From positions 64,001-128,000 of IMG/VR virus record IMGVR_UViG_3300030104_002421: a DNA stretch of 64,000 nt; one strand, written 5' to 3'. Position numbers and translations under genes: made by a program. Of this stretch, positions 1-64,000 are shown in pieces. The notes beneath the pieces are model-generated. The model did not search any database. It was not told the origin of the DNA and worked only from the letters and a program-made list of their open reading frames with translations. Every line of letters begins with the position of its first letter. Positions within the stretch are counted from its first letter, which is position 1. Source of the stretch: a virus.

Positions 1-27
1 AAGGATCCGCTCCAATAAAATAAAGAT

Positions 28-231
28 ATGACTATAACAGTAATAGTAAAAAATAACAATGTAGAGAAAGCGATTAGAACGCTTAAGAAAAAAGTTTTAA
101 AAGAAGGTCTCTTAAAAGAAATTAAACAAAGGCAGTATTACGAAAAACCTAGTTTAAAGAGACAAAGAAAACATAAAGAGAACCTAAAGCGTGTTGCTAA
201 ATTAAAGAAGCAGCGTGAAAGGGAATCTTAA
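28..231 (+). CDS. rpsU: Ribosomal protein bS21 (phage-encoded)
   Basis: 67 aa, highly basic; V.V.NNNVEKAIRTLKKK and YYEKPSLKRQRK match the S21 family signature. Confidence 0.92.
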   Translation: MTITVIVKNNNVEKAIRTLKKKVLKEGLLKEIKQRQYYEKPSLKRQRKHKENLKRVAKLKKQRERES

Positions 232-294
232 TACGAATTTCTGTTGTAACGGCGGAAAAACAACCATAACACTAAACTAAAGGAGTATAATATT

Positions 295-549
295 ATGGGA
301 AGAGCGAAAATAGCAAATAGCACTAGATTTCTTAACGCTATGTTAAGAGGTGCAAGTGTATCATGGACGGATGCACAAAACAAATATAACTTAAAATCAC
401 CAAGAAGTGTGGTGAATAAGTTAAGAGAAGATGGACATTGTGTTTATATCAATAAATCTTCTACTGGTACCAGTTACAGAATTGGTACACCTTCAAAAGC
501 GATAGTGGCCGCAGGTCTTATGGCATTAGAAGGACAGGCAGTTGCCTAG
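295..549 (+). CDS. Small winged-HTH-like conserved phage protein
   Basis: RBS AAGGAG upstream; helix-turn-helix-like LKSPRSVVNKLREDGHCVY followed by a beta-hairpin (YRIGTPS). Confidence 0.55.
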   Translation: MGRAKIANSTRFLNAMLRGASVSWTDAQNKYNLKSPRSVVNKLREDGHCVYINKSSTGTSYRIGTPSKAIVAAGLMALEGQAVA

Positions 550-557
550 TATAAATA
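550..557 (+). promoter_or_regulatory. T4-type late promoter TATAAATA
   Basis: Exact gp55 consensus immediately after a stop codon, upstream of three hairpins. Confidence 0.7.
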
Positions 558-562
558 GTCAT

Positions 563-657
563 GCAGGCAATTCATAAGTCCTGCTTGAGTGTTGCCTCTC
601 GTAAAGTCAACACATTTTGCCTTTTTACGGTTTGGGCTTGTAAAAAATTAAACCGTA
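563..657 (+). ncRNA. Candidate three-hairpin small RNA
   Basis: Stems GCAGG/CCTGC, GTGTTG/CAACAC and TACGGTTT/AAACCGTA; loops share YTYRTAA; lies between two late promoters with no ORF. Confidence 0.45.
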
Positions 658-661
658 CTTA

Positions 662-669
662 TATAAATA
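662..669 (+). promoter_or_regulatory. T4-type late promoter TATAAATA for hsp20
   Basis: Exact consensus about 60 nt upstream of the ATG at 730. Confidence 0.7.
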
Positions 670-674
670 CTTAT

Positions 675-729
675 GATACGCTCATTGTGAGGTATCGTTT
701 TTATTAACTCGCTTAAAAGGAGAAAACAA
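675..729 (+). promoter_or_regulatory. ROSE-like RNA thermometer in the hsp20 leader
   Basis: 5' hairpin GATAC-G-CTCA/TGAG-GTATC, then CTC-G-CT (UCGCU motif, bulged G) pairing with the SD AG-GAG. Confidence 0.55.
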
Positions 730-1155
730 ATGAATAAAACTCTATCTATATGGAACGACCTACGACCATTTTCTGTAGGTTTTGATAGTATTTTTGACCA
801 CTTTGATAATCATTTAGAATATACAAGAAGTCAAAATCAAACTTATCCACCTTACAACATTAATAGAATTGATGAACTCAATTATCAAATTGAGATTGCA
901 CTTGCTGGTTTCAGCAGGAAAGATATTGATGTTCAATATGCTGACAATCAATTAACTATTAAATCAGTTGAGAGTGATAAGGAAGAAAAAGATACTATCC
1001 ATAGAGGCATTTCTAAAAGACATTTTACAAGAAAATTTACAATTGCAGATGATGTACAAGTAAATGGTGCTAAAATGGAAGATGGTATGCTACTCATTGA
1101 TTTGGAAAAGATAGTACCAGAGGAAAAGAAACCTCGAACTATTAAAATTAAATAA
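730..1155 (+). CDS. hsp20: Small heat shock protein Hsp20 (IbpA-like)
   Basis: YPPYNI, IALAGF, HRGISKRHFTRKF, DGMLLIDL, C-terminal IxI motif. Confidence 0.95.
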   Translation: MNKTLSIWNDLRPFSVGFDSIFDHFDNHLEYTRSQNQTYPPYNINRIDELNYQIEIALAGFSRKDIDVQYADNQLTIKSVESDKEEKDTIHRGISKRHFTRKFTIADDVQVNGAKMEDGMLLIDLEKIVPEEKKPRTIKIK

Positions 1156-1168
1156 TGAATAAATGATA

Positions 1169-1189
1169 GGGTGGGCGCTATGCCCACCC
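1169..1189 (+). terminator. GC-rich hairpin after hsp20 (terminator or stabilising stem)
   Basis: GGGTGGGC-gctat-GCCCACCC; no U-tract follows. Confidence 0.45.
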
Positions 1190-1209
1190 ATTGAACTAAC
1201 AATTATATT

Positions 1210-1509
1210 ATGAATTACAAAAAACTAGACCAAAAAATAAAAGAACTCAATTCAACAAGAGTATTTAAAAAGATTACCCCCAAATACGATTTATCTTGGT
1301 ATGTAAAATGGGTATCAAGTGTATTGATACTTACAGCAGTTTGCTTTAGAGCAGCAGGTGGTTTTCATATGTTTGATTTGTATTTTAGTTTTGTAGGAAC
1401 ATTAGGTTGGTTATGGGTAGGAATACTATGGCATGACAGAGCACTAATAATGTTAAATGGTGCATTAGCAACCTTGTTATTTACAGGCATACTGAAAGCA
1501 TACTTATGA
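1210..1509 (+). CDS. Small multi-pass membrane protein
   Basis: Three hydrophobic segments; W..VGILWHDRALIMLN motif. Confidence 0.6.
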   Translation: MNYKKLDQKIKELNSTRVFKKITPKYDLSWYVKWVSSVLILTAVCFRAAGGFHMFDLYFSFVGTLGWLWVGILWHDRALIMLNGALATLLFTGILKAYL

Positions 1510-2069
1510 GCAACATAAGTCCTTTATTTACAACACCAATCTTACATAAACCATTAAACTTAAATCTAGCAGCGATTAAACACCATTGCCAAGGTTTACG
1601 AATACATGGTAAAGGTAGAGAAGTTTCTAACATAGGTGGTTGGCAAAGTGAAGATTTAGTTGGCGAACATCCAGAATTAAATGACCTGTTTTTAGAAATA
1701 GAATTAGCAGGTAATGAATTTACAAATTATATTAATAATGATTGGTGTAAATTAGATAATGTCTGGGTTAACTTTAATAGTTATAGAGATTACAATAGAC
1801 CACATGTTCATTCAAAAGCATATGTGAGTGGTGTCTATTATGTACAAACACCAGAAAATTGTGGTAATCTATGTTTCGAACATCCATCACCATTGCACAA
1901 TACAGAATGGGACCATGTGCCAAATGTAATGGGTTATATACCACAAGCAAATAATCTATACTTATTTCCAAACTGGTTAAGTCATTATGTTTTACCAAAT
2001 CTAAACGAACAAGAGGAAAGAATTTCAATCTCATTTAATTTGAAGCTTGACAAATCACCAGAATTATGA
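1506..2069 (+). CDS. Putative 2OG-Fe(II) oxygenase (TIGR02466-like)
   Basis: LFTTPI, WVN, PHVH...SGVYY, LFPNWLSHYV, RISISFN. Confidence 0.85.
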   Translation: MSNISPLFTTPILHKPLNLNLAAIKHHCQGLRIHGKGREVSNIGGWQSEDLVGEHPELNDLFLEIELAGNEFTNYINNDWCKLDNVWVNFNSYRDYNRPHVHSKAYVSGVYYVQTPENCGNLCFEHPSPLHNTEWDHVPNVMGYIPQANNLYLFPNWLSHYVLPNLNEQEERISISFNLKLDKSPEL

Positions 2070-2075
2070 TAGGAT
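2047..2075 (+). promoter_or_regulatory. Sigma70-type early promoter (probably leaderless transcript)
   Basis: TTGACA-N17-TAGGAT with extended TG; ATG 6 nt downstream. Confidence 0.65.
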
Positions 2076-2081
2076 ACCATT

Positions 2082-2420
2082 ATGTATAAATTTAAAGAAA
2101 ATATAATATTAGATGATGTGAAAAGATATATTGATGAAACTTATTCATCACATTATGCACAATCACAAAAACAAGCTACTGAAATTATTATCGACCAAGG
2201 ACACGGTAATGGTTTTTGTATGGGTAATATTTTAAAGTATGCCCAAAGATATGGCAAGAAAGATGGCAAGAATAAGAAAGACCTTATGAAAGTTATACAC
2301 TATGCTATAATACAATTGTCCCAAGACCATTACAATAGTCAATTGTCTTTATTTGACACTTTGAATGAAGCACCATTACAATCTGTAATGAGTGAAAAAC
2401 TAAACAATCCAAATGATTAA
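2082..2420 (+). CDS. DUF3310/SaV-like protein
   Basis: HY...GFCMGNILKYAQRYGKKDG..KDLMKVIHY. Confidence 0.8.
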   Translation: MYKFKENIILDDVKRYIDETYSSHYAQSQKQATEIIIDQGHGNGFCMGNILKYAQRYGKKDGKNKKDLMKVIHYAIIQLSQDHYNSQLSLFDTLNEAPLQSVMSEKLNNPND

Positions 2421-2432
2421 GGAGAATATATA

Positions 2433-3101
2433 ATGAAATTAAGTGAAGCAACAAAAGAGATACTTAAAAATTTTTCAGACATTAATCCAAACTTGATGAT
2501 TAATCCTGGTAAACAATTAAAGACTATCTCTACAATGAAGAATATTCTTGCTACTGCTAATGTAGAAGAAGAATTTCCACAAGATATTGCCATCTATGAC
2601 CTATCTGAATTTTTAGGCGTGATGTCTCTATTTAATAAACCTACTTTTACTTTTGATGATAAGTCATTATCAATTAGTGAAGAAGGTACTAAAACAAAGT
2701 CAAAGTATTACTTTGCTGATGCCTCTATTTTAACAACACCTCAAAAAGATGTTAAAATGCCAGAAGCGGAAGTTAATTTTACTTTAACTGAAACTGACTT
2801 AACAAAAGTTAAGAAAGCGGCTGCAATGTTACAATTACCAGATATCGCTGTAACAAGTGATGGTGGTGATATTACATTATCAGCAATAGATAAAAAGAAT
2901 GATACTGCCAATAACTTTAATTTAAAAGTAGGTACAAGTGATAAGACATTTGTATTTCATTTTAAAACAGAGCATTTGAAAATGTTACCTGGTGATTATG
3001 ATGTGGCAATCTCATCTAAATTAATTAGTAATTTCAAACACAAATCTAAATCAATTCAATATTGGGTTGCATTAGAGAATACAAGTAAATATACTGGCTA
3101 A
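2433..3101 (+). CDS. gp45: Sliding clamp gp45
   Basis: MKLS..T..ILKNFSDIN, IYDLSEFL, YWVALE; precedes gp44/gp62. Confidence 0.95.
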   Translation: MKLSEATKEILKNFSDINPNLMINPGKQLKTISTMKNILATANVEEEFPQDIAIYDLSEFLGVMSLFNKPTFTFDDKSLSISEEGTKTKSKYYFADASILTTPQKDVKMPEAEVNFTLTETDLTKVKKAAAMLQLPDIAVTSDGGDITLSAIDKKNDTANNFNLKVGTSDKTFVFHFKTEHLKMLPGDYDVAISSKLISNFKHKSKSIQYWVALENTSKYTG

Positions 3102-3119
3102 TTTAATGAGGATTTTATT

Positions 3120-4064
3120 ATGGAAAACTTTTTATGGACGGAACAATATCGTCCAAGTACAATAGATGAATGTATCTTACCTGTTGAGATTAAGAGTACA
3201 TTTAAACAATTACTATCTAAAGGCGAAATACCTAATTTACTACTTAGCGGTACTGCTGGCACAGGCAAGACTACTGTAGCAAAAGCATTATGTAATGAAC
3301 TTGATTTAGATGTAATGATGATTAATGGTTCTGACGAAGGTCGTTCCATTGATGTTGTTAGAAATCAAATCAAAGCATTTGCTTCTACGGTTAGTTTGTC
3401 TGAAACAGATAAACCTAAAGTTGTAATTGTAGATGAAGCAGATTATATGAATGCTGAGAGTGTTCAGCCTGCTTTAAGAAACTTTATAGAAACATTTAGT
3501 AATAACTGTAGATTTATTTTTACATGTAATTACAAAAACAAAATCATTCCTGCCATCCATTCCAGATGTACTGTAATTAATTTTACAATACAGAAAAAGG
3601 ATAAATCAAATCTTGCAGGACAATTTCATCAACGATTATCTAAAATACTAGAGCAAGAAGCAATTGAGTTTGACGCTAAAGTATTGGCAGAATTAATTAT
3701 AAAATTCTATCCAGACTTTAGACGAACTATCAATGAACTACAACGCTATAGTGTAAGTGGTAAGATTGATACTGGTATACTTGTATCTATTTCAGATATG
3801 AATATACAAGGTCTTAATCAGGCACTAAAGAAAAGAAACTTTCCAGAAATGAGAAAGTGGATAGTTGATAACATAGATAAAGACCCAGCAGGTCTCTACA
3901 AAGAACTGTATGAGAACTTTTACAAAGTATTAGAACCTAATACTATTCCTGCCATGGTTATTCTACTTGCAGATTACCAATACAAGAATGCCTTTGTAGC
4001 GGATCCTGAATTGAATATGGTTGCTTGCCTTACAGAAATTATGGGTGAGTGTAAATTCAAGTGA
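3120..4064 (+). CDS. gp44: Clamp loader large subunit gp44
   Basis: LWTEQYRP, Walker A GTAGTGKT, DEAD, SRC motif. Confidence 0.96.
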   Translation: MENFLWTEQYRPSTIDECILPVEIKSTFKQLLSKGEIPNLLLSGTAGTGKTTVAKALCNELDLDVMMINGSDEGRSIDVVRNQIKAFASTVSLSETDKPKVVIVDEADYMNAESVQPALRNFIETFSNNCRFIFTCNYKNKIIPAIHSRCTVINFTIQKKDKSNLAGQFHQRLSKILEQEAIEFDAKVLAELIIKFYPDFRRTINELQRYSVSGKIDTGILVSISDMNIQGLNQALKKRNFPEMRKWIVDNIDKDPAGLYKELYENFYKVLEPNTIPAMVILLADYQYKNAFVADPELNMVACLTEIMGECKFK

Positions 4065-4453
4065 GTGATTATGGTTTAACAAAGTATCTAACGGCGATAA
4101 ACTGGTCAAAGGAGAAGTTACTAGATACAGATGACAAAGATTGGGAAAAGAAATATCCACCTTATATAATCAATAAAGGTCTCTCATATTTTCCAGACAC
4201 CGTAATGTATGCCAACGAAATGAATAGGTTACATCATGCAACAAAGCATATGCAGTTTTCATTTTTACTAAATACTATTAGACCTAAAAAAAGGTTTAGT
4301 AAGTGGTTAAAGGCGTCAAAGTTAAGCAACCTAGATGTGGTTAAACAATATTACGGATATAGCAACGAAAAGGCTAAACAGGCACTTGAATTGCTTACGA
4401 AAAAACAGATTGAATATATAAAAGAAACATTATATAGGGGTGGGAAAAAATGA
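4061..4453 (+). CDS. gp62: Clamp loader small subunit gp62
   Basis: YPPYIIN..LS, KRFSKW, YYGYS.EKA; synteny. Confidence 0.92.
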   Translation: MSDYGLTKYLTAINWSKEKLLDTDDKDWEKKYPPYIINKGLSYFPDTVMYANEMNRLHHATKHMQFSFLLNTIRPKKRFSKWLKASKLSNLDVVKQYYGYSNEKAKQALELLTKKQIEYIKETLYRGGKK

Positions 4454-4884
4454 GTGATACTATAGAATGGAAGCCAGAGCAAATGCTCGAAGTCAAGTTA
4501 AAAGAACCTGACGATTTCCTAAAGATTAGAGAAACATTAACAAGAATTGGTGTAGCAAGTCGTAAAGAACGAAAAATATATCAATCTTGCCACATACTAC
4601 ATAAACAAGGTAGGTATTTTATTGTCCATTTCAAAGAACTATTTGCCCTCGATGGCAAACAAAGTAACATATCTGTTAATGATGTTGAGAGAAGAAACAC
4701 TATCTCACAATTACTAGCAGATTGGGGACTTATTGAGTTGATAAGTCCTGTTGACAACAAGGCACCATTATCACAAATCAAAGTTTTACCATTTAAGGAA
4801 AAGAACGATTGGATATTGGAACCTAAATATAATATTGGTAAGAAACCAAGTGAGGATAACAATGACACCAGACCCACAGAATAA
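4450..4884 (+). CDS. regA: Translational repressor RegA
   Basis: DDFLKIRETLTRIG, YQSCHILHKQGRYFIVHFKELFALDG. Confidence 0.96.
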   Translation: MSDTIEWKPEQMLEVKLKEPDDFLKIRETLTRIGVASRKERKIYQSCHILHKQGRYFIVHFKELFALDGKQSNISVNDVERRNTISQLLADWGLIELISPVDNKAPLSQIKVLPFKEKNDWILEPKYNIGKKPSEDNNDTRPTE

Positions 4885-5083
4885 ATTAATATTACTACAA
4901 GCGCTTAAGTCTAGCGCTCAAGGCAACATAGATAAACATAAAGCAAATGTAGATATCTATTTACGAAATGCCATTGGCATTGGCGAGCATTCTGATATTG
5001 TGGAAACAATAGAAAAAGAACTTGACCATATTGCTAAATACGAAGACCAATTAGATATAATAGCAAAATATTTCGAAAAATAA
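4862..5083 (+). CDS. Conserved hypothetical protein
   Basis: GIGEHSDI motif; ATG at 4862 with GAGG upstream. Confidence 0.6.
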   Translation: MTPDPQNKLILLQALKSSAQGNIDKHKANVDIYLRNAIGIGEHSDIVETIEKELDHIAKYEDQLDIIAKYFEK

Positions 5084-5085
5084 GC

Positions 5086-5114
5086 TTGACTTTTCAAGTC
5101 AATTGTGATATAAT
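5086..5114 (+). promoter_or_regulatory. Sigma70-type promoter for gp43
   Basis: TTGACT-N17-TATAAT with TG extension. Confidence 0.75.
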
Positions 5115-5126
5115 ATACTTTTATTA

Positions 5127-7598
5127 ATGCAAGAATTTTATACAAATGTATCGCCGTATGGTGATGAATTATTAGTCCGTGGTTTTTCAGGCGGCAAGCG
5201 TTTTGAGGATAGAGTAACATATGTCCCAAAACTATATCACCCATACAAAGGTAAAACTACCCACAAAGCATTAGATGGCACACCTCTGGTTGCTAGAACT
5301 TGTAAATCTGTTAAAGAAGCAAGAATGCTAATTAAGAGATACGAAGACCACCCTAACTTTTTATATGGCACAGATAGATGGCAATATCAATACATGGCAG
5401 ACTATTGGCCGGGTCAAGTTGAATATGATAAAGACAAGTTAAGAATTTATACAATTGATATTGAAGTTGAAAGTGAACAAGGATTTCCTAATCCTGATGA
5501 CGCTGAAGAAAAGATGATTTGTATAACTATTAAAGATAGTGTTACAAAAAAATTCTTGGTTTGGGGTATTGCTGATTATACAGTTAAACAAGATAATGTT
5601 TCTTATATCAAATGTGATAATGAAAGAGACTTACTTAAAAAGTTTTTAGATTTCTGGCGTCAATATACACCAGATGTTGTTACAGGTTGGAACAGTAAAT
5701 ACTTTGATGTACCTTATTTAATTAATCGTATTGAGAAAGTATTAGGTTCTGCTGCCATAAAAAGAATGTCGCCATGGGGTCTAGTAGATAGAGATACTGC
5801 TTATCACAATGGTAGACAAGTAACATTTTTCAGATTACTAGGTATTGCACAATTAGACTATTTGCAATTGTATGCCAAATTTACAATTAAGAACCAAGAA
5901 CGATATACACTTGACCATATTGCTTTTGTTGAGTTAGGTGAACAAAAAGATAAAAACCCATATGATACTTTCAAAGAATGGTATCAACAAGACATACAAT
6001 CTTTTATTGATTACAATATTATTGATGTTGAGTTAGTTGATAAACTAGAAGATAGATTACAATTGATTGAACTTGCATTAACTATGGCATACAATGCCAA
6101 AGCAAATTATGAAGATGTATTTTCGCAAGTTAGAATGTGGGATACAATTATCTTTAATGAATTGTTAAAAGACAATATTGTTGTACCAATGAGAAAGATT
6201 GGTAGTATTCAAGCAAAAGAACTTGTTGGTGCATATGTTAAAGAACCTAAAACAGGTTTCCATGAATGGGTTGTATCTTTTGATTTAAACAGTTTGTATC
6301 CACACCTTATTATGCAATACAATATTTCGCCAGAAACTATTTTAGAAGGTCAAAAAGATATTAAGATTTCTGACTTGATAAACAAGACGGTTGATACCTC
6401 TGATGGTAATTGTGTTGCTGCTAATGGCACAATGTATAGAAATGATAAACAAGGTATGTTGCCACGAATTATACAAAAAGAATATAATGCTCGTACAATA
6501 TTTAAAAAGAAAATGTTAGAAGCAGAGCAAATGTATGCTAACACAAAAGATAAGAAGTATGAAAAACTTGCAAGAAAATATTATATTGTTCAGCATTCTA
6601 AAAAGATTTCATTGAATAGTGCTTATGGTGCAATTGGTAACAAATACTTTAGATATTATGACCATAGACAGGCAGAAGCAATTACAATGTCAGGTCAATT
6701 AAATATTAAATGGATTGAGAAGAAACTAAACGAATACTTTAACAAGTTGTATAAAACTGATGATGATTATATTATTGCTAGTGATACAGATTCCGTGTAT
6801 ATTAATATGGCGCCATTAGTTAAGATGACAGGCGCTACAGATAAGAATAAGATTGTTAAAGCATTAGATAGTTTTTGTAGAGATAAAGTTGAACCATACA
6901 TTGCTAAAGTATATAAAGAACTTGCAGATTATATGAATGTCTATGAACAAAAAATGGAAATGGCAAGAGAAGTTATTGCTGATAGAGGTATCTGGACTGC
7001 CAAGAAAAGATATATTTTAAATGTACACAATTCTGAAGGTGTACAATATCCAGAACCTAAACTAAAGATTATGGGTATTGAAGCAGTTAAGACCTCAACG
7101 CCACTACCTTGTAGAGATAAACTCAAAGAGAGTTTTAAAATATTAATGAATGGTGATGAAAAAGAAATGAAAGAGTTTTGTGTAAACTTTAGACGAGAGT
7201 TTGAATTGTTACCACCTGAAGATATTGGTTTCCCTCGTAGTGTAAACAATGTAGAAAAATATAGTGATACAACATCTATCTACAAAAAAGGCACACCAAT
7301 GCATGTCAAAGGTGCATTACTATATAATCATCTATTGAAAACAAAAAAAGTATCACATAAACATCAAGCAATTTACGAAGGCGATAAAGGTAAGTTTGTG
7401 CATTTGAGAAAGAATCCTTGGAATGCCAATGTAATAACTTTCATTGGTAGTTTACCAAAAGAATTTGATATGCATAAACTTATTGATTATGAACAACAAT
7501 TTACTAAATCATTTATGGATCCACTACGATTTATACTCGAAGCAATAAACTGGAAAGTGGATGCAAGTGATAGTAATACAATTGAGGATTTCTTTTGA
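5127..7598 (+). CDS. gp43: Family B DNA polymerase gp43
   Basis: Exo DIEV, SFDLNSLYP, KISLNSAYG, SDTDS, C-terminal clamp-binding IEDFF; no intein. Confidence 0.98.
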   Translation: MQEFYTNVSPYGDELLVRGFSGGKRFEDRVTYVPKLYHPYKGKTTHKALDGTPLVARTCKSVKEARMLIKRYEDHPNFLYGTDRWQYQYMADYWPGQVEYDKDKLRIYTIDIEVESEQGFPNPDDAEEKMICITIKDSVTKKFLVWGIADYTVKQDNVSYIKCDNERDLLKKFLDFWRQYTPDVVTGWNSKYFDVPYLINRIEKVLGSAAIKRMSPWGLVDRDTAYHNGRQVTFFRLLGIAQLDYLQLYAKFTIKNQERYTLDHIAFVELGEQKDKNPYDTFKEWYQQDIQSFIDYNIIDVELVDKLEDRLQLIELALTMAYNAKANYEDVFSQVRMWDTIIFNELLKDNIVVPMRKIGSIQAKELVGAYVKEPKTGFHEWVVSFDLNSLYPHLIMQYNISPETILEGQKDIKISDLINKTVDTSDGNCVAANGTMYRNDKQGMLPRIIQKEYNARTIFKKKMLEAEQMYANTKDKKYEKLARKYYIVQHSKKISLNSAYGAIGNKYFRYYDHRQAEAITMSGQLNIKWIEKKLNEYFNKLYKTDDDYIIASDTDSVYINMAPLVKMTGATDKNKIVKALDSFCRDKVEPYIAKVYKELADYMNVYEQKMEMAREVIADRGIWTAKKRYILNVHNSEGVQYPEPKLKIMGIEAVKTSTPLPCRDKLKESFKILMNGDEKEMKEFCVNFRREFELLPPEDIGFPRSVNNVEKYSDTTSIYKKGTPMHVKGALLYNHLLKTKKVSHKHQAIYEGDKGKFVHLRKNPWNANVITFIGSLPKEFDMHKLIDYEQQFTKSFMDPLRFILEAINWKVDASDSNTIEDFF

Positions 7599-8725
7599 TA
7601 TTAAATGACCAAGATAGTACCTGGGCAATGAATTACTTTATTGAATACTTTGGGCAGTTTGAGAGAATTGACCAGTATCTTAAAGAACAAAAACTAGAAC
7701 AAGTCAAATCTTTTCCATTTCAGTTACCTGGTATGGCAGATGAAGATGATTTCTTTAGTAATTTTGATTTACACCCACATGATATGAAATTTAGTGTAAC
7801 AATACCAAACGGACAAATATTTGATAGAATGTTAAACAAAACATCTAGTCATACAAACATGTCAAGTATACCTGGTAAAAGTATTAGATTATTAGTTACA
7901 GAAACAACAACAAATACAATAGTTGGTTTTATAAGATTAGGTAGTCCAGTTATCAACAGCAAACCACGAAATGATTTTCTTGGTAGACCTTTACAAACAA
8001 CAGACTTAAAAGAAATGGGTCGTTTCAATGCAAGTGCCATCATGGGATTTGTTATAGTACCAACACAACCTTTTGGTTATAACTATCTAGGTGGTAAATT
8101 ATTAGCGGCGATATGTTGTTCTCATCATGTCCGTGATTTACTAAATAGCAAGTATAATACTAATATATGTTTATTTGAAACTACATCATTATATGGTAGT
8201 AGTAAGGCGTCAAGTCAATATGATGGTATGAAACCTTATTTAAGATTTAAAGGTTTGACAGATAGTAATTTTTTACCATTGTTACATGGTGACGCTTTTA
8301 AACAAATGAATAAATGGTTTACGGAACGAAATGGTAATGAACCATTAGTTGACCCAGAGGCAAGTAGTAGAAAACTTAAAACACAAACGAAGATGGTATC
8401 TGTTATAAAGGAATCATTAAAAAAACACAATACTAACTTATATGAAAAGTTTGGTAAGTTTGTTAATAAGACTAGAGACTTGACGGAAAGAAAAAGGTTT
8501 TATATATCTGATTACGGTTATGACAATGTACCACAGTATTTAAAAGGTGAAACTGATAAGTTAAATCCTAGTGTACACCACTATGATAAATTCACTTTAG
8601 AAAATACAATCAAGTGGTGGCAAAAGATTGCAGGTAAAAGATATGATAAACTAAAGCAAAGTGCCACATTGAGGAATGAATTAGAGATATGGCACCAGGA
8701 TGCTGAAATACAAATTATAAGATAA
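7595..8725 (+). CDS. DUF4338/DruA-like protein
   Basis: GFIRLGSPV, PFGYNYLGGKLLA, TTSLYG..SQY motifs recalled for this family. Confidence 0.5.
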   Translation: MILNDQDSTWAMNYFIEYFGQFERIDQYLKEQKLEQVKSFPFQLPGMADEDDFFSNFDLHPHDMKFSVTIPNGQIFDRMLNKTSSHTNMSSIPGKSIRLLVTETTTNTIVGFIRLGSPVINSKPRNDFLGRPLQTTDLKEMGRFNASAIMGFVIVPTQPFGYNYLGGKLLAAICCSHHVRDLLNSKYNTNICLFETTSLYGSSKASSQYDGMKPYLRFKGLTDSNFLPLLHGDAFKQMNKWFTERNGNEPLVDPEASSRKLKTQTKMVSVIKESLKKHNTNLYEKFGKFVNKTRDLTERKRFYISDYGYDNVPQYLKGETDKLNPSVHHYDKFTLENTIKWWQKIAGKRYDKLKQSATLRNELEIWHQDAEIQIIR

Positions 8726-8728
8726 AGC

Positions 8729-8756
8729 TTGACTTTTGAAAGGAGTATGATATAAT
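8729..8756 (+). promoter_or_regulatory. Possible sigma70-type promoter
   Basis: TTGACT-N16-TATAAT, overlapping the RBS and start of ORF 8755. Confidence 0.4.
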
Positions 8757-8967
8757 GGAAGAGTTGATTAAAAAATTAGATGAACAAAACTTAACAGTTG
8801 CTGATTATAGTACAATGGTAAAGATAATACAAGCGTCTTTACAAAGAGGAGCGATAAGAGCGGAAGAATGTACTACTGTTGGTCAATTGTATGACAAATT
8901 AATAATTATGATAGAAAAACAAAATAAGGAGAATGAGAATGCCAGACTTTCTGAAACAGATAATTAA
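8755..8967 (+). CDS. Hypothetical protein
   Basis: RBS AGGAG; QRGAIRAEE...VGQLYDKL motif typical of small phage proteins. Confidence 0.6.
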
Positions 8968-9961
8968 AGATACAGGAAACGAATATGCCAGTTTAGTAAG
9001 TGAAGGTGTCGAAGCAGGTGATGTAGATACTTTTATTGATACTGGTTCTTATATGTTCAATGCTCTGTTATCTGGTAGTATTCATGGTGGTATTCCATCA
9101 AATAAAATTACTGCTGTTGCAGGTGAAAGTGCTACAGGTAAAACTTTCTTTGTATTAGGAATGTGTAAACATTTTTTAGATAACAACCCGGATGCAGGTG
9201 TTATTTTCTTTGAAAGTGAAAGTGCATTGACAAAAAAATTAATTGAAGATAGAGGTATTGATAGTAGTAGAATGGTAATTATGCCAGTAACTACAGTCCA
9301 AGAATTTAGACATCAAGCATTATCAGTTGCAGAAAAATATTTAGAACAAGATGAAGGTGATAGAAAACCTTTATTGTTTGTATTAGATAGTTTAGGTATG
9401 TTATCTACAACAAAAGAAGTAGAAGATACAGCAGAGGGTAAAGAAACTAGAGATATGACTAGAGCACAGGTACTCAAAGCGGCATTTAGAGTTTTAACTT
9501 TAAAATTAGGTAGAGCAAAAGTGCCAATGGTTATTACAAATCATACTTATGATGTAGTTGGTGCATATATGCCTATGAAAGAAATGGGTGGCGGGTCAGG
9601 ATTGAAATACGCTGCTAGTACAATTGTCTATCTATCAAAGAAAAAAGACAAAGAGGGTACGGAAGTTGTAGGTAATATTATACATTGTAAAACACAAAAG
9701 TCCAGATTATCAAAAGAGAATATGATGGTTGATGTAAGATTACGATATGATACAGGTTTAGACAAATACTATGGACTATTAGATTTATGTACAAAGTATG
9801 GTATATTTAAACAAGTATCAACAAGAATAGAGTTACCAGATGGCACAAAACAATATGCTAAATCAATATATAATGAACCAGAAAAATATTTCACAGACGA
9901 TATACTAAAACAAATAGACGAAGCGGCACAGAAAGAGTATAGTTATGGCAACGAAATATAG
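8939..9961 (+). CDS. uvsX: RecA-like recombinase UvsX
   Basis: Walker [29 protein letters not shown]. Confidence 0.95.
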
Positions 9962-10250
9962 TTACCAAGAAAATCCATCAAACGAAGTAATGGGTTTTAA
10001 AATAGAAGAAGGTACATATAAAGATGTTATCTATACTTATGGTAAAGTAAATTTTATTGAAGATGAGGAATCAGATAAGTTAAGATTGAAGTTTGAATAT
10101 GATGTACATGAGAATCCTACAAAACAAAATACGGATTCAAGTGATTTTATAAATGTCATTGGTGACATTTTAGCAATAGAAGTGGAAAGGAATCCTAGTG
10201 GTAACAGCGGAACGAATAGAGAGAACGACCCTAAAAAATCTAATACATAA
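9945..10250 (+). CDS. Conserved hypothetical protein (gp40 position)
   Basis: Lies between uvsX and gp41; acidic 101-aa ORF overlapping both neighbours. Confidence 0.55.
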
Positions 10251-11598
10251 CGAAGAATATACTCGTAAGGTATTACCTTTTTTAAAGGCAGAATATTTTG
10301 ATGACAGAAGCGAAAAGATAATCTTTTCTGAAATTGAAAAATTTATATCTCAATATAATAAACCACCTACAAAAGAAACACTACAGATTGATATAGGTAA
10401 AAGAAAAGACCTAAACGAAAAAGAATATCAAAATATAGTTGACTTAATTTCTACACTTAACAAAGAAGAAATAGATTTAGCGTGGTTAGTTAACACTACA
10501 GAAAAGTTTTGTAAAGACCGTGCCATTCATAATGCAGTTATGGAAGGTATTCATATCATTGATGGTAGAGATAAAAAACATACACCAGAGGCAATACCAG
10601 AAATATTAAAAGACGCTTTGGCAGTAAGTTTTGATAATAATGTCGGGCACGATTACTTATCAGATATTGAAAAACGATTTGACTTTTATCATAAGAAAGA
10701 AAATAGAATTGCTTTTGATTTAGATTACTTTAATAAAGTTACAAAAGGCGGACTCCCTAATAAAACATTGAATGTTGCTCTTGCAGGTACGGGTGTTGGT
10801 AAAACTTTATTCATGTGTCATCAGGCTGCCGCTGCCTTAGCAGATAATAAGAATGTATTGTATATCACAATGGAAATGGCAGAGGAAAGAATTGCAGAAA
10901 GAATAGACGCTAACTTATTAAATGTATCTATGGAAGATTTACATATGTTAAACAAGAAAATGTTTGCTGATAAGGTAGTAAAATTACAAAGTAAAACAAC
11001 AGGTACAGTTATCATTAAAGAATATCCAACCGCAGGTGCAGGTGCAAATCATTATAGAGCATTAGTCAATGAGTTGGCATTAAAGAAAAGTTTTAAACCA
11101 GATATTATATTCATAGACTATATTAATATTTGTGCAAGTAGTAGATTTAAGGCAGGTGCTAATGTAAACAGTTATACTTACATTAAAGCAATCGCTGAAG
11201 AATTAAGAGGATTGGCAGTAGAGTTAGATGTGCCAATTGTAACGGCAACACAAACAACAAGAACAGGTTTTGTTTCCACAGATGTAGGTTTAGAAGACAC
11301 ATCTGAAAGTTTTGGTTTACCAGCAACAGCAGACTTTATGTTTGCTTTGATTAGTAGTGAGGAATTAGAGAAGGCAGGTCAAATGCTTGTCAAACAATTA
11401 AAGAACAGATACAACGACCCAACAATGAATAGAAAGTTTATTATAGGTGTTGATAGAAGTAGAATGAAATTGTTTGATATAGAACAATCAGCACAAAATC
11501 TAATACAACCAGAACAGGAGAAATATGTCGAACACAGTATTAAAAAAGAAGAAACGCCAGAAGACAAGTACAAGAAGTTCCAAAACATCCAATTCTAA
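10198..11598 (+). CDS. gp41: Replicative DnaB-like helicase gp41
   Basis: AGTGVGKT, YITMEMAEE, IDYINI, SESFGLPATAD, KQLKNRY. Confidence 0.96.
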   Translation: MVTAERIERTTLKNLIHNEEYTRKVLPFLKAEYFDDRSEKIIFSEIEKFISQYNKPPTKETLQIDIGKRKDLNEKEYQNIVDLISTLNKEEIDLAWLVNTTEKFCKDRAIHNAVMEGIHIIDGRDKKHTPEAIPEILKDALAVSFDNNVGHDYLSDIEKRFDFYHKKENRIAFDLDYFNKVTKGGLPNKTLNVALAGTGVGKTLFMCHQAAAALADNKNVLYITMEMAEERIAERIDANLLNVSMEDLHMLNKKMFADKVVKLQSKTTGTVIIKEYPTAGAGANHYRALVNELALKKSFKPDIIFIDYINICASSRFKAGANVNSYTYIKAIAEELRGLAVELDVPIVTATQTTRTGFVSTDVGLEDTSESFGLPATADFMFALISSEELEKAGQMLVKQLKNRYNDPTMNRKFIIGVDRSRMKLFDIEQSAQNLIQPEQEKYVEHSIKKEETPEDKYKKFQNIQF

Positions 11599-11794
11599 AC
11601 TATCTTATAGTGTAAAAACTGTAAAAAAGAACAAGGATATAGTATTTGAAGTATGGCAGAAAAATTCCTTAGGCAAAGATGGTAGAGTAAGTACCTTTGA
11701 TTTTAAGAAGGACGCTAAACATTTTGCAGAATTTCACAATAAAAACCAAATATGGCGTGCAAATGGAGGTATTCCTAACTTTCTGCTTGACTAA
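11525..11794 (+). CDS. Hypothetical basic protein
   Basis: RBS AGGAG; C-terminal NGGIPNFL. Confidence 0.55.
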   Translation: MSNTVLKKKKRQKTSTRSSKTSNSKLSYSVKTVKKNKDIVFEVWQKNSLGKDGRVSTFDFKKDAKHFAEFHNKNQIWRANGGIPNFLLD

Positions 11795-11815
11795 ATAGTT
11801 CTAATAGTATATAAG
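11787..11815 (+). promoter_or_regulatory. Overlapping sigma70-like (TTGACT-N17-TATAAG) and late-like (CTAAATA) promoter
   Basis: Sequence match at the start of the late cluster. Confidence 0.4.
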
Positions 11816-11864
11816 TGTATAATTAATAAACAATAATGTTTATTATACACAATGGGAGTTATTG

Positions 11865-12923
11865 ATGTTAAGTTTTAAAGGTCACAGCGTATTATCTGAA
11901 GCACGAAGTCGTGGTGAAGAAATGGAAGAATTAATCATTGCCGCTGTCAATGGTCAAAAAGAACCTAAATCTAAATATGGCATACCTACCGGTGCAGGTA
12001 AGAATGTTGCCAAATTTCTCAAATCAAAAGGTATATCAGGCAAGGGTAAAGTCCTTGGTGCAGATACTATTACTGTAACACCAGAATGGTCAAAGTATTG
12101 GCCGGGTGGTAGTGTACCTGGTTCTACTAAAACACCTAAAACAGATTTTATCATAGGTAAGAATAAAATATCTCTAAAGTCAGGTAGTGCAGCTCAGTTA
12201 ATGAGTGGTGGTCGTAATGAAAGTATTGCGACATTTTACACGGCATTAGGTAGTGTTGAGGGTATGCAAAAGAAAATGATTGATAAACTTACTAATATGT
12301 TTGAAGGACTTGCACCAGCAAGTGTTGCCGGTTCTGAATTAGGTAAAGAAATCAAAAAAGGTAAAGATAAGGCAGTTATGCAAGCCAATCAAGCACATAA
12401 AGAATTGATGGGTGAGTTAAAAGCAATCTTTGCTAAAAACAAATCTTTTGCTAATGCATTTGCTTATGAAGCAATGTCAGGTGATGTTAAGTTTGGCCGT
12501 AAATCACCAGGTAGTTGTAGTCATTTTTTAACGACAAGTTTTGATGGCAAAAAAGCTGCATTGAAAAAAGTATCAGACAAATCTTATGTAAGTAAAATTG
12601 CTGACCAAATGAAAGTATCAGTAAGGTTTAAATCATCTAGTCAAAAAGTAGGTGGTAAGAAAACTGGTAAATACAAATACTGGTCTGCTGTAGGACTTAT
12701 TGTAGATAAACTGGAAGAAGAAATGAAACCTATTGAAGGACAAATCTTACATGAAGGTATCATGGACAAACTAAAAGGTATATACAATAGAATGAAAGAT
12801 TTTGTTGTCAAAATATTTAAAGACATAATGGCATATGTTTCAAAAGGGTTTAGAAATCTAATATCCTTTTTAGATGTAGAACCAGTTGTTGATGTTAAAA
12901 CTAGTGTAAAGATAGATGTATAG
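11865..12923 (+). CDS. Putative head-packaged protein, possible PD-(D/E)xK nuclease fold
   Basis: Leader MLSFKGHSVLSE/A; TPKTD...ISLK motif. Confidence 0.4.
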   Translation: MLSFKGHSVLSEARSRGEEMEELIIAAVNGQKEPKSKYGIPTGAGKNVAKFLKSKGISGKGKVLGADTITVTPEWSKYWPGGSVPGSTKTPKTDFIIGKNKISLKSGSAAQLMSGGRNESIATFYTALGSVEGMQKKMIDKLTNMFEGLAPASVAGSELGKEIKKGKDKAVMQANQAHKELMGELKAIFAKNKSFANAFAYEAMSGDVKFGRKSPGSCSHFLTTSFDGKKAALKKVSDKSYVSKIADQMKVSVRFKSSSQKVGGKKTGKYKYWSAVGLIVDKLEEEMKPIEGQILHEGIMDKLKGIYNRMKDFVVKIFKDIMAYVSKGFRNLISFLDVEPVVDVKTSVKIDV

Positions 12924-14151
12924 TTTAAATAATTATTTGGTTGAGGATAAAAATACTCATTTAGAACACCTAGAAGATGATATAATCAATAATGGTTATG
13001 CAGGTGGTCTTAATGCAGTTAATTTTTTGAAAGCAACGGCAGATTTACTATCAGGTAATAGTTCTAAAGGAACAAGTATTACTGTTAAATGGGACGGCGC
13101 ACCAGCAATTGTGTGTGGTCCTAATCCAGAAAATGGTAAATTTTTTGTTGGTACTAAATCTGTGTTTAATGCAACACCAAAAATTAACTATACAATACAA
13201 GATATAAAAAACAATCATACTGGCGAAGTTGCTAATATATTACAAGATTGTTTACGATATCTTTCTGGTTTAAACATGAAAGAAATATTACAAGGAGACC
13301 TGATGTACAGGTCTTCTACTTTAAAGAAAACTACTTATAAGACCTCTACTGGTAAATCTGAGCAAATGTTTTCGTTTCAACCTAATACAATTGTTTACAT
13401 GGTACCAGAAAATTCAGGTCTTGGTCGTAAGATGAACAGTAGTAAACTAGGTATTATATTTCATACAACATATAAAGGTAAGACAATGAATAAGTTGTCT
13501 GCTAAGTTTGGTGCTAATGTAAAAAAATTAAGAAGAACACCATCAGTATGGTTTGATGACGCTTCATATAAAGATGTTTCTGGTAATGCAACAATGACAA
13601 TAGGTGAAATGCAACAGTTACAAAAAACATTAAACATGGCACAAGGTAGTTTAAAACAATCTAAAGAAATGTTAAACAAAATAAAAACAGAAACAAATAC
13701 ATTATCAGTAGGTGTACAGTTGAAAACATATCTTAATAGTTTTATTAGAGCGGCAACAGATTTGCCAAGTACAAAAGAAGTATCTACAAAGTTTAGAGAA
13801 TACTATGAACAAAGAACACAAAAAGAGATTGATAGTAAGAAAACAGATAAAGGAAAAGAAAAGTATATTGATATACAAAAGACAGGTTTAAAATTTATTG
13901 ATAGTCAAGGTAAACAAGTTTACTTTGCATGTGCCACTTATAAAACTTTGCAAACAGCAAAGAAAATATTAATAGACAAGTTAAATAAAGTGAAGTCTAT
14001 AGGTACATTTAAAACAACGCCAAATGGTCTACAATCAACAAATCCAGAAGGGTATGTTGCAGTAGATAAAAAAGGCAAAGCAGTAAAGTTAGTAGATAGA
14101 ATGGAGTTTAGTTTACAAAACTTTACGGCTGCAAAAAACTGGAAGGGGTAA
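12916..14151 (+). CDS. DUF6267-like protein with ATP-dependent ligase/nucleotidyltransferase motifs
   Basis: KNTHLEHLED, motif I KWDG, QGD, EGYV, VKLVDR. Confidence 0.65.
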   Translation: MYSLNNYLVEDKNTHLEHLEDDIINNGYAGGLNAVNFLKATADLLSGNSSKGTSITVKWDGAPAIVCGPNPENGKFFVGTKSVFNATPKINYTIQDIKNNHTGEVANILQDCLRYLSGLNMKEILQGDLMYRSSTLKKTTYKTSTGKSEQMFSFQPNTIVYMVPENSGLGRKMNSSKLGIIFHTTYKGKTMNKLSAKFGANVKKLRRTPSVWFDDASYKDVSGNATMTIGEMQQLQKTLNMAQGSLKQSKEMLNKIKTETNTLSVGVQLKTYLNSFIRAATDLPSTKEVSTKFREYYEQRTQKEIDSKKTDKGKEKYIDIQKTGLKFIDSQGKQVYFACATYKTLQTAKKILIDKLNKVKSIGTFKTTPNGLQSTNPEGYVAVDKKGKAVKLVDRMEFSLQNFTAAKNWKG

Positions 14152-14153
14152 AA

Positions 14154-14999
14154 ATGTCAGGCAAAGGATTATGGCATAATATTCGCATGAAAAGAAAAGC
14201 AGGGAAACCTAAGGCGAAACCTGGTGATAAGGGATATCCTGGACCAGGTGCTTTTGATAGAGCAAAAGAAGATATCAATGTACCAATTAATGTAGGTGAT
14301 ACAGTAAAAGGTGGTAAGTTTAAGAACAAATCAATCAAAGTAAAATCTATAGGTAAGAATGATAAAGGTGATATCACAATAAACGATAAACCATTAATGA
14401 AATTTAGATTGACTACAAAAGTTGAAGCTAGAGATTATAAAGATGAATATAAAAAGTTTCAATCTTCTAAAGAAAAAATTGCTTACAGAGCAGATTTAGT
14501 AAAATACAATAGAGATAAAGGTACTTATGGAAACGGTGATGGTAAAGACGCTTCACACAAAGGTGATAAAATTGTAGGTTTTGAAGACGCTAGTAAGAAT
14601 AGAGGTAGAAAAGAAAAGAGTAGAAAAAAAGGATATAAAGAATTAAGAAAAGAACAAGTTGATGACCATGAAGTTTCTATGGCAAGAGGTGAATTACAAG
14701 TTACTGCTGACAGGTCGTTAAAACTTGTTTCTTATCTACAAGGTAAATCAGATGAAGGTAATCCTATAGAAGCATGGGTACAATCTAAAATTACCAAAGC
14801 AAAAGATTATATAACATCCGTACATGATTATTTGTTGAATAGACCAGAAGACGCCATGGAACAGGCACCAAATACTGCTGACGCTATGAAAAGACATAAG
14901 GCAGGTAAGTCAGGTTTTACAGATAAAGCACACTTGAAGGCAAAAGGTTTAATACCTAGGTCTGATGGTGAAAAAAGAAAGAGCGACAAATATAAATGA
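14154..14999 (+). CDS. Modular basic protein with an HNH-like module
   Basis: RDYKDEY...GDGKDASH...NR; modules separated by Glu-ending motifs. Confidence 0.5.
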   Translation: MSGKGLWHNIRMKRKAGKPKAKPGDKGYPGPGAFDRAKEDINVPINVGDTVKGGKFKNKSIKVKSIGKNDKGDITINDKPLMKFRLTTKVEARDYKDEYKKFQSSKEKIAYRADLVKYNRDKGTYGNGDGKDASHKGDKIVGFEDASKNRGRKEKSRKKGYKELRKEQVDDHEVSMARGELQVTADRSLKLVSYLQGKSDEGNPIEAWVQSKITKAKDYITSVHDYLLNRPEDAMEQAPNTADAMKRHKAGKSGFTDKAHLKAKGLIPRSDGEKRKSDKYK

Positions 15000-15322
15000 G
15001 AGTAATGTCATTTTTAAAATTTCAGGAAGAACCTAGAATACCTAGGAAAAAAGGACAACCTGCTGGGTCAGATAAACATTCTGATTTATATACAGATGAG
15101 AATCCAAAAGGTACTATTAAAGGTTTAGGTTTTAAAGATGTTGCAACGGCAAAAGCAAGTGTTGCTAAAATTAAAGGTTCTGGTAAATCACATGCTCATA
15201 AAATACAGGCAGCGATTGCCATGGAACAAAGAGCAAGAGTTATGGGAAAAACTGCTGAAGCGGCAGTATATAGAACTTTTATTAATGCAATGAAGAAAAA
15301 AACAAAAGAAAAAAACAAATGA
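14996..15322 (+). CDS. Conserved hypothetical basic protein
   Basis: MSFLKFQEE leader; HSDLYTDENPKGTI. Confidence 0.6.
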   Translation: MRVMSFLKFQEEPRIPRKKGQPAGSDKHSDLYTDENPKGTIKGLGFKDVATAKASVAKIKGSGKSHAHKIQAAIAMEQRARVMGKTAEAAVYRTFINAMKKKTKEKNK

Positions 15323-15984
15323 TACCATTTATATTAAAAGAAGGTTTATATGACCCAGGCATTTTCAAGGCATTTTTTCTTGCAGGTGGTCCTGGTTCAG
15401 GTAAAACTTATGTAACTAGAAAGGTAACTGGTGGTTTAGGATTAAAAAATGTTAATTCAGACGCTGCCTTTGAAACAGGTTTAAAGAAAGCAGGTCTATC
15501 TTTAAAAATGCCAGATAGTGAAAAAGAACCAAGAGATAAAGTTAGAGCAAAAGCAAAGGCATTAACACAAAAGAGTTTAGAAGGTTATATTGGTGGTCGT
15601 TTAGGTTTAGTTATTGACAGTACAGGTAGAGACTATTCTAATATTGCAAAACCAGTTATGTTATTAAAACAAATGGGATATGATTGTTATATGATATTTG
15701 TAAATACAAGTTTAGATGTTGCATTGAAAAGAAATGCCGCTAGAGATAGAACAGTTGCTCCAGATTTAGTAAAAAAAAGTTGGAATACTGTTCAACAAAA
15801 CATGGGAAAGTTCCAAAGAATATTTGGACAAAAGAATATGATTATACTTGATAATAATAATGCAAAAGAAGATGTATTATTAGGTGTGTATAAACAAGTT
15901 TTGAAGTTGGTTAAGAAACCTATTCAAAATCATATTGCGAAAAAATGGATGAAAAGAGAAGCAGAGAAAAGAAAAGCAAAATGA
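15319..15984 (+). CDS. P-loop kinase (AAA_33/zeta-toxin-like)
   Basis: LAGGPGSGKT, VNSD, LVIDSTG, ALKRNAARDR lid. Confidence 0.85.
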   Translation: MIPFILKEGLYDPGIFKAFFLAGGPGSGKTYVTRKVTGGLGLKNVNSDAAFETGLKKAGLSLKMPDSEKEPRDKVRAKAKALTQKSLEGYIGGRLGLVIDSTGRDYSNIAKPVMLLKQMGYDCYMIFVNTSLDVALKRNAARDRTVAPDLVKKSWNTVQQNMGKFQRIFGQKNMIILDNNNAKEDVLLGVYKQVLKLVKKPIQNHIAKKWMKREAEKRKAK

Positions 15985-17816
15985 AAAAGACTTTAAAAGA
16001 ATTACTATCAAAAAATGTAGGTCGTAAACAACCTGTGGTGTTCGCATTTGGCAGATTAAATCCGCCAACACAAGGACATCAAAAACTTATTGATAGAGTA
16101 ATAACAATGGCAAAACGAGTGAAAGGTTTGCCTGTTTTATATGTTAGTGCTTCACAAGATAAAAAGAAGAATCCACTAAAAGTAAAACAAAAATTAGATT
16201 ATTTAAAAAAAGTATATCCAAGAGGAATAAAATTATTACCTGCTACGAATAAGGAAAGAACCTTTATGGAAATATTAAAGAATAACTTTGATAAAAAATA
16301 TACTGATGTTTATATGATTGCAGGAAGTGATAGAGTAGCAGAATTTAAAAGATTAATTTCAAAGTATAATGGTAAAGATTATAACTTTGATACAGTAAAT
16401 GTGGTAAGTGCAGGTGAAAGAGATCCAGACGCTGAAGGTGTTTCAGGTATCTCTGCTAGTAAAATGAGGGAATTTGCCACAAAAAATGACTATAAAAATT
16501 TTAGGAGTAACCTTATGACAGGCACAAAGGAGAAGGATGCCATGAAACTATTTAAAGACCTTAAAAACCAAATGGGTGTTAGAGAAGACATGTTAGCACC
16601 TAGCGACAATGAAGAACAAAAAATAATTAGAGAAAATTACCACAACAATGAAATCTTTAATCTAAACGAATATGTGGAAAATTTAAAAGATGGAACTGTG
16701 GGTAAAATTATTAAACGAGGACCTAACTATGTACAATATGAAATGGAAGATGGTGGCGTGAAGAAAGCATGGTTAGATGACATTATACCAAGTGAAAGTT
16801 TAAATACAGAATTAACAAATGAAGATGTTGATAAGAAAAAATTAGTATTACAAAAGAATAGTAATCAATTAAAATCTTTCAAATCTTTTGATGAAGAAAT
16901 AAAAGAGTATGATGATGAAAAGAAAGGTTTACCTTTCCCTGGTTATGATAGCGCTGCTGATGCTCAAAAAACATTAGGCGTAATGAGAACTAAAAAGAAA
17001 AAAGAAAATGAAAAAAAAGATAAGAAAGATAAAGTATTTGCAATTAAAACACCGGGTCAACCAGCAATTAAAGATGTAGATGATTGGACACAAGGACCTG
17101 ATAATGCAGACCAAATTCATACAATGAGAACATTTAATCTTAAAACTCCAGGACAGGATAGAGATTATAGTAAACTTGTTACAACAAGAAAGTTCCAAAA
17201 GTTTGAAAGTAATGATAAGACAAGACAGGATCCAGATGTAAAAGATAAAAAAGGTACACAACCTGCCAAGTATTATTCTGGTTTAGCAAAATCAACAAAA
17301 TCTGCTAGAGACGCTCATTTCAAAAAGAAGACAAAGGTTGATGATGACAACCCAGCAGCATATACACCGGCACCTGGCGATAGTAAAGGTAAAACTAAAC
17401 CATCAGTACATACAAAGAAGTTTAAACAAATGTATGGCGAAGAACCTGAATACATTAATGCTAATGATGTTAAAGAGTGGGCATTAGAGACAACCACTAT
17501 CAACAAGTTCAAAGACCGTTATCAAACGGAGTGGAGAATTGAGTTAGATAAAGCAGTAGCAGAAATGTTAGAACAAGTAAAGATGGAAGAAAGTAAAGAA
17601 GCAGGTCTTAAAAAGAAAGCAGAAAAATCTGGTATGCCAATTGGTGTATTAAGAAAAGTATATAATAGAGGCATGGCTGCATGGCGTACAGGACATAGAC
17701 CTGGTACTACACCACAACAATGGGCAATGGCAAGAGTTAATTCTTTTGTAACAAAGTCAAGTGGAACATGGGGTAAAGCAGACGCTGACTTAGCAAAACA
17801 AGTGAGAGGTAAGTAA
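15981..17816 (+). CDS. Cytidyltransferase-family (HxGH) nucleotidyltransferase with C-terminal modules
   Basis: FGRLNPPTQGH, AGSDR, SASKMR; C-terminal VYNRGMAAW...QWAMARVNSF module. Confidence 0.8.
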   Translation: MKKTLKELLSKNVGRKQPVVFAFGRLNPPTQGHQKLIDRVITMAKRVKGLPVLYVSASQDKKKNPLKVKQKLDYLKKVYPRGIKLLPATNKERTFMEILKNNFDKKYTDVYMIAGSDRVAEFKRLISKYNGKDYNFDTVNVVSAGERDPDAEGVSGISASKMREFATKNDYKNFRSNLMTGTKEKDAMKLFKDLKNQMGVREDMLAPSDNEEQKIIRENYHNNEIFNLNEYVENLKDGTVGKIIKRGPNYVQYEMEDGGVKKAWLDDIIPSESLNTELTNEDVDKKKLVLQKNSNQLKSFKSFDEEIKEYDDEKKGLPFPGYDSAADAQKTLGVMRTKKKKENEKKDKKDKVFAIKTPGQPAIKDVDDWTQGPDNADQIHTMRTFNLKTPGQDRDYSKLVTTRKFQKFESNDKTRQDPDVKDKKGTQPAKYYSGLAKSTKSARDAHFKKKTKVDDDNPAAYTPAPGDSKGKTKPSVHTKKFKQMYGEEPEYINANDVKEWALETTTINKFKDRYQTEWRIELDKAVAEMLEQVKMEESKEAGLKKKAEKSGMPIGVLRKVYNRGMAAWRTGHRPGTTPQQWAMARVNSFVTKSSGTWGKADADLAKQVRGK

Positions 17817-17817
17817 T

Positions 17818-18168
17818 ATGAAAACTCTAAAACAAGTAGAAGAAATTGATTTAGTATGTGAGGGTATGGTTTATGAACATGAACAAGAAGGTATACAAGA
17901 GGCAGAATATCAAGGTAAAAAAGTAAATCTTAATGACCCTGTTCGTTCATCTGGTGGTCCTAAAAAGTTTCATGTGTATGTTAAGAATGCTAAAGGTAAT
18001 GTTGTTAAGGTTAATTTTGGTGATCCTAATATGAGTATTAACCGTGATGACCCTGGTGCGAGAAAAAGTTTCCGTGCTAGACATAATTGTGACCAGAAAA
18101 AAGATAAGACAACCGCAGGTTATTGGTCATGTTATCAATGGCGTGCAGGCGCTAAGGTTGATAATTAG
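17818..18168 (+). CDS. Conserved hypothetical protein
   Basis: MKTLKQV leader; VNFGDPNM, RKSFRARHNC, AGYWSC. Confidence 0.65.
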   Translation: MKTLKQVEEIDLVCEGMVYEHEQEGIQEAEYQGKKVNLNDPVRSSGGPKKFHVYVKNAKGNVVKVNFGDPNMSINRDDPGARKSFRARHNCDQKKDKTTAGYWSCYQWRAGAKVDN

Positions 18169-18176
18169 TATAAATA
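18169..18176 (+). promoter_or_regulatory. T4-type late promoter TATAAATA
   Basis: Exact intergenic match followed by RBS GGAG. Confidence 0.75.
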
Positions 18177-18194
18177 GTAACACGGAGAGAATAA

Positions 18195-19562
18195 ATGACC
18201 AGATATAGTACAACCATGGCACAAATCCAAGAGCAGATGATGTTTGAGGAGTATATTGATGGCGTCCTTCAATTAGATGACGAGGCGTTTAATGAATATT
18301 ACGATAGTTTGGATAGTGACCAACAACAAGAATTAGAAGAAGTAATTGGTAAAATTGCAAAAGGAATAGGCAAGGTTGCTGTATCTCCTATTACATTGCC
18401 ATTTAAGGCAGTAAAAGGTATTGCAAAAGGTGTTAAGAAGGTGGCAACATCTTCTCCTGTAAAGAAAGCTGCAGGTGCAATCGCTAGAGGTGCAGGTAAA
18501 GCAGCTGCCGCTGGTGCTAAAGGTGCAGTCGCAGGTGTAAAAAAAGGTATCAATAGATTATCTGTATCAGGTAGAGCAGACGCTGCTAAAAAGAAGGCAG
18601 ATAAAATCGCAAAGAGAAACCAAGAAAGAGAAAGACTGGCAAGAGAAAAAGATAGAGTAGACCAGGAACGCCAAAAAGCAAGAGACGCTATGAAGAAAGA
18701 CATAGAAAGAGAAAAAACTACCTCTGCTGAATATGATCCTAAAAAAGATAAAGAAAAAAAGGACATGAAAGAAGAAGACATAGAAGAAAAATTTAAACCA
18801 ACTGCTGGTGAGTTATATGTAGTAACTGCTGGCCCAGGTGATAATGCACAAAAAGTTATTGGCACAAATAAAGATTTGAAGAAAGCTCAAAAGATGAGAG
18901 ACGATTATAATAAAAAGAATAAACCAAGTAAACCGTCTCACAAAGCAAGAGTTTATGCACAGACTAGGGCATCACAACCTGCAAATAAATTTAAAACTGG
19001 TGATAAAATTATGTATTCTACATATGGCAACAAAGCACAGTTTACAAAAGTTAAAGAAAACTTTTTTAAAGAAGAAGTAGAAGACATAGAAGAATTTTCT
19101 GATAGTCAAATCAAAAGGTTACAAAAAGAATATGAACCTTTGAGAGGTAAAGAAACTGGTGTGAATCCACAAAAGTTTGCTAAGCTTCGTAAGATGATGA
19201 AACGAATGAAGAAACCTCAATTAATGGCGCTAGTAAAAGCAAACATACCAATTCTAACATCAGCTGCGAAAGCAAGTTTGGTTATTAATCATGGTATGAA
19301 ATGGTCGTCATTACCAGAAGATTTTTTACCTTATATAGAGGTGTTCGCTGATGATACATTAGATGAACAAAAATCAAAATTTAAAAGTGTTGATACAAAA
19401 GTTTTACAAAGAGTAAGTAAAATGATGAGAGGCACAAAACAAGAGAAACAATCAATAGCAAATATGCTAAATTATTTCATGCCACCTGAAGTGGTTGATA
19501 TGATTAGAGACAAGTTTGGCATTAAAATGCCAAGAGGTAAAATAAAATTTACTGATTTATAA
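18195..19562 (+). CDS. Modular low-complexity protein, putative internal head protein
   Basis: Lys/Ala-rich amphipathic block; repeated ELEE/DIEE/TLDE junctions. Confidence 0.55.
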   Translation: MTRYSTTMAQIQEQMMFEEYIDGVLQLDDEAFNEYYDSLDSDQQQELEEVIGKIAKGIGKVAVSPITLPFKAVKGIAKGVKKVATSSPVKKAAGAIARGAGKAAAAGAKGAVAGVKKGINRLSVSGRADAAKKKADKIAKRNQERERLAREKDRVDQERQKARDAMKKDIEREKTTSAEYDPKKDKEKKDMKEEDIEEKFKPTAGELYVVTAGPGDNAQKVIGTNKDLKKAQKMRDDYNKKNKPSKPSHKARVYAQTRASQPANKFKTGDKIMYSTYGNKAQFTKVKENFFKEEVEDIEEFSDSQIKRLQKEYEPLRGKETGVNPQKFAKLRKMMKRMKKPQLMALVKANIPILTSAAKASLVINHGMKWSSLPEDFLPYIEVFADDTLDEQKSKFKSVDTKVLQRVSKMMRGTKQEKQSIANMLNYFMPPEVVDMIRDKFGIKMPRGKIKFTDL

Positions 19563-19574
19563 AGGGAGACTAAA

Positions 19575-20282
19575 ATGACTGACAAAAAAATAAAAGGCTG
19601 GAATAGTTCGTATTTTGGCGAAGCAAAACCAGGAAGTTTGAAAGATGTAATACAAAATATTACTAACAAACAAAATGCATTAGTAGGTGATAAACCTGTT
19701 GTTGCAGACCCAATTACACCTGAACAAGTAGCAAACAAAGAAAAGTTTAATACTGAAGCAAAATATACTGTTTCTATTGAAACAAATAAAAACGATAAAT
19801 CTGATGACGGTGAAGGCTTAGACGCTGTACAACCTAAAGCAGTAAAGAAGAAGTTTAAAGATAGAAAAGACAAAGACATTGACAATGATGGTGATGTAGA
19901 TAGTTCAGATAAATTTCTTCACAAAAGACGAAAAGCAATCTCAAAGGCAGTAAAAAAAGATGAAGGCGCTATGAAGCGTGGTGACCATTTAGATACTTTT
20001 AAACCTAAACCTAAAAAAGAAAAACATAAACCAGGACATGATGAAGATGAAAAAGGTAAAGATAAGAATGGTGTAAAGGTTCATGGTGAACAAGCTGACA
20101 AATGGGAAGCAGTAAGAGCATTTAAAGTATCATCTATGAAAGACGCTTTAGCAAAAGTATATGCTGAAAAATTAGAAGATGATGATACACCAGAGGTAAA
20201 AGATACTATCAAAGGTCTTAAAAAAGCAAGTCAATCACATGCTAAACAGGCTAAATCTTTAGAAAAACAAATTAAAGATTAA
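19575..20282 (+). CDS. Charged modular protein, putative internal head protein
   Basis: EF-hand-like DIDNDGDVDSSD..L..RRKAI module. Confidence 0.55.
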   Translation: MTDKKIKGWNSSYFGEAKPGSLKDVIQNITNKQNALVGDKPVVADPITPEQVANKEKFNTEAKYTVSIETNKNDKSDDGEGLDAVQPKAVKKKFKDRKDKDIDNDGDVDSSDKFLHKRRKAISKAVKKDEGAMKRGDHLDTFKPKPKKEKHKPGHDEDEKGKDKNGVKVHGEQADKWEAVRAFKVSSMKDALAKVYAEKLEDDDTPEVKDTIKGLKKASQSHAKQAKSLEKQIKD

Positions 20283-20283
20283 C

Positions 20284-20874
20284 ATGAAGTATTCCGCTCT
20301 GGCGGAGACGATTAAAGGCATCCATATTATACAGGAAGCAGATAGTCTCCCAACTATATACTGTGATATGGATGGCGTCTTGGTAGATTTTGCCAAAGGC
20401 ATTGATAAAATGTTTACGCTTAAATCTAAAGACCCAAGTATGCCGGGACCTATGCAAACGGCAGGTTATTCTGACGCCAAAGATTGGTTAAAAGCACCAA
20501 TGACGGCGGCAAAATGGCAACCTATACATGATTACCCTATGTTTTGGCCTACACTACCGTGGATGAAAGACGGTTTAAAATTGTGGTCCTACATAAGGAA
20601 ATTCAATCCACACATTCTATCTGCCTATACACCATTTGATAAGAATAGTATTAAAGGTAAACAATTGTGGATACAACGAAACTTAAAACTAACGGACTCT
20701 AGTAGAATCCATTTAGTTAGAAGAAGTGAGAAGCGAGTATATGCTAATGGTAATGTATTAATTGATGATTATGGTAAGAATACTAAAGAATGGAAAAATT
20801 ACAAAGGTATTCCTATCAAACATAAATCCGCTTCAAGTACAATTTCCTCGTTAAGAAAACTTGGATTTGTATAA
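20284..20874 (+). CDS. HAD-superfamily 5'(3')-nucleotidase (NT5C-like)
   Basis: YCDMDGVLVDF, ILSA, K, LIDD motifs. Confidence 0.88.
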   Translation: MKYSALAETIKGIHIIQEADSLPTIYCDMDGVLVDFAKGIDKMFTLKSKDPSMPGPMQTAGYSDAKDWLKAPMTAAKWQPIHDYPMFWPTLPWMKDGLKLWSYIRKFNPHILSAYTPFDKNSIKGKQLWIQRNLKLTDSSRIHLVRRSEKRVYANGNVLIDDYGKNTKEWKNYKGIPIKHKSASSTISSLRKLGFV

Positions 20875-20877
20875 ATA
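20870..20877 (+). promoter_or_regulatory. T4-type late promoter TATAAATA
   Basis: Exact match upstream of ORF 20926 with a strong RBS. Confidence 0.75.
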
Positions 20878-20925
20878 GTAGTTAATAACTAGTTATAAAC
20901 AAAACTTAATTAAGGAGAATTAAAA

Positions 20926-21678
20926 ATGGGACTATGGGGAAAATCTACTTCCGCAGATAGTAGACCAAAGTTTCTGAAAGGTGACGGCGCTGAAGGTGCA
21001 GGGGGCAAATTAGAAGACGCTCTAGCAACAACTAGAGGCTGGGAACTTAAAGCAGGAACAGCGGCAAGCGGAAACGACAACGCTAGTGCTCAGAGTGAAA
21101 TTTTAGTCGCAATAGGCGGACTATCTTCTACACTTGGCGCTGCTAACTTAATGTCTGTTGACTGGACTGATGGAACTTACGGACACGCAGGTTCAACTGA
21201 CTTTGATATCGTATTTACATATGACGAAGCAGTTACAGTAACATCAGCAACGGCAACGGCAAACAACACAATTTCAAACAAAGTATTTACATCAATGCAA
21301 ATATTAGGTCCAACTGATATGGCTTCAGACGCTGATATGAAAATGCAATACTACTCTGGTAGTGGTACAAACAGAATTGTATTTAGAGGTAGAATACCTG
21401 CAGCTGGTGTTGCAGGCGGTTATATCGCAATTGCAGACGCTACAGCGGCAATGGCAACAGACGGATCTTCAGCAATGGTTGATGGTAACGGAACAACCGT
21501 ACCTTCAGCAGACGCCGACCACGCAGGTGGTTCAGCGGCAGCAGGTGCTGATGGTGGAAGTTCAATTTGGGGAACCGCTATTAAGCGTACTGGTTCTTCA
21601 TCAATGACTTTAGAAACTAAAACTGGTTCATCAAGTGGAACATCTTCACTTGTTTTAACTGGTGTTGTTTTAGGTTAA
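20926..21678 (+). CDS. Putative virion structural protein
   Basis: MGLWG start, EILVAIGGL, YYSGSGTNRIVF Ig-like motif; Ala/Gly/Ser/Thr-rich; late promoter. Confidence 0.6.
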   Translation: MGLWGKSTSADSRPKFLKGDGAEGAGGKLEDALATTRGWELKAGTAASGNDNASAQSEILVAIGGLSSTLGAANLMSVDWTDGTYGHAGSTDFDIVFTYDEAVTVTSATATANNTISNKVFTSMQILGPTDMASDADMKMQYYSGSGTNRIVFRGRIPAAGVAGGYIAIADATAAMATDGSSAMVDGNGTTVPSADADHAGGSAAAGADGGSSIWGTAIKRTGSSSMTLETKTGSSSGTSSLVLTGVVLG

Positions 21679-21691
21679 TAAATAGAATTAA

Positions 21692-21773
21692 ATGGGGAGA
21701 AATAACTCCCCATATAATGATGAGAGTAAAGCGTATGCATACTCTCAGTAGCATTCCCCTAATACATACGGGG
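21692..21773 (+). promoter_or_regulatory. Structured intergenic RNA (three stems, possible pseudoknot)
   Basis: ATGGGGAG/CTCCCCAT, TGAGAGTA/TACTCTCA, CCCC/GGGG; loop CGTATG complementary to CATACG. Confidence 0.45.
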
Positions 21774-21795
21774 TTTATATAAGGAGAAAAAAAAC

Positions 21796-22467
21796 ATGGC
21801 TGATAAAAAAATCACAGCTTTAACTGACCTAGGTTCTGGTAACATAGCGTCAGCTGACTTACTACATGTTATTGATGATCCATCTGGAACACCAATTAAC
21901 AAAAAAATATCTATAGCGAGTTTGTTCGCTTCAATTCCAACTGCTGTTGCAATCAATCCAGGTGCTTCTGCTAATGTAACAATTAACAGTTCAGCAACGG
22001 ACTCTGACTTTATCGTTTCAAATGATGACGAAGAAGCATTTAGAGTAGATGGTGCAAATAGAGAGGTTGTTATTAACGAAGCTTCAGGACAAACAGACCT
22101 TAGAGCGGAAACTAACAGTTACTCAACTGCTTTACTTGTTGACGCTTCTGCTGATAATGTACAAATCAACGCTACACCAGTTTTTGGGTTAACTCAATTA
22201 CTAACAGGTGCAGGTGCGGTTGATGTTGTTTCTGCTATCACAGAGGTAGTATCAACAGGTGCTCAAGCAGGAACTTTTGCTGACGGAGTAGAAGGTCAAA
22301 TTAAGTTTATTGTTATGAAAACTGACGGTGGAGATTATACAATTACACCAACAAACTTTAATAGTGGTTCAACAATCACTCTTAATGACGCTGGTGACGC
22401 TGTATTATTACTATTCACAAATAGTGCATGGTACTTAATTTCTAACCAAGGTGCGACAATAGCATAA
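21796..22467 (+). CDS. Putative virion fibre/structural protein
   Basis: [12 protein letters not shown]...NKKISI fibre-attachment-type N-terminus; [16 protein letters not shown]-terminal domain. Confidence 0.6.
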
Positions 22468-22480
22468 TAATTAATTAGTG

Positions 22481-22504
22481 AGGGCGCTACGGCGCCCTTT
22501 CTTA
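22481..22504 (+). terminator. Rho-independent terminator
   Basis: AGGGCGC-TACG-GCGCCCT then TTCTT; cUNCGg tetraloop. Confidence 0.75.
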
Positions 22505-22517
22505 CCATGGAGTAAAT

Positions 22518-22733
22518 ATGAATAAAGAAACACTTGAAGCGAAAAAGACACAGTTACTAGAAAATAAATCAATAGTAATGAACCAGATAAATGACGGTAC
22601 AAGACTATTAGAAAAGGCGAAAGCAGATTTGAATGCCCTTTTAGGTGCCATTCAGGTCGTTGACCAACTTTTGGAAGAAACTGGAGACATAGATAGGTCA
22701 AAGGAGGCGAATAAAGATGGTACAAAGAATTAG
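22518..22733 (+). CDS. Small coiled-coil protein
   Basis: Heptad pattern, LNALLGAIQ; RBS GGAG. Confidence 0.6.
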   Translation: MNKETLEAKKTQLLENKSIVMNQINDGTRLLEKAKADLNALLGAIQVVDQLLEETGDIDRSKEANKDGTKN

Positions 22734-22938
22734 ATACGGTGCAGGGGGCGTTCCTTACTATGAACAAACAACTGACATTGAAAAAGAAAAGGCTGAATTA
22801 GAGGCAAGTTTAAAACAATCTAAAGCGGCAAAAAAAGAACGCCAAGATAAGGCGAAAAAGAAAAAGAAAAAAGTAATACAGGAAATCATGGGAGATGACC
22901 TGAACGAAGAAAAGGAGTTATTAGATGAAATCATTTAA
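22717..22938 (+). CDS. Hypothetical protein
   Basis: RBS GGAGG; translationally coupled. Confidence 0.55.
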   Translation: MVQRIRYGAGGVPYYEQTTDIEKEKAELEASLKQSKAAKKERQDKAKKKKKKVIQEIMGDDLNEEKELLDEII

Positions 22939-23356
22939 AGAGTTTGACAACAAACAGATAGATGAAGTATTAGCTAAAACTACTCCGGTCAATGCACCTG
23001 CTGATAGTGATATGGCATTAAACGATATTACAAATGATGAAATCGTTAGTCGTATAAATCACTTTGTTGGTTCAATTGCAAGTATGGAACATATTAATCC
23101 AATGGCTGCAGTTAATCATTTAAGAAGTAAGTTACATGGACTAGGTGTAGAGTTTGCTGGGGAAGTTTCTATGCCAGAAACAGTAAAAAACGGAACAGTT
23201 AGTATACCATTAAGTAAATTTGGTGGTGTGTATGGAAAAACAGGTGAAGAACCTGCAGGTGAGGTAAAAAATGATGATGGTGTGGTAAGAAATTTATCTC
23301 TTACATACGAAACATTAAAAAACGGAGCATGCAAGGTTTACGCTAAATTAGTTTAG
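22925..23356 (+). CDS. Hypothetical protein with capsid-targeting-like leader
   Basis: MKSFKEF...IDE resembles the T4 internal-protein leader MKTYQEF..E. Confidence 0.6.
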   Translation: MKSFKEFDNKQIDEVLAKTTPVNAPADSDMALNDITNDEIVSRINHFVGSIASMEHINPMAAVNHLRSKLHGLGVEFAGEVSMPETVKNGTVSIPLSKFGGVYGKTGEEPAGEVKNDDGVVRNLSLTYETLKNGACKVYAKLV

Positions 23357-23364
23357 GACCTAGA

Positions 23365-23730
23365 ATGAGATTTGATAAGCTAACGAAGGACAATGTCCTT
23401 ATGTTCGCAATACAAAATTACGACAATCCTCAGGCAGAGGGTGAAAAAGAGTTTTATGATGACATGAAACGCTTTAAGTATCTTAAACGATTGTTTAAGA
23501 AGTTCAGTAAGACTGGCATACTTAAAGAACGATTGATTATGAACCACATAATTGTATTAGCAAATGTGTTTGGTCCAGAAGCAGTCAAAGTTTTATTATT
23601 CTTTAAGATTGACCAAATGTTTTGGCCACAATTGAAAACTTTTTTAATATTTTTGAATTATATGACTATGGACGAATTGACACAAATCTCTTTAGATGAT
23701 AAACTATTAGAAACCTTAAAGGGGATATAA
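23365..23730 (+). CDS. Conserved T4-like phage hypothetical protein
   Basis: YDNP, EFYDDMKRFKYLKRL, RLIMNHII..NVFG. Confidence 0.7.
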   Translation: MRFDKLTKDNVLMFAIQNYDNPQAEGEKEFYDDMKRFKYLKRLFKKFSKTGILKERLIMNHIIVLANVFGPEAVKVLLFFKIDQMFWPQLKTFLIFLNYMTMDELTQISLDDKLLETLKGI

Positions 23731-24336
23731 ATGGCAAGCAGAGCAATAGACGCTTTTATTACTTTTCGTTTTTTAAAATTGTTAGTAACGCCATTTAATA
23801 AGACTGAGGCATTTAAGTTAGGTATTATTAATGATAGAGGTAAAGTTTTAAGAAGATATAAGACACTTGAGCGAATAGAAGAAAGGCAAGCATATACTAT
23901 TTTACACAGGCTCGTTTTCAATATAAAGAAATTAATTGAAAAGATTCCTGGTGGTAAGTCCAGATTGGCGAGTTATGCTGCCGCTCTATTTCTTATTAAA
24001 GAACATGTTGACCAAATGCATGATAGTGATGGAGAATTACTTGAAAAAGAGTTTTATAAATATTTAAAAGATAATGATTTAATTGAAGAAGATGATGGTA
24101 TCATAAGAGAAGATATCTCATTTGCAGATAAATTATTAAAAGGTTCTTACAGATTAGTAAATGATGTAGGGACAGATGAGGATGATAAAGTGATTGGAAA
24201 AAGAGGCGACATAGTATCAGTATATGCTGATAGTCATGCCAAAGATAATGTTATGGGACAGGATGTATTTGAAGTTATACACGATAAAACAAAAGATGTT
24301 TTATTAGTAACAGTAGAGGATATAGAAGAAGCATGA
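23731..24336 (+). CDS. Conserved T4-like phage hypothetical protein
   Basis: FRFLKLLVTPF..AFKLGII, HRLVFNIKKL, SYAAALFLIKE. Confidence 0.7.
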   Translation: MASRAIDAFITFRFLKLLVTPFNKTEAFKLGIINDRGKVLRRYKTLERIEERQAYTILHRLVFNIKKLIEKIPGGKSRLASYAAALFLIKEHVDQMHDSDGELLEKEFYKYLKDNDLIEEDDGIIREDISFADKLLKGSYRLVNDVGTDEDDKVIGKRGDIVSVYADSHAKDNVMGQDVFEVIHDKTKDVLLVTVEDIEEA

Positions 24337-25409
24337 CCAGGAGTTTTTCAGATTTTTCAGCAGGTTTACTTGCATTGAAAGAGAGTTTAGAAAAGAAAGA
24401 AGACATAGCAAATGTCGCTGGTGATGGTGCGGTTTCTATGCCACCCACAGCAAGAAAACCTATCAAAAGAAAGAAGATGACATTTAATGTCTCTCCAGAA
24501 GTTTTTGCCGCTTTTAAAAAAGGTAAATCAAAGTTTGAAAAATGGTCAAAATATTTAGACCTAACTGACGAAAGTCAAGCAGCGATATATTCCTGGGCAA
24601 TCAAAAATCATACAGGTGTTATTATACTACAAAATTCTGTAACAGGAGAAATAAGAGCGATTAGACATAATAGAATGGGTGGTGGACAATGGCACAAATT
24701 ATCCAGAGGTTTAAAAACAGAAGCAAGTGAATTACCAAAAGAAGTTTTAGATGACGCTGAAGATATAGTAAAAGATTTAAAATCTAAAAAAGCAGACTTT
24801 GTAAAAAGATATGGCAAAGACGCTAAGAAAGTTATGTATGCTACAGCAATGAAACAAGCAAAAGCAAAACATGGCATAGAGGGTAAAGAATTTGGTTCTA
24901 TTATCAAACAAATTAAAGATAGTATAGATAACATTGGTGTTAAAAAAGAAAGTATTAATACACAAGCAGAAAAACAATTGTATGAAACACCAGCAAAACC
25001 ACACGAAAACAATATAACAGTTTTACGAAATATAGTAAAAGAAAATGTTACAAAGAAAGTAATTTTTGAAAAAGCAGGAACTATGAGGGTTGATCCTGAA
25101 ACTGCTAAAACATTATTATCCGTATATGATGAATTAGATGAAGCATTAAAGAGTAAGTTTCAAAAGATGTTAAACTTTAATCAAATGGGTCTTAAATCAT
25201 TAAGAAACATGGCATACGAAATCGCAACATACGGTGAACCTCAAGGTCTAGCAAGACCTATTGCGAGTATAGGTAATATGAAATCACCAAGAAGTCGTCC
25301 AGCATACGCTTTAAATGCAAAAAAGAAGAAAGAAATTAAATCTACGGCAAAAGGTCCTGGTCTAGGTACATCTATGCCTATGATGAATATAACAGCGAGG
25401 AAGAAATAA
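24333..25409 (+). CDS. Modular hypothetical protein, putative head-packaged
   Basis: MTRSFSDF leader; KRYGKDAKKVMYATA module; Glu junctions. Confidence 0.5.
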   Translation: MTRSFSDFSAGLLALKESLEKKEDIANVAGDGAVSMPPTARKPIKRKKMTFNVSPEVFAAFKKGKSKFEKWSKYLDLTDESQAAIYSWAIKNHTGVIILQNSVTGEIRAIRHNRMGGGQWHKLSRGLKTEASELPKEVLDDAEDIVKDLKSKKADFVKRYGKDAKKVMYATAMKQAKAKHGIEGKEFGSIIKQIKDSIDNIGVKKESINTQAEKQLYETPAKPHENNITVLRNIVKENVTKKVIFEKAGTMRVDPETAKTLLSVYDELDEALKSKFQKMLNFNQMGLKSLRNMAYEIATYGEPQGLARPIASIGNMKSPRSRPAYALNAKKKKEIKSTAKGPGLGTSMPMMNITARKK

Positions 25410-26158
25410 TGTTAGGACTACAACCAGAATTTTCGTGGAAGAACTCCACAATACTTGCCAAAGCGTCAGCAACGGCATACAATAATTTAAGTGCTTTTCA
25501 AAAGCAATTTGATCCAGAAGCAGTAATGTTTGATAAAGACGGTACACAGGTGTTTTGTTGGAAAGATGATAAACATGCTTGTGTTGCATTTAGAGGTACA
25601 GAACCAAATCAATGGTCTGATATTAAAGCAGACTTAAAAATAAGACGAGTAAAATGTCCTACAGGATTTGTACATAGAGGATTTAGAGACGCTTTAGACG
25701 AAGTATGGACAGATGTAGTGGCATGGATATCTAAACAAAAATGTCAACATGTATTCTTTACTGGTCATAGTTTAGGTGGTGCATTAGCAACACTAGCTGC
25801 AAGTAGATGGAACACAGTAACAACACATCTATACACATATGGATCACCAAGAGTAGGTGGTAAGAAGTTTATACAATCATTTCTTACAAGAAACAGATAT
25901 AGATTTAGAAACAATAACGATATAGTAACAAGAGTACCATTTGAGATATTTGGATATAAACATGTATCAGGTGAAGGTGGTAACTTTATCTATTTTGATA
26001 TTGATGGTAATGTTGCAACAAAATTTAGTAGATGGTATATGTTTAAACAATGGTGGAAAGGTACATTTAGAGGTGTATCACATTTAAAAGTAGATGGTTT
26101 TAGCGACCATTCTATGACTAACTACTACGAATATTGTAAAAGAGAAATGGATAAGTAA
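25409..26158 (+). CDS. Class 3 lipase
   Basis: AFRGT, VHRGF, GHSLGG nucleophile elbow, YGSPRVG, DIV, DH. Confidence 0.92.
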   Translation: MLGLQPEFSWKNSTILAKASATAYNNLSAFQKQFDPEAVMFDKDGTQVFCWKDDKHACVAFRGTEPNQWSDIKADLKIRRVKCPTGFVHRGFRDALDEVWTDVVAWISKQKCQHVFFTGHSLGGALATLAASRWNTVTTHLYTYGSPRVGGKKFIQSFLTRNRYRFRNNNDIVTRVPFEIFGYKHVSGEGGNFIYFDIDGNVATKFSRWYMFKQWWKGTFRGVSHLKVDGFSDHSMTNYYEYCKREMDK

Positions 26159-26445
26159 TGTGGGATATGATTGAAAGAATGGCAAGTGATAGATTGTGGA
26201 TTTATACTGCTATTTTTGGGTCATTGTTTGGCGCTGCTTTTTTATTTTGGTTTAAAGATACAAGAATGGCAACATGGGGTGTGGCAAAGTTTGACCGCAC
26301 ATTAGAATTTTTAGTAAAGCGTTGGGGTTGGACTTGGTTACAAAATGACCCAGAGGCATGGCGTAAGAAATATCCTAAAATTACATCAAAGATAGACGAT
26401 TTAGAGGAGAGGATCAAAGATTTAGAAAAATTTGATAATCAATAA
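26158..26445 (+). CDS. Small membrane protein
   Basis: One N-terminal TM segment and a C-terminal coiled coil. Confidence 0.6.
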   Translation: MWDMIERMASDRLWIYTAIFGSLFGAAFLFWFKDTRMATWGVAKFDRTLEFLVKRWGWTWLQNDPEAWRKKYPKITSKIDDLEERIKDLEKFDNQ

Positions 26446-26461
26446 AGAAAGTGATTAAGAT

Positions 26462-26926
26462 ATGAAAATAAGCGATAATACATCCGTGGCAATGCCAATG
26501 AGGAATTTAATTTCCATTGTTGTAGCTGTAGGATTAGGTGTATGGGCCTACTTTGGGATAGTTGAAAGATTAAACCAAGCAGAAACAAATATCATTTTAA
26601 TTAAAGAAGATATTACTAACGAAACTAATAGACTTGATGGTACAATTTTAAGTTTAAAAGAAGGTGATATTGATGAAAACACAGAATTTAGGATTAAATG
26701 GCCGAGAGGAGAAATGGGTACTCTTCCAGCTGATAGTGAACAATATATGCTGATAGAATTTCTATCAGGACAAGTGGAAACTATGCAGGCACAAATGGAA
26801 GGTATGATGAATAATTCCGTGAACATTAAGAGGTTGCAAACTGATATTGAAAAGATGTTATCAGATATAGAAGAACTAAAGGATAGAGTTAGACAAAATG
26901 GTTCTAATATGACAATTGGGGAGTAA
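26462..26926 (+). CDS. Membrane-anchored coiled-coil protein
   Basis: TM LISIVVAVGLGVWAYF followed by a coiled coil. Confidence 0.6.
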   Translation: MKISDNTSVAMPMRNLISIVVAVGLGVWAYFGIVERLNQAETNIILIKEDITNETNRLDGTILSLKEGDIDENTEFRIKWPRGEMGTLPADSEQYMLIEFLSGQVETMQAQMEGMMNNSVNIKRLQTDIEKMLSDIEELKDRVRQNGSNMTIGE

Positions 26927-26928
26927 AT

Positions 26929-27171
26929 ATGGAAAATGTATTAGTATGGGCTTTGCTAATGTTTTATAGTGAAGGCAGCAATATAAATGATTTTAACACA
27001 GCTGATGAATTTACATTAACAGACGGATTAACTAAATGTTTATCAATGAAAAGAGAAGCAACAAGAAATTCAGATAATGTACAATGGAGATGTATGCAAG
27101 CGAAAGTAGATTTAGAAGTTGACGCTACTGGAACTTTACATATATTGAGGTTAAAAGAAGAAGTAAAATAA
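26929..27171 (+). CDS. Small secreted-type hypothetical protein
   Basis: Hydrophobic N-terminus and a Cys pair. Confidence 0.5.
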   Translation: MENVLVWALLMFYSEGSNINDFNTADEFTLTDGLTKCLSMKREATRNSDNVQWRCMQAKVDLEVDATGTLHILRLKEEVK

Positions 27172-27174
27172 ATA

Positions 27175-27627
27175 ATGTTTAGTAGTTTAAAAATAGGTTT
27201 GGTTTTGTTAATGATGGCAGGTGCCGGTGGAGGTTTTCTATATGTCAAAAAATTACAAAAAGATAACGAAATACTTAAAGTTAATCAAGCAAAACTTGAA
27301 ACGGCAGTTGAGGAAAGTTCAGCTGTCATTGAACAACAAACGAAAGACTTGGGGCAAATACGAGAAACATTAAAAGAAGTTGAAGCTCAAAAGGCAAAAC
27401 TACAAAAAGATAAAGACGCTTTAAGTAACAGACTAGGTAAGCATGATATTGGTAATCTTGCAGAAAACAAACCTGGTCTAGTAGAAAAAATAATTAACAA
27501 AGCAAGTGATAGTGCTACCAGATGTTTAGAAATTGCAAGTGGTAGTCCTTTGACGGAAGAGGAGATAAATGGAACGCCTAATAGGGAATGTCCTGGTTTT
27601 TGGCCTGACGATACTGTTTCTGAATAG
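27175..27627 (+). CDS. Putative inner-membrane spanin (Rz-like)
   Basis: N-terminal TM, long coiled coil, C-terminal Cys residues; overlaps a lipoprotein gene. Confidence 0.65.
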   Translation: MFSSLKIGLVLLMMAGAGGGFLYVKKLQKDNEILKVNQAKLETAVEESSAVIEQQTKDLGQIRETLKEVEAQKAKLQKDKDALSNRLGKHDIGNLAENKPGLVEKIINKASDSATRCLEIASGSPLTEEEINGTPNRECPGFWPDDTVSE

Positions 27628-27934
27628 TTGCGCTGGGTTAGCGGTAAAGGAGATATCTAATTATAAGATTGAAAAAAAGCGGGAACCGTTAGCGTTAGAT
27701 GCTCCTACCCCTTTAGACTTACAGGATGTAGATTGGATTATAATAACTAAAGATAATGCTAACGAAGTTTTTGAAAAGATTAAAAATGATAAGAATGGTG
27801 ATTATGCTTTGTTTGCAGTTACAGATAAAGGTTATGAAAAACTTGCTCTGAACATGGCAGATATCAGAAACAAGTTGGCGGAACAAAGACAAATAATTCT
27901 GTCATATAAGGAATACTACGAGGGTGGCGAATAA
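27569..27934 (+). CDS. Putative outer-membrane spanin lipoprotein (Rz1-like)
   Basis: Lipobox LFLNS-C, Pro-rich segment, YE.LALN; 59-nt overlap with the i-spanin. Confidence 0.65.
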   Translation: MERLIGNVLVFGLTILFLNSCAGLAVKEISNYKIEKKREPLALDAPTPLDLQDVDWIIITKDNANEVFEKIKNDKNGDYALFAVTDKGYEKLALNMADIRNKLAEQRQIILSYKEYYEGGE

Positions 27935-28388
27935 CATAGATGATTTGGTTAAAGATATTGCAACGCTAAAGGCTGATGTCAAACAATCAAGTCAAATACA
28001 TTCAAGGTTAGATGACGCTATAGTTAGATTAACTGATATTTCTTCAAGTATCAAATCTATGTTAGCAGTACATGATGAGAAGATAAGACGAGTTGATTCC
28101 TCACAGGAAGATATTCTATCTCTACTAGAAGATAGAAGACGAGAATGGGAAGTTGACTTAAAAGAATTACATAGTAGAATATCGACACAAGGACGAGAAT
28201 TACGAGAGGCAATCCAAGATACTACTTTACGAGGTGAAAGACAACACCGTGAACACGCTGAAGCTATTGAGAAAGTTGAAGACGCTTTATCTAATAGAGT
28301 TGGCGTGTTAGAAAAATGGCGATGGTTAATTATTGGTGGTGCAATACTACTAGGTTTTATTATACAAAACATGGATATGTTTGGATGA
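27924..28388 (+). CDS. Coiled-coil protein with C-terminal TM segment
   Basis: LAVHDEKI, LEKWRWLIIGGAILLGF. Confidence 0.6.
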   Translation: MANNIDDLVKDIATLKADVKQSSQIHSRLDDAIVRLTDISSSIKSMLAVHDEKIRRVDSSQEDILSLLEDRRREWEVDLKELHSRISTQGRELREAIQDTTLRGERQHREHAEAIEKVEDALSNRVGVLEKWRWLIIGGAILLGFIIQNMDMFG

Positions 28389-28483
28389 GATTATTTGATT
28401 GGTTTATAATTATGATATTAGGTGGTTATCTAGGTTACATTTTTTTACTTGCATTAATCAACACATTTTGCGACTGTATTTAG
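28385..28483 (+). CDS. 32-aa hydrophobic peptide (not in ORF track)
   Basis: ATGA overlap with upstream stop; MRLFDWFIIMILGGYLGYIFLLALINTFCDCI. Confidence 0.4.
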   Translation: MRLFDWFIIMILGGYLGYIFLLALINTFCDCI

Positions 28484-28484
28484 A

Positions 28485-28524
28485 GTAGCACATTACTGGC
28501 ACATTATTGGCACAGTCCTGCCAT
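28485..28524 (+). repeat. 11-bp-period direct repeats, possible OmpR/PhoB-family operator
   Basis: GTAGCAC-atta-CTGGCAC-atta-TTGGCAC-agtc-CTGCCAT. Confidence 0.5.
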
Positions 28525-28621
28525 GTTCAAAATGCATAGAGACTATTCAAATATAATGCATTACAAACATGTTAAAATATGTTATAATATGATAAATATT
28601 TTTGAACATGAAAGGAAAAAA

Positions 28622-28795
28622 GTGGCAACATTTATACAAAACATCTTGGAAGCATTTAGGGTTCCATCTATCGCTTATGGCAATAATTATGATAATGTGG
28701 ATCCAAATTTGGTCCGTTATTTTAGGACTGAATATGGAAGGGACTGGCAGAGCGAACTTAATCATCACCTCTATAAAATCAACAAAAATAAGTAA
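28622..28795 (+). CDS. Small hypothetical protein
   Basis: GTG start after AAGGA; extended -10 TGtTATAAT at 28580-28588; LVRYFRTEYGRDW. Confidence 0.5.
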   Translation: MATFIQNILEAFRVPSIAYGNNYDNVDPNLVRYFRTEYGRDWQSELNHHLYKINKNK

Positions 28796-28804
28796 AGACT
28801 AGGC

Positions 28805-28833
28805 TTGACTTTTTAGCGGTTTTGTGATATAAT
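28805..28833 (+). promoter_or_regulatory. Sigma70-type promoter
   Basis: TTGACT-N17-TATAAT with TG extension. Confidence 0.75.
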
Positions 28834-28843
28834 ACATAGTATT

Positions 28844-29365
28844 ATGAAACTGACAAAGTTATTTCCACGAATTATAGGCGAGACTACCAACAAAGACTTT
28901 GATTTACTAGAGGATATCTACAAAATACGAGATAATCCCTCTGGTACTCCAAAGAGTTGGGTATCAAATAAAACTTACAGTACATTTGGAAGAGACTTAT
29001 GGGACTACCCAGCATTTCATCCTTATATGAAGTGGCAAGATAGTCAAGTCTTACAATATACATATGATTTAGATTACGAGTTTGAAAAGTTTAAATGTCA
29101 AACTTGGTTTAACATATATAAAAAGAATGACTTTCAGGAATTGCACAATCACGGCAACGAAGATATAAGTACAATCTTTATGGTCAAAGGACCTACAGAA
29201 AGTGCATATACATATTTTAAAGACTTTGCTTTACAAGACCAATATCGCTTTGACTTTGAAGAAGGTAAACTGTTGATATTTCCATCACATATGTTGCATG
29301 GAGTATCTCAACACCAATTAGATGATGAAAGGATTACTATTGCTAGTAATTATAAATTAACTTGA
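28844..29365 (+). CDS. Putative 2OG-Fe(II) oxygenase
   Basis: WFN, HNH, IFPSHMLHGV, RITIASN. Confidence 0.82.
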   Translation: MKLTKLFPRIIGETTNKDFDLLEDIYKIRDNPSGTPKSWVSNKTYSTFGRDLWDYPAFHPYMKWQDSQVLQYTYDLDYEFEKFKCQTWFNIYKKNDFQELHNHGNEDISTIFMVKGPTESAYTYFKDFALQDQYRFDFEEGKLLIFPSHMLHGVSQHQLDDERITIASNYKLT

Positions 29366-30345
29366 TAGACTTACAATATTTACACCAGATTTCCCACAAA
29401 CTAGATAGATTTAAAAAGAAAAATCAAAACTTATATAACTTTAGATGTCCCTATTGTGGCGATAGTCAAAAGAAACAATCTAAAGCAAGAGGTTTTGTTT
29501 ATCGTAGTAAACAAGATTATTTCTACAAATGCCATAATTGTGGTAAAGGTACTACATTAGGTAAACTTATAGAACATATTGACCCAGATTTATATAAGAA
29601 GTGGGTAGTAGAGAAGTTTAAAAAAGGTTCTAAACAACACAAAGAACCTGATTTTGATTTTAAACCAGTAAAGTTTCCTGATAGTAACTTAAATAAACTT
29701 ACTAACTTTTCAAAGTTATCATCTGACCATCCGGCACTAGACTTTATCACTAAAAGAAAACTACAAGATTATATTGATAAATTTTATTTTGCACCTAAAT
29801 TTATGACATGGGTAAACAGTATGATACCTAACAAGTTTCCAGAAGTAAAGAATGACCATCCTAGAGTAGTAATACCATTCTTTGATACAAGTGGTAAGAT
29901 GTTTGCTTTTCAAGGTCGAGCATTTGGTAAAGAAGAACCAAAATATATAACAATTAAACTAGATGAGAACAAAAGAAGAATATACGGACTTGATACTATA
30001 AACATAAACAAAGATATTAAAGTTGTAGAAGGTCCTATTGATAGTCTATTTTTGTATAATGCCGTAGCATGTGCTGGTGCAGATATGGTTTTACCTAGAA
30101 CAAAAAATAATGCTGTGTATATCTTTGACAATGAACCAAGAAATACCGTAATTATTCAAAAATTAGAAAATTTAATTACTCAAGGTTACCGTGTATGTAT
30201 TTGGCCTAAAAGCATAAAAGAAAAGGATATCAATGATTTAATACTTGCAGGTTACTCAAAAGTAGAGATAGAGGATATTATAAGTAGTAACACATTTTCA
30301 AAATTATCAGCAATACAACAATTAAACAATTATAAGGAGGTATAA
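29362..30345 (+). CDS. gp61: DNA primase gp61
   Basis: Zn ribbon CPYCGDS..CHNC; TOPRIM VEGPIDS, DNEPRN, KDIND. Confidence 0.95.
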   Translation: MIDLQYLHQISHKLDRFKKKNQNLYNFRCPYCGDSQKKQSKARGFVYRSKQDYFYKCHNCGKGTTLGKLIEHIDPDLYKKWVVEKFKKGSKQHKEPDFDFKPVKFPDSNLNKLTNFSKLSSDHPALDFITKRKLQDYIDKFYFAPKFMTWVNSMIPNKFPEVKNDHPRVVIPFFDTSGKMFAFQGRAFGKEEPKYITIKLDENKRRIYGLDTININKDIKVVEGPIDSLFLYNAVACAGADMVLPRTKNNAVYIFDNEPRNTVIIQKLENLITQGYRVCIWPKSIKEKDINDLILAGYSKVEIEDIISSNTFSKLSAIQQLNNYKEV

Positions 30346-30346
30346 A

Positions 30347-32668
30347 TTGTCCCCAGACGCTATACAAGTTAAGAAACGAAACGGTAGGGGGTTAGAACCT
30401 CTGGATATACAAAAGATACATTCCATGGTAGGATTTGCATGTGAAGGTTTGTCTAATGTATCTGAAAGTCAAGTAGAAATGTCAAGTGGATTACAATTCT
30501 ATGATGGCATGACTACAGATGAGATACAACAGATATTAATAAAATCAGCGAATGACTTAATCACTTTAGAAAATCCTAACTATCAATATGTAGCGGCAAG
30601 ATTGTTACTCTTTAGTCTTCGAAAATCTCTCCATCACAAATTATGGGACCACCCAACAGTAAAAGAACATGTACAGAAATGTATTGAGTTAGGTGTCTAT
30701 GACAAAGAAATTGTAAACTGGTATGATGAGGATGAATTAGACCAAATGAACGGTTTTATAAAGCATGATAGAGATTATTTATTTTCTTATGCAGGTATTC
30801 GTCAAGTTATAGATAAGTACCTAGTACAAGACCGTTCAAATGGGTCTATATTTGAAACACCGCAATTCATGTATATGATGATAGCGGCAACATTATTCAG
30901 AAATTATGATAAAGAAAGGAGAATGAGTTATGTTAAAAAATATTATAATGCGATTTCAAATCATCTTATCAATATTCCCACACCTGTTATGGCTGGTGTT
31001 CGTACTCCTCTTCGCCAGTTTGCTAGTTGTGTTTTGGTCGATAGTGATGACACTTTGCCTAGCATTTTCTCTAGCGACATGGCTATTGGGCGTTATGTTT
31101 CCCAAAGGGCAGGAATTGGTATCAACGCTGGGAGAATCCGTGGAATCAACAGTAAGATTAGGGGTGGAGAAGTCCAGCATACTGGCGTTGTCCCTTTTCT
31201 CAAAAAATTTGAAGCAACCGTTAAATGCTGTACACAAAACGGTGTACGAGGCGGGTCAGCGACTGTACACTTTCCTATCTGGCACCAAGAGATAGAAGAT
31301 ATTATTGTTTTAAAGAACAATAAAGGTACGGAAGATAATAGAGTTAGAAAACTAGACTACTCTATACAAATATCAAAAATATTTTACGAAAGATTTATAC
31401 AAGGTGAAGATATAACTTTATTCTCACCACATGAAGCACCAGGTCTATATGACGCTTTTGGTACGGAAGAGTTTGATGAAATGTATATGATGTATGAAAG
31501 AAAAACTAGTGTAAAGAAAAAGAAGGTATCTGCTCAAAAATTATTTGGTGATATCTTAAAAGAAAGAGCAGAAACAGGTCGTATTTACATAATGAATATT
31601 GACCATTGTAATACTCATTCTAGTTTTAAAGACATGGTAAGAATGTCAAATTTATGTCAGGAAATAACACTACCTACAGACCCATTACAACACATTGATG
31701 GCGAAGGAGAGATTGCATTATGTATTCTATCTGCTATAAATATGGGTTCAATTTCAGATAAGGAAGAGTTAGAAGGACTATGTGATTTATCTGTACGAGG
31801 ACTAGAGGAGTTGATTGACCTCCAACAATATCCAGTTAAGGCAGCAGAGATATCAACAAAAGCAAGGCGTAGTTTAGGCGTTGGTTATATTGGTCTGGCA
31901 CACTTCTTAGCAAAGAACAAAGTTAAGTATGAAAGTAAAGAGGCATGGAGATTAATTGATGAATATACTGAAGCATTCCAATATTATTTACTTAAATCAA
32001 GTAACGAAATAGCAAAAGAGAAAGGTGCTTGTGAATACTTTGATAAGACTAAATATTCAGATGGTATACTACCTATTGACACTTATAAGAAAGATGTTGA
32101 TACACTAGTTAAAAGAAAGTTGAGTTATGATTGGACTGCTCTTGGAAAGAGTATCAAAGAAACCGGACTACGACATTCCACATTGTCAGCACAAATGCCT
32201 AGTGAAAGTTCGTCTGTGGTGTCAAATGAAACGAATGGTATTGAACCGCCCAGAGACTACTTGTCTATTAAGAAAAGTAAAAAAGGACCACTTAAACAAA
32301 TAGTACCTGGTTACCCTAATCTAAAAAATTATTACACTTTACTATGGGATATGCCTGGTAACGAAGGTTATATTAATATAGTTGCAGTTATGCAAAAGTA
32401 TTTTGACCAAGCGATATCTGGTAACTGGTCATATAATCCTGAACAGTATGAGGGTAATGAAGTCCCTATTTCAGTTATGGCAAAAGATTTGTTGACTACA
32501 TATAAACTAGGTTGGAAAACATCTTATTATCAAAATACATATGATAGTAAAAGTGATAATGATGAACCTGCTCATAGTATAGGAGGTCCTGAACAAGAAT
32601 TAAAAACTAGACAAGAATTTAATTCAAAGGAAGAATATGAGGAATATTGTGAGAGCTGTGCTATATGA
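30347..32668 (+). CDS. nrdA: Ribonucleotide reductase class Ia alpha subunit
   Basis: ATP cone, SCVL, SNLCQEI, C-terminal CESC. Confidence 0.97.
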   Translation: MSPDAIQVKKRNGRGLEPLDIQKIHSMVGFACEGLSNVSESQVEMSSGLQFYDGMTTDEIQQILIKSANDLITLENPNYQYVAARLLLFSLRKSLHHKLWDHPTVKEHVQKCIELGVYDKEIVNWYDEDELDQMNGFIKHDRDYLFSYAGIRQVIDKYLVQDRSNGSIFETPQFMYMMIAATLFRNYDKERRMSYVKKYYNAISNHLINIPTPVMAGVRTPLRQFASCVLVDSDDTLPSIFSSDMAIGRYVSQRAGIGINAGRIRGINSKIRGGEVQHTGVVPFLKKFEATVKCCTQNGVRGGSATVHFPIWHQEIEDIIVLKNNKGTEDNRVRKLDYSIQISKIFYERFIQGEDITLFSPHEAPGLYDAFGTEEFDEMYMMYERKTSVKKKKVSAQKLFGDILKERAETGRIYIMNIDHCNTHSSFKDMVRMSNLCQEITLPTDPLQHIDGEGEIALCILSAINMGSISDKEELEGLCDLSVRGLEELIDLQQYPVKAAEISTKARRSLGVGYIGLAHFLAKNKVKYESKEAWRLIDEYTEAFQYYLLKSSNEIAKEKGACEYFDKTKYSDGILPIDTYKKDVDTLVKRKLSYDWTALGKSIKETGLRHSTLSAQMPSESSSVVSNETNGIEPPRDYLSIKKSKKGPLKQIVPGYPNLKNYYTLLWDMPGNEGYINIVAVMQKYFDQAISGNWSYNPEQYEGNEVPISVMAKDLLTTYKLGWKTSYYQNTYDSKSDNDEPAHSIGGPEQELKTRQEFNSKEEYEEYCESCAI

Positions 32669-33159
32669 TAAAAGTTTTTGATAACAAAGTACCTTATCAT
32701 GTACAATCTGATGTATATAATTTTATTATCAATTCAACATTTGAGTTAAAAGGTTGGCAAGATAGAAACGATATTGAAAAGTTTGATTTACATAGTAAGT
32801 GGAGTATTGACGATATAAGAAACTCTAAACTTTATCCTTACATAGATAACATACAATCATTTGATAACTTTGATTATTGTATGGTCAATCTAACAAAACC
32901 TGGTGACCATTACTATACACATACACATGGCGAAGGTTCAAATATTGTATTATACTATGCTAATTTAGAATGGCAAGATGGTTGGGCAGGCGAAACATTA
33001 TTTTATGATGACCAAAGAAACTGTAAAATGGCATATGATTATGTACCAGGAAGATTATTAATGTTTGATGGTACAGAACCACATAGTATTCGTCCACAAT
33101 CATTTAGTGGACCTCAATATAGATTTACAGTATCAGTATTTTTTAAGGACAAAGCATGA
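32665..33159 (+). CDS. 2OG-Fe(II) oxygenase
   Basis: HTH, YYAN.EW..GWAGET, PGRL..FDG..PH, R. Confidence 0.8.
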   Translation: MIKVFDNKVPYHVQSDVYNFIINSTFELKGWQDRNDIEKFDLHSKWSIDDIRNSKLYPYIDNIQSFDNFDYCMVNLTKPGDHYYTHTHGEGSNIVLYYANLEWQDGWAGETLFYDDQRNCKMAYDYVPGRLLMFDGTEPHSIRPQSFSGPQYRFTVSVFFKDKA

Positions 33160-33683
33160 TTACAGTTATTGAAAATAAATTTGAAAAAAGAGAAATGGAA
33201 CATCTTATTAATATCTATGAAAAGAATATTAATTTAAGACAAATAGACAAATACGGTACGGAAGTTATAAGTTGGTTTGATTTACCAGAAGAAATAGACG
33301 ATAATACTTTATTTGTATCCAGAATATTAACACAATATGCTCAGATAATTAATAACTATACTTACTTTACAGGTAAAAATGATTTGAAAGTAAGGTATAT
33401 ACATTTAGAAAAACACTACAATGGTAATGTTAAAGAATGGGATAATGAAAAAGCATGGAACAGATTAAACATACACATTCCATTAAACAAAGTATCTGGT
33501 GGTGCCTATAAATTTGTAGGTAGTACGGTTTATCCTAAACCAGGTTATGTTATAATGTTTGATGGACTAGAAAATTGGTGGTCAATTGATAGCGTGAACG
33601 AAGGAGAAAAACTATATAAACTAGTAATACAATATGAAAATGTTGACCCTAGTTTAGACTATGACGGTAAGGAGAATGAATGA
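33156..33683 (+). CDS. Degenerate 2OG-Fe(II) oxygenase-fold protein
   Basis: IPLN..GG...PKPG.V.MFDG scaffold, but the metal-binding His residues appear replaced. Confidence 0.45.
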   Translation: MITVIENKFEKREMEHLINIYEKNINLRQIDKYGTEVISWFDLPEEIDDNTLFVSRILTQYAQIINNYTYFTGKNDLKVRYIHLEKHYNGNVKEWDNEKAWNRLNIHIPLNKVSGGAYKFVGSTVYPKPGYVIMFDGLENWWSIDSVNEGEKLYKLVIQYENVDPSLDYDGKENE

Positions 33684-34786
33684 GTAAGAGTGTCTATAAT
33701 AAAAATGCAAAAGTAGATTTCACTAAACAACCTATGTTTTTTGGTGAAGACAATGGAGTACAACGGTATGATACATTTAAGTATCCTGTTTTTGATAAAC
33801 TAACAGACCATCAATTAGGTTTGTTTTGGCGACCACAAGAAGTATCTTTACAAAAAGATAGAAATGATTGGGCAGAATTACGACCAGAACAAAAACATAT
33901 ATTTACAAGTAATTTAAGATATCAAACATTATTAGATAGTGTACAAGGGCGTGGTCCATGTTTAGCATTTTTACCTTTCTGTTCTTTACCAGAAATAGAA
34001 GGATGTATATTGGTATGGGACTTTATGGAATCTATACATTCCAGGTCTTATACATACATAATAAAAAATGTTTACAGTAATCCTGGTGAAGTTTTTGATG
34101 AGATATTAAAAGATAAGTATATCACAGAAAGAGCAGAAGCAGTTACAAAAACTTATGATGAATTAATTAATGACGGTCAAAGATGGGTACTTAATAGAGA
34201 AGGTGACCTAAAAGAAGTAAAAAGAAAACTTTGGCGTGCTTTAATTAATGTGAATATATTAGAAGGCATAAGATTTTATGTTTCATTTGCATGTACATTT
34301 TCTTTTGGTGAATTAAAACTCATGGAAGGAAGTGCAAAGATTATATCACTAATTGCAAGAGACGAAAGTCAACATCTTGCAGTAAGTCAACATATAATTA
34401 AAAACTATATGAAGAATGAAGGTGATAAGCAAATGTTACAAGTCATTAAAGAAGAAGAACAACATGTCATTCAAATGTATAAAGACGCTGTAGACCAAGA
34501 GAAAAGGTGGGCAGAATATCTATTTAAAGATGGTAGTATGATAGGTTTAAATACAAAATTATTATCTAACTATGTTGAATGGATTGCCAATAAACGAATG
34601 AGAGCAATAGGACTAAAACCATTATACGACCAACCTGCTAATCAAAATCCATTACCATGGACAGAGCATTGGTTAAATAGTAGAGGTCTTCAAAATGCTC
34701 CACAAGAAACGGAGATAGAAAGTTATGTTGTTGGTGGTATTAAACAAGATGTCGAAAAGGACAGTTTCAAAGGATTTGCATTATGA
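33680..34786 (+). CDS. nrdB: Ribonucleotide reductase class Ia beta subunit
   Basis: FWRPQE, LLDSVQ, ESIHSRSY, LEGIRFY, RDESQH, APQETE. Confidence 0.97.
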   Translation: MSKSVYNKNAKVDFTKQPMFFGEDNGVQRYDTFKYPVFDKLTDHQLGLFWRPQEVSLQKDRNDWAELRPEQKHIFTSNLRYQTLLDSVQGRGPCLAFLPFCSLPEIEGCILVWDFMESIHSRSYTYIIKNVYSNPGEVFDEILKDKYITERAEAVTKTYDELINDGQRWVLNREGDLKEVKRKLWRALINVNILEGIRFYVSFACTFSFGELKLMEGSAKIISLIARDESQHLAVSQHIIKNYMKNEGDKQMLQVIKEEEQHVIQMYKDAVDQEKRWAEYLFKDGSMIGLNTKLLSNYVEWIANKRMRAIGLKPLYDQPANQNPLPWTEHWLNSRGLQNAPQETEIESYVVGGIKQDVEKDSFKGFAL

Positions 34787-34929
34787 TAATTTGTGAGGAG
34801 TGTGAGGCAGAATTTAAGATAAAGGTACTAAATGAATTACCAGTAAAATTTTGTCCATGCTGTGGCGAAGCATTGCATAATGATGGTGAATGGGAAATAG
34901 ATGATGAAGACACAATCAGCGAAAGCTAA
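34783..34929 (+). CDS. 48-aa zinc-ribbon protein (not in ORF track)
   Basis: MIICEECEAEF...FCPCCG with acidic tail; ATGA coupling to nrdB. Confidence 0.65.
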   Translation: MIICEECEAEFKIKVLNELPVKFCPCCGEALHNDGEWEIDDEDTISES

Positions 34930-35233
34930 AGGTAGACGATTACAACAATGGTTTAGAGACTTACTTATAGAAACTTTAGGTATTCATCCTGAAGATATTG
35001 AAAGTAGGTCTATGGGTGCAGGCGGCGAAGACTTAATAATGGCAAGAGCGGCAAGAGAAAAGATACCTGTAAGTATTGAATGTAAGAACCAAGAGAAGAT
35101 TAATATTTGGGAATCATATAAACAAGCAGAGCAAAATTCTGGTAAGTATGAACCTATAGTTGTATTCTCAAAAAATAATCACCCTAAATTAGTTTGTGTA
35201 AGTGCAGAATATTTTGTGAAGTTACATAAATGA
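34901..35233 (+). CDS. PD-(D/E)xK endonuclease (Holliday junction resolvase-like)
   Basis: SAKAKGRRLQ, GED, IECKN. Confidence 0.75.
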   Translation: MMKTQSAKAKGRRLQQWFRDLLIETLGIHPEDIESRSMGAGGEDLIMARAAREKIPVSIECKNQEKINIWESYKQAEQNSGKYEPIVVFSKNNHPKLVCVSAEYFVKLHK

Positions 35234-35880
35234 TACTAACAGGTGTAGATAGCAACCACGAGGATATACTTGACTGGTGGATAAAAAATGCAAAGAAATT
35301 CGTAAAGAACGAAACAATAGGTGTTTGGGATTTTGGTATTACACCTATGACAAGAAGTATTATCGAAAATAATCATCCTGATATTTGGTTATCAAAACCA
35401 TTAGAAAAACATAAAACATCAGGTTGGTTCTACAAATTACACGCTGTTATAGAAGCACCTGAAAAAAGAGTTGCATGGTTAGATGTAGATTGCGAAATAT
35501 TAACTGATATATCAGATGTATTTGATTTAGTAAAACCTGATACAATAGGTCTTACTAGAGATTGGGTAAGAGACGATTGGTGGGCAACAGGTGTGATTGT
35601 AGTAAATGATAGACCATCTTTGTTAGAAACATGGAATAATAGATTAAACAAAGGTGATGGTATAAGAGGTGACCAAGAGGCATTGAAAGATTTAGTAGGA
35701 AGACACACCCACCCACAGATAACAGAATTACCACAAGAATATCAATGGTTGAGAATATCGCTAAATAAAGGCAGAAATAGTCCAGATAAAAAAGTTATAC
35801 ATTGGACAGGACCTAAAGGCAAAAAATTTATAAGAGAACATTTACAACATGGAAGAAAGTACACAGGACAACAAGTATGA
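35230..35880 (+). CDS. GT-A glycosyltransferase-like protein
   Basis: WLDVD DxD motif, TGV, GDQEAL, VIHWTG..K. Confidence 0.75.
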   Translation: MILTGVDSNHEDILDWWIKNAKKFVKNETIGVWDFGITPMTRSIIENNHPDIWLSKPLEKHKTSGWFYKLHAVIEAPEKRVAWLDVDCEILTDISDVFDLVKPDTIGLTRDWVRDDWWATGVIVVNDRPSLLETWNNRLNKGDGIRGDQEALKDLVGRHTHPQITELPQEYQWLRISLNKGRNSPDKKVIHWTGPKGKKFIREHLQHGRKYTGQQV

Positions 35881-36965
35881 TAAAAGATAATACGATATCT
35901 ATTTTGACACCAACAAGAAACAGACCAAACAATTGTGAAAGATTTATAAAATCAATTTACAACACAGCAAAAAATCCAGGCAATATTGAATTACATTTTT
36001 ATGTTGATAATGATGACCCAAGTTTAGAGGCATATAAGTCTTTAGCAAAACATTGTTATGAAGAATATAATAAATTTTATAAATGTGAGTTTGAGTTTGG
36101 TGAGCCAATGTCAGTTTCACAATCATGGAATATTATTGCAACCAAGTCAACAAGTTATCTTTTGATTATGGGTAATGATGATTTAATTTATAGAACACCT
36201 GAATGGGATACAAGACTTATACAAAACTTAGCAATAAAATATAAACAAGACCCATTATGGGTATCATGGTTTAATGATGGCATAAATGCTGATAGACATT
36301 GTGCCTTTCCTATTATTAGTAGAGAATGGTATGATACAGTAGGATATTTTGCACCAGGTTGTTTTAACTTTGGTTACAATGATACATGGGTTTTTGATAT
36401 TGCAAAAAGATTAGATAGAACACATTATATACCTGATATATTAGTTGAACATATGCATTTCTCAAAAGGTAAAAGTGATATGGACGATACATATGCTCGT
36501 AATAGAACACAATCAAAAGGCAATCTATATGCAATTGATAAAGGTATATTCTTCCGTGCTGACATGGTAAAAAGACGAGAAGAAGAAGCCGCAAATGTAC
36601 AAAAATTAATTGATAAACTTGAAGGTCCTAATTTAATTGCAAAAGAGATAGAAGAAATAAATGAATATGAATTAGAATGGGTATATAAATTAAATAAAGA
36701 ATGGTCAGGTGCAAGTCATAAGTTAAAAGAAGACCCATTACCAGAACAAACAAAACAATTTAAGGAGTTATGTGAAAGTATTAAAATGCATGGCATGAAA
36801 TATCCTATATTGATTGATAGTCAAAATAGAGTATTACGAGGCAATCAACGAGTATGGTATGCTATTGATAATGGTTTAAAATGTATAAGTTGTTATAGAA
36901 TTAGAGATAGTGAGATTGATAAGTGGATACAAAAGACATACATAAATAGAGAAGAATATCCATGA
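35877..36965 (+). CDS. GT2 glycosyltransferase fused to a ParB/Srx-like domain
   Basis: SILTPTRNR, VDNDD, GNDD, VEHMH; C-terminal SIK..GMKYPILI..GNQR. Confidence 0.75.
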   Translation: MIKDNTISILTPTRNRPNNCERFIKSIYNTAKNPGNIELHFYVDNDDPSLEAYKSLAKHCYEEYNKFYKCEFEFGEPMSVSQSWNIIATKSTSYLLIMGNDDLIYRTPEWDTRLIQNLAIKYKQDPLWVSWFNDGINADRHCAFPIISREWYDTVGYFAPGCFNFGYNDTWVFDIAKRLDRTHYIPDILVEHMHFSKGKSDMDDTYARNRTQSKGNLYAIDKGIFFRADMVKRREEEAANVQKLIDKLEGPNLIAKEIEEINEYELEWVYKLNKEWSGASHKLKEDPLPEQTKQFKELCESIKMHGMKYPILIDSQNRVLRGNQRVWYAIDNGLKCISCYRIRDSEIDKWIQKTYINREEYP

Positions 36966-37672
36966 AATATGCTATCTATAGAATACACTACGGACTAGAC
37001 CACCTAGGTAAATCATTAGATAGTATTGTTAATCATGTTGACAAAATATTCGTCTTTTGGTCTAAACAACCTTGGTATAAAGAATGTAAAAATCTACCAC
37101 CTATGAATGAGAATGTTGGAGAATTTTGTAAGAAGTATAGTAAAGTTACAGTATTTGAAAGAGAGTATGACCAACCAGACAATCAATTTAAAAAAATGTA
37201 TGATGAGATATGTGCATATTATCCTAGACCTCATCAAGTCTTAATGATGGAACCTGATATGGTTTGGGGTGATGAGATAAAAGAAATTTGGAATATAAAA
37301 GAAAAAGAAATGTCTTTTTATCAAATAGAGTTTTGGAAAACAGACGAATGGTATATCAAAAGAAATAGACAAGGTCCTACCTTGTGGAATGGAGCGCCTG
37401 ATAGAACACAAAAAGGGTGTTGGAATACAAGAGATTTAGCACACTCAACAATCAGGTGTTATAACTATGGTTTCTGTTTATCAAAAGAAGTCATGTTATA
37501 CAAACATGAAGTGGCAATACAATCATCTAAATATTATAGAGATAGTCAACCAAGTGTTGAATGGTATGAAAAGAAATGGCTAAATTGGACACCAGAGACG
37601 GAAGATTTAGAAATATCAGAAAACTATAAACATTATATAAAGAGAGCAGAACCATGGCATTACCCAAAATAA
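36962..37672 (+). CDS. Glycosyltransferase-like hypothetical protein
   Basis: SI..HVDKI.V N-terminus and EPD (DxD-like) motif; cluster context. Confidence 0.45.
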   Translation: MKYAIYRIHYGLDHLGKSLDSIVNHVDKIFVFWSKQPWYKECKNLPPMNENVGEFCKKYSKVTVFEREYDQPDNQFKKMYDEICAYYPRPHQVLMMEPDMVWGDEIKEIWNIKEKEMSFYQIEFWKTDEWYIKRNRQGPTLWNGAPDRTQKGCWNTRDLAHSTIRCYNYGFCLSKEVMLYKHEVAIQSSKYYRDSQPSVEWYEKKWLNWTPETEDLEISENYKHYIKRAEPWHYPK

Positions 37673-39015
37673 GAGATTACGAACCAGTTAGAGTTTTTTA
37701 TGGTAAAGGTTATGAAATAGGTCTTTACAAAAATGATAAAGAATATATCATGTACAGACATGCTGCTCGTGGTAAAGTAAAAAACTTTGTAAAGAATTAT
37801 GAATACATTGATAATAATGATGTATCACACCTACGACCAATAACACCAGAAATTGGCGAACAGATATTACAAAGAGTAGAAAAAGGTATGAAGTATAGTA
37901 ATATCTATATCTTCTATGATGAGACACCTAGAGAAACAGAATTAGAACACGAACCAAGCGAAGAAGAACACAAATTTACCTCTACAGGTATTAAGTGGTG
38001 GCGTCACCAAGAAGCAATGATGAATTACAAAAATGGTGACCCTAACACAGTTATTTCTACACACATAAGTCCAGAAGGTGCATGTAATCTTAAATGCCCT
38101 TATTGTAGTGTAACCTATAGAGATACACATAGTCGTATAGACATGGACACAATTAAAGACTATGTAACAAAATTGAAAACGAGAGGATTGAAAGCAGTAA
38201 TATTAACCGGTGGTGGTGAACCTACTGCTTACAAACATTTTAATGATTTAGTAAGATGGTTATATGGAGAAGGATTACAAGTTGCATTGATTAGTAATGG
38301 TAGTAAAGCATATTGGAGAAAAATTGATGAAGATGTTTGTAAAATGTTCACATGGGTTAGAATATCTATTAATGTGTTTTTTGATTGGGAAAACAGAATA
38401 GGACTACCACTAGAAAAATTTGATATGTCTAAAACTATGATAGGTAATTCTATGGTCTATACAGTTGAACATGAAGCGTCAGACGAAGTAATGGCAGATA
38501 GAGTTGGTCTATTAAATAAAGTATCAAAAGTAGCAGACGCTTGTGGCAGTAAATATATTAGACTATTACCTAATTGTTTATTACAACAAGAAAATTTAAT
38601 TAGACAACATAGAAGTTTAGATAATGTATTGAAACAAGTAAAAGATAAAAGATTTTTTCATCAATACAAAATACATGGCGCTCCTTCACAAAGCACATGC
38701 CATCAAAGTTATTTTAGACCGTATCTTTCTGAGGAGATACATAAAGAAACAGGTAAACCTGGTACAGTTTATCCTTGTGATAGTGTAGTTTTAAATGATA
38801 ACTATGAACATTTCCATGAAAGATATCAATTATGTCATGCCTCAGATGTACTAGACTATATGGATAAAAAAGTAAAACATAAATTTGACGCTCACAAAGA
38901 TTGTGCAGGTTGTGTCTTTACAAACAATGTTAATCAATTAGATGATTTTATTAATGGCAAATTGGATAGATTTGCAGAATTTGGAGAACCACTTGAACAT
39001 GAAAACTTTATTTAA
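37654..39015 (+). CDS. Radical SAM enzyme with SPASM/twitch-like C-terminus
   Basis: CNLKCPYC, TGGGEP, VYPC, CAGC. Confidence 0.9.
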   Translation: MALPKIRDYEPVRVFYGKGYEIGLYKNDKEYIMYRHAARGKVKNFVKNYEYIDNNDVSHLRPITPEIGEQILQRVEKGMKYSNIYIFYDETPRETELEHEPSEEEHKFTSTGIKWWRHQEAMMNYKNGDPNTVISTHISPEGACNLKCPYCSVTYRDTHSRIDMDTIKDYVTKLKTRGLKAVILTGGGEPTAYKHFNDLVRWLYGEGLQVALISNGSKAYWRKIDEDVCKMFTWVRISINVFFDWENRIGLPLEKFDMSKTMIGNSMVYTVEHEASDEVMADRVGLLNKVSKVADACGSKYIRLLPNCLLQQENLIRQHRSLDNVLKQVKDKRFFHQYKIHGAPSQSTCHQSYFRPYLSEEIHKETGKPGTVYPCDSVVLNDNYEHFHERYQLCHASDVLDYMDKKVKHKFDAHKDCAGCVFTNNVNQLDDFINGKLDRFAEFGEPLEHENFI

Positions 39016-39658
39016 CGAGAACGAATACTTTAACGAAGACTACTACGAAAGAGGCGCAGAAACAGGTAAGTCTTTATACTCACATTATAGATGGATGCCA
39101 GAATTGACCATACCTATGGCACATCATATTGTATTATATACAAAACTATTACCCAAAGAAAAAATATTAGACTTTGGTTGTGCTAAAGGTTTTACTGTAA
39201 AAGCATTAAGACTATTAGGTTACAAGGCATTTGGTGTTGATGTATCTGAATATGCAGTAAATCAAATAGAAGAAAAGACAAGAAAATGGTGTGGTGTTAT
39301 AGAACCACAAGACGCTTTAGTTTGTGCTGAAGGTGGGTATGACTGGATACTATGTAAAGATATATTAGAACATATACCTTATGATAAGATTGATAAACAA
39401 TTAAAGGTTTTATATAATGGTGGTAAAAAATTAATGGCAATGATACCACTAGGTGATGGTGAGAAGTATGTTATTGATAGTTATGAATTAGATAAATCAC
39501 ATTTTATAAGAGAGAATATAGAATGGTGGGGTAAAAAGTTTGAAGACGCCGGTTGGCGAATAGATATGGCAACACATGATATGGGACCATTTAAGAAAAA
39601 CTGGCAATTTGCACCAGAAGGCAATGCCTTAATTATAGCAAGCAGACTTGGAGATTAA
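38999..39658 (+). CDS. Class I SAM-dependent methyltransferase
   Basis: ILDFGCAKG, GVDVS, DILEHIP. Confidence 0.88.
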   Translation: MKTLFNENEYFNEDYYERGAETGKSLYSHYRWMPELTIPMAHHIVLYTKLLPKEKILDFGCAKGFTVKALRLLGYKAFGVDVSEYAVNQIEEKTRKWCGVIEPQDALVCAEGGYDWILCKDILEHIPYDKIDKQLKVLYNGGKKLMAMIPLGDGEKYVIDSYELDKSHFIRENIEWWGKKFEDAGWRIDMATHDMGPFKKNWQFAPEGNALIIASRLGD

Positions 39659-39659
39659 T

Positions 39660-40406
39660 ATGAACGAAATACAAACTATATCTAACTGGATAAAAGACTA
39701 CGCCACTAAAGCCAAAAAAACAACATTAGTTGTAGGTGTATCAGGTGGTATAGATAGTGCCGTGGTATCAACCTTATGTGCAAAAACAGGACTTAAAACT
39801 ATACCTATGGTCATGTCAATTGGCAACAAAGACATATTAGGTTTAGAACATGCCTGGTGGTTAGATGAAAACTTTCCTAACATTAGTAGAAGAATTATCA
39901 ACATGGAAAAAATATTCCATGAATTTGAAAAAGCAAGTATGTATATTAATGCTGCCAATAAATTGGCATTTGCCAATACAAAAGCAAGATTACGAATGAC
40001 TATGTTATATCAAATGGCACAATCTGAAAATGGTCTTGTGGTGGGTACAGGAAATAAAGTAGAAGATTTTGGTGTAGGTTTCTATACAAAATATGGTGAT
40101 GGTGGTGTAGATATATCACCTATTGCAGATTTCTATAAGAGTGAAGTCAGACAAATGGGTGTAGAGTTAGGTGTATTAGAAAAGATTATAGAAGCAAAAC
40201 CTACAGATGGTTTATGGGAAGATGGTAGAACAGACGAAGACCAATTAGGTATGAGTTATGAAGAAATAGAAAAGGCAATGAAACAAGATGAAACCCATAC
40301 AATCGTTACAATAAAAAAAGATATTAATAAGTTGAATACATATAGAGAAATAAGAAAAGCGAATTTACATAAAATGGTACCAATACCGGTATACAGGAGG
40401 AAATAA
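39660..40406 (+). CDS. nadE: NH3-dependent NAD+ synthetase
   Basis: SGGIDS, N.KARLRM, GTGNKVE, GFYTKYGDGGVD, TDEDQLG. Confidence 0.92.
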   Translation: MNEIQTISNWIKDYATKAKKTTLVVGVSGGIDSAVVSTLCAKTGLKTIPMVMSIGNKDILGLEHAWWLDENFPNISRRIINMEKIFHEFEKASMYINAANKLAFANTKARLRMTMLYQMAQSENGLVVGTGNKVEDFGVGFYTKYGDGGVDISPIADFYKSEVRQMGVELGVLEKIIEAKPTDGLWEDGRTDEDQLGMSYEEIEKAMKQDETHTIVTIKKDINKLNTYREIRKANLHKMVPIPVYRRK

Positions 40407-41569
40407 TGAAAGTAGGATTTATAGGTTTAGGTAAACTTGGCAGAGACGCTGCTGAAGTGTTAGCTGAAAAACATGATGTTGTAGGATATGATTTAGATAT
40501 TTTAAATATAGATACAACAGTTACCAAAGCAACACAATTAAAATATGCTTGTGAAAATAGAGACATAGTTTTAGTTGCAGTACAAACGCCACATCATCCT
40601 GATTATGATGGTAAAGAACCTACAAGTCATTTGCCACCTAAAGATTTTGATTATTCACATATTACTAAAGCAGTAAAAGATGTAGATGATTGTATAGATG
40701 AAGGTACATTGATTGCAGTTATATCAACAATGTTACCTGGTACAGTAAGACGAGAAATAGAACCATTAGTTAAAAGAGGAAAGTTTATATACAATCCTTA
40801 TTTGATTGCTCAAGGTACTGTAAAGTGGGACATGAAAAATCCTGAAATGATTATGATAGGTACAGAAAATGGTTATAAGAGTAGAGAAGTAAAAGCATTA
40901 AGAGACTTATACGACCCTATACTAGAAAAAGAAAATACAAGATATGAAATAGGTACATGGGAAGAAATAGAAGCATTGAAAGTTTTTTATAATACTTTTA
41001 TTTCTACTAAACTTGCATTGGTTAATATGATACAAGATGTGGCAGAAAATATAGGTCATATGAATGTAGATGTGGTAACAAATGCATTAAAAGATAGTAC
41101 ACAAAGAATTATGGGACCTAGTTATATGAAAGCAGGTTTTGGTGATGGTGGTGGTTGCCATCCTAGAGATAATATTGCTTTACGAGTATTGAACGAAAGA
41201 TATAAATTAGGTTATGATTTGTTTGATAGTATTATGAAAGCAAGAGAAGAACAAGCGGCAAACATGGCAAGATATTGTTTGAAGTATCAAATGCCTGTAG
41301 TAATTTTAGGTAAAGCATTTAAACCTGGTATTGACCAAACAGCAGGAAGTCCTTCTATGTTAGTTGGTTGGTATATTGAAAAACTAGGTAGTCAAAAAGT
41401 TTACTATGATAAAATACCAGACGGCAAAGCATATACTATTCTTATACACGATAAAGGTTTAATACCTGAAACATGGGATAATCCTGGTAGTTGTATTATA
41501 GACCCTTATAGAGAATTAGGACCTGTAAAAAATCATACGGTGAAACACTATGGTAACACAAACAGATAG
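40406..41569 (+). CDS. UDP-glucose/GDP-mannose dehydrogenase family
   Basis: GLGKLG, AVQTP, ST..PGT, K.FYN, GDGGGCHPRD, AFKPG. Confidence 0.88.
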   Translation: MKVGFIGLGKLGRDAAEVLAEKHDVVGYDLDILNIDTTVTKATQLKYACENRDIVLVAVQTPHHPDYDGKEPTSHLPPKDFDYSHITKAVKDVDDCIDEGTLIAVISTMLPGTVRREIEPLVKRGKFIYNPYLIAQGTVKWDMKNPEMIMIGTENGYKSREVKALRDLYDPILEKENTRYEIGTWEEIEALKVFYNTFISTKLALVNMIQDVAENIGHMNVDVVTNALKDSTQRIMGPSYMKAGFGDGGGCHPRDNIALRVLNERYKLGYDLFDSIMKAREEQAANMARYCLKYQMPVVILGKAFKPGIDQTAGSPSMLVGWYIEKLGSQKVYYDKIPDGKAYTILIHDKGLIPETWDNPGSCIIDPYRELGPVKNHTVKHYGNTNR

Positions 41570-42038
41570 AAGACTTGGTACAAATGTACTAGTGCAAGTA
41601 GTTAATCTGTGGCAAACAATACCACAAGACATTGTAAATTCACAAAGAGGTATACAAGAAGCATATAATGCCTATATTGAATATCTAAATGTACGATTGA
41701 ATATGGTACGAGATAGAGAGTGGAAGGTAAATCTTTCTATAGAACAACATGGCGAGACGGAAGATAGATGGTTAAATCAACCATTCTTTCAAATTAAACC
41801 AGGTGATACACAAAGAAAATTTATACCAGCAGATGAATTAAAGTCATATGATAGAATTGTTATCTGTGGGTTGTGGTTAAAAGAACAAGTATTAGACGAG
41901 TTCTTAAAGATAAAAAAAGTCAATGTTAATACTTTCATTGCACCAACACTATGTTTTCCACAAAAGTGGGGATATGATAAACATGTTGAGAAACATTTTC
42001 ATCAACGAGTGTTGGCAAACGATTACATGTACCTATGA
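41550..42038 (+). CDS. Hypothetical protein
   Basis: 162-aa coupled ORF. Confidence 0.5.
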   Translation: MVTQTDRRLGTNVLVQVVNLWQTIPQDIVNSQRGIQEAYNAYIEYLNVRLNMVRDREWKVNLSIEQHGETEDRWLNQPFFQIKPGDTQRKFIPADELKSYDRIVICGLWLKEQVLDEFLKIKKVNVNTFIAPTLCFPQKWGYDKHVEKHFHQRVLANDYMYL

Positions 42039-42667
42039 TATTTGGCGTACCATACTGGAAATATAAGATTGACCCAAAACAATTTTCAGCTGACATATTG
42101 AAGGATATAGAGTATAATTATTCTGTTGATAAAGATAGAAATAAATGGGATAAAAAATCTTATGTCAATAGTAACTTACATCATAGTAATAGAGATAGAG
42201 GCAATAGTAAGTTTAGAGAAATACAATACAAATCAGTTGTTCCTCTTTACAATAATATATTCAATAGATTTGTTAAAGAGTTGGAACTTACAGGTAGTTT
42301 TGATTACACATTTCAGATAACTAACTATACTGCTATGACAAGTGGTCAATATATGAGAGCACATAATCATATTGGCGATAGTGATTTTACTTGTATTCAT
42401 TATTTAAAGTTTAATAAAGACAAACACCAATCAACAGTATTTCACAATTCACATCATTGGGCAAGAGACTATCAATATTTACGACCAGAGTTTTATAAAA
42501 GACTAGACATAAGAAACGAAAAACATAGTTATCTATTACAATACTTTCAAGTTCCTACTGAACAAGGAGATTTTATTATAACGCCATCAAGTGTGGTACA
42601 CGAAGTTCCTACCTTCAATTCTGATGAATTAAGGGTTACCCTTGTCGTAAATCTTCAAATTAAGTAG
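42035..42667 (+). CDS. Putative 2OG-Fe(II) oxygenase
   Basis: HNH..CIHY, GD.II.PS..HEV, RVTLVVN. Confidence 0.8.
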   Translation: MIFGVPYWKYKIDPKQFSADILKDIEYNYSVDKDRNKWDKKSYVNSNLHHSNRDRGNSKFREIQYKSVVPLYNNIFNRFVKELELTGSFDYTFQITNYTAMTSGQYMRAHNHIGDSDFTCIHYLKFNKDKHQSTVFHNSHHWARDYQYLRPEFYKRLDIRNEKHSYLLQYFQVPTEQGDFIITPSSVVHEVPTFNSDELRVTLVVNLQIK

Positions 42668-42681
42668 AACAAAAAGAGAAC
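42667..42681 (+). promoter_or_regulatory. Alphaproteobacterial-type LexA (SOS) box
   Basis: GAAC-aaaaaga-GAAC, i.e. GAAC-N7-GAAC. Confidence 0.5.
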
Positions 42682-42693
42682 AAAAGTGTGCAG

Positions 42694-42789
42694 AATGTCG
42701 CACCTACGCTAAACCATTGAAAAATAACACTTTTAATTTCACTTTTTTAACCTTTTTTTGTTGACTTTTGCTTCATTTTAGTCTATAAC
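42694..42789 (+). promoter_or_regulatory. Composite early promoter, copy 1
   Basis: AATGTCGCACCT..CTAAA.TTGAAA.ATAAC, T-tract, TTGACT-N17-TATAAC; same layout at 48235. Confidence 0.7.
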
Positions 42790-42796
42790 TATAGAT

Positions 42797-42895
42797 ATGA
42801 TAAAAAAAATTATATTAACTTACATTGCTTTAGCAGTTCTAACTCTGCTATTTTTCTACCAGTTAGACCAACAATTAATGATGAGTGCTGTCTAA
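42797..42895 (+). CDS. 32-aa membrane peptide, probably leaderless (not in ORF track)
   Basis: MIKKIILTYIALAVLTLLFFYQLDQQLMMSAV; ATG 7 nt after the -10; TAATG coupling. Confidence 0.5.
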   Translation: MIKKIILTYIALAVLTLLFFYQLDQQLMMSAV

Positions 42896-43284
42896 TGTTT
42901 CATATTGTATATACTAGACACCTACATGACCGTGAAGACTATGGGTCTTTTGACAATACCTGGACAGTTTTACGAAATGTACCTTACAGTAGAATTAGTG
43001 AGTTTACTAAAGATAAACTTATTGAAATGGCGTCAGATTGTGATATCAAATATAAAGCATATATTGATAATACTTATTCTCAATTAGAACAATCTAATTG
43101 GGACAAAGACCAATGTTACGCTACAGAATGTTGTATTATAGATGACGCTGAATATTTCTTTACTTATAAAGACGCTTATCCTGATACTTATATTCCAACA
43201 GCGATTGACGAAAAAGAAGACTATTTATATAACTATGGACAAATGAGTAAGTTCATGGTACAACATGATTATGGGAGAGAATAA
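42895..43284 (+). CDS. Hypothetical early protein
   Basis: Coupled acidic ORF. Confidence 0.55.
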   Translation: MFHIVYTRHLHDREDYGSFDNTWTVLRNVPYSRISEFTKDKLIEMASDCDIKYKAYIDNTYSQLEQSNWDKDQCYATECCIIDDAEYFFTYKDAYPDTYIPTAIDEKEDYLYNYGQMSKFMVQHDYGRE

Positions 43285-43511
43285 TGATTGACGATATTAA
43301 ATTGATTGAAAGAATGGACAAACTTATAGAGTTAGGTGAAGATCCAAACTATACTGCTGAACAAAACTTAATGTATGTTATGGGTGCTTGTCGTGGCATA
43401 CAAAGAAATGCTGAGAGAAGAATTGAAGAACATGAAAAAGCATATGCACCAAAACCATTAAAAAGAGGCACAGGTTTAAGTGGTGTAAGAGGGCGAGGTT
43501 TAAATGCCTAA
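43284..43511 (+). CDS. Hypothetical early protein
   Basis: RBS GGAG; coupled. Confidence 0.55.
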   Translation: MIDDIKLIERMDKLIELGEDPNYTAEQNLMYVMGACRGIQRNAERRIEEHEKAYAPKPLKRGTGLSGVRGRGLNA

Positions 43512-43725
43512 TTTTGATTACGACCAATTTATGAAAACAGATATAGTAAACTATGACGACCTAGATAGCGCTGTTAGACAAGTAATCACAGACGCTTTTA
43601 CGAAAATGGAGAATGCTATTGACCATTTTAATGAGAAAAACCAAGATGATATAGAAGTAGATACTGTTGATTTATCTAGTAAATTTGACAGTATATATGA
43701 CTATGTTGACGATTATATAGATTAG
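43504..43725 (+). CDS. Very acidic small protein
   Basis: Asp-rich 73 aa; RBS GAGG. Confidence 0.55.
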   Translation: MPNFDYDQFMKTDIVNYDDLDSAVRQVITDAFTKMENAIDHFNEKNQDDIEVDTVDLSSKFDSIYDYVDDYID

Positions 43726-43727
43726 GC

Positions 43728-43756
43728 TTGACATTTATATCAAAATATGATAGGAT
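43728..43756 (+). promoter_or_regulatory. Sigma70-type promoter (leaderless start at 43764)
   Basis: TTGACA-N17-TAGGAT, ATG 7 nt downstream. Confidence 0.7.
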
Positions 43757-43763
43757 ACAGACA

Positions 43764-44126
43764 ATGGCATTAATTTATACACATAACAGTTCACCAAGAC
43801 GCTTCAAGCGTGTTGTAAAGAACAAGAAATATTATGAAGCGCTTGCTGAGAGAGACAAGTTATTGAGACGATTAGGTATTGACCCCAACAGAAAGATACC
43901 AAAATACAGACCAGAGAAAATGAAAATACATACTGCCCCTGTGGCTCAATTGGTAGAGCAGACGATTTGTAATCGTCAGGTTGCAAGTTCAAGTCCTGCC
44001 GGGGGCACCAAACCTGTTTCTAATTGGCGATTAGAAGAAAGCAAAAAGTTTACTGTAGCACCTGCTTATAATAAAGGTGCATATCAAGTAATAACAAAAG
44101 AAAACATAAAGGATATAGGCAAATGA
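43764..44126 (+). CDS. Conserved phage protein (PAYNKG motif) containing an in-frame tRNA
   Basis: Open frame through the tRNA; C-terminal TVAPAYNKGAYQVI..DIGK; stop coupled to the next gene. Confidence 0.7.
   Translation: MALIYTHNSSPRRFKRVVKNKKYYEALAERDKLLRRLGIDPNRKIPKYRPEKMKIHTAPVAQLVEQTICNRQVASSSPAGGTKPVSNWRLEESKKFTVAPAYNKGAYQVITKENIKDIGK
43935..44010 (+). tRNA. tRNA-Thr(UGU) with encoded CCA
   Basis: Acceptor GCCCCTG/CGGGGGC, D stem GCTC/GAGC, anticodon stem GACGA/TCGTC with loop TT-TGT-AA, T loop TTCAAGT, ACCA end; 76 nt; one T-stem mismatch. Confidence 0.93.
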
Positions 44127-44437
44127 TTAGAATATTAACAATAGTATCTCTTATTGCATGGGGTGTATTTTTTTATACGAGTGCAAAAGCAAATGAATAT
44201 ACAGAAGCAGTTGTTGGTCATGTTATACAAAACCATGATAAGATTGACCATAGTGCTTTGTTACAAGCAGAGTTAACAAGACTAGCACATAGAAATAGTA
44301 TTGACTTAATAAACATTTTACAAGATTATCTCCCTGCTATACTTGATGGTATAGCGGCGGATTTAAGACAAAAATCAGACTTGGAGTATAAGTGCTCACT
44401 TCAACCTGATAATTATAAAAACAACGAGTGCAAATAG
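44123..44437 (+). CDS. Secreted hypothetical protein
   Basis: Signal peptide ending AKA; C-terminal Cys pair. Confidence 0.6.
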   Translation: MIRILTIVSLIAWGVFFYTSAKANEYTEAVVGHVIQNHDKIDHSALLQAELTRLAHRNSIDLINILQDYLPAILDGIAADLRQKSDLEYKCSLQPDNYKNNECK

Positions 44438-44447
44438 AGGATAGATT

Positions 44448-44753
44448 ATGGCGAAAATGAATAAACAAGCAATGATGGAAAATATGTTAACCATGCCGGA
44501 TATTATGAAAGAGTTTCATACTTATAAAACTGGCAAACAAAAGGCAAAATATTTAAGAGAAATGGGTACATTAAATTTACCACATGCTGTTAATTGGGAA
44601 AATTTAGCACAATGTTGGGAAGGCACGAAAAAGTGGCCAGCAAAGAAAACTATGGATGAAGATGATACTATACTAAAAGATTATCTGGATCCTGTAGGTG
44701 AAACAAATGCAGAAAAATCATTAACCATGCAGGAATTGGATGCGCTACTTTAG
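44448..44753 (+). CDS. Hypothetical protein
   Basis: RBS GAGG; 101 aa. Confidence 0.55.
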   Translation: MAKMNKQAMMENMLTMPDIMKEFHTYKTGKQKAKYLREMGTLNLPHAVNWENLAQCWEGTKKWPAKKTMDEDDTILKDYLDPVGETNAEKSLTMQELDALL

Positions 44754-45084
44754 TATACCATTATTATTTCTGACAATTGGGTGTGGTTCTATGAGTGATA
44801 GAACAATACATGCTACTGCTTTTGTTGACCATTTGAACAATATGCCATCAGGTAAATCTAGTTATTTACTATGGCATAATCCAAATACAGGTAACAAAGG
44901 CGATATCAAAGTTACGAGAAGTTATCTAGTAAAAGGTATCAAATGTGCCGACTATACAAGTACAGTTGATATACAAGATAGCTGGCCTTTGAATGGTATA
45001 GGTTCTTTAGATAGAAGTACGGAACATGGTACAGCATGTCAATTACCAGACGGTAGATGGAAGATTATAGAGAGGGTATTATGA
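44740..45084 (+). CDS. Lipoprotein, 17-kDa surface-antigen-like domain
   Basis: Lipobox IG-C; W.NPNTGNKG, C..Y, GTACQLPDGRW. Confidence 0.75.
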   Translation: MRYFSIPLLFLTIGCGSMSDRTIHATAFVDHLNNMPSGKSSYLLWHNPNTGNKGDIKVTRSYLVKGIKCADYTSTVDIQDSWPLNGIGSLDRSTEHGTACQLPDGRWKIIERVL

Positions 45085-45413
45085 AACAACCAGGTCCAGG
45101 TGTAGCATTGTTATTAACTATAACATTGATACTTGCAATTCTTATGTTTAGTTATAAAGCAGAAGGTAAAGAAAATCTACATTGTGTTATAGAAGTTATC
45201 TATGATGAAAGTTTAGAAAACGAAGTAAGTAGAAGAATGATATGTAGAGACGGAGAAATTCCAGGTCAACCTGGGTATTGGCAGTTATTTGCTGCCTTTT
45301 ATTATAATGGTGTTAGTGTGCCTGAATACTGCCGTTATGTTAAAGGAGATAATCTTTTTAGAATACCTAACAAGATATGTCTAAACGAAGATGGCACATG
45401 GAGGGACGGATGA
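45081..45413 (+). CDS. Secreted Cys-containing hypothetical protein
   Basis: Signal peptide; four Cys; C..EDGTW. Confidence 0.55.
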   Translation: MKQPGPGVALLLTITLILAILMFSYKAEGKENLHCVIEVIYDESLENEVSRRMICRDGEIPGQPGYWQLFAAFYYNGVSVPEYCRYVKGDNLFRIPNKICLNEDGTWRDG

Positions 45414-45526
45414 TTAAAATAATTTTTGGTATGATAATAGGTGGGTTTATCGTTTATCATAATCCAGACATAGGGATTGATATAGTCAATTTCTTTATTA
45501 ACTTTTTAAAGGAGGTATTACAATGA
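45410..45526 (+). CDS. 38-aa membrane peptide (not in ORF track)
   Basis: MIKIIFGMIIGGFIVYHNPDIG...; ATGA overlaps at both ends. Confidence 0.5.
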   Translation: MIKIIFGMIIGGFIVYHNPDIGIDIVNFFINFLKEVLQ

Positions 45527-46119
45527 AAAATATAATGCTTATAATACTAATCTCCTTCTTAACGATTAGCTGTGCTAAGACAGTTAAAATTGAACACGAA
45601 GGAGAAACCAAATCAGGTATGCTTGAAGAAGTACCAAAATGGTTTGTTGAGAAAGAAGGCAATAAAGGTCTTCTAAACAAAAAGGATAAGTTCTACCTAT
45701 ACGGTGTAGGTGTTGCAACAAGTCCTGATTTACAGTTAGCAATGGACAAAGCAACCATGATTGCAAAAGCAGATTTAGCTGATGTATTGCATGGCGAAAT
45801 GAACAAGAATGCTAATGTGTTTATACAAGAAATAGGACAGGACGGTAATACTGTTGTTTCATCAGAAGCACAATCTACGATTGTTAACATGATTAAACAG
45901 ACCAAAGTTCAAGGTTGGGAACAATGGAAGATAGCAATATCTATTACATCTAACAATCACTATAGAGTGTATATGGGACTTCAATTACCACTTGGCGAAT
46001 ACAACAAGTTAGAAGAATTAATCCGTGCTGAAGCAAAGAAACAAATTATAAATAGTGATATAGCAAAGAACAATGCTAAAACCGCTATAGATGAATTGAC
46101 GGCGGTAGCAACGGAGTAA
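45523..46119 (+). CDS. LPP20-like lipoprotein
   Basis: Lipobox IS-C; VPKWF, YGVG.A.S.DLQLA..KA...AK..LA. Confidence 0.7.
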   Translation: MKNIMLIILISFLTISCAKTVKIEHEGETKSGMLEEVPKWFVEKEGNKGLLNKKDKFYLYGVGVATSPDLQLAMDKATMIAKADLADVLHGEMNKNANVFIQEIGQDGNTVVSSEAQSTIVNMIKQTKVQGWEQWKIAISITSNNHYRVYMGLQLPLGEYNKLEELIRAEAKKQIINSDIAKNNAKTAIDELTAVATE

Positions 46120-46122
46120 ACA

Positions 46123-46422
46123 ATGTATAAAGTATTCACTAAACCTAATTGTGTATTTTGTGATAGAGCAAAAGCATTATTAGATAAACTAGATATCTCA
46201 TATGAGACCTACGGTTTAGGTGAACATTATGAAGGTGGTGACGGTAAATATTCTGTCACCATAGACCAAATGTTTGAAATGATAGGTAAACAAGTTAGGT
46301 CAATGCCACAAATAATGATAGATGATAAACTGATAGGTGGTTATACAGATTTAAGAGAATATCTAATAAATCAAGGAAAGATTAACTTTTCTGGAGAAAT
46401 CGTTGAAACCAAAGAAAAATAG
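46123..46422 (+). CDS. nrdC: Glutaredoxin
   Basis: CVFC, SMPQI, IGGYTDL. Confidence 0.88.
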   Translation: MYKVFTKPNCVFCDRAKALLDKLDISYETYGLGEHYEGGDGKYSVTIDQMFEMIGKQVRSMPQIMIDDKLIGGYTDLREYLINQGKINFSGEIVETKEK

Positions 46423-46470
46423 ATTGGTGTACCAACCCAGGACGGACAAAACCAAAGCGAGTGTAGTGTT

Positions 46471-46929
46471 ATGACAGCGAAAATATACGCTTTTCCAAGC
46501 GGAAAACAGATACCAGCTCTGACTAAAGAGCAAAGAGAACCTGTTAAAAAAAGAATAGCAGACCAGCAGACTAAAAAATATGCTGACGCTGTAGCAGACG
46601 ATATTATGATACAAATGATTGGCACATTACAACATGAAGGTATGAATATAGGTAAAATTGATAAAGATGGACAAAAAACATTTTTAGATGTAGGTATATT
46701 CATGGAAGCATTTAGAGGTTTAATCTATAGAGAATTAGATTTAAAGCACCCTTTTCATTATGTTACTGATAAGATGATGTATGTAGAACAACAAAAAGAT
46801 AAAAAGTATTCTGTAATAGACTATTCAGGTAAAGAGATAGTTGAAAAACAAGAAGACATGGAAATTCAATTTGAAGGTGAGGAAATAGATAATGATATTG
46901 ATAGATTACAGCCAGATAGCGATAAGTAA
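46471..46929 (+). CDS. Conserved hypothetical protein
   Basis: IYAFP N-terminus, HPFH; precedes rnh. Confidence 0.6.
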   Translation: MTAKIYAFPSGKQIPALTKEQREPVKKRIADQQTKKYADAVADDIMIQMIGTLQHEGMNIGKIDKDGQKTFLDVGIFMEAFRGLIYRELDLKHPFHYVTDKMMYVEQQKDKKYSVIDYSGKEIVEKQEDMEIQFEGEEIDNDIDRLQPDSDK

Positions 46930-47758
46930 TATCGCTGTACAATTGGCAATGAGTAAGGACAAAAATGTCCTATCTCCGTCAATGGTACGCCATATGGTAC
47001 TTAACTCTATAAGAGGATTTGTACATAGGTTTAAAAACGATTATCCAGGCGAAGTAGTATTATGTATTGATGGTCCTGCACCATGGCGTAGAGATATCTT
47101 TGAACACTACAAAGCAAAGCGTAGAGAAGGTAGAGACGAAAGCGCCACAGATTGGGAAACTGTATTTGGTCTTATTCATACAATCAAAGAAGAAATAAAA
47201 GATAATTTTCCATACAAAGTAGTTCAATTAGATAATGTTGAAGCAGACGATATTATTGCTGTGGTATGTAAGAAAGAACATAAACAAAAAATTCTTATCA
47301 TATCAGGTGATAAAGACTTTCAACAATTACAAAAATATCCTAACATTACCCAATATGCACCTATTCAGAAAAAATTTATTGAAACTGAAAATCCACAAGA
47401 GTATATTTGGGAACATATTTTACGAGGTGATACATCTGATGGTATTCCTAATTTCTTATCACCAGACGATACTTTTGTTAACAAGATAAAACAAAAACCC
47501 ATTATGAAAAAGAAGTTACAATACTGGATTGAAACATTGATGAAAGGTGGTGACGCTAAAGATTTTTGTAACGAATATCATTTAAGAAATTTCCAAAGAA
47601 ACCAAAGACTAATAGATTTTGATTTCATACCAGACGAAAAGGAAGATGATATATATAATACATTTAAGAATACTACTGTTGCAAGTCGTGGCAGTATTTT
47701 AACATATCTAATTAACAATGATTTAAAAGAGTTAATTGGAAAAATAGAGGAGTTTTAA
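46892..47758 (+). CDS. rnh: T4-type RNase H (5'-3' exonuclease)
   Basis: ILID, WRR..F.HYKA.R, EADD, SGDKDF, GDTSDGIPN. Confidence 0.95.
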   Translation: MILIDYSQIAISNIAVQLAMSKDKNVLSPSMVRHMVLNSIRGFVHRFKNDYPGEVVLCIDGPAPWRRDIFEHYKAKRREGRDESATDWETVFGLIHTIKEEIKDNFPYKVVQLDNVEADDIIAVVCKKEHKQKILIISGDKDFQQLQKYPNITQYAPIQKKFIETENPQEYIWEHILRGDTSDGIPNFLSPDDTFVNKIKQKPIMKKKLQYWIETLMKGGDAKDFCNEYHLRNFQRNQRLIDFDFIPDEKEDDIYNTFKNTTVASRGSILTYLINNDLKELIGKIEEF

Positions 47759-47759
47759 A

Positions 47760-48224
47760 ATGGCAGTAAATGACGCTACCTATAATTTATCTTACCATGA
47801 GATATTAATGAAAGTTAATAATAAGAAAGATAAAGCAGGTAAACTAGAAGTATTAAGAAAATACGATACTGAACAATTAAGAATGTTTTTAAAGGGTAGT
47901 TTTGACCCTAACTGTGAGTGGTTATTACCAGAAGGCGCACCACCATATAAAGTGAACGAAGCGCCACTTGGCACAGAGCATAACTGGTTAAAGATGGAAG
48001 TTAAAAGGATGTTTCACTTACTTAAAGGTGGCAATCCACAGTTAAATCAAATAAAAAGAGATAACATGTTTATTCAAATGTTAGAAGGTTTAAGCGCTGA
48101 AGAAGCACAATTACTAATTGACGCTAAAGACGGTCTCCTGAACAAGAAATACAAGGGATTAACAGCAAATTTAATCAAGGAAGCATTTGGTTGGGACGAT
48201 AATTTCATGCGGAAGAACAATTAA
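47760..48224 (+). CDS. Conserved T4-like hypothetical protein (DUF6433-like)
   Basis: LPEGAPPY, RDNMFIQMLEGL..EA. Confidence 0.7.
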   Translation: MAVNDATYNLSYHEILMKVNNKKDKAGKLEVLRKYDTEQLRMFLKGSFDPNCEWLLPEGAPPYKVNEAPLGTEHNWLKMEVKRMFHLLKGGNPQLNQIKRDNMFIQMLEGLSAEEAQLLIDAKDGLLNKKYKGLTANLIKEAFGWDDNFMRKNN

Positions 48225-48234
48225 TTGTTGACAA

Positions 48235-48330
48235 AATGTCGCACCTCCACTAAAGTGTTGAAATATAACGCTTTTTTCTTTGATATTTATGGTCTTTTTT
48301 GTTGACAAATCGCTGTTTTTAGTCTATAGT
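48235..48330 (+). promoter_or_regulatory. Composite early promoter, copy 2
   Basis: AATGTCGCACCT 67 bp upstream of TTGACA-N17-TATAGT, the same spacing as copy 1. Confidence 0.7.
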
Positions 48331-48359
48331 ATACCTATAATTAACAAAAAGGATACATT

Positions 48360-48617
48360 ATGAAACAAAAAACAGTTAGAAACGAATTACTTAAATTCAA
48401 AGACGAACCACTTGACGGTCAGGATTATGAAACTGCCGCTCATTTGATTGCTGGCAGACAGTTTATTGCTGCTGCTAATTTCATTGATAGATTAGATAGT
48501 TTTCCTAGAGACGAAATGAAAATCATTATCGCTAGAACTTGTAAAACTGTCTTCATTGAAATGTTTGACGCTAACCCAGACCTTTACGGTCAAAGATACC
48601 TTTATGGAGGACTATAA
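48360..48617 (+). CDS. Hypothetical early protein
   Basis: RBS AAGGA downstream of the early promoter. Confidence 0.6.
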   Translation: MKQKTVRNELLKFKDEPLDGQDYETAAHLIAGRQFIAAANFIDRLDSFPRDEMKIIIARTCKTVFIEMFDANPDLYGQRYLYGGL

Positions 48618-48618
48618 T

Positions 48619-48828
48619 ATGAGTAAAATTAAAAATTTTATGTTTGATGAAGCTGAAAAAGCTTTAGATGTTTGTTTAGAAAAACTTAAAACAGACACAG
48701 TTGATAATGTCTTAACATACGCTAAGACTTTAAATGTTGATTGGTCTTTTGCAGGATTTACTCCTGACTATGAGAACCACCAAGATTGTTGGGACGAATT
48801 TGAAGACTTTTTATGGGCAAATAAATAG
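48619..48828 (+). CDS. Hypothetical acidic early protein
   Basis: RBS GGAGG; MSKIKNFMFD start. Confidence 0.6.
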   Translation: MSKIKNFMFDEAEKALDVCLEKLKTDTVDNVLTYAKTLNVDWSFAGFTPDYENHQDCWDEFEDFLWANK

Positions 48829-48829
48829 T

Positions 48830-48964
48830 ATGGATAATAAAAATATAATTGAAACAATTAACTATGCCATTAACGATATTAATAATGGCATGGAAGAAAG
48901 TGCCATACAAGAACTAAAAGACCTTGTAAAAAAACTTGAAGAACAAAACGAGGAAAACATATGA
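48830..48964 (+). CDS. Small hypothetical protein
   Basis: 44-aa helical ORF coupled to the next gene. Confidence 0.45.
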   Translation: MDNKNIIETINYAINDINNGMEESAIQELKDLVKKLEEQNEENI

Positions 48965-49620
48965 AATACTTAACCACGATATTAACAATATTTGGTCTAT
49001 ATCTAATTGTATTAGGTTGTAGTCCAAAAGAAATAGAATGTACAGATGATGGTTGTCCAGAATTTGATGTTGATGAAATTACTATACCACCAGTATTAGA
49101 TGACCAAGAGATAAGAGGTGAACTAGATATACAAAAACTAGTGGTACCTGTTATCAGTACAGAAACAAAAGATGATTTTGTTTATTCATTAAACAAATGT
49201 ATTGACCATATATACTCAACATTACCTAGTGAACAACATATACCAAGAGAACTAGTGATTGCTCAAGCAGCAATTGAAACTGGTTGGGGTAAAAGTAGAT
49301 TTGCTAATGAAGGTAATAATTTATTTGGCATTCGTACATTTAACAAAGATGATGAATGGTTATTACCAATCACTTGGGACCAAAACAAATGGATTGGTTG
49401 GGGTGTAAAAGTTTATGCGGACAGATGTGAAAGTGTAAAAGATTATGTACGAATACTTAACGAAGTATGGGCATATGAAGAATTTAGAGAAGTAAGAGAA
49501 AACGGCGGTACTGTTTTTGAATTGGCAGACACATTAACAAAGTATGCTTCTAAACCTACATATACTATTTTAGTTAAAAATATTATAAGACATAATATAT
49601 TAGGTGTATATGAACTCTAA
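48961..49620 (+). CDS. GH73 glucosaminidase (Bax-like), probably a lipoprotein
   Basis: AQAAIETGWGKSRFA..NNLFGI, YA..Y; lipobox VLG-C. Confidence 0.85.
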   Translation: MKYLTTILTIFGLYLIVLGCSPKEIECTDDGCPEFDVDEITIPPVLDDQEIRGELDIQKLVVPVISTETKDDFVYSLNKCIDHIYSTLPSEQHIPRELVIAQAAIETGWGKSRFANEGNNLFGIRTFNKDDEWLLPITWDQNKWIGWGVKVYADRCESVKDYVRILNEVWAYEEFREVRENGGTVFELADTLTKYASKPTYTILVKNIIRHNILGVYEL

Positions 49621-49753
49621 AGAAAAACTATTTTGGCGTAGAGTTGACGCTCTCAAGGCATATCTTAAAAAAACTGAATGTGTTTTACCAGATATGCATG
49701 CCATGTTTAAAATTAAATTGATTTTATTAATGCAAAATGTGAAGGAGTTATAA
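49610..49753 (+). CDS. 47-aa hypothetical protein (not in ORF track)
   Basis: MNSKEKLFWRRVDALK...; fills the gap with TAATG coupling. Confidence 0.45.
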   Translation: MNSKEKLFWRRVDALKAYLKKTECVLPDMHAMFKIKLILLMQNVKEL

Positions 49754-50307
49754 TGAATATTTTTTATCTACATAAGGATCCTCAAATTTGTGCAGAGCAA
49801 CACCTAGATAAACATTGTAGTAAGATGTTGGTAGAGTATGCTCAGTTGATGTCAACAGCACATAGAATAATTGATGGTACAGAATACGAAGGTAGAACAA
49901 AAACAAATCGTAGAATTAAAAGATGGAAACATCCTACTAAAGACAATATATTATATATTGCTTGTCATGTAAATCACCCAAGTGCCGTATGGTGCCGTGA
50001 TAATGCATATAATTATAACTGGTTATACAGAATGTGGTCTCACTTACACGACCAATTTCAATTACGATATGGTAAAAAACATTTATCATATACCTTATTA
50101 CATGAAGCATTGAGAAACCCACCTAAAAATATACCATTAAATAAACCATTTACACAACCTACACAGGCAATGCCTGATGATGTGAAACACGAAGACAGTA
50201 TTACTGCTTATAGAAACTACTATATACATTATAAACATAGTTTTGCTAAATGGAAAAACGGCATGATACCTGAATGGTTTAGTAAAGGAGTTGCAAATGC
50301 TAACTAA
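49753..50307 (+). CDS. Pyrimidine-dimer DNA glycosylase/DenV-related protein
   Basis: MNIFYL..DP..CA..H.DKH..KM..EYAQL, HVNHPS..W, RYGK.H, QAMPD, AYR.YY. Confidence 0.75.
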   Translation: MNIFYLHKDPQICAEQHLDKHCSKMLVEYAQLMSTAHRIIDGTEYEGRTKTNRRIKRWKHPTKDNILYIACHVNHPSAVWCRDNAYNYNWLYRMWSHLHDQFQLRYGKKHLSYTLLHEALRNPPKNIPLNKPFTQPTQAMPDDVKHEDSITAYRNYYIHYKHSFAKWKNGMIPEWFSKGVANAN

Positions 50308-50398
50308 TATATTATTGGGATTAATTTTACTAACACTATTAGGGATAAGTGTTATGATATATGCAATAGGGGAGAAAATAAGTGAAAAAACAAAGTAA
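50297..50398 (+). CDS. 33-aa membrane peptide (not in ORF track)
   Basis: RBS AAGGAG; MLTNILLGLILLTLLGISVMIYAIG... Confidence 0.5.
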   Translation: MLTNILLGLILLTLLGISVMIYAIGEKISEKTK

Positions 50399-50684
50399 AC
50401 AATTTAAAAAAGATGAACCACCAATACCATTTCATTTTAAATTTTATCTTATCTATTGGGAAGATATACAAAGTGATAGTGGGTGGCGAGAACTTAAAGA
50501 TATACAAGCGTCTAAACCGGCAATATGTGTATCTACAGGTTGGTTAGTTAAGAAAGACAAAAAGGTACATATCTTAATGTCAGATTATAATTATGATGAT
50601 AAAGGTGATTTAGCAGATGGTGGCAATACTACAGTTATACCTACCAAAAATGTAATTAAGAAATATGAGATAGAGGGATTATGA
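50382..50684 (+). CDS. Conserved hypothetical protein
   Basis: WEDI.SDSGW, C.STGW, IP. Confidence 0.6.
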   Translation: MKKQSKQFKKDEPPIPFHFKFYLIYWEDIQSDSGWRELKDIQASKPAICVSTGWLVKKDKKVHILMSDYNYDDKGDLADGGNTTVIPTKNVIKKYEIEGL

Positions 50685-51049
50685 GGGAATTTGTAGTTAA
50701 TTGTTGGGACGGTGTGATGAATTTTAATCACAACCCATTAAAAAATATACCAGACTTACAAGTAAGACATTTAATATTACAGATACTAGCATGGATGTGG
50801 TGTATAACTTTTTCACTATTCTTTTCATCATGGTATATCTTTGGCATCTCCGTGGTTGCTCACTTTGTTTTAATATTGGCAATAGTGGTAACTGTGGCAA
50901 CATTTGTATCTACAGAAAGAATGTATAGATTTAAGTCAGGTTATCATTCTTCTAATAGAAGCAGAGGTACTGTATATTATAGAGATATACATGGTAATGC
51001 TTATAAAGTACCATTACCAAAGAATGACCCTGGAGGAGAGCACGATTAA
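50681..51049 (+). CDS. Membrane protein
   Basis: NPLKNIPD..RH..LQILAWMWC; two TM segments. Confidence 0.6.
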   Translation: MREFVVNCWDGVMNFNHNPLKNIPDLQVRHLILQILAWMWCITFSLFFSSWYIFGISVVAHFVLILAIVVTVATFVSTERMYRFKSGYHSSNRSRGTVYYRDIHGNAYKVPLPKNDPGGEHD

Positions 51050-51351
51050 TGCCAACATATAGATTTTATAATACAAAGACAAAAGAAGAATATGAGGAGT
51101 TGATGTCTATTGCAGAAATGGAAACATTAATAAAAAAGAAACATATTACTTTAATGCCACCTACACAGATGAATATTGTAGGAAGTGTAGGACAGTTAGA
51201 TAGTAAAACAGATAGTGGTTGGAAAGAAATGTTAAGTAGAGTTGCAGAAGCACATCCAGAAAGTAATTTAGCTGACAGATATGGTAAGAAAACCAACGCT
51301 CAAATCAAAACTAAACAATTATTGAATAAGTATAGGAAGAAAAAGAAATAA
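51049..51351 (+). CDS. FmdB-like protein (Cys-less variant)
   Basis: MPTY.F....EE.MS; GWKE.L..V; precedes phoH as in related phages. Confidence 0.55.
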   Translation: MPTYRFYNTKTKEEYEELMSIAEMETLIKKKHITLMPPTQMNIVGSVGQLDSKTDSGWKEMLSRVAEAHPESNLADRYGKKTNAQIKTKQLLNKYRKKKK

Positions 51352-51450
51352 ATAGAATTGAGATATTAAACAGCACTAACTTTGTAGGGATATCATATGT
51401 AGCCTGAAGATTGTAAGCTGAGTTTAATCTTAATCCGTGAAGGACATATA

Positions 51451-52164
51451 ATGGTAAGTAAAAAGAAAACATTGGCAATATCATCAAGTGAATTGAATGA
51501 AATTAAACCAATAACAGAAACACAAAAAGAAGTCTTTGCTCAATATAAAGCAGGACAAAATCTATTCTTATACGGTGTAGCAGGAACAGGTAAAACATTT
51601 ATTGCATTATATAATGCTTTAAAAGATGTGTTGGATCCTAAATCACCAAGAGAACGAGTATATATTGTCCGTTCATTGCTTCCAACAAGAGATATAGGTT
51701 TTTTACCTGGTGATGAGGAAGACAAATCATATTTGTATCAAGTGCCTTATCAAAACATGGTACGATTTATGTTTAAACAACCTGATGACAGGTCGTTTGA
51801 CCAGTTGTATATGAATTTAAGAAATCAAGGTACAATTGATTTTCTATCAACAAGTTTTTTAAGAGGTATCACAATAGACAATGGCGTAATCATTGTTGAC
51901 GAATGCCAGAACTTAAATTTCCACGAATTAGACACCATTATGACTAGAGTAGGACAAGATACTAGAGTTATATTTGCAGGTGATATTCAACAAACAGATT
52001 TAACAAAGACAAATGACCGTAATGGTATATTAGACTTTGTAAATATAATGAACCAGATGAATGAGGTAGAATGTATAGAGTTTGGTATACCAGACATTGT
52101 AAGAAGTGGTCTGATAAAATCATATCTCATTCAAAAAATAAAGTTAGGACTCCACTATGAGTAA
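51451..52164 (+). CDS. phoH: PhoH-family ATPase
   Basis: GVAGTGKT, IGFLPG, FLRG, DECQN, TRVG, GD..QTD, DIVRS. Confidence 0.95.
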   Translation: MVSKKKTLAISSSELNEIKPITETQKEVFAQYKAGQNLFLYGVAGTGKTFIALYNALKDVLDPKSPRERVYIVRSLLPTRDIGFLPGDEEDKSYLYQVPYQNMVRFMFKQPDDRSFDQLYMNLRNQGTIDFLSTSFLRGITIDNGVIIVDECQNLNFHELDTIMTRVGQDTRVIFAGDIQQTDLTKTNDRNGILDFVNIMNQMNEVECIEFGIPDIVRSGLIKSYLIQKIKLGLHYE

Positions 52165-52663
52165 TTTTTCAAAAGCATTAGAAATAATATTACACCACGA
52201 AGGTGGTTATGTAAACCACCCAAAAGATCCAGGTGGTGAAACAAATTTAGGTGTTACCAAAAGAGTATATGAAGACTTTGGTGGTACTAAAGATATGAAA
52301 GAGTTAACACAAGCAGATGTTGAACCAATATATAAAAAAAATTATTGGGACAAATGTAAATGTGATGATATGCCAGAGGCATTAGCATTATGTGTATTTG
52401 ATTTTGGCGTAAATGCAGGACCAGGTCGTGCAGCCAAGTATTTACAAACAATGATTGGTACTGTGGCAGATGGCGGCATAGGACCAAATACTTTAAAAGC
52501 ATTAGATAGTTACCTTGAAAGTGAAAGCGTAAAATCTGCTGTAGCTACTTACCAAGCAGAGAGACAAAAATACTATGAAAGTCTATCCACATTTGATACA
52601 TTTGGTAGAGGTTGGACTAGACGAGTAGATGAAACTACGGACAAAGCATTAACACTAATTTAG
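52157..52663 (+). CDS. GH108 endolysin with peptidoglycan-binding domain
   Basis: HEGGYVNHPKDPGGETNLG, DFGVNAG, DG.IGPNTL, FGRGW..R. Confidence 0.93.
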   Translation: MSNFSKALEIILHHEGGYVNHPKDPGGETNLGVTKRVYEDFGGTKDMKELTQADVEPIYKKNYWDKCKCDDMPEALALCVFDFGVNAGPGRAAKYLQTMIGTVADGGIGPNTLKALDSYLESESVKSAVATYQAERQKYYESLSTFDTFGRGWTRRVDETTDKALTLI

Positions 52664-52665
52664 GC

Positions 52666-52694
52666 TTGACTTTTTCACTATATTGTGATATAAT
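52666..52694 (+). promoter_or_regulatory. Sigma70-type promoter
   Basis: TTGACT-N17-TATAAT with TG extension. Confidence 0.75.
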
Positions 52695-52724
52695 ACAGTA
52701 TAGATTAAAGAAAAGGATTATATA

Positions 52725-53414
52725 ATGTTTAATCACATTACCCCAACAGGTGATATGCCACCTTTAAAAGCAAAAAATGTATCAGGTAAAAGATTTTATG
52801 AACACCTGGAAACCAAAGAAGTATATCCTTCTATCACAAGCGTTTTATCTATTAGACAAAAACAAGGTCTTATAGAGTGGCGTAAAAAAGTTGGTGATGA
52901 AGTTGCCAACCATGTTATGATAACTGCTGCCAATAGAGGTACAGCAGTACACAATATGGTAGAGGATTATCTAAACAATCTTAACATAGATGAAAACGAG
53001 AAGTATAAAAAACAATTTCTACCTAGAATGATGTTTCAGGTTCTAAAACCTGAATTACAAAATATAAATAATATTAGGCTACAAGAAGCCCAAATGTACT
53101 CAACAGATTACACCGTGGCAGGTCGTTGCGATTGTATTGGTGAGTATGAAGGCGTACTATCAATTATAGATTTTAAAACATCTAAAGGAGATAAAAAGGA
53201 AGACTGGATAGAAAACTATTTTATTCAAGGTAGTGCTTATGCAGAAATGTACGAAGAACACTTTGGCGAACCTGTAGAACAGGTAGTAATATTAGTTGTA
53301 ACGGAAGAAGGAACAACACAGGTATTTAAGAAAAGTAAAAAAGACTATCTACCTCAATTAAAAGACGCTATAACAGACTTTTACAAATGGGTAGAAAAAA
53401 ATGAAAAAAATTAA
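52725..53414 (+). CDS. PD-(D/E)xK exonuclease
   Basis: YPSITSVL, RGT.VH, AGRCD, IIDFKTS, Q..AY. Confidence 0.88.
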   Translation: MFNHITPTGDMPPLKAKNVSGKRFYEHLETKEVYPSITSVLSIRQKQGLIEWRKKVGDEVANHVMITAANRGTAVHNMVEDYLNNLNIDENEKYKKQFLPRMMFQVLKPELQNINNIRLQEAQMYSTDYTVAGRCDCIGEYEGVLSIIDFKTSKGDKKEDWIENYFIQGSAYAEMYEEHFGEPVEQVVILVVTEEGTTQVFKKSKKDYLPQLKDAITDFYKWVEKNEKN

Positions 53415-53799
53415 AGAACTATCATTGTTAGTATTTTTACTAACATTTATTATAATTGTTTCAGTATGGACAACATCAGCAGCTGCTGAAGGACCAAAGT
53501 ATGATTTATCAAAAATGAAGCAGAGACAAGTACCTGCTTATTGTGGAGATACTGGGTTTATGTTTGAAACATCATTAGAATTATTTAATGAATTACCAAT
53601 TGCAGGTGCTGAAGTTAGAACGGCAGGAATGCCAGATGCTCCAATCATAGGTATCATTACTCTAACTTATAACGAAGATAGAGGTTCAGGTACTGTAATG
53701 ATGACTATACCAGCAATAGGCGAGACATGTGTTCTAGCATATGGTATGAATTGGCAATTTTATAACGAAATTCATGTTGAAGGTAATGAGAGTAAATAG
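53401..53799 (+). CDS. Secreted hypothetical protein
   Basis: Signal peptide; CG...TCVLA.G Cys pair. Confidence 0.55.
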   Translation: MKKIKELSLLVFLLTFIIIVSVWTTSAAAEGPKYDLSKMKQRQVPAYCGDTGFMFETSLELFNELPIAGAEVRTAGMPDAPIIGIITLTYNEDRGSGTVMMTIPAIGETCVLAYGMNWQFYNEIHVEGNESK

Positions 53800-53996
53800 T
53801 ATGGACGGCGGGGCAGTACCGCCCACCTCCACCACAGACACGGGGGTGAAATAGGTTCGACAGCTATTAGAAATCGTGCTGGAGTGGATAGTCCAAAGAC
53901 TTAAAACTAAAATAAAAGCAAACTTTAATGAGTATGCATTAGCAGCGTAGGCTGTTAGGGGTTTGCCTTGTACCTTGCAACAGAAACAAGGCACCA
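53790..53996 (+). ncRNA. ssrA: Circularly permuted two-piece tmRNA, alphaproteobacterial type
   Basis: Acceptor piece GGACGGCGG-GGCAGTA-CCGCC-CACCTCCACCA ends 53834; 7-nt spacer; coding piece starts GGGGGTGAAATAGGTTCGAC at 53842; G3-U70 pair; tag ANFNEYALAA* at 53918-53950; outer ends approximate. Confidence 0.9.
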
Positions 53997-54012
53997 AACA
54001 AAGGAGATTGTT

Positions 54013-54147
54013 ATGATTGAAGTATTAGAAATTTTATTACCAGTTGGTATCATAGTTGCATGTGCTTATGGCATTGGGTATCTATCTGGAAGTGAGGCAA
54101 CAAGAGAAATTTATAACCCAACATTGAGAAAGAATGATTTAAAATGA
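54013..54147 (+). CDS. 44-aa membrane peptide (not in ORF track)
   Basis: RBS AAGGAG; one TM segment; ATGA coupling. Confidence 0.55.
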   Translation: MIEVLEILLPVGIIVACAYGIGYLSGSEATREIYNPTLRKNDLK

Positions 54148-54500
54148 AACAAAGTGATGAGTTTTATCGTCTATTAGATGAAATGAAAAGAGTCCATAAT
54201 CTTAAAAGGCATGATTATGCAAGTAAAGAGGACATCTTTCAAAATTTTAGAACAAGTGAACTAGGTGGTATTCCTGCCTGGAAAAGTGTAGCAATTAGAA
54301 TTGGTGATAAGTTTAGTCGTTTAATGTCCTTTGTAAAACAAGGTGAATTGCATGTAGAAGATGAAACAATTGGTGATACTCTTATTGACATGGCTAACTA
54401 TGCTTTAATTTGTCATATATTATTTTATGAACAAAAACTTAAAAACCTAAGCGCTGACGCTGATGAACTGACGGAGCGTTTACTGGAGAAACATAGATGA
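54144..54500 (+). CDS. Nucleotide-modification-associated domain 1 (DUF1599-like) protein
   Basis: K.HDY, NF, RIGDK.SRL, E...DTLIDMANYA. Confidence 0.75.
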   Translation: MKQSDEFYRLLDEMKRVHNLKRHDYASKEDIFQNFRTSELGGIPAWKSVAIRIGDKFSRLMSFVKQGELHVEDETIGDTLIDMANYALICHILFYEQKLKNLSADADELTERLLEKHR

Positions 54501-54709
54501 CACCTAAACAATTCGCTCTTGTAATTGAAAAGAGGGCAAGTACAAAGAAGATAACACACATGGATGCTATACTAAACTATTGTGAAGAAAAACAAATAGA
54601 ACCAGACCAGATTACACATTTAATAAATAGAAACCTGAAAGAAAAGATTAAGGCTAATGCACAGGACTTAAATTTTCTTCCAAAAACGGCAGCATTGCCA
54701 GGAGTATAA
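54497..54709 (+). CDS. gp33: Late transcription coactivator gp33
   Basis: F...IE, MDAIL.YCE, LKEKI..A..LNFL; synteny with gp59. Confidence 0.88.
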   Translation: MTPKQFALVIEKRASTKKITHMDAILNYCEEKQIEPDQITHLINRNLKEKIKANAQDLNFLPKTAALPGV

Positions 54710-54711
54710 AA

Positions 54712-54780
54712 ATGGAACCAGCAACAATATCATTAGTTATATTTGGTACCCTATGGATTGTAGGCGTATTAAGTAACTAA
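54712..54780 (+). CDS. 22-aa hydrophobic peptide (not in ORF track)
   Basis: RBS AGGAG; MEPATISLVIFGTLWIVGVLSN fills the gap exactly. Confidence 0.4.
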   Translation: MEPATISLVIFGTLWIVGVLSN

Positions 54781-54782
54781 TT

Positions 54783-55364
54783 ATGAAAGAAGGATATGAG
54801 GCATACAAGAAATACCTTGCTATTAAATTACATTTTACTAAAGATGAATTTGATTTTTTCAAATATGGTGGAACGACTAAGGCAAAATATGAAACCTTCA
54901 CACAAAGAAATGATAGATACTTTTTTGTCAAGGCAGCCAGAAAATACGGTGACGAAATTGTTGATTATTTTGTCAGTAACTATATAGCAAACAAAACGCC
55001 ATATATAAAAGATATGAATGAGGATTCATATTTAGATTGGCGTAAGAGAATAGATGGTTTAACATATTATTTTAAGATTGATATGGAAAAACTATTGAAG
55101 AAAACTGATGGAGATTTTGATAAGTTATTTAAGTGTTATAGAAGACAACACCCACCTATACTAAAGATGTATATGGCAAAAAAGATAACACTTGAAACTA
55201 TGTGTATATTAGAAACTATATTGAACTATAGTAAATCACTAGACAAAAATATAGATGAAACATACATATGGCCGACAGTTAAACAAAAGATTATGAAGTA
55301 CAGACCTTTTGTTAAATTTAATATGGAAAGAATGAAACTTGAATTGAGGAAAATGTTAACATGA
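54783..55364 (+). CDS. gp59: Helicase loader gp59
   Basis: YLAIKLHF..DFFKY.G, R.DRYFF, I.LET, KY.PF. Confidence 0.9.
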   Translation: MKEGYEAYKKYLAIKLHFTKDEFDFFKYGGTTKAKYETFTQRNDRYFFVKAARKYGDEIVDYFVSNYIANKTPYIKDMNEDSYLDWRKRIDGLTYYFKIDMEKLLKKTDGDFDKLFKCYRRQHPPILKMYMAKKITLETMCILETILNYSKSLDKNIDETYIWPTVKQKIMKYRPFVKFNMERMKLELRKMLT

Positions 55365-55882
55365 GAATACCATTTACATTAAAAGAGAGAGATTATATAA
55401 TGAGTGAGGACTTTCCTTGGTATCTAGGAATACACACAAGCGACCCTAAGCATACAACAACAATACAATTACCAAACACTAAAGAAGTGCCTATGCTAAC
55501 ACACCAAATATATAATCGTGGTAAAGAGCATAGCAATTTGGCGCCAAGTATATTAGAACAAATCAAAGAAGTAACAAACTACAAAAAAATTTTAAGAGTA
55601 AAATTTAACTTACTCTTACAACAAGAACGAAAAACAATTCATCCGCCACATGTAGATTGGGATATACCACATAAAGTATTTCTACACTATATTTGTGGTG
55701 ATGGTTGCACAATATTATATAAACAAAAGTGGCAAGGTTTTCCAACAACAGATTTAACAAAAGACATGGAGATACACCCTATAGAAAATACTGGTGTCTT
55801 CTTTGATGGTGAGACTTTTCATACAAGTACAAGTCCAGTAAAAGAACCAAGACGAATAGTAATGAATGTAGATTATGAATAA
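55361..55882 (+). CDS. 2OG-Fe(II) oxygenase-like protein
   Basis: FPWY, RVKFNL, PHVD, FDG..FH, R. Confidence 0.75.
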   Translation: MRIPFTLKERDYIMSEDFPWYLGIHTSDPKHTTTIQLPNTKEVPMLTHQIYNRGKEHSNLAPSILEQIKEVTNYKKILRVKFNLLLQQERKTIHPPHVDWDIPHKVFLHYICGDGCTILYKQKWQGFPTTDLTKDMEIHPIENTGVFFDGETFHTSTSPVKEPRRIVMNVDYE

Positions 55883-56444
55883 CCATCATGTTTTTGGTAA
55901 TGGCACAAGCAGATTATCTATTGACATTGATAAACTTGAAGGTACGAAATATGGTTGCAATGCAATTTATAGAGATTATTATACAGACTATCTTATTGGT
56001 AAAGATAAAAATATATGTTCAGAAATATTGGCGTCAGAATGTTGGCAAGACAGAAAAGTTGTAATGCAAACACAATGGCGTAATGACAGTTTAGTACGAG
56101 AGGCATATGAACATATTACATGGTGGAAAGATATAGTGGGTACAAATGATTATACAGATTGTGGTAGTGTTGCATTGACAATCGCTTCACAAAATGCAAG
56201 TGATAATAATGACAAATATATATACATGTATGGTATGGACTTTGATGACCCCAATAGCAATAAGATTAATAACATATATCACGGTACAAGAAATTATATT
56301 GGTAGAATGGGTCAACGAAAAGGTGTAACAAAAGAGTTTATGAGAGTGTTTGATATATACAAAGATTTAAGATATGTACATGTAAACACTAGAATGCCAG
56401 AACAATTGGCAGATAAGGATAATGTATTATGGCAGATGATATAA
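55875..56444 (+). CDS. GNGxSR/GCNA-motif protein (sialyltransferase/MptE-like Rossmannoid fold)
   Basis: VFGNGTSR, YGCNAIYRD, G..A, MYGMDF. Confidence 0.55.
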   Translation: MNNHHVFGNGTSRLSIDIDKLEGTKYGCNAIYRDYYTDYLIGKDKNICSEILASECWQDRKVVMQTQWRNDSLVREAYEHITWWKDIVGTNDYTDCGSVALTIASQNASDNNDKYIYMYGMDFDDPNSNKINNIYHGTRNYIGRMGQRKGVTKEFMRVFDIYKDLRYVHVNTRMPEQLADKDNVLWQMI

Positions 56445-57088
56445 GAGTTGAATTTAGTAACACGGAAGTTATTAACTTTACAGCGTGTCCTATATTTCAC
56501 ACAAGCACAGACTTTAGATTAACTGATGATGAAATGCAAATACTCACGGAAGAGACTGGTGGCACACGGTTAGGCGATGGTATATATAGAGGAAAAGCAC
56601 AAATAAGTAATAATCACAATGTATTAGACACACCCGGACTTGAAAGAGTACAACGATTTATGTTGCAGACAGGACAACACTTTGTAAAGAATACACTAGA
56701 AATAGAGAATGAGTTTTATCTAACACAAACATGGTTTACAAGAAACGATAAAGAAAGTGCTCATCATACACATACACACCCAAACAGTATTTTAGCGATG
56801 GTCTATTATCCTCAATGTGAAAGTGGTGACATGGTAGTATCAGTAGAAAAAAATAATATGTTTCCACATTTTGATTTCAATTGGAAATTATCCAAATATA
56901 ATAATTTCAATGCTAAGTCATGGTCAATACAAGTACGAACTGGTGATGTAGTAATTTTTCCAGGTTATGTTGCACACAAAACAACACCAAATGAAAGTGA
57001 TACAGTACGATATGCTTTGGGTGCTAATTTCTTTACAAGAGGCACATTTGGTACATATGAGAACACAGATTTATTGGAGTTGAAATGA
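56429..57088 (+). CDS. Putative 2OG-Fe(II) oxygenase (TIGR02466-like)
   Basis: HTHPNS, GDVVIFPG..H, RYALGAN. Confidence 0.82.
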   Translation: MADDIRVEFSNTEVINFTACPIFHTSTDFRLTDDEMQILTEETGGTRLGDGIYRGKAQISNNHNVLDTPGLERVQRFMLQTGQHFVKNTLEIENEFYLTQTWFTRNDKESAHHTHTHPNSILAMVYYPQCESGDMVVSVEKNNMFPHFDFNWKLSKYNNFNAKSWSIQVRTGDVVIFPGYVAHKTTPNESDTVRYALGANFFTRGTFGTYENTDLLELK

Positions 57089-57939
57089 GTAATTTATTTG
57101 TATTAGGTAATGGCGAAAGCAGAAAAAACATACCAGTTGATATGTTAAAGTATTCTGGTAAAGTATGGGGTTGTAATGCCATTTATAGAGAACATAAACT
57201 AGATGGTTTGATTGCAGTTGACCCTATGTTAGAACATGAAATATATCGTAGTGGTTATGCACACGAAAATTCTGTTTACTTTAGAAGTTGGGATACTATG
57301 CCTGCTGAACATTATGATATGATGATAGAGGCACAAACAAGTAACATGAAAAATCCAGAGATAAGAGAGTGGCGATATAATCCAGAAGGACATTATTTAA
57401 GTTTTGTTATACATGGTCAATCTACTGTTGATACAAATAGAGACAGTACAAGATGGAAAGGTGATGGTTTTGAAAATGTTTATGTGAGTTGGTTATATGG
57501 TAAAGATAAAATTACAATGTTAAAAGATATAATGGCAGATTATTATGGCGCTGCTTGGGAAGGTGATGTTATAGGACCAGAAGACCCAGGCTGGTCATCA
57601 GGTGCTACTGCCATGTATGTTTCTTGTAAAGTAGAGAAACCTAAAAAGTGTTATCTACTAGGCATGGACATGTATAGTACAACAGATTTTATAAATAACT
57701 TATATAAAAATTCTTACGGTTACCTAGAAAGCAAGGAAAATGCAGTAACACCACAGAATTGGGTAATCCAGATGGGGCGTGTTATGGTAAGATTTAAGGA
57801 TATAGAGTTTATTAAGGTTAATCCTAGTGGAAATAGTGAGATTTCTCAAAGAATGCCACAATGGGATAGTCTTCCAAACATTACATATATGCATATGGAA
57901 GAATTTGAAAAAAACTTTAATTTAAGGCTTGACATTTAG
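57085..57939 (+). CDS. GNGxSR/GCNA-motif protein, paralogue of 55875
   Basis: VLGNGESR, WGCNAIYRE, GWSSG.TA, YLLGMD. Confidence 0.55.
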   Translation: MSNLFVLGNGESRKNIPVDMLKYSGKVWGCNAIYREHKLDGLIAVDPMLEHEIYRSGYAHENSVYFRSWDTMPAEHYDMMIEAQTSNMKNPEIREWRYNPEGHYLSFVIHGQSTVDTNRDSTRWKGDGFENVYVSWLYGKDKITMLKDIMADYYGAAWEGDVIGPEDPGWSSGATAMYVSCKVEKPKKCYLLGMDMYSTTDFINNLYKNSYGYLESKENAVTPQNWVIQMGRVMVRFKDIEFIKVNPSGNSEISQRMPQWDSLPNITYMHMEEFEKNFNLRLDI

Positions 57940-57957
57940 CACAATTCGTGTTATAAT
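57929..57957 (+). promoter_or_regulatory. Consensus sigma70 promoter driving the candidate ncRNA and gene 32
   Basis: TTGACA-N17-TATAAT with TG extension. Confidence 0.8.
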
Positions 57958-57964
57958 GTTAATA

Positions 57965-58180
57965 ATAATAGCAAAAAGAACTAATTACTCTTTTTGAATA
58001 GTGCAAGGAAGAGGGTTTCACCAGAGGCTCGAACTTGACTTCTCAGGGGTGGTACCCAGGTCAGTTGTGGAAAACACAAAGGGCAATATCTCAAATACCA
58101 AGAGGGAGAAGGTTAAACTGATTTTAGGACTGGAATCCGGTTCAGTTTTTGTGGGTAATTCCATAGTCCCACCTATTTTC
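57965..58180 (+). ncRNA. Highly structured orphan ncRNA
   Basis: GC-elevated intergenic block with about eight stems and complementary loops (TGGTA/TACCA, TGGAAT/ATTCCA). Confidence 0.65.
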
Positions 58181-58183
58181 TAT

Positions 58184-58256
58184 TATAAATAGATGTGTAC
58201 GATTATATAGTACAAGAAAGAAGAATACAAATACAACGAATACAAGGAGATAAAAT
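58184..58256 (+). promoter_or_regulatory. Late promoter plus gene-32-type autoregulatory leader
   Basis: TATAAATA, hairpin TGTAC/GTACA, then A-rich AATACAA x3 up to the RBS AGGAG. Confidence 0.6.
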
Positions 58257-59168
58257 ATGTCATTCGCAAATCTAAAACGAAGTCGAGGTAATTTCGACAA
58301 ACTAACTAAAGAGTTAGAAAAAGTACAAACCCCCACAAACAATCAAAATTCTTCCTCAGATGATAGGTTCTGGAAACCAGAACTAGATAAATCAGGTAAT
58401 GGTTATGCTGTTATCAGATTTCTACCTGCTGTAGAAGGAGAAGAACTGCCTTGGGCAAGAGTATGGTCACATGCTTTTCAAGGACCAGGTGGTTGGTACA
58501 TTGAAAATTCTTTAACTACACTAGGTCAAAAAGATCCAGTTAGTGAAGAAAATACTAAATTATGGAATACAGGCTCAGACGCCGACAAAGAAATTGCTCG
58601 TAAGAGAAAAAGAAAGTTATCTTACTTTACAAATATTCTTGTAGTGAATGACCCTAAGCATCCTGAAAATGAAGGTAAGGTGTTTCTATACAAATTTGGT
58701 AAGAAAATTTTTGATAAACTTACTGAAGCAATGAAACCTGAATTTGAAGATGAAAAGGCAATCAACCCATTTGACTTTTGGGAAGGTGCTAACTTCAAAT
58801 TAAAAATTAGAAAAGTTGATGGTTACTGGAACTATGACAAATCTGAATTTGAAACTACATCTAAATTGAAAGAGGCAGATGAAGAAATAGAAGCGATTTG
58901 GAAAATGCAGAAACCATTAGTAGAATTTTCAGCACCAAGTAATTTCAAATCTTATGATGATTTAAAAGCGAAATTTGAAAAAACTGTATATGGTACTGGA
59001 AAATCTGAAACAGCAGACCAAATTGATATCCCACCTGTAAGTGCTGCTGTTGAAGAGGTAAGTGAACAAGTAAAAGAAACTGTAGCGTCAGCGCCAATTG
59101 ATACTCCCCCTAGTAATGATGACGAAGACGATACTATGAATTACTTTAGCAAATTAGTTAACGATTAA
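58257..59168 (+). CDS. gp32: Single-stranded DNA-binding protein gp32
   Basis: DDRFWKP..DK.GNGYAVIRFLP, WYIENSLTT, FDFWEGANFKLK, acidic tail. Confidence 0.97.
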   Translation: MSFANLKRSRGNFDKLTKELEKVQTPTNNQNSSSDDRFWKPELDKSGNGYAVIRFLPAVEGEELPWARVWSHAFQGPGGWYIENSLTTLGQKDPVSEENTKLWNTGSDADKEIARKRKRKLSYFTNILVVNDPKHPENEGKVFLYKFGKKIFDKLTEAMKPEFEDEKAINPFDFWEGANFKLKIRKVDGYWNYDKSEFETTSKLKEADEEIEAIWKMQKPLVEFSAPSNFKSYDDLKAKFEKTVYGTGKSETADQIDIPPVSAAVEEVSEQVKETVASAPIDTPPSNDDEDDTMNYFSKLVND

Positions 59169-59199
59169 ACTAATCTCTCCTGCTATAAACACTTACATT

Positions 59200-59224
59200 A
59201 AGGGGGACTTTGTCCCCCTTTTTT
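59200..59224 (+). terminator. Rho-independent terminator after gp32
   Basis: AAGGGGGAC-ttt-GTCCCCCTT followed by TTTT. Confidence 0.85.
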
Positions 59225-59237
59225 AATATATATTGAT

Positions 59238-59855
59238 ATGATAAAAGACTATATAGCACACGATTTATTTCCAACACCTGTATATCAGAATAATATTCCT
59301 GTAACTACACTTGACGAAATAAGACAGGAAGAATATAGAGAAATACTACCTGATAGAAATGGTTACTATACAAAGAATACTAGAATATTAGATAAGTACA
59401 CAGACTTAAAAAAAGTTATACAAGAACACATTGATTGCTTTGTCTTTGAACATTTACTCATAAAAAGAATATATGAGTTTCCTATATTGAACAGTTGGGT
59501 CAATAGACATATACGAAGTGATTTCTCACATAAACATTTTCATTGTCATTCATTAATAAGTGGCATATACTACCTCAAGGCACCACAAGATGGTGGCATG
59601 CCAATGTTTTGGAAACCTGATGGTTTCTCAAATCTACTAGGTACAATGTTTAACTTTGAGTTAAGTGGTGATAATGGTATCAATAAATTAGTATATAAAG
59701 TTAATGTAAAAGATGGTGATTTATTACTGTTTCCATCACATTTATATCATTCAGTAGAAGAAAGTAAAACAGACGAGGAACGATACTCTTTGGCATTTAA
59801 TGTATGGGTCAAGGGTGAGTTTGAGGCCAGCGATATAAGCGAATTATCATTATAA
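59238..59855 (+). CDS. Putative 2OG-Fe(II) oxygenase (TIGR02466-like)
   Basis: LFPTPV, WVN, H.H...ISGIYY, LFPSHLYHSV, RYSLAFN. Confidence 0.85.
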   Translation: MIKDYIAHDLFPTPVYQNNIPVTTLDEIRQEEYREILPDRNGYYTKNTRILDKYTDLKKVIQEHIDCFVFEHLLIKRIYEFPILNSWVNRHIRSDFSHKHFHCHSLISGIYYLKAPQDGGMPMFWKPDGFSNLLGTMFNFELSGDNGINKLVYKVNVKDGDLLLFPSHLYHSVEESKTDEERYSLAFNVWVKGEFEASDISELSL

Positions 59856-59858
59856 ATA
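59851..59858 (+). promoter_or_regulatory. T4-type late promoter TATAAATA
   Basis: Exact match 10 nt upstream of the ATG at 59869. Confidence 0.65.
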
Positions 59859-59868
59859 GTCCATTACT

Positions 59869-60150
59869 ATGGATTTATTTTTTACAATTTTAGTTGATTT
59901 TGGATTGCCAGTTGCAGCTGCAATGGTAATGGGGGTATTCATATACATTATTTTAAAGTATATACTATCCGGTGTTGTAGGTCAAGTACAAACAATCACT
60001 ATGTTAATCTCCGCTTTAGACAACAGAATTAAAACTATGAACCACGATATGGTAAAACTTGATATATTAATAAGTAGCGCTTTGAACTTACGACCTGACC
60101 TTGATAGAATATCCAGAGCAGATGGTAAAGAAGACGCCAGAAAAGACTAA
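59869..60150 (+). CDS. Membrane protein with coiled coil
   Basis: FGLPVAAA.MG.FIY TM segment; LDNRIKTMNHD. Confidence 0.65.
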   Translation: MDLFFTILVDFGLPVAAAMVMGVFIYIILKYILSGVVGQVQTITMLISALDNRIKTMNHDMVKLDILISSALNLRPDLDRISRADGKEDARKD

Positions 60151-60443
60151 TGGATATTGTAGAGATATTAAACCAGTATGGTTTTGCCACAGTAGCAGCA
60201 ATTGCTATGGGGTATTTCATCTATTTTATTTACAATTATATCACCGGTAATATCATAGAAAAATTAGACAAAGCACAAATCACTACCATAGCATTAATTG
60301 ATAGAATTAGAATGCTAGATAATGACTTAATAAGATTACGGTCAAAACTGAATACCGTACTAGAAATGAGGGAAAATGAACAAAGAGACGGCACAAAAAA
60401 GTCTGGAAATGCAGAAAAACTACTTGAAGGTGATGAAAAGTAA
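60150..60443 (+). CDS. Membrane protein with coiled coil, paralogue of 59869
   Basis: YGF..VAA..MGYFIY; LIDRIRMLDNDL. Confidence 0.65.
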   Translation: MDIVEILNQYGFATVAAIAMGYFIYFIYNYITGNIIEKLDKAQITTIALIDRIRMLDNDLIRLRSKLNTVLEMRENEQRDGTKKSGNAEKLLEGDEK

Positions 60444-60511
60444 CGGTATAATAGTTGGCGCAGTAATACTATTAACTTTTACTACCGTTGCAATATTAGA
60501 CTACCTCCTAT

Positions 60512-60519
60512 TATAAATA
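60512..60519 (+). promoter_or_regulatory. T4-type late promoter for the csg locus
   Basis: TATAAATA 5 nt upstream of the csgF ATG. Confidence 0.65.
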
Positions 60520-60524
60520 TAAGC

Positions 60525-61001
60525 ATGAACAAGGCACTTTTAAAAGTGCTAGGGGGCAGTCTTATATTATGTACTTTGAGTTTACCTAGTACATCAAGCG
60601 AATTAGTATATCAATTTGGCAATCCCGCATTTAGTGGTGTTGGTTACTCAAGCCATGTGTTGTCAATTGAACAATTAAATTATAATAGAGAAAAGCAGGT
60701 TACAGATGACGCTAAGTCAGCGGCAGCTGCTCAGGCACGATTAGAAAACAATACTACAATTAACAAGTTTATTAAGAATGTAGAAAGTCGTATCTATGCT
60801 AATTTGTCCAAACAGTTAGTTGATAACATGTTTGGTACTGAATGTTCTGGTACTTGTCCTACAAGTGGCACAGCAACAGTAGAAGGTTCACAAATTGCTT
60901 GGATAAAAGATACCTCTACAGAAATTATTACATTAACAATTACTGACCCTAATGGCAATGTTACTACAATGTCCGTGCCACTAGGTGACTTTAAATTTTA
61001 G
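60525..61001 (+). CDS. csgF: Curli assembly protein CsgF-like
   Basis: Signal peptide then SELVYQFGNPAFSG (CsgF N-terminal NPxFxG motif); C-terminal ITDP.G.VT...VP. Confidence 0.85.
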   Translation: MNKALLKVLGGSLILCTLSLPSTSSELVYQFGNPAFSGVGYSSHVLSIEQLNYNREKQVTDDAKSAAAAQARLENNTTINKFIKNVESRIYANLSKQLVDNMFGTECSGTCPTSGTATVEGSQIAWIKDTSTEIITLTITDPNGNVTTMSVPLGDFKF

Positions 61002-61007
61002 AAGATT

Positions 61008-61826
61008 ATGGGTATATACGAAGTTATAAAAGTGTTAGGTTTGATGTGTCTATTGACAGGTTGTGCCTCTAATAGTCAAAACATAAAAAAAGGTGCAGAA
61101 CCTTTTATTGAAGGTTCAACAACAATAGAACTATTAAGAGAGATACCTGATTTAGATAATCAACCTGTAATTACAATTGCTGTTTATGAATTTACTGACC
61201 AAACAGGACAAAGAAAACCTAACCCTAACTTTTCTCAATTGTCAACGGCAGTTACACAAGGTCCTGATGTTTGGGTGATATCTGCTTTAAAAGCAGTTAG
61301 TGAAGGTGATTGGTTTAAAGTAGTAGAAAGAAAAGGTTTAAACAACCTAATTAAAGAGAGACAATTAATTAGGTCAACAAGAGAATTATATGATGGAGAG
61401 AGTGAGGCAAAAAATCAATTGAAACCTATGTTATTTGCAGGTCTCATAATAGAGGGTGGCATAGTAGGTTATGATAGCAATGTTGTAAGTGGTGGTGTTG
61501 GTGCAAGATATTTTGGTATAGGCATGAGTGAAATGTACCGTACAGACCAAGTAACAGTTTCATTAAGAGTTGTTGCTGTTCAGACTGGAGAAATATTACT
61601 TACAGTCCATGCAACAAAGACAATCGCAAGTTATAATAAGGGCGGTGATGTATTTAGATTTTTAGATATGAGTACAAAGGCGTTAGAATTAGAAACTGGT
61701 GCAGCTACAAACGAACCAGTTAGTTATGCGATAAGAACAGCGATAGAGTATGCAGTATTACAGATGGTTTATGAAGGCGTTAACAAAGACCTTTGGAAAA
61801 TGAAAGGCGTAGAAGGAGTAAGATGA
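61008..61826 (+). CDS. csgG: Curli secretion channel CsgG
   Basis: Lipobox LTG-C; AVY.F.DQTGQRKP, STAVTQG, WF.VVER.GL.NL.KERQ.IR, GG.GARYFGIG. Confidence 0.93.
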   Translation: MGIYEVIKVLGLMCLLTGCASNSQNIKKGAEPFIEGSTTIELLREIPDLDNQPVITIAVYEFTDQTGQRKPNPNFSQLSTAVTQGPDVWVISALKAVSEGDWFKVVERKGLNNLIKERQLIRSTRELYDGESEAKNQLKPMLFAGLIIEGGIVGYDSNVVSGGVGARYFGIGMSEMYRTDQVTVSLRVVAVQTGEILLTVHATKTIASYNKGGDVFRFLDMSTKALELETGAATNEPVSYAIRTAIEYAVLQMVYEGVNKDLWKMKGVEGVR

Positions 61827-62509
61827 GAAATGTAACAAAAATAGTTATGTTTTTGATGATGTTTACATTGCCAGTAATGGCGAATGATATTTATGTAACA
61901 CAATCCGGTGCTACATTAACTTTAGATGTATTACAAGACGGACAAAACAACACAATAGGTAACAGTACCACAGCTTCAACAGTAACAGGTGCTACATCTA
62001 ACTTTAACATTGACCAAATTGGTAATTCAAATGTGTTGACATTTGATATTAATGGTGCAAATTACACAGGTGTTTTTAGTACGACTGGTAATAGTAACAA
62101 TATAGATTTCAATTGTGATAGCGGAGGAACAGTTAGTTCATGTGCCACAGTTACAGCGTCAATTATTTGGGTAGGTTCTTCAAATGATTTAGATATTGAT
62201 GTTGGTGAAACAGCAGACGCTACGGGTGCTAATATTACGATAGCAGGTGCTTCTGGTAGTGATAGTAATGTTATTGCTGGTACAGTAGATGGTACAAGTG
62301 TTATCTTTACTTTATCAGTAAATGGTGATACAAATAATTTCTTGGTCGACATAGACGGAGATGGGGATAGTGCAGGACATACCTACATACACACACATAC
62401 AGGTTCAATTGCTGATGTTGACATAACACAATCAGGTATATATGACAACATGATTACTTTAACAACAAGTGGCGACAACCACAATATTGATATTATACAA
62501 AGAGACTAA
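61823..62509 (+). CDS. Secreted curlin-repeat-like beta-solenoid protein
   Basis: Signal peptide; repeats such as IYVTQSG, LQDGQNN, IDQIGNSN, ITQSG.YDN. Confidence 0.65.
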   Translation: MRNVTKIVMFLMMFTLPVMANDIYVTQSGATLTLDVLQDGQNNTIGNSTTASTVTGATSNFNIDQIGNSNVLTFDINGANYTGVFSTTGNSNNIDFNCDSGGTVSSCATVTASIIWVGSSNDLDIDVGETADATGANITIAGASGSDSNVIAGTVDGTSVIFTLSVNGDTNNFLVDIDGDGDSAGHTYIHTHTGSIADVDITQSGIYDNMITLTTSGDNHNIDIIQRD

Positions 62510-62553
62510 TATGGATTGGATTTTAATTTTATTATATACAGGAGTGATTACAT

Positions 62554-63678
62554 ATGCGGCTTACAAATTTTATAATTGGGTGCATAGTCTTAACCCTTAC
62601 GATTTTACTCCCAAAAAGTAGTTTTGCTAATATTGGCAATGTTACTCAATTAGAGGGTAACGGTGTCATTGATAGACAAGACGGTGATGAGGGTATTGTA
62701 ATTGAAAAAGAATTAGATATATTTTCATACGATACTGTAAAGACAGGTAATGGTAAAGTTGGGATAGAGTTTATAGACAATACAAGAGTTGACATCACCC
62801 AACATTCAAAACTTATCATAGATGAGTTTGTTTATGACCCAAACAGTAAGACCGGTAAACTATCATTGAAAGCAAGTCTTGGCACAGTAAGATATGCCTC
62901 AGGACAAATTGCAAAAAATTCAGCAACAAATGTACAGATAACGACACCAACGGCAACGATTGGTGTTCGTGGTACAGATTTTACTATGACAATAGATGAA
63001 GTAGGTTCATCTACAATTATATTGTTACCAAGTTGCGATACAAATGGTAATTGTTTTGTAGGTGAGATAAGTGTTGAAAGCGACGCTGGTCAAGTTATAC
63101 TTAATCAGGCATTTCAAGCTACAGTAGTTGATACAGTTGCAAGTAGACCATTGACGCCTGTAATTTTAAATTTAGATGAAGATATGATTAATAACTTAAT
63201 GATTGTATCTAAACCTGCTGAAATAGAAAGTATGCAAAATGAAGAAGGACTTAATGAAGTTGCAGACGCTTTAGATATTGACTTTTTACAATTTGATGAT
63301 TTAGAAGTTGATTATTTGGCAGAGGATGAAAGTCAATTTAAAACAGGACTTGATATTGATTTTTTAGAACAAAATTTTTTGGCTGATATCTTGGCACAGA
63401 TTAACAAAGAGTTAGCAAAAGCAATGAGGTCAGAATTTGATAAACAAAAATCAGCAGATGGTATATTACTAGGTAAGAATCCTGAAACTGGTGTCATAAT
63501 ATTAGATGAAGACCCAGAGTGGGTATGGATAAGAGAAGACGCTAGTGGTAGTTATATAGAACTACGATTAGATAAAGAGTATGGATATATTTTAAATATT
63601 GTGCAAAGTGAATTTGAACAATATGATTTTCAGTTAGGAGGGCAAGACAATGCTATTACGATACAGCAAATTAATTAG
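62554..63678 (+). CDS. Secreted FecR-domain protein
   Basis: Signal peptide; D.VKTG, F.D.T, TPTATIGVRGTDF; acidic C-terminal half. Confidence 0.8.
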   Translation: MRLTNFIIGCIVLTLTILLPKSSFANIGNVTQLEGNGVIDRQDGDEGIVIEKELDIFSYDTVKTGNGKVGIEFIDNTRVDITQHSKLIIDEFVYDPNSKTGKLSLKASLGTVRYASGQIAKNSATNVQITTPTATIGVRGTDFTMTIDEVGSSTIILLPSCDTNGNCFVGEISVESDAGQVILNQAFQATVVDTVASRPLTPVILNLDEDMINNLMIVSKPAEIESMQNEEGLNEVADALDIDFLQFDDLEVDYLAEDESQFKTGLDIDFLEQNFLADILAQINKELAKAMRSEFDKQKSADGILLGKNPETGVIILDEDPEWVWIREDASGSYIELRLDKEYGYILNIVQSEFEQYDFQLGGQDNAITIQQIN

Positions 63679-64000
63679 TTTCTTATTTGTATTGTTTTGT
63701 TGCACATCAGCATTTGCTGAGACGGCACATATAAACTATACTGATACTAATATGTACAATAAGATTAAAGGTGAACTAGAAACATTAGGGTTTACAGTTA
63801 CAGGTACAAATAGTGGGTCAGTAAGTTTAAGTGATTTTACTGGTAAAGATTTACATATCAATGTTGCAGGTAATAATAACTGTGGCAGTACATGTAAGAC
63901 GGCATATGAAACTTATATAGGTGCAGGTGGTAATGTTATTATTGCAGGTAATGGTGACCGTGATGGCAATAGAACACTTAGCATTGAAAGTCTTGTAGAA
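63650..64000 (+). CDS. Secreted protein, truncated by the window end (not in ORF track)
   Basis: RBS AGGAGG; MLLRYSKLISFLFVLFCCTSAFA signal; frame open to 64000. Confidence 0.65.
   Translation, partial: MLLRYSKLISFLFVLFCCTSAFAETAHINYTDTNMYNKIKGELETLGFTVTGTNSGSVSLSDFTGKDLHINVAGNNNCGSTCKTAYETYIGAGGNVIIAGNGDRDGNRTLSIESLVE

Follow-up and report, generated by a model that had tools for sequence, protein, structure and literature searches.

A tRNA-Thr(UGU) gene nested in frame inside a small-protein gene of a marine pelagimyophage: a probable dual-coding locus

Can one stretch of viral DNA serve both as a tRNA gene and as the middle of a protein-coding gene? This question is raised by a locus in a 64,000-nucleotide stretch of an IMG/VR virus record (IMGVR_UViG_3300030104_002421, positions 64,001 to 128,000; hereafter the window), where a complete tRNA lies inside an open reading frame (ORF). 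The whole record comprises 146,188 bases, is rated 99% complete, and has the nested tRNA-Thr(UGU) as its sole tRNA. We consider it likely that the locus is dual-coded, i.e., that a working tRNA-Thr(UGU) gene occupies, in frame, the disordered linker region of an early pelagimyophage protein that is small and basic. The features on which the argument turns are given below, each with the evidence for it.

43728-43756, + strand: sigma-70-type early promoter, with TTGACA (43728-43733), a 17-nt spacer and an extended -10, TG-a-TAGGAT (43748-43756) (sequence, promoter scan, relatives)
43764-44126, + strand: host ORF, 120 codons plus TGA (44124-44126) (ORF list, full-length homologues)
43764-43886, + strand: conserved N-terminal part of the host protein, residues 1-41, with MAxIYT, a basic stretch and a helix (21-36) ending in LGID (alignments, AF2 model, dN/dS)
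43887-43934, + strand: variable linker 5' of the tRNA, residues 42-57 (unalignable, length-variable alignment columns; pLDDT ~50)
43935-44010, + strand: tRNA-Thr(UGU), 76 nt, CCA encoded (ARAGORN, anticodon tgt; Rfam RF00005)
44010-44123, + strand: C-terminal domain, residues 83-120, KPxxNWRLEESKxFTVAPAYNKGAYQVI..IKDIGK, with a predicted beta-hairpin at 96-111 (alignments, phrog_4593, dN/dS)
44123-44437, + strand: next cistron, 104 aa, with a signal peptide (ORF list, sequence)

The frame that begins at ATG 43764 stays open across the tRNA, on the same strand, to the TGA at 44124-44126. Base 1 of the tRNA is codon position 1 (phase 0, the only stop-free phase of this tRNA-Thr), and residues 58-82 of the host ORF, 25 in all, are coded by the tRNA: APVAQLVEQTICNRQVASSSPAGGT. 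At the other junction, the CCA ends in an A that also opens the codon for Lys83, and the tRNA 3' end, GGGGGCACCA, encodes the family's conserved Gly-Gly-Thr together with that first base. A full-length read-through product is expected to yield the tryptic peptides IHTAPVAQLVEQTICNR and QVASSSPAGGTKPVSNWR.

Within the region 43400-44600, the TTGACA-17 nt-TG-a-TAGGAT element is the top promoter-like site on the + strand (10/12 matches plus the extended -10); the scan found no other + strand promoter-like site between ATG 43764 and the tRNA, and no terminator-like site. The start codon begins 7 nt past the -10, and because of this short gap the host-ORF mRNA probably has little or no leader. The promoter is conserved in comparison with Pelagibacter phage HTVC008M. 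Among the 68 relatives with enough upstream DNA, 29 have TTGAC(A/T)-N17-(TG)nTAnnAT placed 5-11 nt 5' of the start codon, and 39 have the pattern within 70 nt of it. At the 3' end, an ATGA at 44123-44126 makes the ATG of the next cistron overlap the last codon and the stop of the host ORF. A sequence-only reading of this DNA had proposed the complete tRNA-Thr(UGU) with its CCA, the same-strand ORF open across it, a dedicated TTGACA-N17-TAGGAT promoter with the ATG 7 nt later and the ATGA coupling, and each of these points was borne out. Its further description of the downstream genes as lipoprotein cistrons is right for the second of them (ORF 44740-45084, with the lipobox LTIGC) and wrong for the first, ORF 44123-44437, which has a signal peptide without a lipobox. 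As a separate observation, the host ORF stands at the head of a coupled set of small cistrons.

Is the host ORF a real gene? In tblastn searches it has full-length homologues in two Pelagibacter phages, namely HTVC008M gp171 (49% identity over 100% of the gp171 length) and Mosig_00174 (44%), both annotated as hypothetical proteins. In all three proteins, two conserved parts are separated by ~35 unalignable residues: an N-part that reads MAxIYT..RR.K...K.Y..ALA...K.L...G and a C-part that reads GGTKP..W R.E.SK.FT.APAYNKG.Y.VI.K..IK..G. The DNA alignment of the conserved parts shows third-position wobble. At the homologous locus, no tRNA is present in either HTVC008M or Mosig, and the HTVC008M genome has no tRNA at all. 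The family, whose members have a conserved N-terminal helix, then a variable linker and finally a conserved GGTKP..NW..ES..APAYNKGxYQVI..DIG domain, is large, with ~520 confirmed IMG/VR loci and 1491 protein clusters in a metagenome protein collection; L073, used as a single-protein query, returned 3 loci. Residues 92-120 match phrog_4593, as do 35 of 48 family members. These comparisons indicate that the host ORF is a real gene of a small-protein family of pelagimyophages, which we call APAYNKG after its motif. The phage is of the marine, SAR11-type group. The motif PAYNKGAYQVI..DIG, which the sequence-only reading had assigned to a conserved T4-like phage family, turned out to be the hallmark of this one.

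What the protein does is less apparent from database comparisons. Pfam gave only sub-threshold matches for the host protein, PHROGs only families of unknown function, a PDB sequence profile search nothing better than uL30 at E 0.19, and the ESM Atlas no usable match. An AF2 model built with 48 relatives (pLDDT 65) places a helix at residues 21-36 with pLDDT 87-91, a beta-hairpin at the C terminus, and between them a tRNA-coded middle at ~50; Foldseek with this model against the PDB found nothing at E <= 0.001. The low confidence of the model in the middle suggests that the tRNA-coded linker is disordered or flexible. The host protein as a whole is basic, with a pI of 10.2.

We then asked whether the RNA layer is that of a functional tRNA. 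The gene at 43935-44010 scores 68.2 bits against RF00005 (cutoff 29; E 6e-14), and the Rfam model alignment shows one A-C mismatch in its T stem. As in a canonical tRNA, the nested tRNA-Thr has U8, G18G19, a T-loop, an anticodon loop of 7 nt and a discriminator followed by CCA. The set of 11 distinct nested tRNA-Thr sequences has 95.7% of its stem cells paired, vs 33-54% in slid controls, and 10 of 21 stem pairs show compensatory change on both sides of the pair; none of 500 shuffles reached the observed pairing and covariation values. This covariation indicates that the cloverleaf is maintained through compensatory substitutions. Invariant in the set are G1-C72, C2-G71, the whole anticodon loop and ACCA, positions which we take to include ThrRS identity elements. 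Of the Thr codons in the long ORFs of the window, 58% are ACA, the codon that matches UGU, and the tRNA presumably decodes this commonest Thr codon of the phage. In a minimum free energy fold of 43895-44050, the acceptor and D arms are present but the cloverleaf stays incomplete (z -1.3), which is usual for unmodified tRNA and uninformative. In metatranscriptomes, small shares of the region occur in five runs; the four that were mapped gave a few read-sized contigs, too sparse to show RNA ends, and none of them spans the tRNA 5' end. One 151-nt contig from an RNA library (43987-44137) spans the 3' end, but only 24 of its nucleotides lie in the tRNA, fewer than the 31 required, and it may be DNA carry-over.

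To see how the linker is occupied elsewhere in the family, we inspected the best 80 of the ~520 IMG/VR loci and 15 more divergent ones, together with the window and two isolates. These loci were chosen by protein similarity, a bias that is reduced, not removed, by a control search that started from the tRNA and by partial-match loci. In the set made up of the best 80 loci, the window and both isolates, a coding-strand tRNA lies inside the ORF in 37: tRNA-Thr(UGU) of 76 nt in phase 0 in 24, and tRNA-Asp(GUC) in the other 13, the latter in three kinds (77 nt in phase 0, 76 nt in phase 0, and 76 nt in phase 1). The divergent members add tRNA-Pro(UGG), tRNA-Glu(UUC) and tRNA-Asp of 78 nt (phase 1) and 77 nt (phase 2), and in some of them the tRNA lies near the N-terminus; in one locus, L257, a tRNA-Asp lies 15 nt upstream of the ORF, not inside it. 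Overall, about half of the examined loci carry a linker tRNA, specific for Thr, Asp, Glu or Pro, and each of the three phases is represented. The linker thus acts as a slot which, in related phages, contains one of these tRNAs or none.

In 44 of 44 loci with a nested tRNA, no stop interrupts the frame between the N-terminal and C-terminal motifs, and the 80 + 15 related loci are all open across the region, with or without a tRNA. When each junction layout is described by two distances, one separating the N-anchor and the tRNA, the other the tRNA and the C-anchor, there are 17 layouts in the first set and 17+ overall, and in every one the two distances sum to a multiple of 3. At least 8 classes of nested tRNA can be told apart; each is read in a stop-free phase, which for most is the sole one. 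Independent assemblies agree, in that the tRNA-Thr-coded peptide is joined to the C-domain in 88 of 120 protein clusters. In the linkers that lack a tRNA, we looked for traces of decayed copies; local alignment against all nested tRNAs did not rise above shuffles. The tRNA-less linker of L038 aligns with tRNA-Thr at 24 of 41 positions in MAFFT, with a local-alignment z of 0.6; the best linker reaches 2.7.

The interchangeability of occupants invites another explanation, namely that the cloverleaf is not a decoding tRNA but a tRNA-like processing or stability element, RNase P "punctuation" that tunes or separates the cistrons, with the protein as the main product. That Thr, Asp, Glu, Pro or no tRNA can stand at the same slot would fit a role independent of the amino acid, and a gene that heads a set of coupled small cistrons is a plausible place for such an element. 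A cleavage signal alone, however, needs no intact anticodon arm, whereas here the full set of canonical tRNA features is intact (invariant 7-nt anticodon loop, U8, G18G19, T-loop, discriminator and CCA), what we take to be the textbook ThrRS identity pairs are among the invariant positions, and the tRNA is the only one of the genome and matches its commonest Thr codon. We therefore regard pure punctuation as quite unlikely, and favor a tRNA that works as a tRNA.

If the tRNA is genuine, is the protein layer genuine as well? Both flanks of the tRNA are under purifying selection. The median dN/dS of the C-domain is 0.148 in tRNA-bearing and 0.144 in tRNA-less genes (about 0.15 in both); that of the N-domain is 0.50 in tRNA-bearing vs 0.32 in tRNA-less genes, somewhat higher with a tRNA, and every N+C comparison gives a dN/dS below 1. 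In the window, the stretch that leads from the tRNA to the C-domain contains no in-frame ATG, GTG or TTG, and 27 of 32 distinct tRNA-bearing genes are likewise without one. Since the C-domain has no start of its own, this selected domain would be made only by translation through the tRNA; since its purifying selection also equals that in tRNA-free relatives, the comparison indicates that translation of the protein passes directly across the tRNA sequence. The tRNA segment itself behaves differently when it is read as codons: substitutions are spread evenly over the three positions (253/242/318), with pN/pS ~0.6. This pattern indicates that the segment evolves as RNA and that its peptide is largely a by-product under weak constraint. 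Purifying selection on the flanks and covariation in the tRNA together argue that tRNA and protein are both maintained by selection on the same DNA.

An open frame over a tRNA could nevertheless be a shadow ORF, or the gene could be a decaying one that was killed by the tRNA insertion. We examined 72 unrelated phage tRNA-Thr(UGU) genes, recovered via their anticodon arm, as a control. Phase 0 is stop-free in 62 of the 72, phases 1 and 2 in none, and translated free-standing tRNA-Thr genes give PHROG and tblastn matches; such frames can mimic proteins. On the other hand, only 1 of the 72 control genes has >=90 nt open on both sides, and a search that started from the tRNA recovered 7 family loci, 7/7 of which are read through. 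The open frame inside a tRNA-Thr is thus intrinsic to the tRNA, but because long open flanks are nearly absent from the controls, its in-frame join to two conserved protein domains is not chance. A shadow or dying ORF would also have to account for protein conservation in both flanks (dN/dS 0.15-0.5), for 44 of 44 tRNA-bearing loci in frame through 17+ layouts and three phases, and for a conserved C-domain that lacks its own start; we find this explanation hardly credible. The sequence-only reading had judged a shadow ORF unlikely and had placed the tRNA in the variable linker of a real protein. It had also named the frame in homologues and the dN/dS of the flanks as the checks to be made. All of this held: homologues with and without a tRNA are protein-conserved on both sides, every tRNA-bearing locus is in frame and stop-free, and the flanks are constrained (0.15 for the C-domain and 0.3-0.5 for the N-domain).

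How did different tRNAs come to occupy the same slot? On a tree of the flanks, no fewer than 9 gains or losses are required to explain where a tRNA is present, and 13 changes to explain the five states. Close relatives can differ in their occupant: L020 (Thr) and L030 (Asp) have flanks that are 87% identical, and tRNA-less L041 groups with L030. Conversely, similar tRNAs sit in dissimilar genes, with tRNA identities of 93% and 96% against flank identities of 56% and 55% in the pairs L011-L013 and L026-L017, respectively; in the pair L011-L022, the values are 82% for the tRNA and 80% for the flanks. Among metagenome proteins, the exact tRNA-coded peptide of the window occurs with an L003-type N-part (P0006) or an L003-type C-part (P0004). 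The histories of tRNA and flanks thus disagree, and these discordant identities indicate that the slot has been reshuffled by recombination, i.e., by exchange of cassettes. This exchange probably took place by homologous recombination in the conserved flanks and in the tRNA. The junctions may hold a further trace of this history. In the window, L003 and L026, the tRNA 3' end (GGxGGCACCA) encodes the conserved Gly-Gly-Thr, while in other layouts 2-10 residues separate the tRNA from the protein's own (G)GTKP. An in-frame deletion between the tRNA 3' end and the similar (G)GTKP sequence would fit the layout of the window, L003 and L026.

Repeated landing of tRNAs in this gene could also have a functional cause. 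In one such explanation, the small basic protein binds, chaperones, protects or regulates the tRNA that its gene carries, as SelB does with tRNA-Sec. At least 5 kinds of tRNA at no fewer than 3 positions within one small family, the tRNA-Asp that in L257 lies just upstream of the gene rather than inside it, the very high basicity of the protein (pI 10.2), and the published precedent that pairs a tRNA with its own binding factor all speak for such a link. Against it, roughly half of the family, both cultured phages included, has no tRNA in the gene, and HTVC008M is free of tRNAs altogether; the constraint on the C-domain is equal with and without a tRNA, and no RNA-binding family or fold was recognised with Pfam, the PDB profile search, the ESM Atlas or Foldseek. 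We consider a functional link of this kind unlikely. More broadly, we regard it as conceivable, though doubtful, that the slot is a dedicated, recombination-exchangeable one, that the basic protein works with the tRNA it carries, and that gene and tRNA form one regulatory module and not a tolerated insertion. Pelagimyophages would then swap, gain or drop tRNA cassettes, with the conserved coding flanks and the tRNA as homology arms, and the ratio of tRNA to protein would be set by the balance of translation and folding, or the protein would protect or deliver the tRNA.

We return to the reading that we prefer, a working tRNA gene and a working protein gene on the same DNA. How might one transcript yield both? 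The single early promoter would give one, probably leaderless, transcript with two mutually exclusive fates. As long as ribosomes keep the region unfolded, the 120-aa protein would be made and the downstream cistron would be translated by coupling. If instead the cloverleaf folds, RNase P and 3' processing would release the phage's only tRNA, with the linker at 43887-43934 doubling as the 5' leader of the pre-tRNA; the message itself would be left as two fragments, the 5' one non-stop and the 3' one start-less. That each transcript would end up either as mRNA or as tRNA is suggested by analogy, with RNase P/RNase E biology and with the model proposed by Mukai for selB/selC. The sequence-only reading had likewise proposed that tRNA maturation is a switch that destroys the mRNA and could release the cistrons downstream, which would follow from the known action of RNase P. 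Mean intergenic spacing in pelagimyophage genomes is ~21-25 bp (PMC7029224, Table 1), and nesting in frame would allow a genome almost without intergenic space to carry a tRNA without breaking translational coupling. We also considered a link to the phage's tmRNA, which could rescue the non-stop fragments. A permuted tmRNA is present in HTVC008M and Mosig too, both of which are without a nested tRNA; the tmRNA is therefore not specific to nesting, and we set this idea aside.

The tRNA genes of T4, T5 and other large phages lie in intergenic clusters, and the thrU-tyrU-glyT-thrT-tufB operon of E. coli is a tRNA-mRNA co-transcript. The locus described here resembles these ordinary phage tRNAs and co-transcripts in that the tRNA matches a frequent phage codon, shares an early-type promoter with protein genes and, as proposed here, would be released by RNase P and 3' processing. 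It differs from them in that their tRNAs lie between ORFs, whereas here the tRNA is itself coding sequence between selected domains. A genomic study of pelagimyophages gives 0-2 tRNAs per genome and leaves nesting unmentioned (PMC7029224). Our full-text literature searches found no published nested tRNA in a phage, and only one comparable case.

That case is selC, the gene for tRNA-Sec, which is nested in the selB ORF of Alphaproteobacteria according to a bioinformatic prediction (Mukai 2021, Int J Mol Sci 22:4605, PMC8124441) and was called by its author the first nested tRNA in a bacterial ORF (PMC8124441). The two cases are alike in several respects. First, a whole tRNA lies on the same strand inside an ORF and is translated into peptide. 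Second, the stop of the ORF overlaps the next start, the frame is kept in relatives, and some relatives have lost the nesting. Third, the proposed models agree, in that folding and processing of the tRNA would leave a non-stop mRNA and shut off the protein. The differences are as marked. In selB/selC, the tRNA codes for a C-terminal extension beyond which no conserved domain lies, whereas in the phage it lies between two conserved parts, such that read-through is needed. One fixed tRNA, tied functionally to the host protein, is nested in selB, whereas the phage slot holds Thr, Asp, Glu, Pro or nothing, uses three phases and undergoes cassette exchange. A tRNA remnant is documented for selB/selC, whereas local alignment of the phage linkers does not exceed shuffles. 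Finally, selB/selC is bacterial, and the phage case is viral and involves the genome's sole tRNA. What is new relative to selB/selC is hence a tRNA that serves as an internal protein linker between two selected domains, with a variable occupant and in a virus.

These features bear on how such genomes are read. Annotation pipelines do not allow a tRNA gene to overlap a protein gene and keep only one of the pair; at this locus, selection demonstrably acts on both. Some "protein families" in databases are in part translated tRNAs, as the PHROG match of the tRNA-coded peptide illustrates. The group concerned is abundant among ocean viruses, and public viromes contain hundreds of such loci. The linker offers an extreme form of dual coding, in which different tRNAs replace one another and are read in all three phases. 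The family may thus provide a natural system for the competition between translation and RNA folding and processing on one transcript. It may also inform how RNA genes are added to streamlined genomes that lack intergenic space, and how tRNAs are exchanged between phages.

The peptide encoded by the nested tRNA-Thr(UGU) gene matched phrog_23857 with an E value of 7e-4 (window 43917-44033, residues 52-90 of the host ORF), and in a tblastn search it matched translated free-standing tRNA-Thr genes from phages of Klebsiella, Enterobacter, Erwinia, and Streptomyces. Such "protein families" and matches are, at least in part, translated tRNA genes. In three metagenome protein clusters (P0004, P0006, and P0007), the exact tRNA-coded peptide of the window is combined with an N- or C-terminal part from a different allele type, one resembling that of the relative L003. 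These clusters are mosaic alleles, with breakpoints apparently at the tRNA or close to it.

A divergent member of the family, the IMG/VR relative L257, has a tRNA gene beside the ORF.

L257:905-979: tRNA-Asp outside the ORF, 15 nt upstream of ORF 994-1332

This tRNA precedes the ORF and is not within it, i.e., the arrangement is an un-nested form of the same tRNA-gene association. In the window, a short inverted repeat follows the nested tRNA.

44017-44038 (+): 8-bp hairpin, UUCUAAUU-GGC-GAUUAGAA, just 3' of the tRNA

The hairpin falls within the codons of the conserved NWRLEE motif and is possibly incidental.

Upstream of the host ORF, the distance from the end of the -10 element to the start codon is only 5-11 nt in about 30 of 68 relatives (upstream regions of L003-L082; window 43728-43766), and no Shine-Dalgarno sequence is visible in these ~30 relatives. 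This combination of close spacing and no visible Shine-Dalgarno sequence implies that their early mRNAs would be leaderless or near-leaderless. The promoter is absent in other lineages (e.g., the L017, L022, L045, and Mosig types), where the gene is coupled to an upstream ORF. We also noted a 151-nt RNA-library contig (run X17) spanning 43624-43774, from the putative promoter into the start of the ORF; it could reflect read-through transcription from upstream, or else DNA carry-over.

Two genes were annotated downstream of the host ORF.

44123-44437: gene directly after the host ORF, with a signal peptide and no lipobox
44740-45084 (+): ORF with a lipobox (LTIGC), whose position matches that of the "putative outer membrane protein" gp173 in HTVC008M

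The window also encodes a tmRNA.

53731-53995 (+): permuted, two-piece tmRNA of alphaproteobacterial type (RF04321, 98 bits; RF01849, 75 bits)

Its encoded tag is ANFNEYALAA. The word "tmRNA" does not occur in the 2020 pelagimyophage genomics paper (PMC7029224). Since homologues are found in HTVC008M, Mosig, and one more IMG/VR relative, the permuted tmRNA is a general feature of pelagimyophages, unconnected with the nested tRNA.

Follow-up and report, generated by a model that had tools for sequence, protein, structure and literature searches.

The window analysed here is a 64,000-nt stretch covering bases 64001-128000 of an IMG/VR virus record that is 146,188 bp long and 99% complete by CheckV. 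On its + strand, at 53779-53995, lies a transfer-messenger RNA (tmRNA) gene, ssrA, of about 210-217 nt when counted from 53779 or 53786 to 53995. The gene order is permuted, with the T-arm, the 3′ strand of the acceptor stem and the CCA (53807-53834) placed upstream of the 5′ strand and the tag frame (53842-53950). ARAGORN called a permuted tmRNA (marked tmRNA*) with the tag ANFNEYALAA*, and the locus was matched by two Rfam covariance models, tmRNA_permuted RF04321 at 98.4 bits (E 6.5e-18; gathering cut-off 47) and alpha_tmRNA RF01849 at 74.7 bits (E 1.8e-18; gathering cut-off 50). Because both scores exceed their gathering cut-offs, the match to a tmRNA is far from chance. The acceptor stem, GGGGGTG with CACCTCC-ACCA, is tRNA-Ala-like, with G3.U70, the discriminator A73 and the CCA all present. 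This is the sole tmRNA match in the 146,188-bp record, and its features, together with those upstream, are as follows.

52666-52694, + strand: candidate early sigma-70-type promoter, TTGACT-17-TATAAT with a TG extension (consensus scan, 11/12 matches)
53401-53799, + strand: upstream ORF of 132 aa (ORF132), a signal-peptide protein homologous to HTVC008M gp194 (BLASTP E 4e-12)
53779-53834, + strand: acceptor piece; the RF04321 alignment begins at 53779 and the 5′ boundary is uncertain
53786-53789, + strand: P2b strand of the acceptor piece (co-fold of the two pieces)
53795-53800, + strand: P2a strand of the acceptor piece (co-fold of the two pieces)
53807-53823, + strand: T-arm GGCGG-GGCAGTA-CCGCC, loop GGCAGTA (sequence; 100% paired in the alignment)
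53824-53830, + strand: acceptor 3′ strand CACCTCC (sequence; 100% paired in the alignment)
53831-53834, + strand: discriminator A and CCA (ACCA; sequence)
53835-53841, + strand: intervening 7-nt segment CAGACAC, predicted to be removed (sequence; Caulobacter precedent for processing)
53842-53995, + strand: coding piece, with the 5′ half GGGGGTGAAATAGGTTCGAC from 53842 (the RF01849 alignment ends at 53995)
53842-53848, + strand: acceptor 5′ strand GGGGGTG (44-sequence alignment, pair counts and co-fold)
within 53842-53995, + strand: D-loop-like AAATAGGTTCGAC (44-sequence alignment)
53863-53868 and 53874-53877, + strand: P2 strands of the coding piece (alignment, pair counts and co-fold)
53890-53901, + strand: hairpin AGTC/GACT (alignment and pair counts)
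53918-53950, + strand: tag frame with resume codon GCA, peptide ANFNEYALAA and stop TAG (ARAGORN)
53940-53957, + strand: stop-codon hairpin TAGCAGC/GCTGTTA, whose loop GTAG holds the stop (MFE fold; 78% of cells paired)
53958-53992, + strand: 3′ pseudoknot domain with the invariant AACAGAA loop (agrees with the RF01849 consensus at its 3′ end)
53958-53962 and 53972-53976, + strand: 3′ pseudoknot stem S1, GGGGT/ACCTT (74% paired)
53965-53970 and 53987-53992, + strand: 3′ pseudoknot stem S2, GCCTTG/CAAGGC (92% paired, with compensatory changes)

A preliminary description of this DNA had proposed a phage-encoded, alphaproteobacterial-type two-piece tmRNA that works with host SmpB. The T-arm, CACCTCC-ACCA, the CAGACAC spacer, the 5′ half, G3.U70 and the tag frame all lie where it had placed them, and the upstream stop codon that it saw overlapping the acceptor piece is TAG 53797-53799, which falls within a P2 strand. 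It had named ARAGORN and the covariance models as checks; the former called the same tag independently and the latter gave matches above gathering, so that the absence of a covariance-model hit, an outcome it had listed as refuting, did not occur. The covariance models, covariation, relatives and distribution of smpB all agree with this proposal, and the sequence supports an alphaproteobacterial-type, circularly permuted two-piece tmRNA encoded by a phage.

Structural conservation of the tmRNA

The helices of the window were projected onto an alignment of 44 distinct sequences, of which 14 were Pelagibacteraceae genes, 21 came from the ANFNEYALAA clade and 9 from other phages, with shuffles (n=500) and slid partners as controls. 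Standard pairs occupied 87% of cells, compared to 73% in the shuffles (0/500 as high) and 38-50% with slid partners, and four helices contained compensatory changes. The T-arm and the acceptor stem are both 100% paired, with compensatory changes in 3/5 and 2/7 pairs, respectively, and the G.U at 3:70 is invariant in all 44 sequences, phage and host alike. Pairing reaches 93% in P2a, where 4/6 pairs are compensatory, and some compensatory changes also occur in the 3′ pseudoknot stems S1 (74% paired) and S2 (92% paired). In the PK1 region the 4-bp hairpin alone has support (67% paired) and a second stem could not be fixed; a UGGA/UCCA stem suggested by the RF04321 alignment was rejected, as it is broken in two close relatives (v007 and v043), leaving the AGTC/GACT hairpin as the only one that holds.

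Co-folding the two predicted mature pieces recovered P1, the T-arm, P2a (53795-53800/53863-53868) and P2b (53786-53789/53874-53877). The acceptor stem does not form in the single-sequence MFE fold of the precursor, but does form between the co-folded mature pieces. This complete, covarying architecture indicates that the gene is not a decaying host fragment, and the tmRNA gene is kept by selection in many phages.

Genome context and host partners

The genome is that of a lytic T4-like pelagimyophage of the HTVC008M type. The DNA surrounding the tmRNA is ~75% identical to the Pelagibacter myophage HTVC008M, and neighbouring genes encode an endolysin, an exonuclease, a gp33-type late-transcription regulator and a helicase loader. 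A tyrosine integrase was not found in the 99% complete genome. An SmpB domain, reported missing from the window by the preliminary description, was found neither there nor in the rest of the 146-kb genome, so that the RNA would need the SmpB of its host. Three complete Pelagibacter genomes each encode SmpB (3/3), and the protein is probably supplied in trans. A phage-encoded ClpP that could act as a partner for the tag was sought in the genome and none was found; there is likewise no phage protease or adaptor candidate in the genome.

The candidate promoter at 52666-52694 lies upstream of the exonuclease gene, ORF132 and ssrA, in that order. Neither a comparable promoter nor a + strand terminator was found between this element and the tmRNA; because nothing closer was found, this consensus match is the likeliest promoter of the precursor, and its use is presumed. 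A T4-type late promoter (TATAAATA) was also considered as the driver and proved uninformative, its nearest + strand copy (53063) lying inside the exonuclease gene and the motif not being enriched in the window.

Two further features of the genome were observed. Between the tmRNA and the gp195 homologue is an ORF of 44 codons (54013-54147), which has a strong Shine-Dalgarno sequence, AAGGAG, and a product that is hydrophobic in its N-terminal half. This ORF has no counterpart in HTVC008M, where gp195 starts directly after the tmRNA. The sole tRNA of the genome, a tRNA-Thr (UGU) at 43935-44010, lies fully within a same-strand ORF (43728-44126), an arrangement that parallels the overlap of ORF and tmRNA.

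Overlap of the upstream ORF with the acceptor piece

The protein encoded by ORF132 starts with a signal peptide or TM segment, carries the conserved motifs CG[DE][TS], MMT and TC.L.YG..W, and had no PHROG match. Its family shows a coding-type substitution pattern, with 46% of single-difference codons synonymous among 32 unique homologues. The last codons and stop of ORF132 overlap the acceptor piece, whose 5′ end falls within this protein-coding gene, and the stop stands 3-6 nt before the T-arm junction. With the stop inside the RNA, dual coding extends over at least 14 nt of the acceptor piece. The same overlap occurs in 73-78/155 viral loci and in 3-5/77 cellular loci, which suggests that a conserved upstream ORF ending inside the acceptor piece is specific to the phage clade and rare in cellular loci. 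In HTVC008M, the annotated start of gp194 (96 aa; L002 4032-4322) lies downstream of a signal-peptide region present in the genes of near-identical contigs (e.g. L013), indicating that the start was probably annotated too far downstream or that the gene is truncated there.

Comparison with other phage tmRNAs

The HTVC008M ssrA (NC_020484.1, about 145,100-145,415) is syntenic with the gene described here, following the exonuclease and gp194-like genes and preceding the gp195-like and gp33-like late-transcription genes. The 255-nt gap between gp194 and gp195 carries this permuted tmRNA, which is unannotated in RefSeq and is found by both ARAGORN and Rfam. As in the window, the gene is permuted, the tag is ANFNEYALAA, with codons that differ at 3 synonymous positions, and the stop codon of the upstream ORF falls within the acceptor piece. 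The T-arm stem and P2 sequences of the two phages show compensatory differences. The spacer between the CCA and G1 is 49 nt in HTVC008M, with self-complementary arms (CCACTTC ... GAAGTGG), compared to 7 nt here. This 7-nt spacer is the shortest of the sampled viral copies, the others being 16-49 nt where a motif search could measure them; spacers are 6-12 nt in Pelagibacteraceae and 4-13 nt in many other marine Alphaproteobacteria.

A tmRNA of this kind is already published for a phage group that includes HTVC008M, and the locus is the copy of an uncultured relative. Buchholz et al. (2022, PMC9004378) described a two-piece ssrA in the OM43 (Methylophilales) myophage Melnitz, noted that such genes are common in the phage group, and listed HTVC008M as 'Permuted' in Table S1. 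The same study found permuted tmRNAs in 17/47 related contigs and, in a survey of 18,146 phage genomes, counted 53 unique two-piece tmRNAs, of which 50 came from marine or aquatic samples; it placed the Melnitz ssrA in the alphaproteobacterial/SAR11 lineage and proposed similar functional ideas. Like the gene in the window, the Melnitz and pelagimyophage genes are alphaproteobacterial two-piece forms near a late-transcription coactivator gene, for which early expression and dependence on host factors have been proposed. Going by the published description, they differ in the 3′ domain, where a glutamine riboswitch was reported for Melnitz (PMC9004378); neither glnA nor any other riboswitch family gave an Rfam match at E<=1 over 53650-54150, and a riboswitch was rejected for this gene. 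Phage ssrA genes without smpB have been known since the Bxz1-type mycobacteriophages (PMC4131195), unrelated phages in which the tmRNA has the standard one-piece form, and a 2025 tmRNA database (PMC11915505) includes 79 phage sequences that are unique. Given this published phage-group phenomenon, and the normality of a 6-12-nt spacer in Pelagibacteraceae ssrA, the preliminary description overstated how unusual the gene is.

Comparison with SAR11 chromosomal ssrA

The phage gene shares with the SAR11 chromosomal genes (L096, L106, L094 and L130) the permuted order, short spacer, GGCRGUA T-loop, G3.U70 and AACAGAA loop, as well as a short tag of 9-10 residues ending in ALAA or AIAA. On RF01849 the hosts score 210-247 bits over 297-303 nt, whereas the phage copy scores 74.7 bits over 265 nt, a third of the host score, which indicates that regions outside the tRNA-like domain are divergent. 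The RF01849 alignment of the phage 5′ region has low posterior probability and mismatched pairs. The SAR11 genes have a promoter-like 5′ region and a 5′ hairpin, and the phage copy has neither, this space being occupied by the conserved ORF. The promoter and 5′ hairpin are features of the cellular genes and not of tmRNA function. In the four SAR11 genes, RF01849 model positions 1-33 align to a promoter-like CTTTAAA...TATATT rather than to mature RNA, and model spans thus overstate the length of the RNA.

Differences in size are moderate, and are larger in the RF01849 spans than under a uniform trim. The coding piece is 154 nt in the phage and 168-173 nt in the hosts, and under a uniform trim the phage gene is 227 nt, the SAR11 genes are 231-235 nt and another phage clade is 216 nt. 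The phage P2 is 8 nt shorter, and its stop-codon hairpin 17-18 nt shorter, than in the SAR11 host. The length of about 200 nt given in the preliminary description was therefore roughly correct (about 210-217 nt), but largely mirrors a SAR11 gene that is itself already small; its word compact is fair, although the size difference is modest.

The phage tag and its viral relatives

The RNA matched only HTVC008M when compared by blastn to the phage collection, and pattern scans of IMG/VR were therefore needed to find relatives, of which the nearest viral contig is 89% identical. A back-translated pattern of the tag found ANFNEYALAA in 51 IMG/VR contigs and gave 0 matches in ~185,000 cellular species representatives, ruling out a host among these genomes as the source of the exact tag. 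Seven synonymous nucleotide versions of the ANFNEYALAA frame occur among the relatives. A pattern over the tRNA-like domain that is independent of the tag found 42 viral contigs, in which every ARAGORN-called locus has an intact tag (ANESYALAA, ANESYAMAA, ANDNFAPVDYALAA, ADQYEYAMAA, ANDNSYALAA or ANFNEYALAA). Finally, a pattern of the 3′ pseudoknot domain found at least 120 viral contigs. An intact tag ending in [LM]AA is present in each of the 139 complete viral loci with the 3′ domain, some of them first retrieved by the tag pattern itself, and their 21 ARAGORN-called tag variants differ mostly at positions 3-6. The tag frame is therefore conserved in related phages, with intact tags and synonymous changes.

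ARAGORN made no call for 21/139 complete viral loci (~15%), in which the full architecture (acceptor, T-arm, tag and 3′ domain) is visible by eye, and phage tmRNA counts from ARAGORN alone are consequently underestimates. The uncalled loci include L004, L027, L031, L038, L044, L046 and L051, and one example has the D-loop-like variant GGGGCCAAAATTAGGATTGAC. Separately, four viral loci (L232, L274, L278 and L289) and those with the tag DNHIDYRMAA have an apparent GAC (Asp) resume codon in place of GCN and an RMAA end, so that the tags (DNESYRMAA and DNHIDYRMAA) are unusual in both the resume codon and the penultimate region.

In an unrooted maximum-likelihood tree, a branch with SH-aLRT 99 separates all 39 distinct viral sequences from 70 cellular alphaproteobacterial sequences. 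The viral and cellular sets were gathered by sequence patterns from among the matches listed, as a sample and not a census; one viral clade is accordingly a statement about the sampled sequences. The split persists after flank trimming and after adding cellular genes with the phage-type 3′ motif. This motif gave 4 matches in cells. Three of them, called by ARAGORN, are long ssrA genes of the ordinary Hyphomicrobiales-like type and fall outside the phage group; the fourth was uncalled.

Discussion

Our analysis indicates that the locus is very probably a functional permuted ssrA that is transcribed early in a polycistronic RNA, processed and charged by host enzymes, delivered by SmpB and used to tag proteins with ANFNEYALAA. 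The identity and architecture of the gene, which has every sequence determinant of a two-piece tmRNA, its structural and coding conservation and the lack of a phage SmpB are shown by the sequences, whereas the transcription unit, processing, charging, tagging and benefit are inferred. Transcription would start at the candidate promoter 52666-52694 and run early in infection through the exonuclease gene, ORF132, ssrA and the downstream genes. Host RNase P would then cut at 53841/53842, before G53842, and host tRNA-processing enzymes would trim the 7-nt spacer at the 3′ end back to the encoded CCA (53834), leaving the acceptor and coding pieces held together via the acceptor stem and helix P2. 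The two-piece tmRNA that Keiler, Shapiro and Williams studied in Caulobacter is reportedly cellular and larger. It offers an experimental precedent, in which a permuted gene yields two base-paired RNAs that act in trans-translation (Keiler, Shapiro & Williams 2000, as cited in PMC9004378), and the spacer processing proposed here is drawn by analogy with it.

The mature RNA would be alanylated by host AlaRS, which would recognize G3.U70 and A73, and host SmpB would bring the charged RNA to stalled ribosomes. Translation would resume at GCA, adding (A)ANFNEYALAA to the stalled chains. A YALAA end is a ClpXP-type degron, and the tagged chains would be degraded by host ClpXP-type proteases. The decay of mRNA during infection would generate non-stop messages, and the likely benefit to the phage is that ribosome rescue and the clearance of truncated proteins would be sustained as host transcription and the supply of host tmRNA fall.

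A bolder account of the same gene, which we regard as doubtful, is that it belongs to a long-lived, virus-only tmRNA lineage instead of being a recent copy of a host ssrA, and that it was remodelled within its operon. Its own promoter and 5′ hairpin would have been lost, the tag would be one found in no cell, and the acceptor piece would have become dual-coded with the end of a conserved secreted-protein gene, coupling the two. Excision of the acceptor piece from the transcript would deprive the mRNA of this secreted-protein gene of its stop codon. If this account is true, production of the rescue RNA would be mechanistically coupled to the expression or tagging of the neighbouring protein.

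It is unlikely that the RNA binds host SmpB mainly to manipulate host trans-translation, whether by out-competing the host tmRNA, by altering adaptor or protease recognition through the phage tag, or by steering host proteins to degradation for amino-acid recycling. Consistent with manipulation, ANFNEYALAA occurs in 51 viral contigs and in 0 of ~185,000 cellular species representatives, the SAR11 host tags are different 9-mers (ANESYAIAA, ANESYALAA, ANNKLALAA and others), and within the sample the viral tmRNAs fall in a single clade that excludes the cellular ones. In addition, a TLD-only phage tmRNA has been reported to inhibit host tmRNA (PMC4131195), and selective tagging was raised as possible by Buchholz et al. 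(PMC9004378). However, the phage tag retains the C-terminal YALAA and the N-terminal AN, and sister copies in the same viral clade carry ANESYALAA, identical to some SAR11 tags, which together indicate that the tag differences are confined to the least constrained middle positions. The failure to find a phage protease or adaptor candidate in the genome also speaks against manipulation. Redirection of tagging is thus a minority alternative, and sustained rescue is the likely role.

Another possibility, which we consider very improbable, is that the main role of the tRNA-like fold is to provide an RNase P processing and stability signal in the polycistronic early transcript, between ORF132 and the downstream genes, with the tag incidental. 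The packing of the gene between ORFs, with a promoter and terminator of its own not found, the stop codon of the upstream ORF inside the RNA, and the nesting of a tRNA in an ORF of the same genome would all fit such a role. For a mere processing signal, however, there would be no need of a conserved resume codon, a tag peptide, a degron, a hairpin at the stop codon or a pseudoknot in the 3′ domain, and each of these is maintained. Least credible of all, and close to refuted, is a non-functional leftover of host ssrA from imprecise excision or an attP-like site, unused as a tmRNA: ssrA is a common integration site with fragments in prophages, according to work cited in PMC9004378, and the phage copy scores far below host copies on the alpha model, but nothing is missing from either half, the tag frame or the 3′ domain, four helices have compensatory changes with G3.U70 invariant, tags are intact in 139/139 complete viral loci with the 3′ domain, no integrase was found in this 99% complete lytic T4-like genome, and HTVC008M, at ~75% genome identity, has the gene in the same position.

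The main value of the locus lies in confirmation and annotation, the HTVC008M RefSeq record being without the gene. Our additions are modest and leave the accepted picture unchanged: a tag that is phage-only in the collections searched, a separate viral clade in the sample and the ORF overlap, each of which is testable. The family is large, with at least 120 IMG/VR contigs. Phage tmRNAs of this kind may allow viruses of the ocean's most abundant bacteria to sustain or redirect the ribosome rescue of their hosts, and are relevant to how infection reshapes translation in streamlined cells.

Follow-up and report, generated by a model that had tools for sequence, protein, structure and literature searches.

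The 64,000-nucleotide window (the whole stretch of DNA analyzed here) contains, between a gene of unknown function and gene 32, a structured RNA of about 210 nt preceded by an early-type promoter and followed by a late one. The features of this locus are as follows:

57085..57939, +: upstream gene, 284 aa, PHROG 30607, function unknown; present at 56 related loci
57929..57957, +: sigma70-type (early) promoter TTGACA-N17-TATAAT, with TG before the -10; 12/12 match
57974..58182, +: RNA of ~210 nt assigned to the manA family by a full-length RF01745 match and covariation
58184-58191, +: T4-type late promoter TATAAATA, recognized by sequence, 2 nt 3′ of the RNA end
58257..59168, +: gene 32 (ssDNA-binding protein), 303 aa; PHROG 224, E 1.5e-118

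The stop of the PHROG 30607 gene overlaps the -35 hexamer of the early promoter, which is the single 12/12 sigma70 site within the 64-kb window and ends 16 nt 5′ of the RNA motif, with a predicted transcription start near 57964-57965. The sequence leading from the RNA to the gene 32 start codon includes an A-rich stretch, and no terminator was found between the RNA and gene 32 in the window copy. The original prediction, made from the sequence alone, had listed the promoter, a succession of helices behind it and a separate late promoter for gene 32; all of these elements were recovered in place, the late promoter lying after the RNA.

The virus is an HTVC008M-like pelagimyophage (a SAR11 myophage): its gp32 shares 89.8% identity with the protein of Pelagibacter phage HTVC008M, 65% with that of Mosig and at most 60% with cyanophage gp32 proteins. 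The window also codes for a permuted (two-piece) tmRNA of the alphaproteobacterial type with the tag ANFNEYALAA (53739-54041, +; Rfam scores of 98.4 bits for tmRNA_permuted and 74.7 bits for alpha_tmRNA), part of which matches an unannotated stretch of HTVC008M at 84% identity, and two PHROG 18771 paralogues (93 and 97 aa) lead into a curli-like csgF/csgG cluster (59869-64000). Permuted tmRNAs are known for this phage group (PMC9004378) and the curli-like cluster is a known pelagimyophage feature (PMC7029224); both traits have been published for pelagimyophages and their relatives. Two pairs of paralogues flank gene 32, namely the PHROG 30607 genes at 55875-56444 (a short version) and 57085-57939, and the 2OG-Fe(II) oxygenase genes at 56429-57088 and 59238-59855. 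Further away, a tRNA-Thr(UGU) at 43935-44010 (+) is called by both ARAGORN and Rfam.

Family affiliation and fold of the RNA

A default Rfam scan of the window, run at gathering thresholds, recovered the permuted tmRNA and the tRNA only and reported nothing at the RNA site. In a permissive Rfam scan of 57850-58300, the manA family (RF01745) was aligned over its entire length (1-192 of 192) with 53.0 bits and an E-value of 7.1e-13, a match that is unique in the 146-kb virus genome. The default scan misses the window copy because its score is 2.2 bits under the gathering threshold of 55.2 bits, which is a curator's line and not a structural feature. Relatives of the same subtype score above this cut-off, with 64 bits for the copy in Mosig and 57.8 bits for those in two IMG/VR contigs. 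The conserved boxes of the family (the GGUGGU-like L5, the ACCA of L7 and UGUGGGUA...UCCCACC of P9) were aligned by cmscan with high posterior probability, and are also present in the construct sequences in Table S3 of a recent structural preprint on manA RNAs (bioRxiv 10.64898/2026.07.01.735769). We consider it highly probable that the block represents a manA-family RNA of an HTVC008M-like pelagimyophage; its identity, its fold and its kissing-loop complementarity are all well supported.

This bears on two statements of the original prediction, which had ventured a loose resemblance to the manA motif and had at the same time presented the RNA as an orphan. The resemblance proved correct. A new class unrelated to described families could appeal to the silence of the default scan at the site; it is refuted by the full-length manA alignment (E 7e-13), by homologues that form a graded series with scores of up to 57.8 to 64 bits, by the covariation of those homologues and by loop motifs common to experimentally studied manA RNAs, and we accord it scarcely any probability.

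The window RNA and RF01745 have the same helix order and junctions, and share the GUGGU-type L5, the ACCA of L7, a GNRA-like L6, the P9 box UGUGGGUA...CCCACC and the closing helix P2, as well as a location 5′ of genes in marine phages (Weinberg et al. 2010, PMC2864571). The window copy is distinguished by the internal loop of P3 (GGAAGA/GAAC, as against the RF01745 consensus CUGAAUAA/UAAGG), by its residence in a SAR11 myophage and not in a cyanophage, by its fixed slot before gene 32 and by its score just below the cut-off. All nine helices of the manA architecture (the P1 hairpin, the closing P2, P3, the four-way junction P4-P7, P8 and P9) form in the window:

57974-79/57989-94 (feature 57974..57994), +: P1 hairpin CAAAAAGA/TCTTTTTG; double changes at 5/6 pairs
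57997-58001/58173-58177, +: P2, AATAG/CTATT, closing the whole fold; double changes at 3/5 pairs; these are the [[[[[ ]]]]] pairs of the Rfam consensus
58004..58037, +: P3, made of the outer P3a (CAAG/CUUG) and the 7-bp P3b (58013-58019/58024-58030), with loop L3 ACCA
58039..58111, +: four-way junction P4-P7; covariation; layout named alike in the preprint supplement
58039-44/58106-11, +: P4, CTTCTC/GAGAAG; double changes at 6/6 pairs, 100% paired
58046-48/58055-57, +: P5, GGG/CCC, inside P4, with loop L5 GUGGUA; covariation
58060-62/58082-84 and 58065-69/58075-79, +: P6, including TTGTG/CACAA, with loop L6 GAAAA; covariation
58089-92/58102-05, +: P7 (CTC/GAG), with loop L7 AAAUACCAA; covariation
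58115-21/58142-48 and 58127-29/58136-38 (58115..58148), +: P8, including AAACTGA/TCAGTTT, with loop L8 CUGGAAU; covariation, with double changes at 7/7 pairs of the outer P8a
58151-55/58168-72 (58151..58172), +: P9, GTGGG/CCCAC, with loop L9 UAAUUCCAUAGU; covariation

P1 can be extended to C57972-G57996. The helix naming agrees with that of the preprint supplement (P3a/b, the P4-P7 four-way junction, P8a/b). P3 had previously been read as a symmetric stem (CAAG-gaa-GAG/CTC-gaa-CTTG); covariation supports, in place of this, CAAG/CTTG together with the inner 7-bp stem and the loop ACCA. The minimum free energy of the fold is -58.4 kcal/mol (z = -1.65 on the + strand and -0.93 on the - strand), and 14/200 shuffles fold equally well, such that by thermodynamics alone the block is not above chance. 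Hence, it is on account of homology and covariation, and not of folding energy, that we judge it to be structured beyond chance.

Compensatory change in helices and loops

A covariance model built from six copies, using the window-mapped helices, found 86 matches, 70 of them distinct, after further copies had been gathered from IMG/VR with a motif pattern. (An initial genome filter missed copies ~95% identical to the window, and its zeros were not taken as absences.) In the alignment of the 70 distinct homologues, which was fitted to its own model and whose pair counts accordingly lean towards that structure, standard pairs make up 91.6% of cells as against 73.6% in column shuffles, 47/68 pairs change on both sides (36.4 in shuffles) and the covariation score is 0.456 (0.157 in shuffles). 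Sliding the partners by 1-3 columns reduces pairing from 91.6% to 40-55%. Compensatory changes are seen in all helices but P3a, which was fixed by the collecting pattern along with L3; the invariance of both in this alignment carries no meaning, and a pairing of L3 (ACCA) with L5 or L8 is not judgeable from it. In the HTVC008M-type class described below, which was collected independently, P3a does covary. Judged by these substitution patterns, the structure of the RNA is kept by compensatory change and is under selection. The earlier view that the early-type promoter is followed by a discrete and highly structured RNA that does not code for protein is supported.

That the region codes instead for a small protein, as a GTG-initiated ORF in the window (58001-58192, 63 aa) and a CDS annotated across the equivalent region of HTVC008M might suggest, has practically no probability: the 62 homologues share no conserved reading frame, a frame of at least 60 aa being open in only 21 of them and inconsistently placed, for which reason the 63-aa ORF is not considered a gene, and the substitutions in the stems are compensatory rather than synonymous. 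The HTVC008M CDS in question (AGE60342, a 56-aa hypothetical protein; KC465899 4993-5163, equivalent to 1994-2164 of contig L185) overlaps the manA-like RNA at 5037-5223 and is probably a mis-call.

The original prediction had further pointed to two complementary loop pairs, which in terms of the manA fold are:

58050-58054 with 58096-58100, +: L5-L7 kissing pair UGGUA/UACCA; 5 Watson-Crick pairs
58131-36 with 58158-63, +: L8-L9 pair UGGAAU/AUUCCA; 6 Watson-Crick pairs

Column-wise counts for these loops (65.7% and 71.2% paired) are blurred by register shifts, and a register-free permutation script was used in their stead, covering 21 loop pairs, 62 sequences and 300 permutations. Both pairings emerge as real and co-varying: within-molecule complementarity is 4.06 for L5-L7 as against 3.19 +/- 0.115 and 4.09 for L8-L9 as against 3.62 +/- 0.074, with 0/300 permutations as high in either case. 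L6-L7 also lies above all 300 permutations, marginally (1.93 vs 1.76), and among the 21 loop pairs none besides L5-L7 and L8-L9 does so with more than a marginal excess. Compensatory variants include UUGU/ACAG, UUGC/GCA and UAGU/ACUA for L5-L7, and GGUA/UACC, AUGG/CCAU and UGGU/ACCA for L8-L9.

Cryo-EM of five manA RNAs has revealed pentamer-based octamers and decamers and a 60-subunit T=1 cage, in which the subunits are joined through intermolecular kissing loops (L5-L7′ and L8-L9′, the latter seen in manA_A0F1); the Photobacterium variants use L5-L7′, L3-L8′ and a GNRA contact instead (bioRxiv 10.64898/2026.07.01.735769). According to this preprint, the oligomerization takes place in vitro at 10 mM Mg2+. 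Like the window RNA, manA_A0F1 and manA_67AA possess the P4-P5-P6-P7 junction and helices P8 and P9, and each loop of the window RNA has its positional counterpart in manA_A0F1. The L5-L7 pair is UGGU/ACCA in these two RNAs and UGGUA/UACCA in the window, and the L8-L9 pair is CUGU/ACAG and UGGAAU/AUUCCA, respectively; the letters of the latter differ but are compensated. By this comparison, the two predicted pairings correspond to the known quaternary interfaces of the manA family. Covariation does not separate intermolecular from intramolecular pairing, and assembly into pentamers, decamers or 60-mers pertains to the published RNAs in vitro. By analogy with the cryo-EM structures of other manA RNAs, both loop pairs would be intermolecular contacts, linking copies of the RNA into closed oligomers built on pentamers. 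That natural variation preserves both kissing interfaces argues for their importance in vivo. The compact tertiary fold originally envisaged, be it a ribozyme, riboswitch or sponge, did not gain comparable backing: no expression platform was found, and the published loop pairings are intermolecular.

Gene neighborhoods of related copies

The order promoter, manA-class RNA, late promoter TATAAATA and gene 32 is conserved across the HTVC008M-like lineage. In all related contigs with enough flank, 300-350 nt separate the PHROG 30607 gene from gene 32, and this gap holds a near-consensus sigma70 promoter and an RNA of 205-220 nt, of either the window subtype or a diverged HTVC008M subtype. More generally, among the 84 copies that include an upstream flank, ~70 have a promoter matching at 10-12/12 positions whose end lies 12-18 nt 5′ of the RNA. 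In the cyanophages P-SSM3, S-CREM1 and S-M1 the arrangement is absent, with only 30-70 nt before gene 32; two of these three have a manA copy at another genomic location, and S-M1 yielded none.

The 66 distinct full-length copies of the window subtype were sorted by the feature downstream of the RNA:

31/66 copies: late promoter TATAAATA and gp32, no terminator; these are all of the copies with a readable ORF followed by a gp32-sized ORF
22/66 copies: canonical terminator (A-tract, GC stem with a UUCG-type loop, T-tract), 6-26 nt after the RNA
5/66 copies: ORF within 30 nt (rubrerythrin, peroxiredoxin)
8/66 copies: other

Genes found downstream of other copies code for a radical SAM/SPASM protein, a cytidylyltransferase/mannose-6-P isomerase and small unknown ORFs; the cytidylyltransferase/mannose-6-P isomerase gene that follows one sibling copy is the namesake context of the manA family. 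Promoter-manA-terminator cassettes occur at L141 5361-5567, L067 11660-11866 and ~20 other loci. In these two contigs, whose flanking content was checked, the capsid or UvsX gene is jumbo-phage-like (121Q-like, PA5oct-like) and not T4-like, which suggests that marine phages of unrelated lineages exchange the RNA cassette.

Two cultivated SAR11 phages offer direct points of comparison. The copy in Mosig EXVC030M (MT647606, 108164-108371) belongs to the window subtype (191 bits with our own model, 64 bits with Rfam) and has the same upstream gene family and promoter as the window; it differs in that a rubrerythrin gene, 16 nt after the RNA, stands between the RNA and gene 32, with no late promoter there. 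The element of HTVC008M (KC465899, 5037-5223) occupies the same gene 32 slot as in the window, with a promoter, a 205-220-nt RNA and then gene 32; it keeps P1, P2, P3, P9 and a co-varying L8-L9 complement, and its middle part has diverged. The HTVC008M subtype reaches only 23-35 bits with Rfam and is undetected by our covariance model, which is too narrow for this class; it was handled with Rfam and RNAalifold. A separate alignment of this class holds 23 distinct sequences located ~35-250 nt after the PHROG 30607 gene, with near-consensus sigma70 promoters (TTGACT-N17-TATAAT in 22, TTGACA in the remaining one, L051) and clear L8-L9 covariation (CUGG/CCAG, GUUGGA/UCCAAC, AUGGA/UCCAU, AUUGG/CCAAU).

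Expression and proposed functions

Taken together with the predicted start, the promoter suggests that host RNA polymerase would transcribe the RNA early in infection, from near 57965. A 240-nt metatranscriptome contig that starts at 57965 and covers 57965-58183 with two differences gives a weak hint in the same direction. Marine metatranscriptome assemblies do contain the element; all four runs consist of contigs, not reads, and do not convey true ends, strands or levels, and in the one contig that includes the promoter this coverage leaves room for DNA carry-over or read-through. Parts left uncovered in the contig mapping carry no meaning. In one run the summed contig depth over P2-P3 (57972-58039) is up to 684, as against 383 over the conserved part of gene 32, depths that pool many relatives and are not an expression measure. 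P1 was also considered as a generic stem-loop of early transcripts, an idea rejected as similar hairpins are absent after other strong promoters of the window. Since no terminator separates the RNA from gene 32, the early transcript should carry both and most likely continues into gene 32. Late gene 32 messages, in turn, would begin 3′ of the RNA and lack it, because the late promoter lies downstream of it; of the gene 32 messages, only the early one would thus have the RNA as its 5′ part. The free-standing RNA of the original prediction fits the one third of related copies that are closed by a terminator of their own, constitutive-looking in appearance; the window copy has no such terminator, and there the RNA may be a simple 5′ leader.

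On balance, we lean towards the RNA being an autonomous, promoter-proximal and self-associating structural module and not a metabolite-sensing switch for gene 32, because the neighboring genes are unrelated, the terminators are standalone and an expression platform was not found. The many promoter-RNA-terminator units in particular favor an autonomous RNA over a cis-acting switch.

The foremost alternative is the original proposal for manA, a ligand-sensing riboswitch, which would here control early gene 32 expression in cis. In five related copies an ORF begins 5-26 nt downstream of the RNA, as is typical of translational riboswitches, and in the Mosig-type copies the next ORF comes 16-26 nt after the RNA. 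In the window the early transcript should carry both the RNA and gene 32, with no terminator in between, and Weinberg et al. 2010 (PMC2864571) classed manA, located in 5′ UTRs, as a probable riboswitch. Against these points, no expression platform competing with the aptamer, whether a terminator/antiterminator or a sequestered SD, was found in the window or in the sibling terminators, and there is no alternative pairing that overlaps the aptamer. An antiterminator was rejected on the complementarity between terminator arms and RNA body, which is not above shuffles (24 flanks; 22 distinct terminator-bearing copies). Moreover, the downstream genes are functionally unrelated, a late promoter separates the RNA from gene 32, and no manA ligand is reported in the literature searched, from 2010 to 2026. 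We accordingly regard a riboswitch as unlikely.

Far less likely still is a translational operator for autorepression by gp32. In T4, a 5′ pseudoknot on the gene 32 mRNA nucleates the binding of gp32, which represses its own mRNA. The position of the RNA directly 5′ of gene 32 throughout the HTVC008M-like lineage, with the A-rich stretch between it and the start codon, is reminiscent of this arrangement. However, the T4 operator sits on the regulated mRNA and is specific to gene 32, which does not hold for the window RNA: the late promoter keeps it off the late gene 32 mRNA, the same subtype is found before unrelated genes or its own terminator in other phages, and the cyanophage relatives have gp32 without the RNA.

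The preferred reading of an autonomous, self-associating RNA module may be carried one step further, to the rather speculative proposal, which we consider possible yet improbable, that pelagimyophages use their strongest early promoter to produce a self-assembling RNA ring or cage in infected SAR11 cells. The manA family itself is already known, as a riboswitch candidate since 2010 (PMC2864571) and latterly as the source of RNA-only cages in vitro (bioRxiv 10.64898/2026.07.01.735769). What is added here is its gene 32 slot in SAR11 myophages, the covariation of its assembly interfaces and its terminator-bearing cassettes. An earlier pelagimyophage survey with Riboswitch Scanner reported no riboswitches (PMC7029224) and a survey of Mosig and Melnitz with the same tool only glutamine riboswitches (PMC9004378), manA being unmentioned in both; Riboswitch Scanner does not screen for manA.

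The family is thus present in cultivable SAR11 phages, above the Rfam cut-off in Mosig and as a divergent copy in HTVC008M, and its function becomes testable in a growable phage-host pair. Pelagimyophages are among the most abundant myophages of the ocean. If the cage proposal were true, manA would be a mobile promoter-RNA(-terminator) cassette common to T4-like and jumbo-like marine phages and would serve as an RNA-only compartment or decoy, not as a riboswitch, and the covariation of its kissing loops would be the trace left in vivo by assemblies that have as yet been observed in vitro alone.
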